From an uncultured delta proteobacterium (GTDB lineage: Bacteria > Myxococcota > Myxococcia > Myxococcales > Anaeromyxobacteraceae): DNA of 64,000 nt. Every line of letters starts with the position of its first letter. Position 1 is the stretch's first letter. Below, in pieces: positions 1 through 64,000 of the stretch. The stretch lies in contig CAVYBH010000012.1 in assembly GCA_963766715.1 (NCBI GenBank), forward strand, positions 1 through 64,000. The letters run 5' to 3'. The notes beneath the pieces are model-generated. The model was given only the letters and a program-made list of their open reading frames with translations. It had not been told where the DNA came from and ran no database searches. The position numbers and the translations under genes were made by a program.

Positions 1-882
1 CCCTGTGCGTGGGCGTGCCGCGCCAGGCAGGCCCGCTGCTCGAGTGCCTCCAGGCGAACGAGCCGAGGCTCTCCCCGGACTGCAACGCCGCCGATGTCCG
101 CAAGGCGATGGAGGCCGCGAGCCTGGTCGATGTCGTGGAGGAGATGAGCAACAAGGACCGGATCCTGGAGGCGCTCGAGATCTTGGAGGGGATCGACTCG
201 GTCGCCTTCGCGCGAAGCCAGATCCTCATCCAGGTGGACGGCTTCAACCGGTACCAGGACGTCGCCAACTCCGGCGTGCTGACCTTCAACCCACAGTTCG
301 TGTTCGGGCACCACAACGAGTTCGCCGTCCAGGCCAAGGTCCCGCTGCTCGTCAGCGTCCCCACCGACCCCAGCTACCCCACCATGTTCGGCGTGGGAAC
401 CCTGTTCACGTCCTTCGCCTGGAACTTCTTCGCCCAGGGCCAGGTGCGCCAGTACCTCGGGCTCGGCATGCAGTGGGAGACGGCCACGTTCCCGGTCACC
501 GGCTACACGTGGGGGCTCGTTCCCTCCTACGCCGTCGCCGTAGGCCTGGCCCGGTGGGTGTCGCTCACCACGCAGGTCTACTGGATGCGCTCGCTCGGGA
601 CGAGCGACAGCTACCAGGAGCTGAACCAGCTGTGGCTCGAGCCCATCCTGGTCTTCAACCTTCCCGGCAGGACGTTCCTCGCCCTCGACACCAAGCTCGG
701 CTGGGATTTCTTCCGGGGCACCTTCGCCCCGGTGATGAAGGGCGTGGGCGGCATCTTCGTGGACCGGCAGCGATCGATCGTCCGTCTCGGCCTGGTACCA
801 GGCCTCGCTCACCAGCGAAGCCGTCCCCGTGACCTTCAAGTACGGGGTCGGGATCGGCCTCGCCTACTACTTCGACTGGTGA
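1..882 (+). CDS. 5'-truncated protein: Cys-rich N-terminal repeat followed by a probable outer-membrane beta-barrel domain (frameshift near 780)
   Basis: ORF 9..926 has LC..LLECL..LSPDC, then alternating aromatic strands. A shift near 780 gives ..YGVGIGLAYYFDW-stop (TGA 880-882), a typical barrel C-terminus. Confidence 0.55.
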
Positions 883-922
883 TGGAATACGGTGCGACGA
901 CCACCGAGCAGCAGGAGGATCG

Positions 923-2365
923 ATGACCCGACCGAACGCCAGGAACAAGCTGAGGTCCCCCCCGAAGGACGGCGCGCCGGTCCCGGTGGCCCCGGGCGCA
1001 GGGGGGCAGTTCCCGTCGTGGAAGGACCGCTACGCCGCGGGCAAGGCCTTGCGACAGTCCTGCCCCCGGGAGTCGCACGCGGCCTGGAAGGCCCCGCCCG
1101 CTCGGGCGGACCCGATTGAGATGGTCCTCGCGGCAGAGAAGGGGCGGCTGCCGGAGTTGCTCCCGCTCCGCCACGGCCGCATGGCCCGTTCCGCATTCAC
1201 GTTCTACCGGGGATCGGCCCTTCCGATGGCGGCCGACCTGGCCACCACTCCGACGTCGGGAATCCGCGTCCAGTGCTGCGGGGACGCCCACCTCTCCAAC
1301 TTCGGTGGATTCGCGACGCCGGAGCGGAGGATCATCTTCTCCATCAACGACCTCGACGAGACCCTTCCGGCTCCATGGGAGTGGGACGTCAAGCGCCTCG
1401 CCGCGAGCTTCGTCGTGGCCTGCCGGGACAACGACCTGAAGGACGCGGCGGCCAGGGGCGTGGTGACGACCTGCGTCCGCACCTACCGCGAGGCGATGGC
1501 CGGGTACAGCAAGCTGAAGACGCTGGAGCTCTGGTACGAGTCGCTGGAGGCCCGTGACCTGCTGCGCACCATCAAGGATCCGGCGGTGCACCGGCGAGTC
1601 GTCGAGCGCCTGGAGAAGGAGAGGGGGAAGAGCAAGGGCGAGGAGATTTTCCCGAAGCTCGCGGCGCACAGGGGGGACCTGCCCGTCATCAAGGACCAGC
1701 TCCCGACCATCTTCCACCACGAGGATCACACTCCCGGCGAGATCCACCAGGCCGTCCGGGACACGATTGCCGGATACCGCGCCACGCTGCCGTCCGCCTA
1801 CCAGTCCTTGCTCGACCGCTACGAGCTGCGGGACGCCGCCATCAAGGTGGTGGGGATTGGGAGCGTCGGGACGTCGTGCTGGGTGCTGCTCTTCATGGCC
1901 GGCGAGGGCGATCCCCTCTTCCTCCAGGTCAAGGAGGCGCGTCCCTCCGTGCTGGAGCGCTACGCGGGGAAGAGCGCCTTCCCGAACCAGGGCCAGCGCG
2001 TGGTGGACGGATATCGACGCATGCAGCCGGCGAGCGACATGTTCCTCGGGTGGACCCGGGGCCCGAAGCGTGACTTTTTCGTGCGCCAGCTCCGGGACAT
2101 CAAGGTCAGCCCCCGGATTGAGACCTTCGACGAGACCGTGATGGACCAGTACGCCACCTGGTGCGGGAAGGCCCTGGCGCTGTCCCACGCCCGCTCCGGG
2201 CGCTCCGCGGAGCTCAGCGGGTACATGGGGAAGAGCGACACGTTCGACGAGGCCATCGCGTCATTCTCGATGGCCTATGCGGATCAGAACGAGAAGGACC
2301 ACGCGGCACTCGAGCGGGCGGTCCGCAAGGGAAAGGTGAAGGCGATCTTCGAAGAGGATCGGTGA
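923..2365 (+). CDS. DUF2252 family protein (kinase-like fold)
   Basis: Motifs RHGRMARSAFTFYRGSA, GDAHLSNFG, INDLDE, KVVGIGSVG, FLQVKEA; GGAGG RBS. Confidence 0.9.
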   Translation: MTRPNARNKLRSPPKDGAPVPVAPGAGGQFPSWKDRYAAGKALRQSCPRESHAAWKAPPARADPIEMVLAAEKGRLPELLPLRHGRMARSAFTFYRGSALPMAADLATTPTSGIRVQCCGDAHLSNFGGFATPERRIIFSINDLDETLPAPWEWDVKRLAASFVVACRDNDLKDAAARGVVTTCVRTYREAMAGYSKLKTLELWYESLEARDLLRTIKDPAVHRRVVERLEKERGKSKGEEIFPKLAAHRGDLPVIKDQLPTIFHHEDHTPGEIHQAVRDTIAGYRATLPSAYQSLLDRYELRDAAIKVVGIGSVGTSCWVLLFMAGEGDPLFLQVKEARPSVLERYAGKSAFPNQGQRVVDGYRRMQPASDMFLGWTRGPKRDFFVRQLRDIKVSPRIETFDETVMDQYATWCGKALALSHARSGRSAELSGYMGKSDTFDEAIASFSMAYADQNEKDHAALERAVRKGKVKAIFEEDR

Positions 2366-2806
2366 TGGCGCCCAGCGTTCGCACCCCCGCCCGGGCACCG
2401 GGAGACCTTGCCCGAGGCTATCGGTGGGCTGCCGCGGCCTGGTCGGATGCGCGTCGGAGGATCACCTCCACGGCGGCGCAACTTCCCGCGTCGCTCAGCG
2501 CCCGCTCGGCGACGATGGCACCCGCCCGGATGAAGAGCTCGGCGCCGGGGGCGGGGAGGGTGCTCGGCACTCTGCCCGCAGTCCACCAGCAGTCCAGGCG
2601 TCGAGGTCGGGTGCCACATCGTGCGGCGCGTGCGATCCAGTCGGATCCCCCGCTCCAACGAAATCAGCAGCTTGACGCTCCGTGCACTCCGGTGAAGCGC
2701 GTGCGATCGGCCCCGGCTCGATTCGAGCCGAAGCTGCGCTCCGGCCTCTTCGTCCACGCGTTCTAGCGGAGCGCCCCGTCCGTCCGGGCGCCCCGCTCCC
2801 CGACGC

Positions 2807-3970
2807 TCACGGCTTGTCGATTCGCCCCGGATCTCGCCGGCCGGGTGGGCGGGGGTGTGGGCGTTGAAGTAGAGGGCTCCCGCACTGAAGTCCGAGACCT
2901 GCACCGCGGTGATGGGCGCCGCGCCATCGGGGGCGACCCACAGGTTCGGGCCGCCCGCCAGCGGCACGATGATCGACCCGGGTGTCCCGCGCGCGGCGTC
3001 GTGGACGTGCGCCGCCGTCGCGGTGAGCCCCGCCGTCGCGATGAACCCGGCGACCGCGCCGGAGGTGGTGTTCACCGCGAGCACGCCGGCCCCGAAGGCG
3101 GTCGTCGTGACGGCCGGCGTCTCCTGGGCGCCGGACATGGAGGCGAGCCTCAGCGTTCCGCCCTTGTCGAGCTGGCCGCGGATCTCTCCGCCGGGGTTCG
3201 CCGCCGTGTGCGCGTTGTAGTAGAGGGAGCCGGCCGCGAAGTCCGCCACCTGGGCCGTGGTGAGCGCCGCGGCGCCGTCCGGGACGACCCAGAGGTTCGG
3301 CCCGCCGGCGAGCGGAACGATGACCGCTCCGGGCGTCCCGCGCGCGGCGTCGTGGACGTGCGCGGCCGTCGCCGTGAGCCCGGTGGTGTTGATGAACCCG
3401 GCGACCGCCCCGGTGGTCGGGTCCACCGCCAGGATGCCGGCGCCCACCGCCGTCGACGCGTTCGCCGGCGTCTCCTGGGCGCCGGAGAGCGACGCGAGCC
3501 TCACCGTCCCGGTCTTGTCGATCTGTCCGCGGATCTCCCCGGCCGGGGTTGGCCGCGGTGTGCGCGTTGAAGTAGAGCTTGCCCGCGGTGAAGTCCACGA
3601 TCTGGGCCGCCGTCAGCGGAGTCGCGCCATCGGGGACCACCCACACGTCGGGCCCGCCGGTGAGCGGGACGAGGATCGCGCCTGGCGTTCCCCGCGCGCC
3701 CGTGTGGACGTGCGCCGCGGTCGCGGCGAGCCCCGTGGTCTGGATGAACCCCGAGACCCTTCCGGATCCCAGGTCGACGGCCAGGATGCCGGCTCCCACG
3801 GCGGCCGACGTGGTGGCGGGGGTCTCCTGGGCCCCGTCGAGCGTCGCGAACAGGACGGCTACCCCCGGGGGCGGGGCGGACCCCGAGCCCGACGACGAGG
3901 AGTCGCCACACCCTGCGGCGATGGAAGCGGTGAGAACGGCGAGCAGCGCGACTCGCGCGCATGGCGTCAT
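2807..3970 (-). CDS. Lipoprotein with three tandem CHRD domains (compensating frameshifts near 3541 and 2825)
   Basis: Lipobox IAAGC; three copies of L.GAQETP..AHVH..RG.PG..LY.NAHT...P.GEIRG, spread over ORFs 2807..3970 and 2284..3504. Confidence 0.85.
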   Translation of the reverse strand: MTPCARVALLAVLTASIAAGCGDSSSSGSGSAPPPGVAVLFATLDGAQETPATTSAAVGAGILAVDLGSGRVSGFIQTTGLAATAAHVHTGARGTPGAILVPLTGGPDVWVVPDGATPLTAAQIVDFTAGKLYFNAHTAANPGRGDPRTDRQDRDGEARVALRRPGDAGERVDGGGRRHPGGGPDHRGGRRVHQHHRAHGDGRARPRRRARDARSGHRSARRRAEPLGRPGRRRGAHHGPGGGLRGRLPLLQRAHGGEPRRRDPRPARQGRNAEARLHVRRPGDAGRHDDRLRGRRARGEHHLRRGRRVHRDGGAHRDGGARPRRRARDTRVDHRAAGGRPEPVGRPRWRGAHHRGAGLGLQCGSPLLQRPHPRPPGRRDPGRIDKP

Positions 3971-4113
3971 GACGGATTCCTCCTCCCGGGCAGGCTGGGA
4001 AGAGATCGCCCGGGGCGAATCCTATCCACACCCGTGCCGGCTCCCGTGCGCCAGCCAGGGCTGGACAAGCCCCGGACGGGGTCGGGAAGGCCGATGGGTC
4101 AGGAGTTTTTCGC

Positions 4114-4515
4114 CTACCGGCGGAAGCCGCCGCCGCCCGGGATGCCCGGGGGCAAGCCCCCGCCCAGCGCACCGGGATCCGAGCCGGGCACGATGATCGA
4201 CGACGACTGCTGGCGCCGGAGCTCCTGGAGCTGCTGGATGGTCTTCTCCACGCCCGCCTTGGCGGCGTCGCCGTAGGCGGCCACCGCGGCCGACAGGTTC
4301 GGCGCGTCGATGTCGAAGCTCACCGGCAGCGGGCCGACCTGGGTCACGATCTGGGCCTCGCCGATGTAGAGCACCTTCCGCGCGAGGTCGGTGGCGCCGT
4401 CGGACGTCACCGGCACGAGCGCCCGGATCGTGCCGATCTTGCGGTCGGTGTAGATCTCCTCGCGGTAGAGCGAGGTCGAGTCCATCTGGATGTCCAGCTC
4501 GGGCATGTCGGCCAT
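4114..4515 (-). CDS. Conserved hypothetical cytoplasmic protein
   Basis: MADMPELDIQMDSTSLYREEIYTDRKIGTIR..; GGAG RBS upstream; strong coding bias; C-terminal part of ORF 4114..5349. Confidence 0.8.
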   Translation of the reverse strand: MADMPELDIQMDSTSLYREEIYTDRKIGTIRALVPVTSDGATDLARKVLYIGEAQIVTQVGPLPVSFDIDAPNLSAAVAAYGDAAKAGVEKTIQQLQELRRQQSSSIIVPGSDPGALGGGLPPGIPGGGGFRR

Positions 4516-4550
4516 TCTCTGCTCCAGGTGTGAGGAGAAGCCTCTCGATA

Positions 4551-5349
4551 TCACGGGGGAAGGACGCGGAGGAACTCGGCGGCGAGCCGGGTGGCCTCCG
4601 GGCCGGCGCGCTCGCTCGCGTGGGGGGCGTGTCCGGACTGGACCCAGGCGATGCGGGCGTCGGGCAGCGCCGCGGCGGCCGCCTCGATCTCGCCCGGCTC
4701 GGTGCGGGGATCGTGGACGCCGTGGAGGAGCATCACCGGGCAGCGCACCTCTCCGAGCCGCCCGTCGTAGACGTCGCCCCCGTCGCACTCGCCCCGGGTG
4801 ATGATCCGGAGCCAGGCCAGGGCGCCCTCGCCGACGACCTCTCGCCAGCGCGGCTCCCCGTGATCGCGCCGCAGGGCGTCGACCATGCCGGAGCCGAAAT
4901 CCTCCGGGGTGGATGCGGCCGCCTCGAAGAAGGGTCGCGACGCGGACTTGGCGCGCCAGAAGTGGCAGGACTCCAGCACCAGGCCGCGGACCCGGTCCGG
5001 CGCCTCGATGGCCATCCAGCCCGCCACCACCGAGCCGTCGCTGTGGCCCCAGAGCGCGGCCCGATCGATGCCGAGCGCGTCCATCACGCGCAGGCACTCC
5101 TGCGCGAAGAGCCGGTGATACCCGTCGGGGAAGGAGGGCAATCGAGGCGAGGTCCCGTACCCGGTCCGGTCCGGGGCCACGACGCGGAACTCGCTCCCGA
5201 GGGCCGCCAGCTGGCGTGTCGAACGGATAGGCCTGCCAGCCCCATCCGCTGTGGAGGATCACGACCGGCGGACCCGATCCGACGTCCCGCACGTGGATGC
5301 GCGACGGGCGCTCCGGGAGCAGCGGCGTCTCGAACTCGACGAAGGGCAT
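4551..5349 (-). CDS. Alpha/beta hydrolase (frameshift near 5212)
   Basis: VVILHSGWG, PDRTGYG, nucleophile motif GHSDG, C-terminal SGHAPH. Confidence 0.85.
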
Positions 5350-5364
5350 TCGTCCGCGGCGGCC

Positions 5365-5772
5365 TCAGGGCCGGGGCATCTCGGACTCGCGCACGAACCG
5401 CGCGAGCGCCATGTCGTGCGTCCGCACGTGCTCGGCGAACCAGTGGCGCAGCGCGCTGGCGAAGGACTTGGTGGGCTGGACGTTGCCGGTCGCGAACTCG
5501 GCCCGGACCTGGTCGATCTGGTCGATCAGCTTGGCGTGCTCGAGCTGGTGGCGCGCGAACTCCTGGTAGGCGTAGAGCCGCATCATGATCTCCTCGGTCG
5601 CGAAGTGGACCCGCGCGAACTCGGAGAGCTGCTGCAGCAGGGCCTCCACCTGGGTTCGGGGCGCCGTGGCCACGGCTCCCTCGAGCGCCCGCACGAGGCC
5701 GAGCATGAGGTCGTGCTCGGAGTCGATCTCCTGCACCCCCACCTCGACGCTGTCCTTGTCCTTCCTCGACAT
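5365..5772 (-). CDS. Single-domain bacteriohemerythrin
   Basis: VGVQEIDSEH, HFATEE, HQLEH, HVRTHD: complete diiron ligand set. Confidence 0.9.
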   Translation of the reverse strand: MSRKDKDSVEVGVQEIDSEHDLMLGLVRALEGAVATAPRTQVEALLQQLSEFARVHFATEEIMMRLYAYQEFARHQLEHAKLIDQIDQVRAEFATGNVQPTKSFASALRHWFAEHVRTHDMALARFVRESEMPRP

Positions 5773-5853
5773 CCCGAACCTCCCCACGGCGCCATGCCGC
5801 ACTCCCCCAATCTAGCGCGGAGGACCGCCGCCGACACGGCTACACTCCATCCC

Positions 5854-6936
5854 GTGCGCATCCTCTACGGGGTGGTCGGGGAGGGAATGGGGCACGCCAT
5901 CCGGTCCCGGGTGGTGCTCGACGAGCTCGCCCGCCGTCACGAGCTCCAGGTGGTGGTGTCCGGAAGGGCCCACGACTACCTCAAGGCCATCGAGAACGAG
6001 CGCCTGGGCGTGAACCGGATCTGGGGCCTGTCCATCGTCTACGAGGACAACCAGGTCCGGAACTTCCGGACCTTGCTCGCCAACGTGAAGGGGGCGCTGG
6101 TCGAGGGCGGGTGGCCGGAGAACATCCGCGCCTTCTTCGACCTGGCCGAGCGGTTCCGGCCCGACGTGGTGATCAGCGACTTCGAGTCGTGGAGCTACCT
6201 CTTCGCGAAGGCGCAGGGGCTCCCCGTCATCTCCATCGACAACCAGCAGATCGTGTCCCGCTGCGACATCGCGCCCGAGGTCGTGGCCGGGCACGAGGCG
6301 GAATACCAGCTCACCCGGGCCATCGTGAAGGCCAAGCTGCCCGGCTGCTTCCACTACCTGGTGACCACGTTCTTCTACCCCCCGGTCGTGAAGCCGCGGA
6401 CCACGCTCGTCCCGCCCATCCTGCGCCCGCGAATCCTCCAGGCTCGCCCGGAGGACGGGGATCACCTGCTCGTCTACCAGACGTCCACGAGCTACGGAGA
6501 CCTGCTCGAACGGCTGAAGGAGACGGGCGTCGAGTGCCGGATCTACGGCGTCCGGCGCGGCATCGAGAAGGAGGAGCAGGACGGAAGGCTCCGGTTCATG
6601 CCCTTCTCCGACGAGGGCTTCGTCGAGGACCTCCGCACCGCGCGCGGGGTCGTCTCGAACGGCGGGTTCACGCTCCTGGGCGAGGCGGTGTACCTGCGCC
6701 GGCCGGTCCTCTCGGTCCCCGTGGGCAAGCAGTTCGAGCAGGTCGTGAACGCGCGATATCTGGAGAGGGAAGGGTACGGGATGGCCGCCGACGAGGTCAC
6801 CGGAGCGGTCCTCGGCGAGTTCCTCGCGCGTGCCCCCGAGCTTCGCCGGAACCTGGCCGCCTACCACCAGGAAGGGAACGAGCGGACGTTCGCGAGCCTG
6901 GAGGAGAACCTCGCGGCCGCCGTCGCCGGTCCCTGA
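5854..6936 (+). CDS. GT-B glycosyltransferase, MJ1255/VC2487 family
   Basis: Starts VRILYGVVGEGMGHA; ISDFE, SIDNQ, NGGFTLLGEA, QFEQVVNA. Confidence 0.9.
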   Translation: MRILYGVVGEGMGHAIRSRVVLDELARRHELQVVVSGRAHDYLKAIENERLGVNRIWGLSIVYEDNQVRNFRTLLANVKGALVEGGWPENIRAFFDLAERFRPDVVISDFESWSYLFAKAQGLPVISIDNQQIVSRCDIAPEVVAGHEAEYQLTRAIVKAKLPGCFHYLVTTFFYPPVVKPRTTLVPPILRPRILQARPEDGDHLLVYQTSTSYGDLLERLKETGVECRIYGVRRGIEKEEQDGRLRFMPFSDEGFVEDLRTARGVVSNGGFTLLGEAVYLRRPVLSVPVGKQFEQVVNARYLEREGYGMAADEVTGAVLGEFLARAPELRRNLAAYHQEGNERTFASLEENLAAAVAGP

Positions 6937-6978
6937 AAAAAGCGCGACCCCGTGCGTTCCGAGAACGCAGCGGGGCCG
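6936..6978 (-). terminator. Intrinsic terminator (hairpin plus six U)
   Basis: GC-rich 15-bp stem followed by T6 on the minus strand (A6 at 6936-6941). Confidence 0.75.
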
Positions 6979-7012
6979 CAGCGACGGCCGGAGGGGGGTT
7001 GGCCATCGCTGA
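6936..7012 (-). ncRNA. Candidate small RNA: two hairpins plus U-tract, C-rich loop
   Basis: Minus-strand RNA: CAGCGAUGGCC-AACCCCCCUCC-GGCCGUCGCUG, then CGGCCCCG-C-UGCGUUC-UCG-GAACGCA-CGGGGUCG-CGC-UUUUUU. The G.U pairs work only on the minus strand. Confidence 0.65.
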
Positions 7013-7022
7013 CTCACCCTTT

Positions 7023-7039
7023 TGCAGGGGGCGGGCCAG
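7023..7039 (-). promoter_or_regulatory. Sigma54 (-24/-12) promoter
   Basis: Minus strand CTGGCCCGCCCCCTGCA with exact GG-N10-GC spacing. Predicted +1 near 7012, at the foot of hairpin 1. Confidence 0.6.
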
Positions 7040-7237
7040 CGCTTCGAGTCGCCAAGTCCTGGAATCACGACGGTGAACGAGGCGTACGTACCGGGTCCAT
7101 CTGACCCGCGGGTGTCGATCGCCGAGCGCGAGCCACGGCCCCGCGGGCCCCCCGAATTTGCTCTCGAGCCACCTTGCTCCCTGCGCCCACCCTGCTACGG
7201 TCAGCGGCGGCCGTGGAACTCGCGGCGGGAGGCGGCG

Positions 7238-7450
7238 ATGGGCGTGGAGGCGATGGCGATGAGTCCGGTCGTGGACGTTTCTGGTCTGGTCGATGCGGTC
7301 ATCCGGCAGCACGGCGTGCACCCCAGCGAGCAGGTGAGGTCGCTCCTCGCGGCGGCCGCCGAGCAGCGGATGCGCGAGCACGGGGAATCGCTCGGTATCG
7401 CCGTGCCGCGCGCCATGGCGGCGCTGGTCACGGCGGCCCACCGGCGCTGA
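7238..7450 (+). CDS. Small hypothetical protein (70 aa)
   Basis: GGAGG RBS before ATG 7238; helical Ala-rich sequence with normal codon bias. Confidence 0.55.
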   Translation: MGVEAMAMSPVVDVSGLVDAVIRQHGVHPSEQVRSLLAAAAEQRMREHGESLGIAVPRAMAALVTAAHRR

Positions 7451-7466
7451 GGAAGGCCGGCCGGAG

Positions 7467-8033
7467 TCACTTCCCGGCCAGCAGCGCCTCCTTGAGGTCC
7501 TCGAGCCCTCCATCGGTGGGCTTCGGGCCGAGCCAGACGCGGAACATCGCGTCGGCGAAGTCCTTGCCCTCGACGGTGACGCCCTTCGTGCCCTCGACAC
7601 CCACGCTGGTGCCCTGGCCCGGGACGTAGACGACGGTCATCACCTGGCCCTCCTTGAACTCGGCGGGGAAGGCGGCCTCGAGGATCTTCAGGCGGGGCGC
7701 CAGCGAGGCGGCCTGGGTGGGGGAGTTGCTCTCGATGCCGTCCTTCAGCGCGCCCAGCATGCTCGCCTTGTCCACGTCGCGGAGCAGGTTCATCCGGATC
7801 GCCTTGGGCGCGTCGAGCGCGACGATGGCCGCCGCGTCGGTCGACCGCTGCGTCACGTAGAGCGCGGCCACGTAGACCTTCACCTTCAGGAAGGTCTTGG
7901 TGCGGAGGCCGGCCCCGTTCAGCAGGAGCGCCTTGCCATCGACGGGGATCGAGTCGGGCACCTTCACGCCGGCGACCTCGAGCGCGGAGGCGGGAAGGGC
8001 GGCGAGCAGCAGGGCGAGGGCGACGCTTCGCAT
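7467..8033 (-). CDS. Secreted chalcone isomerase-fold protein (Chalcone_3)
   Basis: Signal peptide; [26 protein letters not shown]. Confidence 0.9.
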
Positions 8034-8083
8034 GGGGGCCTCCGGAGGAGAGAGTGGTGCGGGGCACGATAAGATGCCCGGCC

Positions 8084-8521
8084 ATGAAGAGCCAGACCCG
8101 CTACCTCACCTTCGAGACCCGGCGCCGCCGCGAGCTGGTCCGCATCACCGACGAGGTGGCCTCGCTGGCCGCCGAGTCCGGGATCCAGGAGGGCATGGTG
8201 CTGGTCTCGGCCATGCACATCACCGCGGGCGTGTTCGTGAACGACGACGAGCCGGGGCTTCACGCCGACATCGAGGCCTGGGTGCAGCGGCTCGCGCCCG
8301 GACCGTCGGCCGACGACCGCTCGCCCGGGCCGGACTACCAGCACCACCGGGGCGGCGAGGACAACGGGGACGCGCACCTCAAGAACCTGCTCGTCGGGCA
8401 CCAGGTCATCGTCCCCATCACGCGGGGGCGGCTCGACCTGGGTCCGTGGCAGCAGGTCTTCTACTACGAGTTCGACGGGAAACGGCCCAAGCGCCTCGTC
8501 CTGAAGGCGATGGGGGAATGA
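8084..8521 (+). CDS. yjbQ: YjbQ/UPF0047 family protein
   Basis: [29 protein letters not shown]. Confidence 0.9.
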
Positions 8522-9687
8522 CGGGCGTCCGCGCCGTGCGGGTCTCCCTGGCCCTGGCCGTGGCCGGGACGCTCCTCGCGTCCGGGGGCGCCTTCGCCCA
8601 GGAGCTCGAGGAGCTCCTGGTGAAGAAGGGCGTCCTGAAGGGCGACCAGTACCTGGCGGGCGGGACCGTGGACGTGCACGGAAGGGTCGAGGGCGACCTG
8701 ACCATGGCGGGCGGCCAGGCCGGCCTCGACGGCGTCGTCACCGGAGACGTGGCCGCGATCGGGGGAATCGTCCACGTGGGCGGCGTCGTGGGAGACGACG
8801 TCCGCGTGCTCGGCGGGCAGGTGATCGTGCAGGGCTGGGTCGGGGACGGCCTGCTGGCCGGGGGCGGGGAGATCACGCTCACGAGGGGAACCATGGTGGG
8901 CGGCGACGCCATCCTCGGAGGACGGCGGATCGTCGATCTCGGCGACGTGGGCGGGAACCTGACTGCGGCGGGGCGATACGTGGAGGTCGCCGGCGACGTC
9001 GGCGGCCGGACGACGATCCGGGCCGACGAGGTCGTCATCGGACCCAAGGCCCGGCTCGCGGGGGATCTCCTGGTGAGCAGCCCGAATCCTCCCCGCATCG
9101 CGGAAGGGGCCAAGATCGCGGGCAAGGTGGTGCTCGACGCCCCGGGGGCGAAGGGATCCTGGCAGCGGCTGCGCGAGGTGCTTCGCGCGGCGGCCGTGCA
9201 GGTCGGACTGCTCCTCGTCGCGTGGGCCTGGATCGCGGCTGCCCCTCGCCTGTCCCGGGAGGCCGCGGCGGTGGAGTGGCGGCGGCTCTGGCTCGTGCCC
9301 GGCATCGGCGTGGCGGTCGGGTTCGGGCTGCCGCTCGTGGCGGCCCTCCTCGCCCTCACCGTCGTGGGGATCCCGCTGGCCATCGGGGTGGCGGCGGTCT
9401 GGGCGCTCCTCCTCCTCGCCGGGTATGCCTCCACCGCGATTTGCCTGGGGGAGTGGCTCCGCAGTCGCACCAGCCGGGGCGCCCCGGACGCGAAGCTCGG
9501 GAGGACGCTCCTCTGGACCTTCCTGGCGCTCCTCGTCCTCCGCGCCGCGGAGGCGCTCCCGTGGGTGGGAGCGGCGGTGGCGGTCGGCGCGATCGCCTTC
9601 GGTGCGGGGGCCGTGGCCCTGGTCGCGCAGCGGGCCCACTGGCGCGGGCGCGTCAGCCGTGGACCGCCCGGCCCAGGCGCCGCATGA
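8518..9687 (+). CDS. Membrane protein with polymer-forming (bactofilin-like) beta-helix repeats and C-terminal TM helices
   Basis: Signal peptide; repeated V.G.V.GD..A.GG units; TM region [12 protein letters not shown] overlap with yjbQ. Confidence 0.8.
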
Positions 9688-10438
9688 AGTCCATCTCCCG
9701 CGAGTCGAGCGCCCCCCGGGCCACCGCGGCGAGGTCCTCCCGCAACTGCTCCCTCGTGGCGGGGGAGCAGAGCACGACGTCGACGCTCGGGCTGGAGAGG
9801 CAGAACCGGTAGCACTCCGCGGCGGTGGCCGGGCGCTCCGGCCATCTGCGCGGGGGCCGGAGCAGCCTGCGCCAGGCCGTGGCGGTGTACGCGATCACCG
9901 CGGGACGGCGGCGCGCCAGGTGCGGGAAGACGTCGACCTCCGCGCCGGGGTGGGCCGCGTTGTACCGGATCATCAGCAGGTCGAGCGCCGAGTCCTCGGC
10001 CAGGCGGCCGGCCCTCGGCCGATCGTGGATCGACACGCCGATGGCGCGGACCTTCCCTTCCTCCCGGAGCCGCGTGAGCTCCTCCAGGTTCGCGTCGGTG
10101 AGCGCCGACGAGACGCCGACCCAGTAGAGCTGGAACACGTCGAGGTAGTCGGTGCCGAGCGTCCGCAGCGCCGCCTCCACGCGGCGCCGCAGCGAGCCCG
10201 CGAACCACCCGAAGGTCGGGCCGGTCGCCACGACGTAGCGCTCCCGGTCGCGGGCGATCGCGTCGCGCAGCGGCGCCACGAGCTTGCGGGCCGTCGGGTT
10301 CCAGAAGACGTAGTTCACCTCGCCGTCGAGCGCCTCGCGGATCCCGGCGTCGTCGAGTCCGTGGGAGACGGCCAGCCCGAGGCGGAAGACCCGCTTGCGG
10401 AGCGCCGGCACGTCGCGGTGCTGGAAGTCGTCGGCCAT
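9653..10438 (-). CDS. Aldo/keto reductase
   Basis: LRTLGTDYLDVFQL, EGKVRAIGVSIH, RYNAAH. Confidence 0.88.
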   Translation of the reverse strand: MADDFQHRDVPALRKRVFRLGLAVSHGLDDAGIREALDGEVNYVFWNPTARKLVAPLRDAIARDRERYVVATGPTFGWFAGSLRRRVEAALRTLGTDYLDVFQLYWVGVSSALTDANLEELTRLREEGKVRAIGVSIHDRPRAGRLAEDSALDLLMIRYNAAHPGAEVDVFPHLARRRPAVIAYTATAWRRLLRPPRRWPERPATAAECYRFCLSSPSVDVVLCSPATREQLREDLAAVARGALDSREMDFMRRLGRAVHG

Positions 10439-10472
10439 GAGGCTCCCCGGACGGTGGTGTATAGGAAGAGAG

Positions 10473-12059
10473 GTGAAGGCCGCCATTCTCGCCCTGTCGC
10501 TGTCGGCCGCAACCTTGGCGACGCCCGAGGGCGGTCCGCCGGCGCGCCCCTCCGCGCCGGGCCCCGAGAGCGTGAGCCCGGCCGCGCTGTCGGCCATCAC
10601 CCGCTTCCTGTCGTCGGACCTGCTCGGGGGGCGAGGGACCGCCACGCGAGGCCACGAGATCGCGGCGCTCTACGTGGCCACCCAGATGCAGGCCGTCGGC
10701 CTCGAGCCCGCGGCCGGCGACGGCCTCTGGGAGCAGGCGGTGCCGATACGCGCCTGGCGGGTGGATCCCGCCGGGGAGAGCCTCGTCTTCCACGGGCCCG
10801 CCCAGCCGCCCTTGCGGCTCGCCCGCGGGGTGGACTTCGTGACCCTCTCCGACGGGGAGCACAGCGAGGTGGAGCTGGACGGCGCGCTGGCCTTCGTCGG
10901 CTACGGCATCTCCGCACCCGAGTACGCCTACGACGACCTGAAGGGCGTGGATCTCACCGGGAAGATCGCCGTCGCCCTCTGGGGAGCGCCCTCGTCCGAC
11001 CGCGCCAACTTCTTCCCTCCCGCTCCTCGCGCGCGTGTACGCCGACACCGTCGGAAAGCTGGCGCGCCTCCGCGCCCGCGGCGCGGCGGGGGTGATCCTC
11101 GTCTACACGCCGGATGCCGAGGAGTCGCGAACCTGGGAGGATCTCGTCGGCGAGGCCCGGCTCGAGGGCATGGCGTGGGTGGAGGGGGCGCGGCCGGGGG
11201 ACACGGTCTCCGGGCTGCCGGCCCGGGTCGTGCTCTCGCCCAGGGGACTCGAGAAGGTGGCGGTGGCGGCCGGCGTGACCGGCGGCGCCCGGGCCATCTT
11301 CGAGAAGGCGGCGGCCAACCGCCTGGCGGCCCAGGACTGGCCGCTCAAGGCCCGCATCGGATCGCGCGCGGAGCTCCGCCAGGCGCGTTCGGTGAACGTC
11401 CTCGGGATCCTGCGGGGGTCGGACCCGGTGCTCTCCCGGGAGACGGTGGTGGTGACCGCGCACCTCGACGACGGCGTCCGGGACGACGCGGTGGGCGTGG
11501 CGGTGCTCCTCGAGGTGGCGCGGGCGCTCGCCGCGCTGCCCCGGCGCCCGGCCCGGTCGGTGCTCTTCGCGGCGACCACCGGCGAGGAGCAGGGCCTCGT
11601 CGGGTCCTCCTTCCTGGCGCGTCATCCGGTGGTGGACCCGGACGGCATCGTCGCCTGCCTGGACGTCGACGGGGCGCCGGCAGCGGTCCCGTTCACGGAC
11701 GCCGTCGCGCGGGGCGCCGCACCACTCCACCCTCGGTGAATCGGTGCGCGCCGCCGCGGATTCGCTGGGCGTGAACCTCTCGCCGGATCCCGTCCCCCCG
11801 CGCCGGGGCCTTCGTCCGCTCGGACGCGTGGAGCTTCGTCCGGCTCGGGGTGCCGTCCGTCCACGTCGCGCCGGCGTCGAGCGGAGCGGACCGGCCCCGG
11901 GACGGATGGGAGGCGGGATGGCGATGGGAGGACACCGCCCGGTTCGCGCGGCTGCAGCTGCTCCTGACGATGACCGTGGCGGACGGGGCGAAGCGCCCGG
12001 CCTGGATCCCGGGCGACTTCTTCGAGCGGTTCGCGCCGAAGGCGCCGGCGGGGCGGTAG
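10473..12059 (+). CDS. M28 family peptidase with PA domain (frameshifts near 11020, 11720, 11805)
   Basis: FLSSDLLGGRGT, FVGYGISAPE..YDD, TAHLD, TTGEEQGL, RSD.WSF..GVP. Confidence 0.8.
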
Positions 12060-12069
12060 CGCTCCCGCG

Positions 12070-12502
12070 TCAGCTTCGCCGGAGCGACGGGTGGGTGCCC
12101 GGCGGGCTGGCTCTCCGCTGGAGGTGACGAGCCAGCGGTCGATCGTTCACCTCCATGTGGAAGCGGAGCCACTGCTGCAGCCGGCCGGAGGCCCACTCCG
12201 TGACGCGCGGGCGTGACGCCGGACTGGCCGACCTCGACGGCGGAGGCGTGGAGGTCCTGGAGGAACAGGTCGTGGGCGGCCCGGTGGGCGGCGCGGTCGG
12301 GGTAGGCGGTCTGCTCCATGGCCTCCTCCTCGAAGGCGAAGTGGCGCGCGCTGGCCTCGACGAGCCCCTCGAGGATGGCGGCCGCCTCGCGATCGCGCCG
12401 CGCCTGCGTGGCGGCGGCCAGGTCGGCCGCGCGCTGGAGCAGGTCGGCGTGCGGGGCGTCGAGCGCGGGAACGCCGAGGACGGGTCCTTCGATCTGGCTC
12501 AT
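12070..12502 (-). CDS. Single-domain bacteriohemerythrin (frameshift near 12210)
   Basis: LGVPALDAPH, HFAFEE, HRAAH and, after the shift, WLRFHMEVND; ATGA overlap with the upstream oxidoreductase. Confidence 0.82.
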
Positions 12503-14122
12503 GGGGTACCTCCGGTGACGGCGCGCGCGGCGCGCAGCTCCTTCACGATGGCGGAGAAGGTGTTCTCCTTGAGGATGGCGGAGGCGCAGAGCGCCGCCCC
12601 GGCCAGCGCCCCGCTCACGCCGCTCATGGCGGCGTCGGCGCCGGTCAGGAACAGCCCGGGGAGCGGCGTGCGGATCGGGGATCTCGGAGGCGAAGCGGCG
12701 GGGCGTGGCCGCGAGCCCGTAGATCTCCCCGCGGGGGTGCCCCGCGAAGTGACGGGTGGACAGCGGGGTGGAGAGCTCGGCCACCTCGATCCGACCCCTG
12801 ACCTGGGGGAGATGTGACTCGACCACGGCCAGGAGGCGCTCCCGCAGCCGCTCCTTGAGGTCGTGATACCCCGGTTCGCGGTGTTGCCAGCGCGAGCCCT
12901 CGAACGCGGCGAAGGGCGCCCACGGCCCGACGGTGACCGCCTCGAGCGTGGCCTTCCCGGGGAAGCGGTCGAGGAAGGTCGGGTCCTTCGCCGAGGCGAA
13001 GGAGAGGTACACGAAGGGGAACGGCGCGTCCGGGTCCTGCTCGAAACGCTCGAAGCTCCGGTCCAGGTCGGGGCCGTCGTAGATCCAGAGGTTCGTCCCG
13101 GCGAGCCCGAGCTCGGCTGCGGTCCCACGAAGGCCGACGTAGAGGGACAGGTGGGCGTGCGAGGCCGGGATGCCGTCCATCGAGGGGAAGCGCGGGCGCC
13201 ATTCGGGAGGGACGAGCCGGTTCACGGTGGTGGCCCAGCCGGCGTCGCTGACCACGACGGGGGCGCGCACGACGCTTCCGCCGGCGAGCCGGACGCCGGT
13301 CGCGACCCCGTCCTCCACCAGCACGCGCTCCACGTCGGCCAGCACCGCGACGTGCCCGCCGGCCGACTCGATGACCGGCAGGATGGTCTCGGCGATGCGG
13401 CTCGATCCTCCGACGGGATACGACGCGCCGTCGATGTAGTGCTCGGCGACGACGGCGTGGTTCCCGAAGCTTCCCAGGGAGGGCGGCAGCCCGTAGTCCC
13501 CGTACTGCCCTGCCAGGACCGCGCGGAGCACCGGATCCCGGACGTGGCTGGCGATGACCTCCCCGGTGGTCTTCCGGGCGTGTCGCAGGAACCCTCGGCG
13601 CATGAGGCCGCCGAGCAGGGCCGCCACCCGAGGCGGCAGCGCCCGGCTCGCAAAGTAGGGCCCGGCCGCCCGTGCACAGGCCTTCACCTGCGAGAGGTAT
13701 CGCCGGATGCCGTCGCGCTCGCCCGGGAAGGCCGACGCCAGCCCCTCGACGAATCGCTCCTCCCCGGCGACGAGGTCGAAGGAGCGGCCGCCCACGACGA
13801 TGCGGTCGTACACGTCCGGGAGCGGCGCCCAGCGGAGCTCCCCCTTCGTGACGTAGTCGAAGAGCCGTCGCACCCCGCCCCGGCCGCTCCCGACCTTCCC
13901 GACGTAGTGGACGCCCACGTCCCACTCGAAGCCGTCGCGCTCGAAGGTGTGGGTGAATCCACCCGCAGTGTAGTGCCGCTCGAGCACCAGCACCCGGAGC
14001 CCGCGGCGTCGGGCCAGCATCGCGGCCAGCCCGAGGCCGCCGATGCCGGATCCCACCACCACCACGTCGAAGGGACCTTCGACCGGTTCCTGCTTCCACG
14101 AGGTGCCGATGCGCTTCGCCAA
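12499..14122 (-). CDS. FAD-dependent oxidoreductase, phytoene desaturase/retinol saturase-like (frameshift near 12680)
   Basis: GSGIGG, LERHYTAGGFTHTF, WDVGVHY, ELSTPLST, GLFLTGAD. Confidence 0.88.
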
Positions 14123-14320
14123 GGGCGGGGGCCTCCGATCCGCAGCCTATTCGCAGTCGGAGGCGCTGGGTGCGCAATCCTCCTGGCTCGAAGGGGGAGC
14201 CCCTGCCGGGACCGAAACCGGGTGTCGACCGTCCGATCGGCCCCGCCGCCCTGTCCATCGTTCGTGGGAAGAGATCGCTACGAGGTCGGGGCGGAGTACC
14301 GGGTCGCCGAGTCGGGTGAG

Positions 14321-15789
14321 GTGGGGCCGCGCGATCGGGAGGACTACCTGGCGGCCCTCGTCCGCCTGGCCGCCATCGACGGCGTCACCGAGCCGGAGGA
14401 GCTGGTCATCGCCGAGGCCGCGGCCGGCCTTGGGCTCGACCGGGCGGCGGTGGAGGACGCGCGGAGGCGTGCGGCCGACAGGACCGTGCAGACGGAATCG
14501 CTCGTGTCCGGGGTCCGGGATCCCGGCCTCCGGGTGTGCCTCCTGCGCGACGCCTACCGGCTCGCGGCGGCCGACGGACAGGTGACCCTCGCCGAGATGG
14601 GCGAGCTGGCGCGACTCGCGTCGGTCCTGGGCGTGGCGCCGGTCGAGGTGGCCGGGAGGCCTCACGCCGAGCCGCCGCCTCGCCCGTCTCCCGCCTTCCG
14701 GGAGGCGCCCTCGAGCGGCGACGGCTGCTGCACTTCGGGTCCGATCGGATCTCGGCTGCCATCGGCCAGGCCGCCGACATCGACGCGCTGGCTGCGCAGG
14801 CGCGCCAGGTGGCCGAGCTGGGGCGCGAGATGGTGGACGCCGGCGTCTCCTCGGCGCAGGTGACGCGAACCGTCTCGGCGCTCGACGACGTCCTGGCCCG
14901 GCGGGCCATCCGCCTCGTGCTGGACGAGGAGGACCTCGATGGGGTCGACTTCTGCTGGCTGGCCTTCGGGAGCGAGGGGCGCCGGGAGCAGACGCTCTGC
15001 ACCGATCAGGACAACGGCGTGGTCTTCGACCCCGGTCCGGCCGGCTCCGTGGAGGAGATCCGCTCCCGGCTCCTCTCGATGGCGCGACGGGTGAACCAGG
15101 CGCTGGCCACCTGCGGCTTCGCGCTGTGCAAGGGCGGCATCATGGCGGGGAACCCGTCGTGGTGCCTGAGCCTGGGCGAGTGGCGAGACCGGTTCTCGAG
15201 CTGGATCGACGAGCCCACTCCGGAGGCCCTGCTCCACGCCACCATCTTCTTCGACTTCCGGCCGCTCCACGGGAACGAGGCGCTCGCCGCGGTGCTGCAG
15301 GATCAGCTGCGCGCCCAGGCGCCGGCGAACCGGCGGTTCCTCGCGCTCATGGCGCGCAACGCGATGGGGCGCCGGCCGCCGCTCGGCCTCTTCCGCGACT
15401 TCGCCGTGGAGACCCATGGCGAGCACGCGGGTACGCTGGATCTGAAGTGCGGCGCCGCCGCGGTCTTCGTGGACGCGGCGCGGATCTACGCGCTGGCGGC
15501 CGGGGAGGGGAGCCCGGCCACCGACGAGCGCCTGCGCCGTGGCGCCACCGCTGCCGGCGTGGACCGGCGCGAGGTGGAAGGGTGGGTCGACGCCTTCCAC
15601 TTCATCCAGGTCCTCCGGCTCCGCACCCAGCTGGAGCACGACCGGTCGGGCCTGGCGCCGAGCAACCGGCTCGACCCGTACGCGCTGAATCCCCTGGAGC
15701 GCCGGTTCTTCCGCGAGTCGCTTCGGCAGGCGGTGGTGATCCAGAAGCGGATGGAAGCGGCCTTCGGCAGCGAGGCGCCGCGGATCTGA
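14321..15789 (+). CDS. TerB-like domain fused to DUF294 nucleotidyltransferase plus DUF294_C (frameshift near 14700; start approximate)
   Basis: N-part [24 protein letters not shown] (TerB-like); C-part [33 protein letters not shown]. Confidence 0.72.
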
Positions 15790-15795
15790 CCGGAG

Positions 15796-16224
15796 TCAGC
15801 GGCGACGCGGGTGCGGAGGAAGGGCCTGTCCCGGGTCGGGAGCGTGCCCGAGCGCGAACTTGCCGAAGCCGAAGTCGCTCGCGATGGCGTGGAAGCGGAG
15901 CAGCTCGGGGATCCCCTGGAGGGCCCACCGGGCCAGCTCGGGCGTCAGGTCGCCGACCGCCAGGCGGCGCTCGAAGCGCTGGACCTGGAGGTGAAGGAGG
16001 GCGTGCGATTCCGCGTGGCGGGCGACGAGCGACCAGCCGCGCGCGCGCATGAGCGCCTCCTCCTCGGCGAAGTGCTCGCCGAGCATCTCGGAGAGGAGGC
16101 ACGTCCAGCCGCGGGCGTCGACGAGGTCCCGGGTCCGCACCGCCTGCGCGAGCTCGCGAAGGCAGCGATCCAGCTCGCGGTGCGGCTGGTCGAGCGGCGG
16201 GAACCCCGTCGGCACGAACGGCAT
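15796..16224 (-). CDS. Single-domain bacteriohemerythrin
   Basis: [28 protein letters not shown]. Confidence 0.85.
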
Positions 16225-16341
16225 GGAGGAGGTCGGTTAGGCCCGGAGCCGAGCCCGGATCAAGCGCGCGCGCGATGCGCCTTGGCGGGGCACCTCCAAC
16301 GAGGTGACTCGATGGCGGGAGTCCGCGGCGCCGCGTCCCGG

Positions 16342-16741
16342 TCAGCGGTCCGGGACGTGATCGCAGGGCCACCGAGTTCATGCAGTAGCGCAGGCCGGAG
16401 GGCGGGGGCCCGTCGGGGAAGACGTGGCCGAGGTGGCCGTCGCAGCGGGCGCAGCGGACCTCGGTCCGGGTCATGCCGTGGGAGCGATCGACCACCGTCG
16501 AGATCGCGTCCGGCCCCACCGGCTCGGTGAACGAAGGCCAGCCGGTGCCGGACTCGAACTTCTGCCCCGACCGGAAGAGCGGGTTGCCGCACCCGGCGCA
16601 GACGTAGGTCCCGGCCTCGTGGGTGCCCACGAAGCAGCCGGTGAAGGGGCGCTCGGTGCCGTGGCGCCGGAGCACGTCGTAGGCCTCCGGCGAGAGTCGG
16701 GCACGCCACTCCGCGTCGCTGAGCACGAGCTTTTCGGGCAT
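16342..16741 (-). CDS. msrB: Peptide-methionine (R)-S-oxide reductase (frameshift in the last codons)
   Basis: [39 protein letters not shown]. Confidence 0.92.
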
Positions 16742-16791
16742 GTCCCACGTTCTATCCGGCGAGCGTCCCGGCCGCCCGTTAGGCCCCAGGC

Positions 16792-17317
16792 ATGTCCTTC
16801 CTGGATTGGCTGGGGCTCAGCGCCCCCCGCGAACGGGAGCCGGAGGCGGAGGTCGTGCACCGGATCTCGCAGCAGCTCGACTCCCTCGATCCCGCCGAGG
16901 CGCGCCACCTCGCGCTCTTCGCCTTCCTGCTGGCGCGGGTCGCCCAGGTCGACCTGATCACCGAGCCCGACGGAGATCGAGGAGATGGAGAAGCTCGTGG
17001 CGCTCCACGGCGGGCTCACGGCGTCCCAGGCGGCCATGGTGATCGAGGTGGCGCGCGCCACCCAGAAGCTCCTCGGGCCCACCCACAACTTCGTCGCCAC
17101 CCGCGAGTTCCGGGACTCGGCCACGACCGAGCAGAAGCTCGGCCTCCTTCACTGCCTCTTCGAGGTGGCGGCCGCCGACGGCACCATCACCGGCGACGAG
17201 GAGGAGGAGATCCGGACCATCTCCCGCGGCCTGCTCCTCGACGACCGGGACTACCTGGCCGTTCGAGCCGCGTTCCGGGACAAGCGGTCGGTGCTGCAGG
17301 GGCGGCCGGCGACCTGA
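16792..17317 (+). CDS. TerB family protein (frameshift near 16970)
   Basis: LLARVAQVD..; [26 protein letters not shown]. Confidence 0.82.
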
Positions 17318-17344
17318 CGGAGCGGACCTGCGTCGCGTCCGCCC

Positions 17345-17838
17345 TCAGCTCCTGGGGAGGTCGGGTGGCGGGGGCATGCCTTCGCCACGCCGCCGACGTT
17401 CCTCCACCAGGTAGGCCTCGTCGACCACTCGCTCCAGGAGGACCACCATGTCCCGCACGGCGCCGGCGTCCACCGATCCGGCCTCGCTCCGGCGCTCCGT
17501 GGAGGTCACCCCCACGACGTGCCAGCCCTCGCCGCCGAGCTCGTTCAGGTACGCCTCCAGCCTGTCCGGGATCGAAGGCCCCCGCGAACCACGGGATCGG
17601 ACTGCGTGACGACCTTGTAGACGCGGCTGCCGGTCCGGGGCAGGGCGCGGACGGGCCGGGAGGAGTCGAGCGCCCGGATGAAGTGGCCGGATGCGCCGTA
17701 GGCTCCGGCGGCGACCCATTTCACGTCCTCGCCATCCAGGAAGATCGGGCAGGGAATCCCGAGCCGGCCCCTCTCGTCGGTGGGGTCGTGCTGCACCACG
17801 AGGTGCCACTCGCCCTTCCAGAAGGTCTTGTTCGCCAT
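17345..17838 (-). CDS. Protein with C-terminal DUF4177-like domain (frameshift near 17575)
   Basis: YKVVTQSD.., then RLEAYLNELGGEGWHVV..VVLLER. Confidence 0.65.
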
Positions 17839-17845
17839 GTCGGGG

Positions 17846-18517
17846 TCACCTCGCCGGGATGGGTTCCTGGAAGGTCACCTCGGCCGCTCGAGAGGTCGTA
17901 GAGGGCGGGCACGACGATCAGCGCGCCCGAGGCGACCTTCTCCCGCAGCGCCGGCGAACGATCGACCACGGCCTGCGCCTGGCGGCGGGCGTTCTCCCGG
18001 AAAGCCGGGTCAGGTAGGCCGCGTCCGACTCCTTCTCCCCGGGCGGCGTCGTCTCCAGGAGCCCCGCCATCGCGGACTGGAAGACCCAGAAGTTGCCGCC
18101 GAGGGGCTTCCCCTTGGCCTCCTTCACGGCCTTCACGGCCCCGCAGCTGGTGTGCCCCAGGACCACGATGACCCTGGCGCCGAGCGCGAGGACCCCGTAC
18201 TCGGTGCTGGCCAGCGCGTACGGGTCCGCCGTGTTTCCGGCCTCGCGGACCACGAAGAGGCGCCCGGGCTCCTGGTCGAAGACGAAGGACTCGGGCACCC
18301 GGCTGTCCGAGCAGCCGAGGATGACCGCGAACGGAGCCTGGCCGCCCGCGAGCTGCGTCCGGAGCGCGGCGTCGTCGGAGGGGTTGGAGGTGCGGACCCG
18401 TTTCCCCGCCACGAAGTGCGCGTTGCCCTCCTTCAGCTCGTTCAGGGCGGCCTGGGGGGGAGAGGGGATCTCGGCGGAGAGGGCGAGGGACGCGACGCAG
18501 GCGAGGACGAGGATCAT
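17846..18517 (-). CDS. Secreted beta-carbonic anhydrase (frameshifts near 18000 and 17880)
   Basis: Signal peptide; LKEGNAHF, GCSDSR, LGHTSCGAV, ALYDLSSG. Confidence 0.9.
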
Positions 18518-18582
18518 GGGACCTCCGAAGCAGTGGCGGGTCCCATAACGGCGCGCGGCGACGGTGTCTGCGCGTCAGGTGG

Positions 18583-19179
18583 TCATCGCACCGGGCGCCT
18601 CGCGAGCGCCGCCATCTCCCGGACGGCTGCCGCGAGCTCCGACGCGATGGGCCCGAGCTTCCGCTCCTCGAAGACCTTCACCAGCGACTGGAAGTACCAG
18701 ACGGTGTCGAGCTTCCCGTTGAATCGATCGAGGGTGGCGGGGCCGTCGGCGCGCAGGTCGGCGACGATGGCCCGCGCGTTGTCGAGCTTGTCCGCCGCCG
18801 ACACGAGCAGCGAGCGGGGGCCCTTCGACGGCAGCGCCGCGAGGTAGGCCTCCTTGCGCGGCCGCCACGCCGGCTTCTCCTTCTCGAAGGTGTCGGTGCA
18901 GTCCTCGACCATGGTCGCGACGTCGCGTCCGAAGCGTCGACGGATCTTCTCGAGCCGGGGTCGTCCACCGTGATCCTCGGCCGCGTCGTGGAGCAGCGCC
19001 GCGATGGCCTGCGGCTCGTCGCCCCCGAAGGCCAGCACCGTCCCGGCGACGCCGAGGAGGTGCGAGGCGTACGGGACCGGCTTTCCCTTCCGGGCCTGCT
19101 TGCGGTGGAGCCGCAGCGCGTAGCGGAGCGCGTCGTCGAACCGCTTTCCCAGCCGGTACTTCCGTTCGAGCCTGGCCAT
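18583..19179 (-). CDS. HD-domain protein, small alarmone hydrolase (Mesh1/SAH-like)
   Basis: H.KQARKG..VPYASH, AALLHDAAED, ADKLDNAR; no synthetase domain. Confidence 0.85.
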   Translation of the reverse strand: MARLERKYRLGKRFDDALRYALRLHRKQARKGKPVPYASHLLGVAGTVLAFGGDEPQAIAALLHDAAEDHGGRPRLEKIRRRFGRDVATMVEDCTDTFEKEKPAWRPRKEAYLAALPSKGPRSLLVSAADKLDNARAIVADLRADGPATLDRFNGKLDTVWYFQSLVKVFEERKLGPIASELAAAVREMAALARRPVR

Positions 19180-19322
19180 GGAGCCAGTCTACTCCGGGCG
19201 ACGGTCGCCCTCGCCCGGGTCACCCGGCGAAGTCACCCCAACAAGCCTGGCCCCGGGGGTTGCCGGCTCGCAGGGGCGGGGCGGACGCTTGGCTCGGAGG
19301 GCAGTCCACGGGGAGGGGTGCC

Positions 19323-19714
19323 ATGATCGAGACCATGCGGTCGATCCTGAAGGGGATGTTCCCGAGCGTCGTGCCCGCCGGGTGGTGGCGGGACCCTTCG
19401 GTACGGCGAGTTGCTGGCGGGGACCTCACGCCTCGCCTGCTCCGCGCACGTCCGCTGCACCGCGGGGAGCGCCGCCGTGTTCACGTCCAGGCAGGGGTTC
19501 TCGGCCGCCCAGCGAGCGCGGGTGGCCTCGTCGGGCGCCTGGCTCGAGGAGAACGCGGCGAGGAGGAAGAGCGACGCGCGGTCCACGAGGAGCGCGGCCG
19601 TCGGTGAGGCTGCAGTGCAGGGGATGCGCCATGATCGTGCACGTCCGGGAGTCGGGGGAGCGGGTGGCGGTAAGGGTCCTGACCCAGGGCGTCGGGCGAG
19701 CGCCCGTCGGGTGA
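19323..19714 (+). CDS. Hypothetical protein (probably two frameshifts; strand uncertain)
   Basis: GGAGG-type RBS before ATG 19323; GC3-rich frame continues only across shifts. Confidence 0.3.
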
Positions 19715-19882
19715 GCGATTCACCTCGTGCGTCGCGGACCCGGGTGACCGGGTAAGCGCCCTCGCGGGAGGGATCCCTAGGAGGTGACCCCGTTCGGTTT
19801 CCGCCATCGTGGGGTTGAACGCCACGCACGCGTGGTGAAACCCTTCGCGGCGAATCCGGCCCGACGTCACGAGGAGGTAGCC

Positions 19883-20456
19883 ATGCCCAGGTTCTCGAAG
19901 CTCGCCGCGCTCGCCCCCTTCTTCCTCGCCCTCGCGTGCGGGGATGCCAACAAGGCGCCCGCCCAGGCCGCGGTGCAGGCTGCCGAGGCTGCACTGGCCA
20001 CCCTCGGGCCGGACGCCGCGAAGTACGCGCCCGAGGGTGTCGCCGCCGCCCAGAAGGGCCTGGCCGCCGCGAAGGAGCTGATGGGAACGAAGGAGTACGA
20101 GGGTGCGCTCAAGGCCGCGTCCGGCCGTTCCCGCCAAGGTGAAGGAGGCGAGCGCCGCAGCGGCCGCGAAGAAGGAAGAGCTCGTGAAGGCCTGGAGCGG
20201 CGCATCCGCGGAGGTGTCGGCCACGCTCTCGGCGATCCAGGAGCGCGTGGTCGCCCTCCATCGCGGGAAGAAGCTTCCGCCGGGCATCACGAAGGAGACG
20301 CTGGCGAAGGCGGACGAGGGGCTCGCATCCATCCAGTCGGGCCTTGCGAAGCTCTCCGAGGACTTCAAGGGCGGGAAGATCGCCGAGGCCATCGCCGGGG
20401 CGAAGGACCTCCAGGCGAAGGGAGCCGAGATCACGAAGTCGCTCGAGGTGAAGTAG
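19883..20456 (+). CDS. Ala/Lys-rich helical lipoprotein (frameshift near 20125)
   Basis: GAGGAGG RBS; lipobox LALAC; ORFs 19784.. and 20103..20456 join. Confidence 0.8.
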
Positions 20457-20463
20457 GCCGGAC

Positions 20464-20530
20464 GAAGAAGGCTCCAGGTCTTCCGGGCCCGGAGCCTTCC
20501 GTGCGGGTGCACGGATGGCCGCCGCGCCGT
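20464..20530. repeat. Degenerate direct-repeat copy of the tRNA-Arg 3' end and terminator (att-like)
   Basis: GAAGAAGGCTCCAGGTCTTCCGGGCCCGGAGCCTTCCGTGCGGGTGCACGGATGGCCGCCGCG aligns with 22885-22950. Confidence 0.75.
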
Positions 20531-20618
20531 CGTGTCGCCGGGGGGGGTGCGCCGCGACCGGACCCGACGAGGTTGTCGTCCTTCGCGTCGTCGTGTGTCA
20601 GCGTGCGACCCGGGGGAT

Positions 20619-20786
20619 TTGGCTGGAGCCGACATCGTGCAATGCCATCGCTGTTCCATGCCGAATCCGTACTGGAAGTCCCGGTGCGCCCGGTGCGGCA
20701 AGTCCCTTCACTCCTGGCGAGAAACCGCCGTTCTTGCGATCGCCCTGCTCGGGATTCCGCTGGTCCTGCTCCTGATCCTCACCTAG
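20619..20786 (+). CDS. Zinc-ribbon membrane microprotein (55 aa)
   Basis: TTG start after GGGGGA; CHRC-x10-CARC followed by one TM helix. Confidence 0.55.
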   Translation: MAGADIVQCHRCSMPNPYWKSRCARCGKSLHSWRETAVLAIALLGIPLVLLLILT

Positions 20787-20962
20787 CCGCGACTCGCTCG
20801 TCGCACTGCGGTGTCGAGGCGACCCTCCCAAGCGGTTCTTGACGCCCCGATCTTCTCGAATCCGGGCACGACCGGTACTGGCGAGCACCGGTTGCTCCGG
20901 CTAAGCCGCGCCCCAGGAGCGGTGGTCGAGCGACGGCCACCCGGAACGAGGAGGAGTGACGG

Positions 20963-22675
20963 TCAGTCCGCTCCACCGACGTACGTCACACCGACGACGC
21001 GAACCGGGTCCGAGGTCGTGGTTTCCATCTCGACTGGATGTGTCCCTTGCGCGAGGTCGTCCGCGATGAGCACGGAGTGAAAGTAGAGGGAGAGGCCATC
21101 CTGCCTGGTCGGATAGGTCACGCTGCTCTCGGTCGCGGACCCTCGATCGATCAGGACCTTCACAGTCCCACCCGAGGCGCTATCGACGTAGAAGTGGGCC
21201 CAGACCTGGCCTCTCCCTTTGGAGCGGAAGGCGGGGAACGCAAGCCGCGCGCCGCTGGAAGCGACCACGTTGCCGGCATCGGGGAGCCCAGCGACCCGAT
21301 GCAGCGGGCTCTTGTACGGACCCGTGCTCGAGATGAGAGATGTATCCATCGCCCAGGTACCGCTGACGGGAGAGCCGAAGAGGTAGTTCTCCACCTTGCC
21401 CTCGATTTCCGGGATGGCGTCGTTCATGGTCCTTGTCTCGTGGTAGGCGCTGACGAGGGCGGCAGCGATGAGCGCTGAACCCGTGCCATAGGTCGGGTGC
21501 GCAACGTCTCGCATGAGCTGCCTGATGGAATACGTCCCGGGTGCCAAGGACAGGAACGAGGAGTACGTATCGACAAGACCCACGTTCCATCGGGATGCGA
21601 CACCCACCATGGCGTCTCGATACCCATTGGCTGTAGCCAAGTCGGACAGATCCCAAGCGCTGTAGTCCGCCTTCGGCCAGGGGGGGCAGTTCCCCAGGAC
21701 GATCTTCGTCGCCCGCGCCTGGTAGACGATCCGGTCCAACGCCCTTCGATATGCCTGTACGGGTTCTCCAGGCCCCCCGGCGTCGTTGCGCATGAACTCC
21801 ACGAAGATTGCATTGAACATCTCGAGGGGGTGGCCTCGCTGCTTCTCGCGCCACTGGCCAGCATCGAAGGCAAACGTCGCGTCGGCAAGCTCGAAGAGGC
21901 CAGCGCCGACCGTGTTCCCCCCGTAGGTGCCGAAGTCGTACATCGGTGCGGCCGGCGCCAGCATCTCGTCGACCGTTGGGTAGAGCGCGCCAAGGTCATC
22001 CGGTTGATTCCAGATGGAATCGGAGAGAACCAGGAAATCCAGGGAATTGGAGTGGGCTGGAACGAGCGTGGCCGTATCCGTCACGCTGAAGTGCCCCACG
22101 ACCCAGTTTCCCGATCCGACGCCTGCCGCCCCGCCGACGTAGATCGTCGCCGGCATCTGGCTCATGGAGCCCAGGCCCGTGCCGGAAACGCGTTCCGTGA
22201 TCGGGTGATGCACGTGTTTCACTAAACGTGGATAGTCGCCGTCGATCTGGAGGTAGGGCGTGCCGTCCCTCACGCCTGCCGAAATGGCGTGATCCGTTCC
22301 AGGTGCGAAGTCGTGGAATACCTGAAACTGCTTCATCGCCCCGGCCGCGTCGAATACCCGAAGCATCAGGGAATCCGGAACCGAGGCATCGGCTTCGTGG
22401 TGTGAGACCAGTCCGGCCGTGTTGGGTTCGCCGAACACGCCCATCGACCAGAGCGCCGAGTCCCCGAGTGCGGGGTCGCCCCACGGGCGTCCCCTGGCAG
22501 GACGCACTCGCACTTGAACGCCCCATTCCTGCTGCGACGAGAGGAGCGGATTGGGCATGCGGACCACCTCGCTGGCTGGGTCCGACAGGCTGGACGAGGA
22601 CCCGCAGGCCGCTGCGCTGGCCAAGGTGAGCAGGGCGAGGGACATTGCCAGCCTGTTCATCATCACGCGGGACAC
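20963..22675 (-). CDS. Lipoprotein with beta-sandwich domain and divergent SGNH/GDSL hydrolase domain
   Basis: Lipobox AAAC; blocks LVLSDSIW, YGGNT, EFMRND, RDVAHP. Confidence 0.65.
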   Translation of the reverse strand: MSRVMMNRLAMSLALLTLASAAACGSSSSLSDPASEVVRMPNPLLSSQQEWGVQVRVRPARGRPWGDPALGDSALWSMGVFGEPNTAGLVSHHEADASVPDSLMLRVFDAAGAMKQFQVFHDFAPGTDHAISAGVRDGTPYLQIDGDYPRLVKHVHHPITERVSGTGLGSMSQMPATIYVGGAAGVGSGNWVVGHFSVTDTATLVPAHSNSLDFLVLSDSIWNQPDDLGALYPTVDEMLAPAAPMYDFGTYGGNTVGAGLFELADATFAFDAGQWREKQRGHPLEMFNAIFVEFMRNDAGGPGEPVQAYRRALDRIVYQARATKIVLGNCPPWPKADYSAWDLSDLATANGYRDAMVGVASRWNVGLVDTYSSFLSLAPGTYSIRQLMRDVAHPTYGTGSALIAAALVSAYHETRTMNDAIPEIEGKVENYLFGSPVSGTWAMDTSLISSTGPYKSPLHRVAGLPDAGNVVASSGARLAFPAFRSKGRGQVWAHFYVDSASGGTVKVLIDRGSATESSVTYPTRQDGLSLYFHSVLIADDLAQGTHPVEMETTTSDPVRVVGVTYVGGAD

Positions 22676-22882
22676 GCTATCTCCGTCAGCCTGGGCGACG
22701 TGCGCACTGGTTGGCCACCCGGAGTGCCATTCGTGAGCTGCCCCTACGGCGAATGGTCATGTTCGGCTCGGAGATCAGCGTATCAGCAGCAGGGACGCGG
22801 ACCACGAGTGGATTCTTGGGTCCCTGGACCAAGCCGCCACCGGGCTGGGACCCCACGCATTTCGCCTGTGTAGACGCCGCCG

Positions 22883-22921
22883 AAGAAGAAAAGGCCCCAG
22901 GTCTTCGGGACCTGGAGCCTT
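22883..22921 (-). terminator. Intrinsic terminator of tRNA-Arg
   Basis: AAGGCTCCAGGTC-CCGAA-GACCTGGGGCCTTTTCTTCTT on the minus strand. Confidence 0.85.
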
Positions 22922-22939
22922 CGGTGCTGGGTGACAGAT

Positions 22940-23016
22940 TGGCGCGCGGTACAGGATTCGAACCTGTGGCCCTCAGCTCCGGAGGCTGATGCTCTATCCA
23001 GCTGAGCTAACCGCGC
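22940..23016 (-). tRNA. tRNA-Arg(CCG)
   Basis: 77-nt cloverleaf: acceptor GCGCGGT/ACCGCGC, anticodon loop CTCCGGA, T-loop TTCGAAT, encoded CCA. Confidence 0.98.
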
Positions 23017-23079
23017 GAACGCCCGCGTATCTATTGCACGTCCGTCCGAAAGGCAAGGAGCATCCCTCGCCCCCCGAGG

Positions 23080-24537
23080 TCACGGGCAGGGGAGCCCACG
23101 CAGAGCCTCGGGCGCGGTCCTGAGCCAGGCGAGCGCCGCGTCGCGCAGGCGCAGTTCGGTTCGAACGGTGACGGAGCCCGGCGGAAGGCGATTCACCACC
23201 CGCTTCACGCCGTCGCCTCCCGCCGCGAGGAACTCGTTCATGGCCACGGCGTATGTCCGGGCGGGATCGATGGCGACGCCCGCACACGTGGTCGCCACCG
23301 TGCCGTCGAAGACGATCCCGGCCACCTGGGGGACCTCGCGGCGCCAGGTGGAGAGGACCCGGAGCGCGTCGAGGAGATCGGCGCCCCTCATCCTCACGAC
23401 GGCCAGGCCGTCGTCGAAGGGCATGGCCTCGTACACCTGGCCGTAGCGCAGCTCGCCCGCGGGCAAGGTCGCGCGCAGCGCGCCCGCGTTCACGAGCCCG
23501 ATCTCCGCGCCCATCGCCGACCGGGCGGCCTGCGCCGCCGTGGCCCCCAGCGGGGAGACCTTGTCGCGCCCCCGGCCGAGCGAGCGCGAGAGCCGCACGC
23601 CGGTGTCCCGCTGCCGCTCGGCGTCGGCGCGGGCGAGGAAGGGAGCGACCACCGCCTGGACCGAGGGGTCGACGCTGGCGGCGCCGCCACCCTTGCCGTC
23701 CCCTGGCCGCAGCGGGAGATGGAACGTCGCGGGCTCGCCGACGCACAGGGTGAGCCACCCCACCGCCTCGCCCTTGGCGCCCGCCTGGACCAGCGCGACG
23801 CCGTTCACCCGGTGCGAGACGAAGCCGTGCGTGTGTCCGCCCACCATCCCGTCGACGAGCCCGGCAGGCAGCGCACGCGCGAGCGAGAAGAGCTCGCTTC
23901 GCCGGTCGCAGGAGGAGAGGTCGTCGGGCGTGCCGGCCTGCCGGCAGCTTCCGCCCGCGTGGACCAGGCCGATCACCAGGGTCGCGCCGCGCGCCCGGAG
24001 GTCGCGGGCCTGTCGCTCGGCCTCCGCGGCCAGCTTCGCGAAGCGGAGCCCCTCGACGTTCGCCGGCATGGTCTCGCTCGGGGTCGACGGCGTGGAGAGG
24101 CCGAAGACGCCCACGATCGGGCCCCCGGGAAACCGGAACATGCGGCTCGCTTCCAGGTTCGGCCAGGAGGGCATCCGGCCGGTCCTGGCGTCGCGCAGGT
24201 TGGCCGACAGGGTGGGGTAGGGGGCCCCGGCCACTCGCGCACGCAGCGCCTCCTGCCCGAAGTCGAGGTCGTGGTTCCCGAGCGCGGCCGCATCCACTCC
24301 CAGTGCAGCCAGGCCGGCCGAGGCGGCCTCCCCGCGGGACAGCGTGGCCTCGATGGTCCCCTGCGCGGAATCGCCGGCGTCGAGGAGCAGGGAGGCGCCG
24401 CGGGCCCGCACCGCGGCGATCCCGGGGGCGATGCGGGGCAGCTCGGCGACGCGGCCGTGGAGGTCCGAGAGGGAGAGGACCTCGACGCAGGCGGGAGAGG
24501 CTGCGAGGGCGAGGCCCAGGAGGGGGAGGAGGATCAT
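23080..24537 (-). CDS. Secreted bifunctional metallophosphatase/5'-nucleotidase
   Basis: SDLHG, DAGD, GNHDLDFG, GGHTH, NAGALR, FLAAGGDG. Confidence 0.92.
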   Translation of the reverse strand: MILLPLLGLALAASPACVEVLSLSDLHGRVAELPRIAPGIAAVRARGASLLLDAGDSAQGTIEATLSRGEAASAGLAALGVDAAALGNHDLDFGQEALRARVAGAPYPTLSANLRDARTGRMPSWPNLEASRMFRFPGGPIVGVFGLSTPSTPSETMPANVEGLRFAKLAAEAERQARDLRARGATLVIGLVHAGGSCRQAGTPDDLSSCDRRSELFSLARALPAGLVDGMVGGHTHGFVSHRVNGVALVQAGAKGEAVGWLTLCVGEPATFHLPLRPGDGKGGGAASVDPSVQAVVAPFLARADAERQRDTGVRLSRSLGRGRDKVSPLGATAAQAARSAMGAEIGLVNAGALRATLPAGELRYGQVYEAMPFDDGLAVVRMRGADLLDALRVLSTWRREVPQVAGIVFDGTVATTCAGVAIDPARTYAVAMNEFLAAGGDGVKRVVNRLPPGSVTVRTELRLRDAALAWLRTAPEALRGLPCP

Positions 24538-24579
24538 GGCGCCCCCGGACTCTACCAGCCGACCCGGACGTCACCCGGC

Positions 24580-24593
24580 TTGATCCGGATCAG
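24580..24593. promoter_or_regulatory. FNR/Crp-family box
   Basis: TTGAT-CCGG-ATCAG, 9/10 match to TTGAT-N4-ATCAA, upstream of the redox operon. Confidence 0.65.
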
Positions 24594-24674
24594 TCGCTGG
24601 TACGATTTGACGCGCGGCGAAATGATCTGGACCGAGCCGGTGTGTTTCCCTCCGCCCCATCAGGAGGTACGGCG

Positions 24675-24989
24675 ATGGGTCGTGCAGTCGATGACCTCAT
24701 GCGGCTCGTCCGGTCGGGGGTGGCCCCGGAGACCCTGCCGGAGGCTCCGCCCCCGTCCCCACAGGGGCGTCGCCGGTCGGTGCTCCGGATCCTGCTCGCC
24801 CCGGAGGCCCTCCCGGAGGCCCCGCCCCGGGACGGCCGGTCACGGACCTCGCTCCTCTCGCTGCTCTTCCGCCGGGAGGAGCTCCCGCTCGAGCCCGCCC
24901 GGACCCGCACCCGTCGCCCGTGGATCGCCACGTTCTTCGCCACCGAACGCCTCGACCCGCCCGGTGCTTCCGGGCCGGAGGTCCGCTGA
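24675..24989 (+). CDS. Hypothetical tandem-repeat protein (104 aa)
   Basis: AGGAGG RBS; four ~24-aa repeats; TGATG overlap with the next gene. Confidence 0.72.
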   Translation: MGRAVDDLMRLVRSGVAPETLPEAPPPSPQGRRRSVLRILLAPEALPEAPPRDGRSRTSLLSLLFRREELPLEPARTRTRRPWIATFFATERLDPPGASGPEVR

Positions 24990-25453
24990 TGGAGCACTCC
25001 AAGCACGTCTTCCGCATCGTCGTCCTCGTGGTCGTGGTCCTCGCCGTGGTGCTCCTGGCCCGCGGCTTCCTGGTGCCGAAGACCTACGGCCTGTACGGGC
25101 GCTACCGGGGCGGCAACGTCGCCGAGCAGATGAACGCGCGCACGCCGCTGTACGCCGGCGCGGCCGCCTGCGGGGAGTGCCACTCCGACCAGGCCGCCAA
25201 GCGCGCCGCCGGCGCCCACAAGAACGTGAACTGCGAGGTCTGCCACGCCGCGCTGGGCGCGCACGTCAAGGCCGACGGCACGGTGGTGGCGCCCCCGGTC
25301 GACCGCTCGTTCACCCTGTGTGCACGTTGCCACCGCAAGGTGGCGGGGCGCCCGGCCAAGTTCCCGCAGGTGGTCCTGGACCAGCACGTGAACGGGCCGG
25401 TCGAGGGCAAGGTCTGCCTGCAGTGCCACGACCCGCACTCGCCGAAGCCCTGA
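24989..25453 (+). CDS. Membrane-anchored tetraheme cytochrome c
   Basis: N-terminal TM; CGECH, CEVCH, CARCH, CLQCH. Confidence 0.92.
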   Translation: MEHSKHVFRIVVLVVVVLAVVLLARGFLVPKTYGLYGRYRGGNVAEQMNARTPLYAGAAACGECHSDQAAKRAAGAHKNVNCEVCHAALGAHVKADGTVVAPPVDRSFTLCARCHRKVAGRPAKFPQVVLDQHVNGPVEGKVCLQCHDPHSPKP

Positions 25454-25464
25454 CCGAGGAGATC

Positions 25465-26241
25465 ATGTCCGACAACCACGATGGCTGTGATTCGAGCCGG
25501 CGCGACTTCATCTCCTTCACCCTGCGCCTGACCGGCGGGGCGGTGGTGATGGTGGCGGGAGCGCCGGCCCTGGGCTCCTCCGAGGCCCCCAAGGTCGACG
25601 CGCAGGCGTACGACTGGAACGAGCACCTCTGGGCCTACCTGGTCGACACGACGAAGTGCATCGGCTGCGGGTCCTGCGCGCGGGCCTGCAAGGCCGAGAA
25701 CGACGTGCCGGACGGCTTCTTCCGCACCTGGATCGAGCGCTACGTGGTGGGCACCGAGGAGACCCACGTCGACTCGCCCAACGGCGGCATGGACGGGTTC
25801 GCGCCGCTGCAGGTCGGGTTCGCCGCCAACAAGGAGTTCTTCGTCCCCAAGATCTGCAACCACTGCCGGGCCACGCCCTGCACGCAGGTCTGCCCGGTGG
25901 GGGCCTCCTACCGGACCCGGGACGGCGTCGTCCTGGTGGACGCGGAGAGCTGCATCGGCTGCGGCTACTGCGTCCAGGCCTGCCCGTACGGCAGCCGGTT
26001 CATCCACCCGGCCACGCACACCGCCTCGAAGTGCACCTGGTGCTACCACCGCATCACCAAGGGGCTGAAGCCGGCCTGCGTCACCGTGTGTCCGACCCAG
26101 GCCCGCCAGTTCGGCGATCTCAAGAAGGACGGCGACCCGGTCCGGAGGGTCGTGGAGCACGAGCGCGTCCAGATCCTCCAGGGCCACCTGCTCACCGAGC
26201 CGCAGTGCTACTACACCCACCTCGACAAGGAGGTCCGGTGA
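25465..26241 (+). CDS. Tat-exported 4Fe-4S dicluster protein (NrfC/TtrB/DsrO-like)
   Basis: SRRDFI; CIGCGSCARAC, CNHC..PCTQVCP, CIGCGYCVQACP, CTWC..PACVTVCP. Confidence 0.93.
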   Translation: MSDNHDGCDSSRRDFISFTLRLTGGAVVMVAGAPALGSSEAPKVDAQAYDWNEHLWAYLVDTTKCIGCGSCARACKAENDVPDGFFRTWIERYVVGTEETHVDSPNGGMDGFAPLQVGFAANKEFFVPKICNHCRATPCTQVCPVGASYRTRDGVVLVDAESCIGCGYCVQACPYGSRFIHPATHTASKCTWCYHRITKGLKPACVTVCPTQARQFGDLKKDGDPVRRVVEHERVQILQGHLLTEPQCYYTHLDKEVR

Positions 26242-27470
26242 TGCCCGAGATCACCGGTTTCTCGTTCCCCAACGACATCCACGTCACGTGGAGCCTGATG
26301 ATCGTCATGTACCCGTACATCACCGGGTTCGTGGCCGGCTCCTTCATCGTGACCTCGCTCTACCACCTCTTCGATCGCCAGGAGTTCAAGCCGGTGGCGC
26401 GGCTCGCCATGGCGACCTCCTTCGCCTTCCTGCTCGTGGCCTCGCTCCCGCTCCAGCTCCACCTGGGACAGCCGCAGCGCGGCCCCTTCGTCATCGTCAC
26501 GCCCAACTTCACGTCGGCCATGGCGGGGTTCGGGATCCTCTACTCCTTCTACCTGCTGGTCCTGGTGCTCGAGCTCTGGTTCGTCTGGCGCCCCGAGATC
26601 ATCGATCGAGCCAAGCGCAGCCGCGGCTTCCGGCGGGCCTTCTACTCGACCCTCGCCCTGCGGACCTACGACCTCTCGCCCGGGGCCCTCGAGGTCGACC
26701 ACAAGGCCATCAAGATCCTCGCCGGCATCGGCCTCCCGGCCGCCTGCATGCTCCACGGCTACGTCGGCTTCATCTTCGGCGCCATCAAGGCCAACCCCTG
26801 GTGGTCGACGCCGCTCATGCCGGTCATCTTCCTCCTGTCGGCGGCGGTCTCGGGCATCGCGCTGCTCATCCTCCTCTACCAGGTGTTCGCGCGGATCGAC
26901 GGCCGCCCGGTGGTGGCCACCTGCGTCTCGGCGCTGGCGAGCTGGCTCTGGTTCTTCCTCATCCTCACCATCACGCTCGAGGAGCTGGAGCTCATCGTGA
27001 TGGCCTACGAGAAGTCGGAGTCGTGGCTCATCATCTCCGAGCTGCTCACCACCCGGCTCTCCTTCTCGTACGTGACCATGCAGATGATCGTGGGCGGCCT
27101 CATCCCGCTCATCCTGCTCGCCGTGGTCGTGCTCATGAACCGGTACCTGCACGACAAGGTGCGCAACACGCTGGCCACGGTCGCGGCGCTCCTCTGCCTC
27201 GTCCAGGTCTTCTCGATGCGATGGAACATCGTCATCGGGGGGCAGCTGCTCTCCAAGTCGCTGCGCGGGCTCCGGTCGCCCTACGAGCCGGAGATCTTCG
27301 GCCGGGAAGGGGTGCTGATGGCCATCGCGCTCTTCGTCGCACCCTTCGTGATCCTCTACGTCTTCGATCGCCTGCTGGGGATCGAGGAGCCGGAAGCGTC
27401 CGCCGGCGCCGGGCACGGGCCGACCGCCGAACCGGCCGTCGCCGCGCCCGCCGGAAGCCACGTACCGTGA
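26241..27470 (+). CDS. NrfD/PsrC family quinol-interacting membrane protein
   Basis: WSLMIVMYPYITG, LHLGQPQR, TSAM, HGYVGFIF, MRWNIVIGGQ. Confidence 0.92.
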   Translation: MPEITGFSFPNDIHVTWSLMIVMYPYITGFVAGSFIVTSLYHLFDRQEFKPVARLAMATSFAFLLVASLPLQLHLGQPQRGPFVIVTPNFTSAMAGFGILYSFYLLVLVLELWFVWRPEIIDRAKRSRGFRRAFYSTLALRTYDLSPGALEVDHKAIKILAGIGLPAACMLHGYVGFIFGAIKANPWWSTPLMPVIFLLSAAVSGIALLILLYQVFARIDGRPVVATCVSALASWLWFFLILTITLEELELIVMAYEKSESWLIISELLTTRLSFSYVTMQMIVGGLIPLILLAVVVLMNRYLHDKVRNTLATVAALLCLVQVFSMRWNIVIGGQLLSKSLRGLRSPYEPEIFGREGVLMAIALFVAPFVILYVFDRLLGIEEPEASAGAGHGPTAEPAVAAPAGSHVP

Positions 27471-27510
27471 GGCCGGGCGCGCCCAGGCGCGCCCAGGTCA
27501 GGAGGAGCAC

Positions 27511-29275
27511 ATGTCCGGGACGTCGCCGAACCTCGACGCGAGGCTGGAGGAGCTGGTGCAGGCCGTGGCGCGCCTCGAGGGGCGCGTCGCTGCGCTGGAG
27601 AAGGCACCGCCCGCCACCCGGAGGGCTCCCGCCGCGGCGCAGGCACGGCCCGCCGCTGGAGGGGAGGAGGCGTGGGACTCGGCGCAGGTGACGCGGGTCC
27701 TCTCGCTGGGCGGGCGCACGCTGCTCGTGCTCGCCGGCGCCTTCGTGCTGCGGGCGCTCACCGATTCCGGGAAGCTGCCGGCCTGGATCGGGGTGGCGCT
27801 GGGATTCGGCTACGCGGGCGCCTGGATCGTCATGGCCGACCGGGCCGGCAAGGCGGGGCAGACGCTCTCCGCCGCCTTCTACGCGGCCTCGGTGGTCGTC
27901 ATCGGATTCCCCCTGCTCTTCGAGGGAGCGACGCGCTTCAAGCTCTTCTCGCCGATCGGGGCGGCGGCCGTCCTGGCGGCGCTCAGCGGGGTGGCGCTGC
28001 TCCTCGCCGCGCGCCGGGGCCTGCACGCCATGGCCTGGCTGGTGTCGCTGGGCGGCATCGCCACCGCGCTCGCGCTCATGGCTGCCTCGGGCCGGCTCCT
28101 GCCGGGCACGATCTTCGTCATCGCCCTCGGCGCGGCGACCCTCTGGATCGGCTACGTCCGCGACTGGACGCTCCTGCGCTGGCCGGTCGCGCTGGTGGCG
28201 GACCTCCTGGTGCTGCTCGTCGCGATCCACGCGGCCGACCCGGGAACCGCGGAGGGGCCGGGCGCCGCGCTCCTCGTGCAGTCGGCGCTGGTGGCGTTCT
28301 TCCTGGGCAGCTTCGCGACCCGGACCCTCTACATGGGCCGCAAGGTCGTGCCGTTCGAGATGATCCAGACGGCGGCGGTCATCGCGGTCGGGATCGGGGG
28401 AGCGGTATGGGTGGCGATCCGCTCCGGGCTCGGGCAGGTCGGGTTCGGCGTGGCCTCGGTGATCTTCGGCGCGGCCTCCTACGCGGTGGCGTTCGCGTTC
28501 GTGGAGCGCCGGCAGAAGATCAAGGAGAACTTCTACTTCTACACGTCGGTCGCCATCGTCTTCCTGCTCGCGGGCACGGCGCTGCTGCTCGGCGAGCCGG
28601 CGCGCTCGCTCGCCTGGGCCATCCTGGCGCTCGGGTTCGGCGTCCTGGCGCTGCGCCAGCGGAGCCGGACCATCGCCACCCACTCGGCCGTCTATTCGCT
28701 CGGCGCCATGCTCGGCAGCGGGTTGCTCGGCGGGTCCACCTCCGCGCTCTTCGTGGGCTCGTCCGTCACCTGGAGGCCGGGCGCGGCGATCGTGGTCGTG
28801 CTCCTCGTCGTGGCCGGCAGCGCCTGGCTGGCGAGCCGCGTCGCGCGGAGCAGCCCGCTCGAGCGCATCCCGCCCCTCGTCGTCTACCTCGTCGTCGCGC
28901 TCGGGGTCGCCGGGCTGGCGGTCGCCTGGCTCGAGCCGGCGGTCGCGGGAACGGGACCGGGCGCGAGCCCGGGGGCGCTCGCCACGCTGCGCACCATCGC
29001 GCTCGTCGTCACGGCGGTGGCGCTCGCCTGGATGGGCCGGATCGCCGTCGCTGCTCGAGGCCGGGTGGCTCGCCTATCCGCTGCTCGGGGTCACGGGCCT
29101 GAAGATCCTGCTCGAGGACCTGCCCCGCGGGCGGCCGGCCACGCTCATCCTCGCGTTCGCCTTCTACGGAGGGGCGCTGATCCTGGTTCCCCGGATCCGC
29201 GGCCGCAGGAAGCCTGGCGACGCTGCCAGGGGCGCCAAGGAAGCGGGCGCCGCCAGCGGGTCCGGGCCGATGTGA
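27511..29275 (+). CDS. Polytopic membrane protein, DUF2339-like (frameshift near 29050)
   Basis: N-terminal coiled coil LEGRVAALE; many TM helices; after the shift GLKILLEDL. Confidence 0.7.
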
Positions 29276-29348
29276 CGCGTGGAGTCAACCAGAAAGGGGC
29301 AGGGGCGGTTGAAACGACCCAATCGGGCGTGCTAATCACCGCGCCCCG

Positions 29349-30050
29349 ATGATCCACTCCTTCTCGGACCTCCTGAAGCTGGGCGCGCTCGTCGGCGCTG
29401 CCCTCTCCGTCCTCATCATCATCTGGTACCTCGCCATCCGGCCGCCGCTCGGCCGACTGGCCAAGGTCATGCTCTTCTTCGGTCTTGGGGTCTTCCCGGC
29501 CGGCGTGGCGCTCATGGGGAACATCGCCGGCTTCGAGTACACGAAGACGCGCCAGTTCTGCGGCTCCTGCCACGTGATGGGTCCCTACGTCCGGGACGCC
29601 GGCGACGAGAAGTCGGGGAGCCTGGCGTCGGCCCACAGCCGCAACAAGTGGTTCGGCCACGACAGCTGCTACACCTGCCACGCCGACTACGGGATGTTCG
29701 GCGCGGTGAGCACGAAGGTGAACGGGATGAAGCACCTGTTCCACTACGTGACCGACTACGCCAACACCGGTCCGGACGGCGAGGGCGGAAAGCCGCTCAA
29801 GCTCTACAAGCGCCAGGACATGGAGGCGAAGCGGATCACCGAGGAGCAGTTCACCAAGCAGGTGAACGGCGTCTGCACCCAGTGCCACTCCACGCAGGAT
29901 CCCATCTGGCTCGCCGCCGGCGGCCACCAGGGCGTCGTCACCGACGTCCAGGCGGACAAGGCGCTGTGCATCGACTGCCACGGAGACATCCATCCGCTGG
30001 CGCTCCACCGCCGCCCGAAGCAGGCGATGGCGAAGGAGGCGAAGCCGTGA
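29349..30050 (+). CDS. NapC/NirT-like tetraheme cytochrome c
   Basis: Two TM helices; FCGSCHVM, CYTCH, CTQCH, CIDCH. Confidence 0.88.
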   Translation: MIHSFSDLLKLGALVGAALSVLIIIWYLAIRPPLGRLAKVMLFFGLGVFPAGVALMGNIAGFEYTKTRQFCGSCHVMGPYVRDAGDEKSGSLASAHSRNKWFGHDSCYTCHADYGMFGAVSTKVNGMKHLFHYVTDYANTGPDGEGGKPLKLYKRQDMEAKRITEEQFTKQVNGVCTQCHSTQDPIWLAAGGHQGVVTDVQADKALCIDCHGDIHPLALHRRPKQAMAKEAKP

Positions 30051-30310
30051 AGCACATCCAGGTGAAGAGGCTCACGTACGTCGCCGCCGTGGGGACCCTC
30101 GTCTCGGTCGCCCTGATGTCCTCGGCCCTGCTCTTCCCGGGCCCCTTCCTGCTCGTCGTCGCCATGAGCGTCGGGCAGGGGATCGGCATCCTCGCGCTCT
30201 CGCTCTTCCTGCTCGCCATCGCCCTCGACCTGAACATCGGCGGGGCCCTGGTCGACAACGTCGACGAGCAGATCCAGGCGGTCCGGGAAGACGAGTCGCA
30301 CGAGAAGTGA
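30047..30310 (+). CDS. Small two-TM membrane protein
   Basis: AGGAGG RBS; GTGA overlap with the cytochrome gene. Confidence 0.7.
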   Translation: MKHIQVKRLTYVAAVGTLVSVALMSSALLFPGPFLLVVAMSVGQGIGILALSLFLLAIALDLNIGGALVDNVDEQIQAVREDESHEK

Positions 30311-30442
30311 CCGTCGCGCCCCTCGGGGGGCGGCGGACGCGACCCTTCCCGGTGTGGCGGAGCGCGCGTCGGTGGAGTACCCTGCTCACGGTACGCGCGG
30401 AGCCAGTGTGCATCGGTGCGCCAAGTGCACGGGAGAGACTGA

Positions 30443-31087
30443 ATGCCGACGAGAGCGATCGCCATCGAGGACGACGAGGCCGTATCCCGGCTCATCGCGC
30501 AGGTCCTGACGGCACACGGGTTCGAGATGTGCGGCACCGCCGCGACGGGCGAGGAAGGCATCGCGCTCGCCCGCCGGGAACTGCCCGACGTGGCGCTCGT
30601 GGACCTCGGACTCCCGAAGATGAGCGGCGAGGACGTCATCGCCGCGATTCGCCAGGAGCTCCCGAAGACCGCCTGCATCGCGCTCACCGCCGTGGACATC
30701 CCGGCGCGCGTGCTCGGCGCGCTTCGCGCGGGCGCGGCCGGCTACATCCTGAAGCCCTTCCACGCCGGAGAGCTGGCGCGGGCGGTCGAGGACGTCCTCC
30801 GGGGCGACTCGGCGCCCATCAGCCCGCGGGCCGCCAAGGTGCTCCTGGCCGAGCTCCGGGGCGACCCGCCCGACCAGCGCAACCACGGGCCGGCGCTCTC
30901 CAAGCGGGAGCGCGAGGTGCTCGAGCTCCTGGTCCACGGCCACACCTACGCCGACGTGGCGAACGCCCTGGGCATCGCCGAGGGCACCGTCCAGACCTAC
31001 GTGAAGCGCATCTACGAGAAGATGGACGTCTCGACCAAGGCCGAGGCGGCGCTCCTCGCAGTGGCCCGGGGGCTCGTGAAACCCTAG
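30443..31087 (+). CDS. NarL/LuxR family response regulator (orphan)
   Basis: IEDD, VDLGLP, YILK, LSKREREVL..HTH. Confidence 0.93.
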   Translation: MPTRAIAIEDDEAVSRLIAQVLTAHGFEMCGTAATGEEGIALARRELPDVALVDLGLPKMSGEDVIAAIRQELPKTACIALTAVDIPARVLGALRAGAAGYILKPFHAGELARAVEDVLRGDSAPISPRAAKVLLAELRGDPPDQRNHGPALSKREREVLELLVHGHTYADVANALGIAEGTVQTYVKRIYEKMDVSTKAEAALLAVARGLVKP

Positions 31088-31181
31088 CCGGGCGGGGCGC
31101 GAGGCTCGTGCGCCCTCGACACTGGCGGTTATACCCCTCCGGTTCTTGCTCCTGGCCGGCGCCTTCCCGGCCTGGCGCGCC

Positions 31182-31209
31182 TTGACTTGCAGGGGTCGGT
31201 CCCTATAAT
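31182..31209 (+). promoter_or_regulatory. Sigma70 promoter of the yceD-rpmF-fab operon
   Basis: TTGACT-N16-TATAAT. Confidence 0.8.
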
Positions 31210-31241
31210 GGACCGCTTTTCAAGCCCCGGAAACGACGCAA

Positions 31242-31806
31242 ATGCGCGTCAACATTGACGAAATCAAGGATTCTGGCCTCGAGCGGTCCTGGGAGATCCC
31301 CAGCGCGCAACTCGACGAAGCCCTCCGAGACGATCGGGCCGGCTACAGGGCCGCCGGGCCGTCGCGGGTCGAGGCTCGCCTCACGCGAGTCGGGCGCCGG
31401 GTCCTGCTGCACGCGAAGGCCAGGCTGGAGCTCGGGCGCTCCCTGCGGGCGCTGCCTCCTTCCAGCCAAGGTGTCGGTGCCGGTCGACTTCGACCTGTCG
31501 CTCGTCCCGGTCGAGGAGGCCGGGGAGATCCAGGCGGCGCGGCACGAGAACGGCGAGGAGCACACCGAGGGGAGCTTCTCGCCCCAGCAGGTGGACGAGG
31601 AGACCTACAAGGGCAAGGTGATCGACCTCGATCCCCTGGTGCAGGAGCAGATCGTCCTGGCACTGCCCGCCTATCCCGTGTGCCGGGAAGGCTGCAAGGG
31701 GCTCTGCCCGGTGTGCGGGCAGAACCAGAACGAGAAGGCGTGCGGCTGCGACCGCCACGTGCCCGACCCCCGCTGGGCCGGGCTGGAGAAGTTCCGGCAG
31801 TCGTGA
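31242..31806 (+). CDS. yceD: YceD/DUF177 protein (frameshift near 31440)
   Basis: PCGRCL, IDLDPLVQEQIVLALP, CKGLCPVCG, DPRW. Confidence 0.92.
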
Positions 31807-31837
31807 CGCCGAGTCCCTTTCACAAGGAGCGAACACC

Positions 31838-32017
31838 GTGGGAGTTCCCAAGAAGCGAACGAGCAGCATGCGGCGCAACCGTCGGCGCGCGGCCAACTTC
31901 AAGATCACGCCGGCCAACGTGACCCTGTGCCCGAAGTGCAAGGAGCCGGTGATGTCGCACCGGGTCTGCCCTTCGTGCGGTTTCTACAAGGACCAGCAGG
32001 TCACCGAGGGCGCATAG
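31838..32017 (+). CDS. rpmF: 50S ribosomal protein L32 (Zn-binding form)
   Basis: MGVPKKRTS..CPKC..HRVCPSCGFY; AAGGAG RBS. Confidence 0.97.
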   Translation: MGVPKKRTSSMRRNRRRAANFKITPANVTLCPKCKEPVMSHRVCPSCGFYKDQQVTEGA

Positions 32018-32023
32018 CGCCGG

Positions 32024-33103
32024 ATGGCTCCCGGCATCGCACCCGTTGCGGTAGATGCCATGGGGGGCGACAACGCCCCGGGCGCCATCGTTCAAGGCGC
32101 GATTGACGCAGCGCGCAAGGGGCAGGCCGTCATCCTGGTCGGCCCCGAGGAACGGGTGCGCGCGGAGCTCGATCGTCAGCGCGCCAGCTGGAACCTGCCC
32201 GTCCAGATCCGGCACGCCCCCGAGGCGGTCGGGATGGACGAGCACCCGGGCCAGGCCATGCGCCGGAAGAAGGCCAGCTCCATCCGGATCGCGCTCGAGC
32301 TCGTCCGGGACGGAGAGGCCTCCGCCGCGGTCAGCGCCGGCAACAGCGGCGCGATGATGGCCGGGGCGATGATGGTCCTCGGCTGCGCCGGAGGCGTGCA
32401 ACGGCCGGCGATCCTCTCGGTGCTCCCGGCCGCGAAGGGCACGCCGGTGATGCTCGACGCCGGCGCCAACGTCGACTGCAAGCCCCTGCACCTCGTGCAG
32501 TTCGCCCTCATGGGCGACGTCTACGCCCGCCGCGTGCTGGGCGTCGCCCGGCCCCGCGTCGCCATCCTGTCGAACGGGGAGGAGGCGTCGAAGGGCACCG
32601 TGACGACCCGCGCGGCGTCGGCGGCGCTCGCCCGATCCGGGCTCCGCTTCCAGGGCTACTGCGAGGGGCGCGACCTGCTCCTCGGCGAGATCGACGTCGT
32701 CGTGACCGACGGGTTCACCGGGAACGTCGCGCTGAAGACCATGGAGGGCACGGCGCAGGCGCTGGCCGGGATGATGCGCGAGGCGCTGCGGCGCACGCTC
32801 CCGGCCCGGCTGGGCAGCGCGCTCGTCAAGACCGCCATCGACGAGATCCGGCGCCGGGTCGACTGGCGGGAGATCGGCGGGGCGCCGTTGCTCGGCGTGG
32901 AGGGCGTGGTCGTGATCGCCCACGGCGCCTCCGACCGGCGCGCCATCGCGAACGCGGTGGCCCGGGCGGCCGACGGGGCGCGGGCAGCTTGCACGGAGGA
33001 GATTGGGGAGGCCGCCGCGGTCGGGGCGACCCTGCTCGAGTCGGAGCGAGACGAGGCCGAGGTCGTCACCGGGACGAGGCGCCGCAGGGCGCCCGAGGCG
33101 TGA
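32024..33103 (+). CDS. plsX: Phosphate acyltransferase
   Basis: AVDAMGGDNAP, SAGNSGA, DAGAN, DGFTGNV. Confidence 0.96.
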   Translation: MAPGIAPVAVDAMGGDNAPGAIVQGAIDAARKGQAVILVGPEERVRAELDRQRASWNLPVQIRHAPEAVGMDEHPGQAMRRKKASSIRIALELVRDGEASAAVSAGNSGAMMAGAMMVLGCAGGVQRPAILSVLPAAKGTPVMLDAGANVDCKPLHLVQFALMGDVYARRVLGVARPRVAILSNGEEASKGTVTTRAASAALARSGLRFQGYCEGRDLLLGEIDVVVTDGFTGNVALKTMEGTAQALAGMMREALRRTLPARLGSALVKTAIDEIRRRVDWREIGGAPLLGVEGVVVIAHGASDRRAIANAVARAADGARAACTEEIGEAAAVGATLLESERDEAEVVTGTRRRRAPEA

Positions 33104-33120
33104 GAGGGCAGGAGGAACGC

Positions 33121-34101
33121 ATGCGATCACTCATCGTCGGGACGGGAAGCTACGCGCCGGAGAAGGTGCTCACCAACAAGGACCTCGAGGCCCTGGTGCA
33201 GACGAACGACGAGTGGATCGTCGAGCGCACCGGCATCCGGGAGCGCCACATCGCGGCCCCGACCGAGGCCACGAGCGACCTGGCCCTCAAGGCCTCCCAG
33301 AAGGCCCTCAAGATGGCCGGGGTCCGCCCCGAGGACGTCGACCTCATCGTGGTCGGGACCATCACCCCGGACTACCCGTTCCCCTCGGCCGCGTCCATCC
33401 TCCAGGCCCAGCTCCACAACAAGAAGGCCTTCGCCTTCGACGTGTCGGCGGCCTGCGCCGGGTCCCTCTACGCGCTGTCCATCGCCGACCGCTACGTGTC
33501 GAGCGGGGTCTGTCGCGCCGCGCTCGTCGTGGGCGCGGAGATCCTGACGAGCATCACCGACTGGTCGGACCGGAACACCTGCATCCTCTTCGGCGACGGC
33601 GCCGGAGCCATGGTGCTCGTGCCCACCCAGGATCCGAACCGCGGCCTGCTCTCGACGCACCTGCACACCGACGGCTCCCTCTGGCCCATCCTGTACACGC
33701 CGGGCGGCGGGACCCGGATGCCCATGAGCCAGAAGGTGCTCGACGAGAAGCTCAACACCGTGAAGATGAACGGCCGGGAGGTCTACAAGGTGGCCGTCCG
33801 GGCCCTCGAGGAGGTCTCCCGGGAGGCCCTCGCGGCCAGCGGGCTCCAGCCCAAGGACGTCACCTGGGTCATCGCCCACCAGGCCAACAAGCGCATCCTC
33901 GACTCCACGCTGGAGCGGCTGGGCATTCCCGCCGAGAAGTGCTGGATGAACCTGGAGAAGTATGGCAACACCTCGTCGGCGAGCGTCCCCATGACCCTCG
34001 ACGAGGCCAATCGCGCCGGCTGGTTCAAGCCGGGCGACCTGATCCTCATGATGGCCATCGGCGGCGGCATGGCCTGGGGCAGCGCACTCGTTCGCTGGTA
34101 G
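33121..34101 (+). CDS. fabH: 3-oxoacyl-ACP synthase III
   Basis: AACAG, LFGDGAGA, HQAN, GNTSSAS. Confidence 0.97.
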   Translation: MRSLIVGTGSYAPEKVLTNKDLEALVQTNDEWIVERTGIRERHIAAPTEATSDLALKASQKALKMAGVRPEDVDLIVVGTITPDYPFPSAASILQAQLHNKKAFAFDVSAACAGSLYALSIADRYVSSGVCRAALVVGAEILTSITDWSDRNTCILFGDGAGAMVLVPTQDPNRGLLSTHLHTDGSLWPILYTPGGGTRMPMSQKVLDEKLNTVKMNGREVYKVAVRALEEVSREALAASGLQPKDVTWVIAHQANKRILDSTLERLGIPAEKCWMNLEKYGNTSSASVPMTLDEANRAGWFKPGDLILMMAIGGGMAWGSALVRW

Positions 34102-34110
34102 GAGGCGGCC

Positions 34111-35052
34111 TTGTCGAAGCTGGCATTCATCTTTCCCGGACAGGGCTCCCAGGCCACGGGCATGGGCAAGGCGCTCCACGACGCCTTCCCGGAGGCGCGC
34201 GCCGTCTTCGAGGCCGTCGACGCCGCGCTCGGCGAGAAGCTCTCCACCCTCTGCTTCGAGGGGCCGGACGAGAAGCTGAAGCTCACCGCCAACACCCAGC
34301 CCTGCATCCTCACCGTGTCGGCGGCCGCCGCCGCGGTGCTGGCCGCGCGGGGCGTGAAGCCCGACCTGGTCGCCGGCCACTCGCTGGGCGAGTACTCGGC
34401 GCTGGTGGCCGCGGGGGCGCTGTCGGCCGCCGACGCGGCGCGCGCCGTGCGCGCCCGGGGGACCTTCATGCAGGAGGCCGTGCCCGCGGGGCAGGGGGCC
34501 ATGTCGGCCGTGCTCGGGCTGGAGCCGGAGCGCATCCGGCTGATCTGCGAGTCCGTCCAGGCCGCCACCGGCAAGGTGGTGTCCCCCGCCAACTACAACG
34601 ACCCCAACCAGACGGTCATCGCCGGCGAGGCCAGCGCCGTGGCGCTGGCGGGCGAGAAGCTGAAGGAGGCCGGGGCGCGCCGCGTGATGCCGCTGCCGGT
34701 GAGCGCGCCCTTCCACTCGGCCCTCATGGAGCCGGTGAAGGCCCGGCTCGAGCCCGTGCTGCGGGCGATCGCCTGGTCGCAGCCCGCCGTCCCCGTCGTG
34801 ACCAACGTCGAGGCCAAGGCCAACCGCGCCACCGACCGGATCGTCCCGCTGCTCCTCGCCCAGGTCTCGGCCCCCGTCCGCTGGATCGAGAGCGTGCACG
34901 AGCTGGCGCGCCTGGGGGGCGTCAAGGTGATCGAGGTCGGCCCGGGAAACGTGCTGTCGGGCCTCGTGAAGCGAATCGACAAGGCGATCGAGGTACACTC
35001 GGTGTCCGATCCCGCCTCCCTCGAGAAGACCCTCGCCGCGCTCGGAGCCTGA
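34111..35052 (+). CDS. fabD: Malonyl-CoA:ACP transacylase
   Basis: FPGQGSQ, GHSLGEY, SAPFHS. Confidence 0.97.
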   Translation: MSKLAFIFPGQGSQATGMGKALHDAFPEARAVFEAVDAALGEKLSTLCFEGPDEKLKLTANTQPCILTVSAAAAAVLAARGVKPDLVAGHSLGEYSALVAAGALSAADAARAVRARGTFMQEAVPAGQGAMSAVLGLEPERIRLICESVQAATGKVVSPANYNDPNQTVIAGEASAVALAGEKLKEAGARRVMPLPVSAPFHSALMEPVKARLEPVLRAIAWSQPAVPVVTNVEAKANRATDRIVPLLLAQVSAPVRWIESVHELARLGGVKVIEVGPGNVLSGLVKRIDKAIEVHSVSDPASLEKTLAALGA

Positions 35053-35054
35053 CC

Positions 35055-35804
35055 GTGTACGACTTCCAGGGAAAGACGGCGCTCGTCACCGGAGCCTCTC
35101 GCGGGATCGGGCGCTCGATCGCGGTGGCGCTGGCCCGCGGCAAGGCCCGGGTCGCCATCAACTACGCCGGGAACCAGGCCGCCGCCGAGGAGTCGCTTCG
35201 CCTCGTCCGGGAGGCCGGCTCGCCCGACGCCCGTCTCTTCCAGTTCGACGTGGCCGACGCCGCGGCCGCCGGCAAGGCGGTGGACGAGGTCGTCTCCTCG
35301 ATGGGCGGGCTCCACATCCTGGTGAACAACGCCGGGGTGGCCCTCGACCAGCTGGTGATGCGGCTCAAGGACGAGGACTGGCAGCGGCAGCTCGACGTGA
35401 ACCTCACCGGGGCGTTCCACCTCATCCGGGCGGCCGCCCGCCCCATGATGAAGGCCCGGGGGGGTGCCATCGTGAACCTGACCTCGGTGGTCGGGGAGAT
35501 GGGAAACGCCGGCCAGGCCGCCTATGCAGCCACCAAGGCGGGGCTGATCGGGCTGACCAAGTCGGTGGCCCGGGAGCTGGCGTCCCGAAACGTGCGGGTG
35601 AACGCGGTCTCTCCCGGCTACATCGATACCGACATGACGGCGGCCCTGCCGGAGGCCGCCAAGCAGAAGATGGCGGAGATGATCCCGCTGGGGCGCCTCG
35701 GCAGCGCCGACGACGTGGCCGCGGCGGTGGCGTGGCTCTGCAGCGACCAGGCCTCCTACGTCACCGGAGAGGTTCTCCGGGTGAACGGTGGCATGCACAT
35801 GTAG
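35055..35804 (+). CDS. fabG: 3-oxoacyl-ACP reductase
   Basis: TGASRGIG, NNAG, YAATK. Confidence 0.96.
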   Translation: MYDFQGKTALVTGASRGIGRSIAVALARGKARVAINYAGNQAAAEESLRLVREAGSPDARLFQFDVADAAAAGKAVDEVVSSMGGLHILVNNAGVALDQLVMRLKDEDWQRQLDVNLTGAFHLIRAAARPMMKARGGAIVNLTSVVGEMGNAGQAAYAATKAGLIGLTKSVARELASRNVRVNAVSPGYIDTDMTAALPEAAKQKMAEMIPLGRLGSADDVAAAVAWLCSDQASYVTGEVLRVNGGMHM

Positions 35805-35855
35805 TTCGGGAATGACCCCGAGACGGACCAACCAGAAGCACAGGAGGAAGCATCG

Positions 35856-36098
35856 ATGACGACGGGCAACGTGGAGCAGAAGGTCAAGGGCATCATCGCC
35901 GAGCAGCTCGGGGTCGCCGAGGACGAGATCAAGACCACCTCGAGCTTCATCGAGGACCTGGGCGCCGACTCGCTCGACATCGTCGAGCTGGTCATGGCCA
36001 TGGAGGAGGAGTTCGAGGTCGAGATCCCCGACGAGGAGGCCGAGAACATCAAGACCGTCCAGGACGCGATCAACTACATCAACACGCACAAGAAGTAG
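35856..36098 (+). CDS. acpP: Acyl carrier protein
   Basis: [12 protein letters not shown]. Confidence 0.98.
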
Positions 36099-36188
36099 CT
36101 CGACGGTCGGCGGCGGGGACCACCACCCGGGCCGGAGGGCCGCGGGAGGGGTCCACGTCCGGCGAAACGACGAGAGGAGGTCGGCAGG

Positions 36189-37430
36189 ATGTCCAGGCGT
36201 CGCGTGGTGGTCACCGGCATGGGACTCGTGTGCCCGGTCGGCATCGGGGTCGAGGAGAGCTGGAAGGCGCTCGTCGCCGGGAAGAGCGGGATCGGGCCGA
36301 TCACCCACTACGACGCTTCCACCTATCCGACGCAAGATCGCCGGCGAGGTGAAGGGCTTCGAGCCCGAGAAGTTCATGGACCGCAAGGAGGTGCGCCGGA
36401 ACGACCGGTTCATCCAGTTCGCGCTGGCGGCGGCCGACATGGCGGTGAAGGACTCCGGCCTCGACTTCGCGAAGGAGAACCCGGAGCGGATCGGCGTCAT
36501 CGTCGGCTCCGGAATGGGAGGCCTCGCCACCATCGAGGACACCCACAAGACGCTCATGGAGCGCGGCGTCCGCAAGGTGAGCCCGTTCTTCATCCCGGCC
36601 ATCATCATCAACCTGGCTCCGGGGCAGATCGCGCTGCGCTGGGGGCTGAAGGGGCCGAACTTCTCGCCGGTGTCCGCCTGCGCCACGGGCAACCACTCCA
36701 TCGGCGACGCCATGATGTACGTCGAGCGCGGCATGGCCGACGTGATGATCGCGGGCGGGACCGAGGCCACCCTCACCCCGCTCGGTCTCGCCGGCTTCTG
36801 CGCCGCCAGGGCCATGTCGGAGCGGAACGACGCCCCGAGAAGGCCAGCCGCCCGTTCGACAAGGGGCGGGACGGCTTCGTGGCCGCCGAGGGCTCGGGGA
36901 TCATCGTCCTCGAGGAGTACGAGCACGCGCGCCAGCGCGGGGCGCGGATCTACGCCGAGCTGTGCGGCTACGGCGCGAGCTGCGACGCGAACCACGTCAC
37001 CTCCCCGGCGCCGGAAGGGGAGGGCGGACAGCGCGCCATGCGCATGGCGCTCGCCGACACGGGGCTGCGTCCCGAGCAGGTCGGCTACGTGAACACCCAC
37101 GGCACGTCCACGCCCCAGGGCGACATCGCCGAGTGCCAGGCCATCCGCAGGGTCTTCGGGGGATGGGCCGACGCCGGCCTGGTGGTCTCCTCGAGCAAGT
37201 CGATGACCGGGCACATGCTGGGCGCCGCCGGAGGGGCCGAGGCGGTCATCGCCCTGAAGGCGCTCGAGACGGGCGTGGTCCCCCCGACCATCAACGTGGA
37301 CGAGCAGGACCCGGAGTGCGTCCTCGACGTGGTGCCGAACGTGGCGCGCCAGGTACGCCTGGACGCCGTCCTCTCCAACAGCTTCGGCTTCGGCGGCACC
37401 AACGCCGTCGTCGCATTCAAGCGGGTCTAG
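36189..37430 (+). CDS. fabF: 3-oxoacyl-ACP synthase II (frameshifts near 36335 and 36835)
   Basis: [37 protein letters not shown]. Confidence 0.95.
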
Positions 37431-37439
37431 GAGCGAGGC

Positions 37440-37883
37440 ATGGCCGATCGGATCGTCTTCGGTTCCGACCACGCCGGGCTGGCCCTGCGCGCGGAGGCGA
37501 TCCGCGTCGCCCGCGAGGCCGGGTTCGAGGTCGACGACCTGGGGCCCTTCTCGGCCGAGAGCGTCGACTACCCGGACCTCGCCGCGCGCGTGGGCGCGGC
37601 GGTGGTGGGCGGGAGCGCCCGCCTCGGCGTGCTCGTCTGCGGGACCGGCATCGGGATGTCCATCGCCGCCAACAAGCTGAAGGGCATCCGCGCGGCCCAC
37701 TGCACCACCGAGTTCGAGGCCCGGATGGCCCGGGCCCACAACGACGCCAACGTCCTGTGCGTGGGCGAGCGGGTGATCGGGCTCGGACTGGGCGGCGCGG
37801 TCGTCGCCGCCTTCCTCGCCCAGCCCTTCGAGGGCGGTCGCCACCAGCGCCGGGTGGACAAGATCTCGGCGCTCGACCGCTGA
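37440..37883 (+). CDS. rpiB: Ribose-5-phosphate isomerase B
   Basis: GSDHAG, CGTGIG, HNDAN. Confidence 0.96.
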   Translation: MADRIVFGSDHAGLALRAEAIRVAREAGFEVDDLGPFSAESVDYPDLAARVGAAVVGGSARLGVLVCGTGIGMSIAANKLKGIRAAHCTTEFEARMARAHNDANVLCVGERVIGLGLGGAVVAAFLAQPFEGGRHQRRVDKISALDR

Positions 37884-37925
37884 CCCGTTTGCGCGGTATG
37901 TAGCGCCCTTCCCAGGAGCGTCCCC

Positions 37926-39179
37926 ATGATGCCGACCCAGCGCCTCTCCGAGGCGGATCCCGAGATCGCGCGGCTCGTCCGCGAGGAGACCCGGCGCCAG
38001 GCCGATGGGCTCGAGCTCATCGCCAGCGAGAACTTCGTCTCCCCGGCGGTGATGGAGGCCACCGGCTCGGCCCTCACCAACAAGTACGCCGAGGGGTACC
38101 CGGGCAAGCGCTACTACGGCGGCTGCGAGGTCGTGGACCAGGTGGAGCAGCTGGCCATCGACCGCGCCAAGAAGCTCTTCGGCGCCGACCACGCCAACGT
38201 GCAGCCCCACTCGGGCTCGCAGGCCAACATGGCGGCCTACTTCGCGCTGGCGCAGCCCGGCGACACGCTGCTCGCCATGAGCCTCAACTTCGGCGGACAC
38301 CTCACCCACGGGTCCCCGGTCAACTTCTCGGGGCGCCTCTTCAAGATCGTCCCGTACGGCCTGCGCCAGTCGGACGAGACCATCGACGTCGACGAGGTCC
38401 GCCGCCTCGCCCTCGAGCACAAGCCGCGGATCCTGGTGGTGGGCGCGAGCGCCTACCCGAGAACCCTCCACTTCGACCGCTTCGCCGAGATCGCCCGGGA
38501 GGTCGGGGCGGCCATGGTGGTGGACATGGCCCACATCGCCGGCCTGGTGGCCGCGGGGCTGCACCCGAACCCGGTGCCCCACGCCGACATCGTCACCACC
38601 ACGACCCACAAGACCCTGCGCGGCCCCCGCAGCGGGCTCATCCTCTGCCGGGAGGCCCACGCCAAGGCCGTGAACAGCCAGATCTTCCCGGGCATCCAGG
38701 GCGGCCCCCTCGAGCACGTGGTGGCGGCCAAGGCAGTGGCCTTCCACGAGGCGCTCCAGCCCTCCTTCCGCGCCTACCAGCAGCAGATCCTCGACAACGC
38801 GAAGGCGCTGGCCGAGGGGCTCGTGGCGGCGGGGCTGCGGCTGGTGTCCGGCGGCACCGACAACCACCTCATGCTGGTCGACCTCCGGCCCAAGAAGCTG
38901 AACGGCAAGATCGCCGAGGAGGCGCTCGGCAAGGCCGGCATCACCGTGAACAAGAACATGATCCCGTGGGACCCCGAGAAGCCGTTCGTCACCTCCGGGA
39001 TCCGCGTCGGCACGCCGGCGCTCACCACGCGGGGCATGGGCATCGCCGAGATGCGGAAGGTCGCCTCCCTCATCGGCCGGGTCCTCGACGCGCCCGCCGA
39101 CGACGCGCTCCTCGCCCGGATCAAGGGCGAGGTCCACGAGCTCACGCGCCAGTTCCCTCTCTACCCCGACCGGATCTGA
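37926..39179 (+). CDS. glyA: Serine hydroxymethyltransferase
   Basis: [31 protein letters not shown]. Confidence 0.98.
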
Positions 39180-39207
39180 TCGGCGGGCCCGGGGAGACGC
39201 CGAAAGA

Positions 39208-39663
39208 ATGCGCTGCCCCTTCTGTGGCCACCTCGAGGACCGGGTCGTCGACTCGCGCGAGGCGCAGGACGGCCAGGCCACGCGCCGGCGGCGCGAGTGC
39301 CTGGGTTGCGAGCGGCGCTTCACCACCTACGAGCGCGTCGAGGAGAGCCTGCCTGCGCTCGTGAAGAAGGACGGGAGGCGCGAGTCCTTCGACCGCCGCA
39401 AGGTGCTCGAGGGGCTCCGGCGTGCCTGCCAGAAGCGCCCCGTGTCCCAGGAGCGGATCGATCAGATGGCGACCCAGGTCGAGCGCCGGCTCCAGGAGTC
39501 GGGCGAGCGCGAGGTCCGGTCGAGCGCGGTCGGCGAGCTGGTGATGGAGCTCCTGCGAGCCGAGGACCCGGTGGCCTACGTGCGGTTCGCCTCGGTCTAC
39601 CGCGACTTCCGCGACGTGGGGGAGTTCACCGCCGCCGTCGAGGGACTGCAGGGGAAGAAATGA
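39208..39663 (+). CDS. nrdR: Transcriptional repressor NrdR
   Basis: [22 protein letters not shown]. Confidence 0.97.
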
Positions 39664-40778
39664 GCGGGACCCCGGCCCAGGAGCGGTACATGCGGCTGGC
39701 GCTGCGGGAGGCCCGTCGCGGGCTCGGCCGCACCAGCCCGAACCCGGCCGTGGGTGCGGTCCTCGTGAAGGGCGGGCGCGTGGTGGGCCGAGGGCATCAC
39801 GCCCGGGCCGGCTCGCCGCACGCCGAGGTCGTCGCCATCCGGGACGCCGGGGCGAAGGCCCGAGGCGCGGACCTCTACACGACGCTCGAGCCGTGCGACC
39901 ACTTCGGGCGGACGCCGCCGTGCAGCCTGGCCATCCTCGAGGCGGGCGTGCGCCGCGTGTTCTCCGGATCGGGCGACCCCAACCCCCGCGTGAACGGCAA
40001 GGGCATCCGGCGCCTGCGGCGGGGCGGGGTCGAGGTCGAGACCGGCGTCCTCCGCGCCGACTGCGACGCGCTGAACGAGACCTGGTTCCGCTTCATCACC
40101 TCCGGGCGCCCGCACGTCACCATGAAGGTGGCCTCCACGCTCGACGGGCGCATCGCCACGACCACGGGCGACTCCCGCTGGGTCACGGGCCCCGAGGCGC
40201 GCGCCCACGTCCATCGCCTGCGGAACGGCGTCGACGCCGTGCTGGTGGGCGCAGGGACCGCCCGGGCGGACGACCCCCGCCTGACCGCCCGGCTTCCCGG
40301 CGGCAGGGGCCGCGACCCGCTCCGCGTCGTCCTCGACTCGCGGCTGGAACTGCCGCGCACGCTTCGGCTCTTCCGGCAGCGCTCCGAGGCGCCCACGGTG
40401 GTGGCCCATGTCTCCGGCGAACCACCGGCGAGGCCGCCGCGCGGAGTCGAGTACCTGCGCTGCCGCTCCAGGAAGGGCAAGGTGGACCTGCGCGACCTGC
40501 TCGAGCGCCTGGCCGGGCGCGGCGTCACCACGCTGCTCGTGGAGGGCGGCGCCGAGGTGAACCGGGCCTTCCTCGACGCCGGCGTCGTCGACGTGCTGCT
40601 GCTCTTCCTGGCCCCGAAGATCGCCGGCGGCGGGATCGCCTGGGTGGGCGGCGACGGGCCGGCGCGGATGGCGGATGCCCTGCTGCTGCGCGATCTCCGC
40701 GTCCGGCGGCTGGGTCCCGACCTCCTCGTCTCCGGCCGCCCGGCCCCGAAAGGTGATCGAACCTCCCGCGTGGACTAA
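39660..40778 (+). CDS. ribD: Riboflavin biosynthesis deaminase/reductase
   Basis: [24 protein letters not shown]. Confidence 0.96.
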
Positions 40779-40790
40779 GATCTCGCACCG

Positions 40791-41444
40791 ATGTTCACCG
40801 GACTCGTCAGCGACATGGGAGTGGTGGAGCGGCTCGAGCCGCGGGCCGGAGGTGCGCGCGTCACCATCCGCCCCGGGACGATGCCCGTCGACGACCTCGC
40901 GCTGGGCGAGAGCGTGGCCTGCAACGGCGCCTGCCTGACGGTGGTGGAGCGGGGCGGGGGGCGGATGTCCTTCGACGCAGTCCCGGAGACCCTGGCCCGG
41001 ACCACGCTCGGAAGCTGGCGGTCCGGCACGCGCGTGAACCTGGAGCGAGCCCTGCGGCTGTCCGACCGCCTGGGTGGTCACCTGGTCCAGGGGCACGTGG
41101 ATGCGGTCGGCCAGGTGCTCGGGCGCGTGGCCGAGGGACAGGGCGCGCGGCTCACCATCTCGCTGCCGCCGGCCCTGGCGCCGCTGGTCGCCGAGAAGGG
41201 CTCGATCGCCATCGACGGGGTCTCCCTCACCGTGGCCCGTGCGGACCGGGACCGGTTCGAGGTGGCGCTCATCCCGGAGACCCTGTCCCGCACCGTGCTC
41301 GGCGCCGCGGCGCCCGGGACCCCGGTCAACCTGGAGGTCGACGTCGTGGCCCGCCACGTGGCCCGGTTGCGCGAATTCGCCGGCTCGCCCGGCATCTCGG
41401 AGGGTTCATTGAAGGACTGGGGCTACGGCGGAGGTCGCTCGTGA
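40791..41444 (+). CDS. ribE: Riboflavin synthase (alpha chain)
   Basis: [22 protein letters not shown]. Confidence 0.96.
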
Positions 41445-42725
41445 CGCGACACGCGCAGCACGCGGTGGAGCGCATCGAGGCGGCTCTCGAGGCGCTGCGG
41501 CGCGGGAAGATGATCATCCTCGTCGACGACGAGGACCGGGAGAACGAGGGCGATCTCTGCATCGCCGCGGAGAAGGTGACGCCCACGGCGGTGAACTTCA
41601 TGGCCAAGTACGGGCGTGGCCTGATCTGCCTGGCCATGACCGAGGAGAAGGTCCGCTCGCTCGACCTGCCGCTCATGGTGCCGGAAGGGGAGAACGCCTC
41701 GAGCTTCGGGACCGCCTTCACGGTCTCCATCGAGGCGGCCCGCGGCGTCTCCACCGGCATCAGCGCCAAGGATCGGGCGCACACCATCCTCACCGCGGTG
41801 GCGGACGACGCGAAGCCGGAGGACCTGGTCCGGCCCGGGCCACGTCTTCCCGCTCCGGGCCCGGCGCGGCGGCGTGCTCGTGCGCGCCGGCCAGACCGAG
41901 GGTTCCGTGGACCTGTCGCGGCTGGCGGGCCTGAACCCGTCGGCGGTCATCTGCGAGATCATGAACGACGACGGGACCATGTCCCGCATGCCCGAGCTGC
42001 AGAAGCTGGCCCGGGAGCACGACATCCCCATCGCGTCGGTGGCCGACCTCATCTCCTACCGGATCATGAAGGACTCGCTGGTCCGGCGGGCCTCCGCCGC
42101 GCCCTTGCCCACCCACTACGGCAAGTTCACCGCGGTCGCCTACGAGAACGACGTCGACAAGAACCAGCACGTGGCGCTCGTCATGGGGACCTGGAAGCCG
42201 GGGCAGCCGGTGCTGGTCCGCGTCCACTCGAAGTGCCTGACCGGCGACGTGTTCGGCAGCGCCCGGTGCGACTGCGGCCCGCAGCTGCACGCGGCGCTCC
42301 GGCAGATCGCCCGCGCCGGGAAGGGCGTCCTCGTCTACCTCGACCAGGAGGGGCGCGGGATCGGGCTCGTCAACAAGCTCAAGGCCTACAACCTCCAGGA
42401 CCAGGGGCTCGACACCGCCGAGGCCAACGTCCGGCTGGGCTTCAAGCCCGACCTGCGCGACTACGGCATCGGGGCCCAGATCCTCCGCGAGCTGGGCGTC
42501 GGCAAGATGCGCCTGCTCACCAACAACCCGAAGAAGATCGTCGGGCTGGAGGGGTACGGGCTCGAGGTGGTGGAACGGGTTCCCATCGAGACGCCCCCGT
42601 CGAAGGGCAACCGCGCCTACCTGCGCACGAAGCGCGACAAGATGGGTCACCTGCTCACGCTGGCGCCTGCCCGGGCCCGCAAGGGAAAGTCCGCGCGGCG
42701 CGCGGCCAAGGGAGGAAGGACATGA
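41441..42725 (+). CDS. ribBA: Bifunctional DHBP synthase/GTP cyclohydrolase II (frameshift near 41838)
   Basis: [37 protein letters not shown]. Confidence 0.95.
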
Positions 42726-43195
42726 ACGTCCACGAGGGAAACCTGGTCGGCCAGGGCCTGCGCTTCGCGATCGTGGTGTCGCGCTTCAACTCGCTCGTCA
42801 CCGAGCAGCTGCTCTCCGGCGCGCTCGACGCGCTCCGGCGGCACGGCGTGGAGGACGGCAAGGTGGAGGTCTACCGGTGCCCGGGGACCTTCGAGATCCC
42901 GGCCGTGATGCGCCGGGTGGCCCGCAGCAACCGCTACGACGCGGCGGTGGCGCTCGGCGCGGTGATCCGCGGCGGGACCCCGCACTTCGAGTACGTGGCG
43001 AGCGAGGTGTCGAAGGGCGTGGCCCAGGTCTCCATGGAGGCCGAGTGCGCCGTGGGCTTCGGCGTCCTCACCTGCGACACGATGGAGCAGGCGCTGGAGC
43101 GCGCGGGCGTCAAGGGCGGCAACAAGGGCGCCGAGGCCGCCGTGGCCGCCATCGAGCAGGCCAACCTCTTCCGGGCCATCGCCGGGAAGAAGTAG
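42722..43195 (+). CDS. ribH: 6,7-dimethyl-8-ribityllumazine synthase
   Basis: [19 protein letters not shown]. Confidence 0.97.
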
Positions 43196-43202
43196 GACGG
43201 AC

Positions 43203-43647
43203 ATGTCCCACACCCGACGCACCAAGTCCCGGGAGCGCGCCCTGCAGGCGCTCTACCAGATCGACGTGGCCGCCACCGACCTCGACGAGGCCCTGGCCCG
43301 CTTCTGGCCGAGCTTCGAGCCGGTGGAGCGGGAGGTGCGCGAGGGGGCCGAGGAACTGGTCCGCGGCGTGGCCCAGCACCGGCGGGAGATCGACGAGGCC
43401 ATCGAGCAGGTGTCCACCAACTGGCGCATGGACCGCATGGCCAAGGTGGACCGCAACGTCCTGCGCCTGGCCGTCTTCGAGCTTCGCTGGCGCGCCGACG
43501 TGCCCGGTCAAGGTGGTCATGAACGAGGCCATCGAGCTCGGCAAGAAGTACGGCAGCGAGAGCTCGGCCGCCTTCGTGAACGGCGTTCTCGACCGCGTCG
43601 CCTCGGGCCTGCCGGCCGAGCGGCGCGGAGACGGACCGGCCCGGTGA
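43203..43647 (+). CDS. nusB: Transcription antitermination factor NusB (frameshift near 43505)
   Basis: [32 protein letters not shown]. Confidence 0.95.
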
Positions 43648-44166
43648 CCCTGCGGGTCGAGGTCGCCGACCTGTCGCTCGGGTCGCTCGACGCCCTGGAG
43701 GTCGACTCGCTGGGGGCCTTCGTGGGGGCGGAGCGTCCGCTCGGCGGCCTGGCCGCGCTGCTCGACTGGCGCCTCGCCGGGGCCGTCTCGCGGGCCATCC
43801 TGGCGGGCACCGTCACCCCGGAGCACGGGGAGGCGCTGCTCCTGCCCACGGGCGGGCGCCTGCGGGCCGCCCGCGTCTTCCTCTTCGGCGTGGACGACCC
43901 CGCGCTCCGCCCGGCCGTCCTGGCGGTCCGGCGCGCCTGCGAGGCCCTGCGGCGGGCCGGGTGCCGGTCCGTGGGGCTCTCGCTCCCCGGCGTCCAGCCC
44001 CTGCCCGCGATGGCGCGCGCCTGGCTCGAGGCGGCCGAGGGGGCCGGCTTCGCGCGGCAGGTGGTGCTCGGCGACGTCCGCGCGCTTCCCGGGGCCCTGG
44101 AGGGCGCCGCGCGCGAACTGGGAATCCCGATCGAGGTGAGCCGGATGTCGCCCCGGGTGGATCCGC

Positions 44167-44177
<11 letters not shown>
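43644..44177 (+). CDS. Peptidase M17 N-terminal-domain-like protein
   Basis: [17 protein letters not shown] motif; GTGA overlap with nusB; no catalytic domain. Confidence 0.75.
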
Positions 44178-45519
<1,342 letters not shown>

Positions 45520-45622
45520 CTGGCGGTTCTCCGGGGTCGAAAGGAGGCGCGCAATATACCCCGGACCCCGGCCCATCGCGCAGGTGCAAAATCGCCGTAC
45601 CGCGGTAATATCGCGGGCTTCC

Positions 45623-48124
45623 ATGTCCTCCATGAACGAGCGATACGAGCCGAGGTCCATCGAGCCGCGCTGGCAGAAGCGCTGGGACGACGCGGGCGTG
45701 TTCCGCGCCGGGCGCCGCGCCGGCGCCGAGAAGCGCTACGTGCTCGAGATGTTCCCGTACCCGTCGGGCGCCATGCACATGGGTCACGCCCGCGTCTACA
45801 CCATCGGAGACGCACTGGCCCGCTTGCTGCGCATGCGGGGCTACGACGTGCTCCACCCCATGGGCTTCGACGCGCTCGGGCTCCCCGCCGAGAACGCCGC
45901 CCTGAAGGACGGGCGCCACCCGGCCGAGCGCACGCGCGAGAACATCGACGCCTTCCGCGCCGACATGAAGCGGGTGGGCTACGCGTTCGACTGGAGCCGG
46001 GAGTTCGCCACCTGCGACCCCGAGTACTACCGCTGGAACCAGTGGTTCTTCCTGCGCATGCTCGAGAAGGGCATCGTCTACCGGCGCCAGGGGAAGGCCA
46101 ACTGGTGCACCGGATGCCAGACCGTCATCGCCAACGAGCAGGTGGTGGACGACAACGTCTGCGAGCGCTGCAGCTCGCCGGTGGTCGAGAAGGTCATCCC
46201 GGAGTGGGCCTTCCGCATCACCGACCTGGCCGACGACCTGCTCGAGGGGCTCGACGGGCTCCGGGAGTGGCCGGAGCGCATCACCACCATGCAGCGCAAC
46301 TGGATCGGACGGAGCGAGGGGGCCGAGGTCGACTTCGCCGTCGACGGCTCCGCCGAGAAGATCCGCGTCTTCACCACCCGCGTGGACACGATCCACGGCT
46401 GCACCTACGTGGTGCTGGCCCCGGAGCACCCGCTCACCGCCCGCCTCGCCGCGCCGGAGCGGCGCGCCGAGGTGGAGGCCTTCGCCGCCCGCATGGCGCG
46501 GATCGACCCGGCCGAGCGCACCGGCGAGTCGGCGCCCAAGGAGGGGGTCTTCACCGGCGCGTACGCGGTGAACCCCTACGGCGGGGCGAAGGTCCCGGTG
46601 TGGATCGCCAACTTCGTGCTGGCCGGGTACGGCACCGGCGCGGTGATGAGCGTCCCGGCCCACGACCAGCGCGACTTCGAGTTCGCCCGGAAGTACGACC
46701 TCCCGATCCGGGTGGTCATCCAGCCGGCCGAGGGGGCGCGGCTGCCGGCCGGAGACGCGCTCGAGAAGGCCTTCACCGACGACGGCGTGCTCGCCGACTC
46801 GGGGCCTTTCTCCGGGCTGCGGAGCGACGAGGCCCGCCGCCGCATGTCCGCGCTCGCCCGCGAGAAGGGGTTCGGGGAGCCGGCGGTGAAGTACCACCTG
46901 CGCGACTGGGGCTTCAGCCGGCAGCGGTACTGGGGCACGCCCATCCCGGTGATCTACTGTCCGGAGCACGGCGCCGTGCCGGTTCCCGACGACCAGCTGC
47001 CGGTGACGCTGCCCTCCGAGGCCATCATCACCGGCACCGGCGAGCCGCCGCTCGCCAAGGTCGCGGCCTTCGTGAACACGACGTGCCCCCGCTGCGGCAA
47101 GCCGGCCCGGCGCGAGACCGAGACCATGGACACGTTCGTCGACTCGTCCTGGTACTACGCCCGCTACCTCTCGCCCCACGACGCCGAGCGCCCCTTCGGG
47201 CAGGACGAGGCCCGGCGCTGGCTCCCGGTCGACGTCTACGTGGGAGGGCCCGAGCACGCGGTCATGCACCTGCTCTACTTCCGGTTCTGGCACCGGGTGA
47301 TGGAGCGGCTCGGGCTGGTGTTCGAGAAGGAGCCGGTCAAGCGGCTCGTCACCCAGGGCATCGTGAACGGGCCCGACGGCCGGAAGATGTCGAAGCGGTG
47401 GGGCAACGTCGTCCAGCCCGGCCCCATCGTCGAGCGCTTCGGCGCCGACACGATGCGCATGTTCATGCTCTTCGCCGCCCCGCCGGAGAAGGACATCGAC
47501 TGGTCGGACGAGCAGGTGGAGGGGATGTTCCGGTTCCTGGCCCGGGTCTGGCGCATCTTCCACGCCCGGCAGGACACCTTCCTCGTGCCCGACCGCCTGC
47601 TGGCCGACGCGGCCGGGCCGTTCCTCGAGCTCCGGCGCAAGACCCACCGGACCATCAAGAAGGTCACCGAGGGGCTGGAAGGGGAGCTCAAGTTCAACAC
47701 CGCCATCGCCGCGCTCATGGAGCTCGTGAACGAGATCTACGCGCTGGAGCCGGCCACCGATCCGGACCGGGCGGCGGTGAAGGAGGCGCTGCTCGCGGTG
47801 GCGGCGCTGCTCGCCCCGTTCGCTCCCCACGTCGCCGAGGAGCTCTGGCACGAGGTGCTCGGTCCCGCCGTCCGGGACCAGCTGCTCGCCGAGGCGCCCT
47901 GGCCGGGTTTCGACCCGGCGCTCGTGGTGGCCGACGTGGTCACCATCGCCGTGCAGGTGAACGGCAAGCTGCGGGGCGAGGTGTCCGCACCGGTCGCGGC
48001 CGGTGAGGCCGAGGTGCGGGTGCTGGCCGAGCAGGAGGAGCGCGTCCGTGCGCACGTCTCGGGCAAGACCATCCGGAAGGTCGTCTTCGTGCCCGGCCGG
48101 CTCATCAACTTCGTGGTGACATGA
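45623..48124 (+). CDS. leuS: Leucine--tRNA ligase
   Basis: [29 protein letters not shown]. Confidence 0.98.
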
Positions 48125-48603
48125 GAAGCGCCCTCCTCGCCGCGGCGCTGTGCGGCCTGGCCGCGGCGGCCGGGTGCGGCTACTCCGCCACGGCCGGTGT
48201 CTCCCGGATGCCGCCAGGCGCGGAGAAGGTGTTCGTGCCGTCCTTCGCGAACCGGACCGCCGACGCGGAGGCCGGTGCGCTGGTCGCGTCGGCCCTGCGG
48301 GAGGAGCTGGCGCGCCGCGGGACGGAAGGCGGGGAGGGCTCTCGCGCCCGCATCGACGGAACCGTCACCCGGGCCTCGGTGGCGCCGGTGACGACCCAGA
48401 GCGGGACCTGGCGCCTCGTCTTCGAGGTCCAGGCGAAGCTCGTCGTCGACGGCAAGGACGGTGCGTCCCTGACCATCCGGCGCGAGGTGGACTACCTGGG
48501 CGAGGTGGACGCCATCGCCACGGAAGGGCGGCGGCGGCTGGCGCTGCGCAGGGCGGCGTCCGAGGCAGCCCGCGACATCGCGGAGCGCCTCGAGACGCCC
48601 TGA
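48121..48603 (+). CDS. lptE: LPS assembly lipoprotein LptE
   Basis: Lipobox AAGCGY, F.NRT; conserved position after leuS. Confidence 0.8.
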   Translation: MRSALLAAALCGLAAAAGCGYSATAGVSRMPPGAEKVFVPSFANRTADAEAGALVASALREELARRGTEGGEGSRARIDGTVTRASVAPVTTQSGTWRLVFEVQAKLVVDGKDGASLTIRREVDYLGEVDAIATEGRRRLALRRAASEAARDIAERLETP

Positions 48604-48604
48604 A

Positions 48605-48877
48605 TCACTTCGCCGGAGCGGCCTTCGCGACGGCCTTGGCGAGGCGCGCGATCTTCCGCGAGGCGGTGTTGCGGTGCACGACGCCCTTCGAGGAGGCCTG
48701 GTCGATCATCCGGGCCGCCGCGAGGAACGCCTCCTGCGCCGCCGCCAGCTCACCCCGCTCGAGGGTTTCGCGGACCTTCTTCACCGCGCTCTTCACGCGG
48801 GTGCGCACGCCCTGGTTGCGGGCGCGGCGCTTCTCGGACTGGCGGTTGCGCTTTTCGGCGGAACGGGTATTGGCCAA
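48605..48877 (-). CDS. rpsT: 30S ribosomal protein S20
   Basis: MANTRSAEKR..KGVVHRNTASRK. Confidence 0.97.
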   Translation of the reverse strand: MANTRSAEKRNRQSEKRRARNQGVRTRVKSAVKKVRETLERGELAAAQEAFLAAARMIDQASSKGVVHRNTASRKIARLAKAVAKAAPAK

Positions 48878-48912
48878 GTGTGCTTCTCCCCTGGGGTTCT
48901 CGAAGGCCGCGG

Positions 48913-48941
48913 TTTCTACCGCCCGAGCCGCGAGACGTCAA
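48913..48941 (-). promoter_or_regulatory. Sigma70 promoter of rpsT
   Basis: TTGACG-N17-TAGAAA on the minus strand. Confidence 0.65.
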
Positions 48942-48979
48942 GCGTTTTGCATGGACGGCCCACCGCTCGACACGCTGAG

Positions 48980-49179
48980 TTATCCACCTTGGGGGTTTTT
49001 CAGGATTGCCAGCACCCTCTCGGGCGCCCCCTTCCGGGTCCAACCAAAACGGAACATCGACAACCGTCCGGAATCATTGAGGTCGATGTGGTATCTGGAC
49101 CGTGACAGAAGGTTAATTCGAGGGTCGGGTGGGTAGAAAGCGACGGAGTCAATTTCCACTTGTCCACGTACTTTCCACG
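48980..49179. promoter_or_regulatory. Cluster of DnaA-box-like 9-mers in an AT-richer intergenic region
   Basis: TTATCCACC 48980, ATTTCCACT 49152, TTGTCCACG 49160, CTTTCCACG 49171, all in the same orientation. Confidence 0.5.
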
Positions 49180-49203
49180 AAGGCCGAGGAGACCTCCTAG
49201 GAG

Positions 49204-50053
49204 TCAGGAAGTCTTTGGAGTTTGGCCGAAAACCGCCTTCGCCTCGTCCCAGAGACGGTCCATCTCGGCGAGCGTCGCGGTGCCGTGGGGCTTGCCTTGA
49301 CGCTGCAAGCCCTCCTCCACGTAGTGGAAGCGGGCGATGAAGCGGCCGAGCGTTCCGCGCAGCGCCTCCTCGGGCGGAATCCCCAGTTTCCGGGAAAGGT
49401 TGGCCACGGCGAAGAGGACGTCCCCCAGCTCGTCCTCGATGTGGGCCCGATCCCCCGACGCGATCGCCTCGTCCAGCTCGGCAGATCTCCTCGGCGACCT
49501 TGGCGCGGGCCCCTGACGCATCCGGCCAGTCGAATCCGATCCGGCTCGCCTTCTCCGTCAGCCTCTCGGCGCGGGCCAGCGCGGGCAGCTCACGCGGGAC
49601 CCCCTCGAGCACGCTCTTCCCGCGCCCCTTGGCCTCGTTCTCCTTCTTCTTCAGCGACGCCCACTGGCGGAGCACGGCCTCGGCATCGCGGACGTCGGTC
49701 GCCTCGGGACCGGGACGGTCGTCGGCGCTGCGCGCGTCCGGACCGAAGACGTGTGGGTGCCGGGAGAGGAGCTTCTCCGAGATGGCATCCGCGACGCCGG
49801 CGAGGTCGAAGCGCCCTTCCTCCTCGGCGAGGCGGGCCTGGAAGACGATCTGCAGGAGGAGGTCGCCCAGCTCCTCCCGGTGCGCCTCGGGATCCCCCTC
49901 GTCGATGGCCTCGAGGACCTCGTAGGTCTCCTCGAGGACGTACGGGCGAAGGGACTCGAGGGTCTGCTCCCGGTCCCACGGGCAGCCGTCCGGGCCCCGC
50001 AGGCGGGCCATGATGGCGACGAGGCGCTCGACGGCCAGGGAAGTTCGGCTCAT
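49204..50053 (-). CDS. mazG: Nucleoside triphosphate pyrophosphohydrolase (frameshift near 49480)
   Basis: GCPWDREQT, EETYE, EELGDLL, RHPHVF, ELGDVLF. Confidence 0.95.
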
Positions 50054-50102
50054 GGCGCCGGTTTCTAGCGCGGAACACCCCGTGCTAGCATCGGAATCTC
50101 CC

Positions 50103-52194
50103 GTGAGAGCCCGAGCGTTCGCCGTCGTCGCCGTGTTTCTCCTCCTGCCGGCCCTCACGGGGGCCCAGGTCCATGCCCCCTCGCTCGTCGAGGGAGAGCT
50201 GCCCCCGGAAGAGCCGAAGACGCGGAGCGCCAGGGCCGGGGAGGCCGTTCCCGAGCCTGCCCAGCCGCCCGAGCCGCTTCCCCCGCCGGTCGCGGCGCCG
50301 GGTCCCAGGGACGCCGCCCCGTCCCCTCCGCCGGGCGCCGTTCCGGGCGTGACCATCTCCGCCGAGGAGATCCGCCGGTTCCAGCGCCCGATCGAGCCGG
50401 TTCGCATCTCGCCGGCCCGGATCGAGGAGCTGTGGCGAGCCCGCCGGGCGGCCATCCGGGAGCAGGACGCGGCAGGAGCCCGCCAGGCCGCCCTGTCGCT
50501 GCGCGACGCCATGCGGGAGCTGGGGATCCTGAGCCTCCCGTGGCACGCCGTCGCCGAGGTCCGGGAGGCCGAGCGCGCCCTGCGCGCGCGCGCCGTCGAC
50601 GACGCCGTGGAGCGGTCCTCGGTGGCGGTCGATCTCGCTCCCGACCTTCCGGAGGCCCACTTCGCGCTGGCCCGCGCCCGCATCGCGACCTCGCCCACGC
50701 GACCGCTCCCGGCCCTCTCGGCCGCCGGTGCAGGCATGGTCGCCGCCGCCCGGGACCCGCACGTGGCCCGGGCGCTGCTCGGCGACGTGGCCGGTGCGGC
50801 CATCGCCGCGCTGTTCGGCGCGGCCGCGGCCACCATCGCCATCCTCTTCCTCTCCCGGCTGCGCCTCTTCCTCCACGACTTCCGCCACCTCCCGGTGGTG
50901 CGGTCGGGAACACCCGGTCAGGCCACGGCGCTCGCGCTGGCCCTGCTCGCGCTGCCGGTCGTCTTCCGGCTCGGGCCGTTCGCCCTGCTCCTCGTGGGCG
51001 CGCTCGCCGCCTGGGCCTACCTGTCCCGCTGGGAGCGCATCGCGGCGACGGCGTCCCTCCTGGCGCTCGTCGCCATTCCCTGGCTGGCCGGGGAGGCCGT
51101 GCGGATCACCGCCTGGCAGGGGACGCTCGCGGACGACGTCCACGAGATCGAGGCCGGCTGGCCGACGCCCGCCTTCGTGGCCGGGCTGAAGGAGCGCTCC
51201 GAGCGCGAGGCGCTCCCGGCTCCGGCCCTGCTCGCCATCGGGCGCTGGCACAAGCGGCAGGGGCAGCTCGACCGAGGCGAAGCGCTGGTACGAGGCTGCG
51301 CTGGCGGCGGACCCCCGCTCCGCGGAGGCCCAGGTCGACCTGGGAAACGTCCTCTTCCTGGAAGGGGACATGGACGGGGCCAAGGCCGCCTACCTGGCCG
51401 CCGTCGACCGCGCGCGCGACCTCTCCACGCTGGCCGCCGCGCAGTACGACCTCTCCAAGCTGTACCTCCGTCTCGCCGCGGTGGGCCAGTCCTCCGAGGC
51501 GAGGCGAAAGGCGCAGCAGGCCGACGCCGCCTACCTCGCGCAGCTCGGCTCCGACGAGGACTTCCGGGCCAACGCCTGGCTGGTGGACGCGCTGCCCTCG
51601 GCGGAGCGGCTCGGCCAGCTCGCGTCGCAGGACGGCGCTCCCCGCGCGGTGGCGGACGCCGCGCTGCGCCGGGTCGGTGGACCGCTCTCGCGCTGGGGCT
51701 GGCCGGCGCTGCCGCTCGCGCTCACGGCGTCCCTCTGGCTGCTGGCGCTCGTCGCGCCGCGGCTCTCCCCCACGGCGCCCTGCGACCGCTGCGGCCTCCC
51801 GGCCTGCCGGCGCTGCGACCCCGCGGCCACGTCGAGCTGCGGCCAGTGCGTGAACGTCTTCCTCCGGCAGAACGCGGTGGAGCCGCTCGACCGGGCGCGC
51901 AAGGAGCGGCAGGTCCGCCGCCACGAGATGGTGACGCGCGTGACCGAGCGGGCGCTGGCGGTGGTCGGCGGCGGCGCCGGGCACGTGGCCGGAGGGCGTC
52001 CGATCCTGGGATTCCTCGTGCTCTTCGCGCTCCTCTTCCTCGCCTTCGTCGCCTGGTTCTGGCACGGCGTCATCCCGCCCCCCCAGCACTCCCCGTATGC
52101 CGCGGCGCTCCGGCTCGTCGTGGCGGTCCCGCTCTTCGCGCTGCTCTACGCGATCGCGGTGCGCGACGCCTTCCGCCGGACCCGCCCGGAGTGA
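50103..52194 (+). CDS. TPR-containing polytopic membrane protein with Cys-rich segment (frameshift near 51275)
   Basis: Signal peptide, TPR-like helices, TM blocks, CDRCG..CRRC..CGQC. Confidence 0.75.
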
Positions 52195-52198
52195 TGCG

Positions 52199-53336
52199 AT
52201 GGCGCTGACCGGGACATTGAAGGACTTCGGGATCGCCGAGATCCTCCAGCTCATCGGCCAGCAGTCGAAGAGCGGGGTCCTGCACCTCAAGAACCGCGCC
52301 GACGAGATCCACGTGATCATGTCGAACGGCTCGGTCGTGAGCGCGGAGTACGCGGGACGGAAGGCCCGCGACAAGCTCGGCAGCCTGCTCGTCCGGGCGG
52401 CGCTCATCTCGCAGGAGCAGCTCGACGAGGCGCTCGCCGTCCAGAGGCGCACGCTGCGGCGTCTCGGCGACATCGTGGTCGACCTGGGGATGGTCACGAA
52501 GGAGCAGCTCCGGGAGACGACCTCGCTCCAGACCACCCAGACGACTCTACAAGCTCTTCCACTGGAAGGCCGGCACCTACGCGTTCGAGCCGCGCGAGGT
52601 GACCTTCGACCGCGAGACCGTCTCGCCGCTGCGCTGCGAGTCGGTCCTGCTCGAGGGCTACCGGCTCATCGACGAGTGGCCCATCGTCCGTCGCAAGATC
52701 ACCTCCGGGGCCATGACCTTCGAGCGCGTGAAGCTGCTCGGCCCGGAGGGTACCCGGGGCGACGGGACGGGGCCCCTCGACGGCGAGGCGGCGGCGCTGG
52801 GGAAGAACGAGTGGCGGGTCTACGAGCTGGCCACCCCCGGCGTAGCGGTGGAGCGGATCGCCGACCTGTCCAGGCTGGGCGAGTTCGAGGCCTCGAAGGC
52901 GCTCTTCAACCTGGTCAACCTCGGCGTGCTCCGGCCGGTGGCGCCCTCGCGCCGGTCGCCGGCCGCGGAGGTCGGGGCCTATGCCCGGGGCTGGCGGGAC
53001 CGGGTCCGGCGCGGCGCGTCCCAGGTGCTGGCCACCGTGGCCATCGCGATCGCGCTGGCCGCGCTCGTGGTCCTGGCCACCGGCAGCATGGGGACGTCGG
53101 CCATGCGATCCCTCGACGACAACCGGGGAGAGCGGTTCGTCTCCCGCTACCAGATCGAGCGGCTCCGCTCGGCGCTCGAGGTCTACCGCCTGGAGAACGG
53201 CGCCTACCCGGAGAGCCTGGACGCGCTCGTCGAGGTGGGGCTGGTCCGCCCGCGCGATCTCCGCTACCCGTGGTCGCAGGCCTACGCCTACGGGCGCCAG
53301 GGCGACGGGTACCGCCTCCTCCCGCCCGTGGAGTGA
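52199..53336 (+). CDS. DUF4388 protein with MshEN-like motifs, TM helix and GspG-like C-terminus (frameshift near 52540)
   Basis: MALTGTLKDFGIAEILQL; tandem LG..L motifs; ALEVYRLENGAYPESLDAL..YPW. Confidence 0.8.
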
Positions 53337-53406
53337 CCGCGGGCGGCGTGCCGAGCCGGCCCGGGGCGGTTACACTGCCCGCGGGCGCATCGCCCGAGGA
53401 GGCCGA

Positions 53407-54414
<1,008 letters not shown>

Positions 54415-54463
54415 TCGGAGCCAGGAGTCGCGCGGCGTCGGCACCGGAATGCCCTGGCGCTAC

Positions 54464-54598
54464 TTACCAATCCGATGACGCTGGGCCGACGAACCAGAGC
54501 ACCACCTTGATGAGCAGTCCCGTCCCGGCTGCGAAGGCGCCGGCCAGGACCCCAAGGGTGCCCAGCTTGACGAAGAACCGTCTGGAAGCCGACGCCAT
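54464..54598 (-). CDS. Putative 44-aa membrane microprotein with a twin-arginine-like motif
   Basis: MASASRRFFVKLGTLGVLAGAFAAGTGLLIKVVLWFVGPASSDW-stop. Confidence 0.4.
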   Translation of the reverse strand: MASASRRFFVKLGTLGVLAGAFAAGTGLLIKVVLWFVGPASSDW

Positions 54599-55153
54599 CG
54601 ACGGGTGTCGTAATCGTTGGGAGAACCCGGACAAGTGATTCGCGTGGACTATTTCGCCTCTGCGTGAAGCGGGCCGGGAGTGAAATGAGAGCCGGCCTCA
54701 TACGGCCCCTGTCCACCCATACGCAGACTCGTCGCGCTCGTTTCTTGCGGCGCGTCGTCGCGGGTCCGTCCGACTGCCTCGGCGGATTGTCGTGCACGTC
54801 GAACGGCGCCCGGCGCGGGAGCGACACCCGGAGGACGTAGGGCAGTCGGCTCGCCCCATCCCGGATCCCTGGACGGACCCTGGCGCACGCCTATGTTCCG
54901 GGCGTGGAGGCGCCGTCGACCTGCGACGGCCCGCCCTCGGCCTGGGGTGTCGATCCTCCACCTGCCACCGCGCGCCTCCACTCCCGGGCGCGCGGATGGC
55001 AGTCGACGTCCTGGCGGAGGTGGCCCTGACCCGGGTAGTTGCTTCGGGTCTACCCGGATGACCCGCGTGCCGGCGCGCCTCCCGTCCCTACGCTGAGAGT
55101 GTAGCGAGAAGGCCGTCGTGGCCCGGATGCAGGGGCCAGAAAGGGAGGAAGTC

Positions 55154-55426
55154 ATGAGAGCGGCCATTCGACTGGGAGTCGTTGCGGGGCTTGCGCTCGC
55201 ATTCGCCGGTGTTCCCGGCTGGGGGTTCGCGGAGGACGAGGAGACGAAGCCGGTTCCCGAGGAGGCAGCACCCAAGGAGAAGGTCCCGTGCGAGGTCAGC
55301 GACCCGTGCGTGGACATCCTGCCGGGCGCACCCGGCATGGAGCCGGAGCCCGACCAGGCGATCGTGGAGGGCGCCGGTGAGAAGGCGCACCGCGAGTGGG
55401 TCGAGACGATCTGGATCACTCCGTAG
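55154..55426 (+). CDS. Small secreted acidic protein (90 aa)
   Basis: GGAGG RBS; signal peptide ending GWG-FA; two Cys. Confidence 0.7.
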   Translation: MRAAIRLGVVAGLALAFAGVPGWGFAEDEETKPVPEEAAPKEKVPCEVSDPCVDILPGAPGMEPEPDQAIVEGAGEKAHREWVETIWITP

Positions 55427-55531
55427 CGCGACGTACCGGCCACGAGATGGCTGGATCCAGGCCGAGCGGTCCGGTGGACGGGCCGCTCGCGTCGTCCGAG
55501 GCGGCGACTCCCGGCAGGGCGTGCTTCCCCG

Positions 55532-55858
55532 TCAGGGGAACGAGTACACGGTGGGCCACTGCGGTTCCTGCTGGGTGAGCAGGGACCACACGTCGTCCCC
55601 GGGCTCGGTTCCCGCCGAGGGCTGCAGGATCACCGCCTCGGCAGCGGGGACCGTCGAGACGGGGAACCAGTGGGCTGCGAGCAGCTGGAGCGCCTGCTCC
55701 TCGTCCGCCGCAGCGACGTACAGCCAGCAGGAGGGCGGGCCCCCCTCCGCGACCTTCCGCACGTTCACCGGAATCCCGGCGACCCGCAGCAGGGCGGTGG
55801 CCTGCTCGGCCTGGTAGACCGGCACCCCAGCGAGCACTTCGACAGGGCTCCATGGCAT
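55532..55858 (-). CDS. DUF2007-like (putative signal-transducing) protein
   Basis: AEQATALLRVAGIP..LYVAAADEEQALQLL pattern. Confidence 0.6.
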   Translation of the reverse strand: MPWSPVEVLAGVPVYQAEQATALLRVAGIPVNVRKVAEGGPPSCWLYVAAADEEQALQLLAAHWFPVSTVPAAEAVILQPSAGTEPGDDVWSLLTQQEPQWPTVYSFP

Positions 55859-56022
55859 AGGGAGCGAATCCTAGTGCGGCGGCCGCCGGATGAGGATCCC
55901 TCCTGCGTAGGGGCCCTCGGAAAGGCTAACCCCGTGGCGGCCCGTTCCGGGCGGTCGAGGGGTGGAGGCGCGCGCCGGCCTGGCCTTGCCAACCGGTCGG
56001 CCCGGTGCCACCCTCCGCCTTC

Positions 56023-58350
56023 GTGAAGGACGCCCACGAGCAGCCCGCCGTCGCGCGACCCCGCCTCCGTCTCTCGGAGCGACTGGCCGCGGCGTTGCTC
56101 CTCGCCACGGCTGCGGTCGTGACCGCGTTCCTGGCCGTGCCCGGCTCGCCGCCGGAGGTGCCCGGCGAGGAGGCACTGGGGCTTCCTGCGCCTTCCACGC
56201 TTCGGGCCCCTCGCGATCTCGCCATCCCGGACGAGGAGGGGACCCGGCGTCGGCGCGACGAGGCTGCCTCCGAGGAGCCGAGGGTCTTCGACCACGACCT
56301 GGCTGCCGGGGACGAGGTGGCTGCCCGGGTCCGGGGCGCCTTCCAGCTGATGCGGGCCACGGAGGCGCAGTGGGCGGCCCGCCGGGGCAGCGGGCGCCGG
56401 GAGACCCGGGCCGACCAGGCCGACCTGGCCCGGGCCTACGCGGCCCGGCGCGACGATTTCGCCTCCCGCCTCCAGCTCTGGGTCGACGACCCCAGCTTCG
56501 CCGCCCTCTCCGAGGCGCGCTTCGGAGAGAGTGCCGAGGAGGCCCTGGTCGGGCTCACCCGGCGCAGCCTGGAAAGGCCGGTGCTGGAGGACCGGTCGCT
56601 CCTCGCCGCCGACCGCGAGCGCGGCATCCGCGTCCGGGACGTCCGCGCCGGCGTGGTCCGGGGCGAGAGGGCCGTCCGGGACTTCGCCTCGCTGGAGGAC
56701 CTCGCGGGGGCCCGTGCCGCCGTGCAGCTGGGGGCGGAGGCGATTCCCGACGCGACCCCGAGACAGCGCGCGGCGCTGGGCAACGTGGCGGCCGACCTCC
56801 TCCGGCCCTCGCTCGTGCTCTCGCAGGCCGAGACGGAGCGGCGCCGCGCGGCCGCCGCGGCCGGCGTCGCACCCGTGGTCATTCCCGTCCGCCGGGGAGA
56901 GGTCATCGTCCCGGCCGGCGAGCGGATCGAGCGCCGGCACCTCGCCGTCCTGCGCGGGATGAAGGAGCAGAACCGGCTCTTCGACCGGGCCGCCATGCGG
57001 GTAGGGGCCGGCGTCCTGGTCGGGATGATGCTGGTCGTCCTCTGGGCCGCTGCGGCTCGCCTGGGCGGCTCGATCCGTCCGAGGCGGCGCGGCGCGATCC
57101 TCCTCTCCGGGCTCTACCTCGCCATGCTCGGGGCCGCCGCGGCCGGCGTCGCCCTCGGGGACCACTTCCACGAGCGGCTCCATCCCCTGGGCGTGGAGAG
57201 CTTCTCGCTGCTCGTCCCGATCCCGGCCGGGGCCGCGATCGCCGCGATGCTGCTGTCGCCCGCCGCGGGAGTCCTGCTCGCCATCGCGGTCGGCGCCTCG
57301 GTGGGGCTGCTCGGCGGACCCTCGGTCGCGCTGGGGCTGCAGGTCACGCTCACCTCGGTCGCCGCGGCGCTCCTGCTCGCGCGCGCCCAGCGCCGGCGCC
57401 ACGTCTGGCGGGCCGGCCTGGCCGTGGGTCTCATCCAGGCGCTGATGGTCGCGGCGAGCTGGCTCTTCGCCGGCCGGGCCCGGTTCGAGCTGCCGCCGCT
57501 CGAGCTCGTCACCGCGCTCGGCTCGGCCTTCCTGTCCGGGGCGCTGCTCCTTCCCCTCGCGGTGGTCACGGCCGTTCCCCTCCTCGAGTGGATCCTGGGG
57601 CTGGGCAGCGACCTTCGCCTGCGCGACCTCGCCAGCCTCAACCACCCGGCGCTGAAGGAGCTGATCGTCCAGGCGCCGGGGACCTGGCACCACTGCGTGG
57701 TGACGGGCTCGCTCGCCGCGGCCGGGGCCGACGCCATCGGCGCCGACGCGCTGCTGGCGCGGGTGGGCGCCCAGTTCCACGACCTGGGGAAGGGCAAGGA
57801 CCCCGCCTCGTTCATCGAGAACACCCGGGGCGAGAACCGGCTCGTCGACCTTCCGCCGCAGGAAGGAGCCGCCAGGGTCCGCCGCCACGTCGACGAGGGG
57901 GTGGCGCTGGCGCGCAGGTGGAAGCTGCCCCGCGCGGTGGTGGAGATTGTCGCGCAGCACCACGGGACGCGCCTCGTCTCCTTCTTCTGGTCCAAGGACC
58001 GTCGTCCGGCCGAGGGAGAAGGCGATCTGCCTCCGGCCTTCCGCTACCCCGGCCCGCGCCCGCAGACCCGCGAGGCCGCGCTGGTCATGATCGCCGACGC
58101 CTGCGAGGCCTCGTCTCGAGACCTGCCCGACCCCACGCCGGAGAAGCTCCTCCACCTGGTGCGCCGGCGCATCGCCGAGATCGTCGACGAGGGGCAGCTC
58201 GACGAGAGCGATCTCACCATCGGCGACCTGGATGCCGTGGCTCGCGCCATGGCGAGCGAGCTCGACCAGGTCTACCGGGCCCGCTCCGCCGGGGGCGCCC
58301 CGCCGTCCTCGCCGGACCGGTCGGCGCCGCTGCAGCTCGTCCGCCCGTGA
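56023..58350 (+). CDS. 7TM-HD membrane phosphohydrolase (PgpH-like)
   Basis: Extracellular domain, seven TM helices, APGTWHH, HDLGK, QHHGT, MIADACEA. Confidence 0.9.
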   Translation: MKDAHEQPAVARPRLRLSERLAAALLLATAAVVTAFLAVPGSPPEVPGEEALGLPAPSTLRAPRDLAIPDEEGTRRRRDEAASEEPRVFDHDLAAGDEVAARVRGAFQLMRATEAQWAARRGSGRRETRADQADLARAYAARRDDFASRLQLWVDDPSFAALSEARFGESAEEALVGLTRRSLERPVLEDRSLLAADRERGIRVRDVRAGVVRGERAVRDFASLEDLAGARAAVQLGAEAIPDATPRQRAALGNVAADLLRPSLVLSQAETERRRAAAAAGVAPVVIPVRRGEVIVPAGERIERRHLAVLRGMKEQNRLFDRAAMRVGAGVLVGMMLVVLWAAAARLGGSIRPRRRGAILLSGLYLAMLGAAAAGVALGDHFHERLHPLGVESFSLLVPIPAGAAIAAMLLSPAAGVLLAIAVGASVGLLGGPSVALGLQVTLTSVAAALLLARAQRRRHVWRAGLAVGLIQALMVAASWLFAGRARFELPPLELVTALGSAFLSGALLLPLAVVTAVPLLEWILGLGSDLRLRDLASLNHPALKELIVQAPGTWHHCVVTGSLAAAGADAIGADALLARVGAQFHDLGKGKDPASFIENTRGENRLVDLPPQEGAARVRRHVDEGVALARRWKLPRAVVEIVAQHHGTRLVSFFWSKDRRPAEGEGDLPPAFRYPGPRPQTREAALVMIADACEASSRDLPDPTPEKLLHLVRRRIAEIVDEGQLDESDLTIGDLDAVARAMASELDQVYRARSAGGAPPSSPDRSAPLQLVRP

Positions 58351-58812
58351 CCCTCGAGCTTCGAAGCGAGCACCCGTCCGGACGGGCCCTGGCGCGCCAC
58401 GTGCGCGCCCGCGCCCGCGCGCTGCTGCTCGCGGTGGACCGCCCCGACGCCTCCCTCTCCGTCCTGCTGACCACCGACGGCCGGATCCGGACCCTCAACC
58501 GGCGGTGGCGGTCGGTGGACCACGCCACCGACGTGCTCTCGTTCCCGGCGGACGACCCGCCCGGCAGCTCCCCCGAGCTGGGCGACCTCGCCATCTCCCT
58601 CGACACCGCCCTGCGTCGCGCCCGGATGGGGAGGGCGCAGCGTCCGGGACGAGGTCGATCGCTACCTCGTTCACGGGCTCCTCCACCTCCTCGGGCACGA
58701 CCACGAGCGCGCCGCCGACGCCCGCGCCATGGCCCGGCTCGAGGACGCGCTGCTGGGCGCGACCGGGATGGTCGCCGAGGCGATCCGTCCCGGAAGGCGG
58801 GAGAGGCGATGA
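58347..58812 (+). CDS. ybeY: rRNA maturation RNase YbeY (frameshift near 58630)
   Basis: LNRRWR..TDVLSFP, LGDLAIS, HGLLHLLGHDH. Confidence 0.95.
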
Positions 58813-60473
58813 GGCGCCGCGCCACCCGGTTCGCGCTCGCCGCGCTCGGCGGGCTCCTGGAGACCCTGTCCTTGCCGCTCGTGGTGCCGGGCCTGGGAAT
58901 CCGGCAGCTCGATCCCGGCGGGGCGCTCGAGTGGCTCGCCTGGGTGGGGCTCGTGCCCGCCATGCTGGCGCTCCGGTCGGCCTCCGGCCCGGGCGAGGCG
59001 GCCCTGCTCGGGCTGGTCGCGGGCGCGTCCGCCTTCTACGCCGCCATCTACTGGGTGAGCCACGCCATGACCGCCTTCGGCGGCCTCTCGGCCGGCGTGG
59101 CCTTCGTGGGGCTCTCCGCGCTGGTCCTCTACATGGCGGCCCACTGGGCGCTGGCCTTCTGGGGCTCCTTCACGGTCTGGAAGCGGGCTCGCATTCCGCT
59201 CTGGGTGAACCTGCCGCCGATCTGGGTGGCGACCGAGCTGTGCCGGAACTACCTCTTCACCGGATATCCCTGGGCCAACCTGGGCTACACGCAGGTCCGT
59301 CACCTGCCCGTGGCGCAGCTGGCCGCGCTGGGAGGCGTCTACGCCATCGCCGGCCTGGTGGTCCTGGTGAACGCGGTGATCGCGGCGTGGATCCCGGGGG
59401 CGCGGCTCCCCGGCGAGGGCCCGGCCCCGCGGCCGTGGCGGGCCACCGCGGTGGCCGTCGCGCTGCTGGCGGGGACGCTCGCCTGGGGCGCCTGGAACCT
59501 CGCGCAGGTGCGCGACCGGATGGCCGCGGCGCCCTGGGTGAAGGTCGGGCTGGTCCAGGCCAACGTGAGCCAGGAGGTGAAGAACCGGGCCCGGCAGAAC
59601 GCCGACCTCATCATCGGCCGGATGTGGCCGCTCACCCGGGAGGCCGACGCCCAGGGAGCCGTCTTCGTGGCCTGGCCGGAGGCCTCGTGGCCCTGGGCGG
59701 TCCCGCCCGACCTCGCGAGCCTCCTCACGGTGGCCCCCGACCTCGAGCCGCTCCGGCAGGCCCACCTGCTCCTCGGGGCGGCCACGCTTCGCTGGCTGCC
59801 CACGGCCGGGGGGCGCGTCGCGCAGGTGGAGAACTCGGCCTTCCTGCTCTCTCCCGGGCTGCGGGTGACCGACCGCTACGTGAAGCACCACCTCGTCCCG
59901 TTCGGAGAGTACGTCCCGCTGCGGGAGTGGCTCCCCTTCCTCCGCTCGGTGGTCCCCAACATGGCCCCGATGGCGTCCGGCGGGCGGCTCGAGGTCATGG
60001 CCTTCGAGAGCGGGGGGCGGCGGATCTCCTTCGCCCCCATGATCTGCTTCGACGCCATCTTCCCCGAGGTCGCCCGGGCCTTCGCGCTCCAGGACGCGGA
60101 CTTCCTCGTGAACCCGACCAACGACGCCTGGTACGGCTACTCCTCCGGTCCGTACCAGTTCCTGTCCATCGTCCAGATGCGGGCGGTGGAGACGGGAAGG
60201 GCGGTCGTGCGCCCCGCCTACTCGGGGGTGAGCGCCATCATCTACCCCACCGGCGAGCTCGGGCCCGGCGCTCTCGAGGTCGGCCCCGTCGATCGGTCGC
60301 TGGCGCCCGATCCGGACGAGCCCCCGCGGTTGCTGGTGGGCCAGCTGCCCATCTTGCAGGGGCGCACGCCCTACACCAGGTTCGGTGATAGCTTTGCCTG
60401 GCTCTGCGTCGCCGCGTCGGTCCTCATGCTCGCCACGGCCCTGCTGCGCCGCTCGCCCCGCCCAAACGCCTAG
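58809..60473 (+). CDS. lnt: Apolipoprotein N-acyltransferase
   Basis: TGYPW, WPEAS, KHHLVPFGEYVP, ICFD, TNDAWY, RAVETGR. Confidence 0.95.
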   Translation: MRRRATRFALAALGGLLETLSLPLVVPGLGIRQLDPGGALEWLAWVGLVPAMLALRSASGPGEAALLGLVAGASAFYAAIYWVSHAMTAFGGLSAGVAFVGLSALVLYMAAHWALAFWGSFTVWKRARIPLWVNLPPIWVATELCRNYLFTGYPWANLGYTQVRHLPVAQLAALGGVYAIAGLVVLVNAVIAAWIPGARLPGEGPAPRPWRATAVAVALLAGTLAWGAWNLAQVRDRMAAAPWVKVGLVQANVSQEVKNRARQNADLIIGRMWPLTREADAQGAVFVAWPEASWPWAVPPDLASLLTVAPDLEPLRQAHLLLGAATLRWLPTAGGRVAQVENSAFLLSPGLRVTDRYVKHHLVPFGEYVPLREWLPFLRSVVPNMAPMASGGRLEVMAFESGGRRISFAPMICFDAIFPEVARAFALQDADFLVNPTNDAWYGYSSGPYQFLSIVQMRAVETGRAVVRPAYSGVSAIIYPTGELGPGALEVGPVDRSLAPDPDEPPRLLVGQLPILQGRTPYTRFGDSFAWLCVAASVLMLATALLRRSPRPNA

Positions 60474-60487
60474 GAGATCCGGAACCC

Positions 60488-61607
60488 ATGCCTTCCCCGA
60501 CCGCAGAATGCCTGACCGACCTCGCTGGGCGGCTGGAGGCGCTCCGGGGGTCGCTTTGACGTCGAACGGAAGCGGTCCCGCATCGCCGAGATCTCCCGCC
60601 TCTCCGAGGACCCGGGATTCTGGACCGAGAACCAGAAGGCCCAGGCGCTGCTGAAGGAGAAGGCGTTGCTCGAGGCCACGGTCGCCGGCTTCGACCGCAC
60701 CTTCGGCGCCATGCAGGACGCCCGCGCGCTCGACGAGCTGGCCGAGGAGGCGCGAGACGAGTCGGCGCGCACCGAGGCCGCCTCCCACGCCGCCGAGGTG
60801 GTGCGGCAGGTCGAGCGGCTGGAGTTCCGCCGCATGCTCTCCGGGCCTCACGACGGCGCTCCCGCCATCGTCGAGGTGAAGAGCGGCGCAGGCGGCGTGG
60901 AAGCCATGGACTGGGCCGCCATGCTCTACCGGATGTACGTCCGCTACTGCGAGCGGAAGGGCTGGGAGGTCGAGCCGGCCGACCTGGTGGCCGGCGAGGA
61001 GGCCGGCATCTCCAGCGCGTCCTTCATCGTCCGAGGCGAGTACGCCTACGGCTTCCTCAAGGCCGAGCGGGGCGTGCACCGCCTGGTGCGCATCAGCCCG
61101 TTCGACTCGGCCGCGCGGCGCCAGACCAGCTTCGCCGCGGTGGACGTCACCCCCGAGATCGAGGACGACATCGTCATCGACATCAAGGAGGCCGACGTCC
61201 GGATCGACACCTACCGCTCCTCGGGCGCGGGCGGCCAGAAGGTGAACAAGACCGACTCGGCGGTCCGCATCACCCACCTCCCCACCGGGATCGTGGTGGC
61301 CGTGCAGAACGAGCGGAGCCAGCAGAAGAACCGGGGCGTGGCCTGGAAGATCCTGCGCTCCCGCCTCTACGAGTACGAGGAGCGGAAGCGGCAGGTGGTT
61401 CGCGACGCCGAGGAGGCCCAGAAGAAGGACATCGACTTCGGGTCGCAGATCCGCAGCTACGTGCTCCAGCCCTACCGGATGGTGAAGGACCTGCGCACCG
61501 GCATCGAGACGGGCAAGGTCGAGGACGTCCTCGACGGCGACCTCGACGGGTTCATCCAGCCCTACCTCCTGGGCGTCCGGCGCACCGACCGCGTGGTCGA
61601 CGACTAG
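60488..61607 (+). CDS. prfB: Peptide chain release factor 2 (programmed +1 frameshift at 60554-60560)
   Basis: 23-codon first ORF ending CTT-TGA-C; second frame has RISPFD and GGQ. Confidence 0.97.
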
Positions 61608-61632
61608 AGCGGCGCGCGAGCGGCCGGCAGCG

Positions 61633-62577
61633 CTACGTCGGCGCGTAGACGATGGGCTGGCGCGCCTGGAAGAAGCGCTCGACCGCGTCCACCGCCCATC
61701 CGGGGAGCCCGTGGAGCCGGACGCCGCAGCCGGCCGGCTGGCGGCCGGTGGTGGCGGACTTGCCGCGCAGGAAGGCCACCTCGCCCTCGAGCTCGAGCTT
61801 GCGCCCGTCGGCGAGGCCGAGGCGCACCTGGACGCGCGTGCCCACGGCCGGCGGCATGGCGGTGGCGATGAACACCCCGCCGGAGTCGATGCGGCGGGTG
61901 ATGCCCACGTAGAAGTTGTGCTCCGAGACCAGGCTGACGCTCACGTCGACCCGGGCGTTCATCGGCGGCCGCCGCGGCTCCTCGACCAGCTCCTCGTCGA
62001 TGAGGGCCATCAGGTCGGGCGCGGGGCGGGGCGGGGCGCGAGGCGGGGTCTCGTCCTGCTCGGCCAGCGTCGGGGGAACGAACGGCGCCGGAGGCGGGCG
62101 CGCGGCGGGGAAGGGTGCAGGGGGAGGGGCGGCCGCGGGAGGAGGCGGCGCGATGACGGAGGGGGCCCTCGGCGGGACGAAGGGACGCGGGACCGGGCGC
62201 GACGGTCCCGGCTCGGCCAGGATGGCCGGGCTCGAAAGCACGTCGGCGCGCGACAGGGCCCGCTCGGCCCCGGCCACCGCGGCGAGCGGCTCGACCACCT
62301 CGCGCGAGGGCGCCACCATGACCACCCGGACGCCGATCCGGGACGCAGCCTGGGCCGCGGTGAGCGCCGCTCCCCAGGACGCATCCGGGGAGGGCGGGAG
62401 GACCAGCGCGACGAGCTGCGGGGCGACCGCGCGCACGAGCACGTCGAGGTCCGAGGGCCCCGGCGCCACGAAGAGGGCCCAGCCCGCGGACTCGGCGTGG
62501 ACGTGGAGCGCCGAGGCGAGCTCGGCGTCCGAGCCCACCACGAGGATCCGCGTCGAGCCGGCCGCGGCGACGGTCAC
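61633..62577 (-). CDS. Degenerate receiver-like domain, Pro-rich linker and PilZ-like (TIGR02266-type) domain
   Basis: RILVVGSD..; SEHNFYVG..SGGVFIAT..GCGVRL; GTGA overlap with pilT. Confidence 0.75.
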   Translation of the reverse strand: MTVAAAGSTRILVVGSDAELASALHVHAESAGWALFVAPGPSDLDVLVRAVAPQLVALVLPPSPDASWGAALTAAQAASRIGVRVVMVAPSREVVEPLAAVAGAERALSRADVLSSPAILAEPGPSRPVPRPFVPPRAPSVIAPPPPAAAPPPAPFPAARPPPAPFVPPTLAEQDETPPRAPPRPAPDLMALIDEELVEEPRRPPMNARVDVSVSLVSEHNFYVGITRRIDSGGVFIATAMPPAVGTRVQVRLGLADGRKLELEGEVAFLRGKSATTGRQPAGCGVRLHGLPGWAVDAVERFFQARQPIVYAPT

Positions 62578-63689
62578 GCGGGGCGGCCTCCGGTCTCGAT
62601 CAGGATGCGACGCTCGAGGTCGGCGCGGTTGGTCGCGTTCCCGAGCGCGGTGTCGAGCGAGATCCGCCGCGCCTCGTGCAGCTTGTAGAGGTACTGGTCG
62701 AAGGAGTGCATGCCCAGGTCGGCGCCGGCCGTCTCCATGTACGGCTTCACCTCCTTGATCCGGGCGGCGTCGCGGACCATCTCGCGCACCGTGGAGGTGG
62801 CGAGCAGCGCCTCGACCGCCGGGATGAGGCCGGCGGCGTCGGCCCGCAGGAGGAGCCGCAGCGCCACCACGGCCTGGAGGTTGTCGGCGAGCCGGGCCCG
62901 CACGGTCTCCTGCTCGTCGGAGGGGAAGAGCCCCACCAGCCGGCCGATGGCGCGCGGCACGTCGGGCGTGTGGAGCGAGGTGATGACGAGGTGGCCGGTC
63001 TCCGCCGCCTTGAGGCAGATGTCGGCGGACTCCCGGTCGCGGAGCTCGCCCACCATGATGACGTCCGGGTCCTGGCGGAGCGCGGCGCGCAGCGCGTCGG
63101 AGTAGCTGGCGGTGTCGGAGCCGACCTCGCGCTGGATGACCAGGCCGCGCCCCGAGGAGAAGATGAACTCGATGGGGTCCTCCACCGTGACCACGTGGAG
63201 GCGCTCCTGCTGGATGATGTGGTGGATGATGGCGGCGATGGTGGTGGACTTGCCGTTGCCCGTGGCGCCGCTCACCACGATGAGCCCGCGCCTCGCCTCG
63301 GCGACGGTGGCGACGACGGGCGGGAGGTTGAGGGTGGCGAAGTCGGGCACCGAGAAGGGGATGGTGCGCATCACCGCGCCCCAGCTCCCGCGCTGCTTGA
63401 AGATGCTGGCCCGGAAGCGGGACACGCCCGGCAGGGAGTAGCTGCGGTCCACCTCGCGGAAATCGAGCGGGCCGAACCCGGAGCCGGGCGCCTGGAGGAC
63501 GAAGTTGGCGATGGCCTCGGTGTCGGCGTGGGTGAGCGCCGGGACCTTGGCGGCGAGCAGCTCGCCGTAGACGCGGTAGGTGGGTGGATACCCCACCTCG
63601 AAGTGCACGTCGCTGGCCTGTCTTTTCACGGCCAGCTGCAGGAACGAGTGGAACAGCTCCTCGCTCAGAGGCCCCTGGGACGGTTCCAT
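62574..63689 (-). CDS. pilT: PilT/PilU family type IV pilus retraction ATPase (paralogue)
   Basis: ASDVH, GATGNGKST, EDPIE, LRQDPD, AETGHLV..SLHT. Confidence 0.9.
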   Translation of the reverse strand: MEPSQGPLSEELFHSFLQLAVKRQASDVHFEVGYPPTYRVYGELLAAKVPALTHADTEAIANFVLQAPGSGFGPLDFREVDRSYSLPGVSRFRASIFKQRGSWGAVMRTIPFSVPDFATLNLPPVVATVAEARRGLIVVSGATGNGKSTTIAAIIHHIIQQERLHVVTVEDPIEFIFSSGRGLVIQREVGSDTASYSDALRAALRQDPDVIMVGELRDRESADICLKAAETGHLVITSLHTPDVPRAIGRLVGLFPSDEQETVRARLADNLQAVVALRLLLRADAAGLIPAVEALLATSTVREMVRDAARIKEVKPYMETAGADLGMHSFDQYLYKLHEARRISLDTALGNATNRADLERRILIETGGRPA

Positions 63690-63748
63690 CGGACCAGTGT
63701 AGCCCGCGGCGAGTGGCGGGGGAATCTCGCGTGTGGTTGCATGGGCGC

Positions 63749-64000
63749 ATGCTCGCGTCCGTCGACGAAGCCGCGCGCCTGCTCGAGGGGGCGGGCTACC
63801 TGCCCTCCCGCGAGATCTCCACCTCGGTCTTCCTGGCCGAGCGCCTCGAGAAGCCCCTGCTCGTGGAGGGGCCGGCCGGCGTCGGGAAGACCGAGCTCGC
63901 GCTGGCGCTCGCCGCGGCCACCGGGAGGAAGCTCCTGCGCCTCCAGTGCTACGAGGGGCTCGACGAGGCCAAGGCGGTCTACGAGTGGGAGTACGGCAAG
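63749..64000 (+). CDS. MoxR/CoxD-like AAA+ ATPase (3'-truncated)
   Basis: PLLVEGPAGVGKTEL, RLQCYEGLD..YEWEY. Confidence 0.9.
   Translation, partial: MLASVDEAARLLEGAGYLPSREISTSVFLAERLEKPLLVEGPAGVGKTELALALAAATGRKLLRLQCYEGLDEAKAVYEWEYGK

Follow-up and report, generated by a model that had tools for sequence, protein, structure and literature searches.

The window analysed here is a stretch of 64,000 nucleotides from an uncultured member of the Anaeromyxobacteraceae (genus g1, whose members live in soil and sediment; genome G000), in which a glycosyltransferase gene and a 70-codon plus-strand ORF that we judge to be real bound a gap carrying predicted features on the minus strand (Table 1). The 70-codon ORF has its own conserved sigma70-like promoter at 7174-7201, and its product gave no match in Pfam, NCBIfam or the Atlas. 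In-frame searches recovered the ORF in genera g1, g6 and g11, and relatives of the protein were covered by contigs in the RNA runs X4 and X5. On the minus strand, the closest gene has its end at 7467, at a distance of 455 nt, in agreement with the approximately 450 nt given by a first-pass annotation of this DNA. Within 17 kb of the RNA, the minus strand carries three hemerythrin-like coding stretches (5365-5772, ~12254-12478 and ~15856-16215), and the first of these is divergent from the glycosyltransferase gene in g1, g6 and g11. Elsewhere in the window, the genes at 2284-3970, 10395-11774 and 11693-14122 (a repeat-domain protein, a peptidase-like gene and an oxidoreductase running into hemerythrin) look frameshift-split, probably as a result of assembly errors.

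Table 1. Features of the small RNA locus and of a related locus outside the window
Feature	Position	Strand	Remarks
Convergent glycosyltransferase, MJ1255/VC2487 family	5854..6936	+	PF13528, TIGR00661
Small RNA	6936..7012	-	77 nt here, 71-77 nt in relatives; start predicted
Intrinsic terminator	6936..6979	-	Hairpin 6979-6944 with conserved UUCUCGGAA top, then U6 at 6941-6936
Hairpin 1	6980..7010	-	10-bp stem; loop 7000-6990, A(A/C)CCCCCCUCC, putative seed
Sigma54 -24/-12 promoter, GG-N10-GC	7023..7039	-	TGGC and TGCA with fixed spacing
IHF-like site, TGATT-N6-TT	7052..7068	-	Between operator and promoter; predicted
Putative activator operator, ACCC-N2-GGGTC-N5-GACCC	7093..7113	-	Predicted site for a sigma54 enhancer-binding protein
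70-aa protein, no known family	7238..7450	+	Divergent neighbour; synteny marker, outside the cassette
Probable Pxr counterpart	G000:C12:599170-599456, RNA 599299-599456	+	Outside the window; found by operator-repeat scan

The predicted RNA consists of hairpin 1 with the terminator hairpin stacked directly behind it, and the last base of its U6 tract falls within the stop codon of the glycosyltransferase gene that converges on it. The loop of hairpin 1 is 11 nt long (AACCCCCCUCC) and has an unpaired probability of at least 0.9 in the ensemble fold. The GG-N10-GC element (7039-7023), the two hairpins, the U6 tract and the IHF-like segment all lay where the first-pass annotation had placed them. 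Its description of an 11-bp first hairpin was correct as to place and loop, but the stem has 10 bp in the MFE fold, the eleventh pair and the first terminator-stem pair being in competition. The minus strand folded with a z-score of -4.1 (0 of 200 shuffles as good), as compared to -1.8 for the plus strand (10 of 200). Across the aligned copies, 98.2% of 339 stem cells were paired on the minus strand, while controls slid along the alignment reached 31-52%. At 11 of the 25 pairs, a total of 24 cells held G.U pairs that would read as mismatches (A.C) on the plus strand; this fixes the minus strand as the RNA strand and bears out an argument already made from the single sequence. Compensatory stem changes had also been anticipated. 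Pairing was indeed kept, in the terminator stem in 98% of cells and with one compensatory C-G to U-A change, but only two double-sided changes were found and 7-14 of 500 shuffles reached the observed values, so that covariation proper is weak. Indels of one and two bases separate the copies, which excludes a reading frame for the RNA. The element is single-copy in the genome, which rules out the genome-wide repeat that had been raised as a concern, and Rfam gave chance-level matches only (mir-3943 and ar7, E 1.6-8.7). None of four RNA runs covered positions 6888-7197; this comparison used contigs only, and the organism itself was barely present in these runs. We infer transcription of the RNA from its sequence features.

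Upstream of the RNA, the operator, the IHF-like site and the -24/-12 element follow one another in the order that is typical of a sigma54 promoter with an enhancer. TGGC and TGCA were 100% identical and invariantly spaced in 14 copies, with 58% identity in the bases between them. The motif TGGC-N8-TGCW occurs 522 times in the genome, and therefore the promoter motif alone is at chance level, which its conservation is not. The operator, which the first-pass annotation had not contained, showed 81% pairwise identity in its palindrome versus 40% in the adjoining spacer, and preceded the -24 GG by 76-78 nt in all 12 genus copies examined. Identity was 68% in the TGATT-N6-TT stretch, which we take to be a putative IHF site from its consensus, versus 40-46% in its flanks. 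The same operator was found 76 nt before sigma54 boxes in genomes G034 and G027. With respect to a wider regulon, the next-best operator-plus-promoter site in this genome scored 25.5 versus 39.9 for the RNA locus, and in five other genomes a sigma54 box accompanied 2 of 18 operator-like sites. Possible members of an operator regulon are a gene of this genome at G000:C14:81634-81520 (minus strand), whose N-terminus is presumably PilZ-like, and a response-regulator gene of G027 (G027:C1:1140253) that has the operator at the same 76-nt spacing. Two activators were considered and rejected: PxrR, because the operator upstream of Pxr differs from that of the RNA, and NmpR, because the site described for it, GCGCA-N5-TGCGC (PMC11841059), differs as well. 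The genome encodes about 20 enhancer-binding proteins in all.

A BLAST search over 61 genomes (E <= 3e-12) found the RNA in 10 of the 13 further g1 genomes and no convincing copy outside this genus. When a covariance model was run on 92 genomes of the family, with 52 candidates per genome scored, the 11 carriers received 85-105 bits and all others at most 31 bits. Under strict filters, the family-wide model search left 15 weak matches outside the genus (21-31 bits); those that were inspected were coding or terminator-like, with the exception of L059. In metagenomes, 8 of 67 pattern matches were full-length members, and viral contigs contained no match to the RNA. Among the 119 stretches listed by a pattern scan of a species-genome collection, 80 were scored with the model and 4 were full-length, as compared to 6 of 119 by script. 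The breadth of the RNA outside the family is thus judged from incomplete scans. Over 14 copies, pairwise identity was 91% for the RNA, 96% for the loop (10 of 11 positions invariant) and 100% for the -24/-12 element, the conservation in relatives that had been anticipated for promoter and loop. It was 40% between operator and IHF-like site, 46% between IHF-like site and promoter, 36% from -12 to +1 and 40% downstream of the RNA. The top of the terminator hairpin is likewise conserved in sequence.

Two of the g1 genomes lack the RNA at an otherwise intact locus; each is sister to a carrier in the tree, and therefore their absences are secondary losses, natural knock-outs of the element. In G008, operator, promoter and RNA are all gone from a locus that keeps the 70-codon ORF. 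In G013, the RNA is gone and operator, IHF-like site and promoter are kept, so that the promoter points antisense into the glycosyltransferase gene. The third such genome, G006, is 74% complete. The conserved promoter, loop and stems, the G.U pairs that fix the strand and the lack of an Rfam match support a standalone, sigma54-driven RNA of about 75 nt belonging to a new family, as the first-pass annotation had proposed for an RNA of about 77 nt. The RNA combines a predicted promoter of its own, a terminator, the absence of coding capacity and a conserved seed complementary to the Shine-Dalgarno (SD) sequence, the set of properties by which trans-acting anti-SD sRNAs are recognized; the SD and anti-SD sequences used here are those that we assume for this host, and the 3' end of the 16S gene was not found in this assembly. 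We regard it as a genuine sRNA family that has not been described before, of a known kind and with a narrow range. In the literature searched, mostly open-access papers, we found no published sRNA of the Anaeromyxobacteraceae.

The first-pass annotation had considered a distant analogue of Pxr, the sigma54-driven RNA of Myxococcus and the Cystobacterineae (RF01812) that is described as lying behind pxrK-pxrR and needing its first loop (PMC5684412, PMC5568312). From what is described of Pxr, the two RNAs share a sigma54 promoter with an enhancer region, a C-rich loop on the 5' hairpin, a 3' terminator hairpin and hosts in which Hfq was not found (PMC5684412), and two-hairpin Pxr paralogues exist in Cystobacter (PMC5568312). 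They differ in length (75 versus 109 nt), in the loop, which is A(A/C)CCCCCCUCC and ends in CCUCC here, whereas that of Pxr is UUCCCCCC(CCAC) and ends in CCACC, and in the operator (GGGTC-N5-GACCC here versus TTTCA-N-TGAAA upstream of Pxr). Moreover, Pxr adjoins pxrKR, before a NADH dehydrogenase gene, whereas the RNA of the window lies elsewhere. Pxr is further characterized by its processing into a shorter form and its role in controlling the development of fruiting bodies. RF01812, whose gathering cut-off is 80 bits, had no match at E<=10 in 6400-7700, and its best match in the genome was located elsewhere and reached 18.4 bits; of 24 genomes tested, 3 gave scores above the cut-off, and these belong to a different family, while none of the 9 tested from the present family did so. 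A syntenic kinase-activator pair resembling pxrK-pxrR (58% identity) is present on another contig, and no sigma54 box or C-loop RNA was seen on inspection of the gap behind it. The model of the window RNA scored Pxr at 15 bits and off-register. Orthology to Pxr is thus not supported, and because another RNA in the same genome fits Pxr better, the window RNA is a Pxr analogue in design only.

The cuckoo or alpha-r14 RNAs of Alphaproteobacteria (NfeR1, CcsR; RF02344) share the hairpin with an open anti-SD loop; they are described as Hfq-independent, with occlusion of the ribosome-binding site as the proposed mode of action (PMC4615179, PMC10746234). These RNAs have 2-4 adjacent hairpins, each with CCUCCUCCC (PMC4615179), whereas the RNA studied here has one seed hairpin whose loop reads ACCCCCCUCC, comes from a different phylum and is predicted to be sigma54-driven. 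The ar14 model (RF02344, cut-off 58.8 bits) found no match in the window stretch, L003 or L010. With its one C-rich loop and different motif, the RNA does not belong to this family.

The RNA of this genome that fits Pxr better (Table 1) was found by scanning for TTTCA/TGAAA repeats, and its 5' end is like that of Pxr. Its unit comprises a tandem TTTCA-N4-TGAAA operator like that upstream of Pxr, an IHF-like site and a sigma54 box, followed by an RNA of about 140 nt with a 25-bp first stem, a C-rich loop and numerous stem substitutions that leave the pairing intact. It is convergent on a gene that we take to be MutL-like from its N-terminus. RNAs of this type (L360-L370, L401-L421) were present in 21 of the 92 family genomes, which represent six genera; none of the 37 g8 genomes and none of the 13 g10 genomes had one. 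The operator and the same downstream gene accompanied all 10 distant copies inspected. Its model picked Pxr as the best match in both Pxr loci (20.5 and 17.2 bits) and did not pick the window RNA; the Rfam Pxr model gave no match to it. On these sequence grounds, it is the probable counterpart of Pxr in non-fruiting relatives of Myxococcus.

Further C-loop RNAs were encountered. A two-hairpin RNA with the loops UCCCCCCUCCCU and CUCCCAUUCC is convergent on a LEA_2 gene in g8 and g10 (L242-L246, L343-L347). It has a strong sigma54 box in four genomes, is divergent from an XylR-type activator in two genomes, and lacks such a box in the other copies; it shows a weak, sub-threshold likeness to Rfam ar14, and its model found it in 0 of 8 g1 genomes searched. 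At G016:C25:1-197 (minus strand, L394), a window-like operator and a strong sigma54 box precede a C-loop RNA at the end of the contig; its first loop resembles that of Pxr, and its second is likewise rich in C. In L107 (Desulfuromonadaceae), positions 3063-2983 of the minus strand hold two adjacent hairpins, each with a CCCCCCCUCC loop, followed by U7 and preceded by a sigma70-like promoter, a cuckoo-like RNA outside Alphaproteobacteria. Finally, a further C-loop hairpin with a terminator at G000:C17:~75460-75380 (minus strand; L340) was not found in any of five congeners searched.

An origin for the window RNA, absent from the first-pass annotation, is suggested by the sister genus g6, in which all three genomes have a bacteriohemerythrin gene (NF033749) in the same slot and on the same strand. 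The upstream regions of these genes carry a homologous operator, an IHF-like stretch and a sigma54 box. When a promoter matrix trained on g1 alone was applied to the 3813 gene-upstream regions of this genome as background, only 0 (G034), 6 (G026) and 33 (G018) of them outranked the g6 upstream regions. Behind the hemerythrin gene, G018 has a C-rich hairpin and terminator directly following the stop codon, which itself sits in the foot of hairpin 1 (27.6 bits with the RNA model), and G034 has a terminator with a degraded first part (24.3 bits). These were the two best matches to the RNA model in 18 kb, and by plain alignment to the RNA only 5 (G018) and 45 (G034) of 3808 gene-downstream regions ranked higher. 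G026 has no RNA-like 3'UTR, 2748 of the 3808 background regions matching the RNA at least as well. When the whole genomes of G018 and G034 were searched with the model, both 3'UTRs were missed and an unrelated 25-bit match came up in G018; the 3'UTR link therefore leans on position together with moderate similarity. The comparison nevertheless shows, as judged from sequence, that promoter and 3'UTR are homologous between the g1 RNA and the g6 hemerythrin unit.

The glycosyltransferase tree (13 rows, quick method) gave ((g1,g6),g11) with support of 97/97, and both genomes of the outgroup g11 share the gene order with the slot empty. The g6 hemerythrins formed a clade of their own, with no g1 member among the 30 best matches in 92 genomes. 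Because the slot is empty in g11, one insertion of a unit and one deletion make the simplest history: a bacteriohemerythrin transcription unit would have entered the slot in the common ancestor of g1 and g6, and g1 would then have lost the leader and coding sequence, joining the promoter to the structured 3'UTR and leaving a standalone RNA. We consider it likely that the hemerythrin unit came first and that its coding sequence was lost later in g1, rather than the reverse. General reviews mention UTR origins of sRNAs (PMC13501541). Like the general class of 3'UTR-derived sRNAs, the window RNA has a seed hairpin and what would be the mRNA's own terminator, with homology to a hemerythrin 3'UTR in the sister genus. 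In contrast to that class, here the parent coding sequence is gone and the promoter of the mRNA would drive the UTR directly, with neither mRNA processing nor an internal promoter involved. A limited literature search brought up no example of an sRNA remaining after its parent gene had lost the coding sequence.

We propose that an enhancer-binding protein would bind the operator, IHF would bend the DNA, and sigma54 polymerase would make an RNA of about 75 nt that ends at its own terminator and keeps the near-invariant loop single-stranded. By analogy with alpha-r14/NfeR1 and with the essential C-rich loop of Pxr, this loop may pair with GGAGG(G)n ribosome-binding sites and block translation without Hfq. 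Oxygen or redox is the probable inducing signal, given that the g6 counterpart of this promoter drives a gene for an oxygen-binding protein. KhpA/B were detected in 5 of 5 genomes; neither Hfq nor CsrA turned up in any of the five. Of 3813 predicted genes, 123 had GGAGGG, 38 GGAGGGG and 7 GGAGGGGG at -25..+3, so that the loop would select a subset of G-extended SD sequences; these counts are rough, because gene starts came from a home-made caller (3813 genes, 71% coding) applied to an assembly with frameshifts. The best single target site in the genome, at a CsbD-like gene, was rejected because the only close orthologue that we found lacks the site. GGAGGG is present at the ribosome-binding site of a paralogous hemerythrin gene in 7 of 7 orthologues, but also in genomes without the RNA, and the site ranks only in the top 12% by energy; as a candidate target this gene is a weak lead. 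None of three cold-shock leaders had a good loop-pairing site, and site searches of this genome with orthologue checks revealed no specific conserved target. A CsrB/RsmZ-type sponge was rejected, given a single GGA on the disfavoured strand and the lack of CsrA in the five genomes.

The history may also have run in the opposite direction, with the standalone sRNA ancestral and, in g6, a hemerythrin gene inserted between its promoter and body, after which the RNA decayed. Such a course would fit the fading of the 3'UTR across g6, from near-complete in G018 through partial in G034 to absent in G026. Moreover, the operator and sigma54 box of G016 (genus g4) drive a different C-loop RNA at another locus, and thus the operator regulon may have held sRNAs earlier. 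It would, however, require two successive insertions into a slot that is empty in g11, the second of them precisely between +1 and hairpin 1, and the hemerythrin stop codon of G018 lies in the foot of that hairpin; we regard this order of events as unlikely. That the RNA is a functionless relic of the deleted hemerythrin gene, as two independent losses among 13 congeners might suggest, is very improbable, since the RNA is 91% identical and its promoter elements are intact, whereas the spacers are at about 40% and the neighbouring protein at 75-81%.

With regard to function, the RNA might be made and act by binding a protein (for instance one with a KH domain, a cold-shock protein or a partner that it has in common with Pxr-like RNAs) and not by pairing with ribosome-binding sites. 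No conserved target was found, KhpA/B are present and the terminator top is conserved in sequence as well. The predicted pairing of Pxr with pxrA uses the third stem-loop, and the direct targets of Pxr and the direct action of its C-rich loop are described as unsettled (PMC11928866), which keeps protein binding by the C-loop a live rival. Against it, an open-loop CCUCC is the established seed of the Hfq-independent alpha-r14/NfeR1 RNAs (PMC10746234), CsrA is lacking and the strand with a GGA loop is disfavoured, and we give protein binding a low probability. Lower still is that of a purely cis-acting element, either a bidirectional terminator (a reading that the first-pass annotation had also raised) or an RNA antisense to the 3'-terminal part of the glycosyltransferase mRNA. 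The RNA is always convergent on this gene, which lies downstream of every copy (11 of 11 from genomes, 8 of 8 from metagenomes), its U6 overlaps the stop codon here, and G013 keeps the promoter without the RNA. However, neither an antisense RNA nor a terminator needs a fixed loop, yet 10 of 11 loop bases are invariant, and the distance from the RNA to the glycosyltransferase stop codon varies by about 65 nt among copies. In addition, G008 and both g11 genomes keep the glycosyltransferase gene without such hairpins, and the alignment of copies contained no conserved U-tract on the plus strand. Overall, we think it reasonably probable that the RNA represents a former hemerythrin promoter and 3'UTR, acting in trans on ribosome-binding sites.

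How sRNAs are born is an open question, and pairs of states before and after such an event are rare. Three neighbouring genera here offer an empty slot (g11), a hemerythrin gene with a structured 3'UTR (g6) and a promoter-plus-UTR RNA without the gene (g1), a series that makes testable the route in which the coding part is lost and the tail becomes a regulator. The operator provides a defined site for the predicted sigma54 activator. A broader reading, which we hold to be evenly balanced between right and wrong, is that a regulatory RNA has been caught at birth, with an oxygen-responsive hemerythrin output turned into a riboregulator, that it counts among at least three separately wired sigma54 C-loop RNAs, of which one resembles the missing Pxr orthologue, and that the Pxr design is older than fruiting. 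Because C-loop RNAs occur in the non-fruiting Anaeromyxobacteraceae, this design would predate the control of fruiting bodies and would have been reused under different activators. The probable Pxr counterpart, by its presence in relatives of Myxococcus that do not fruit, would give the best-studied myxobacterial sRNA an earlier origin.
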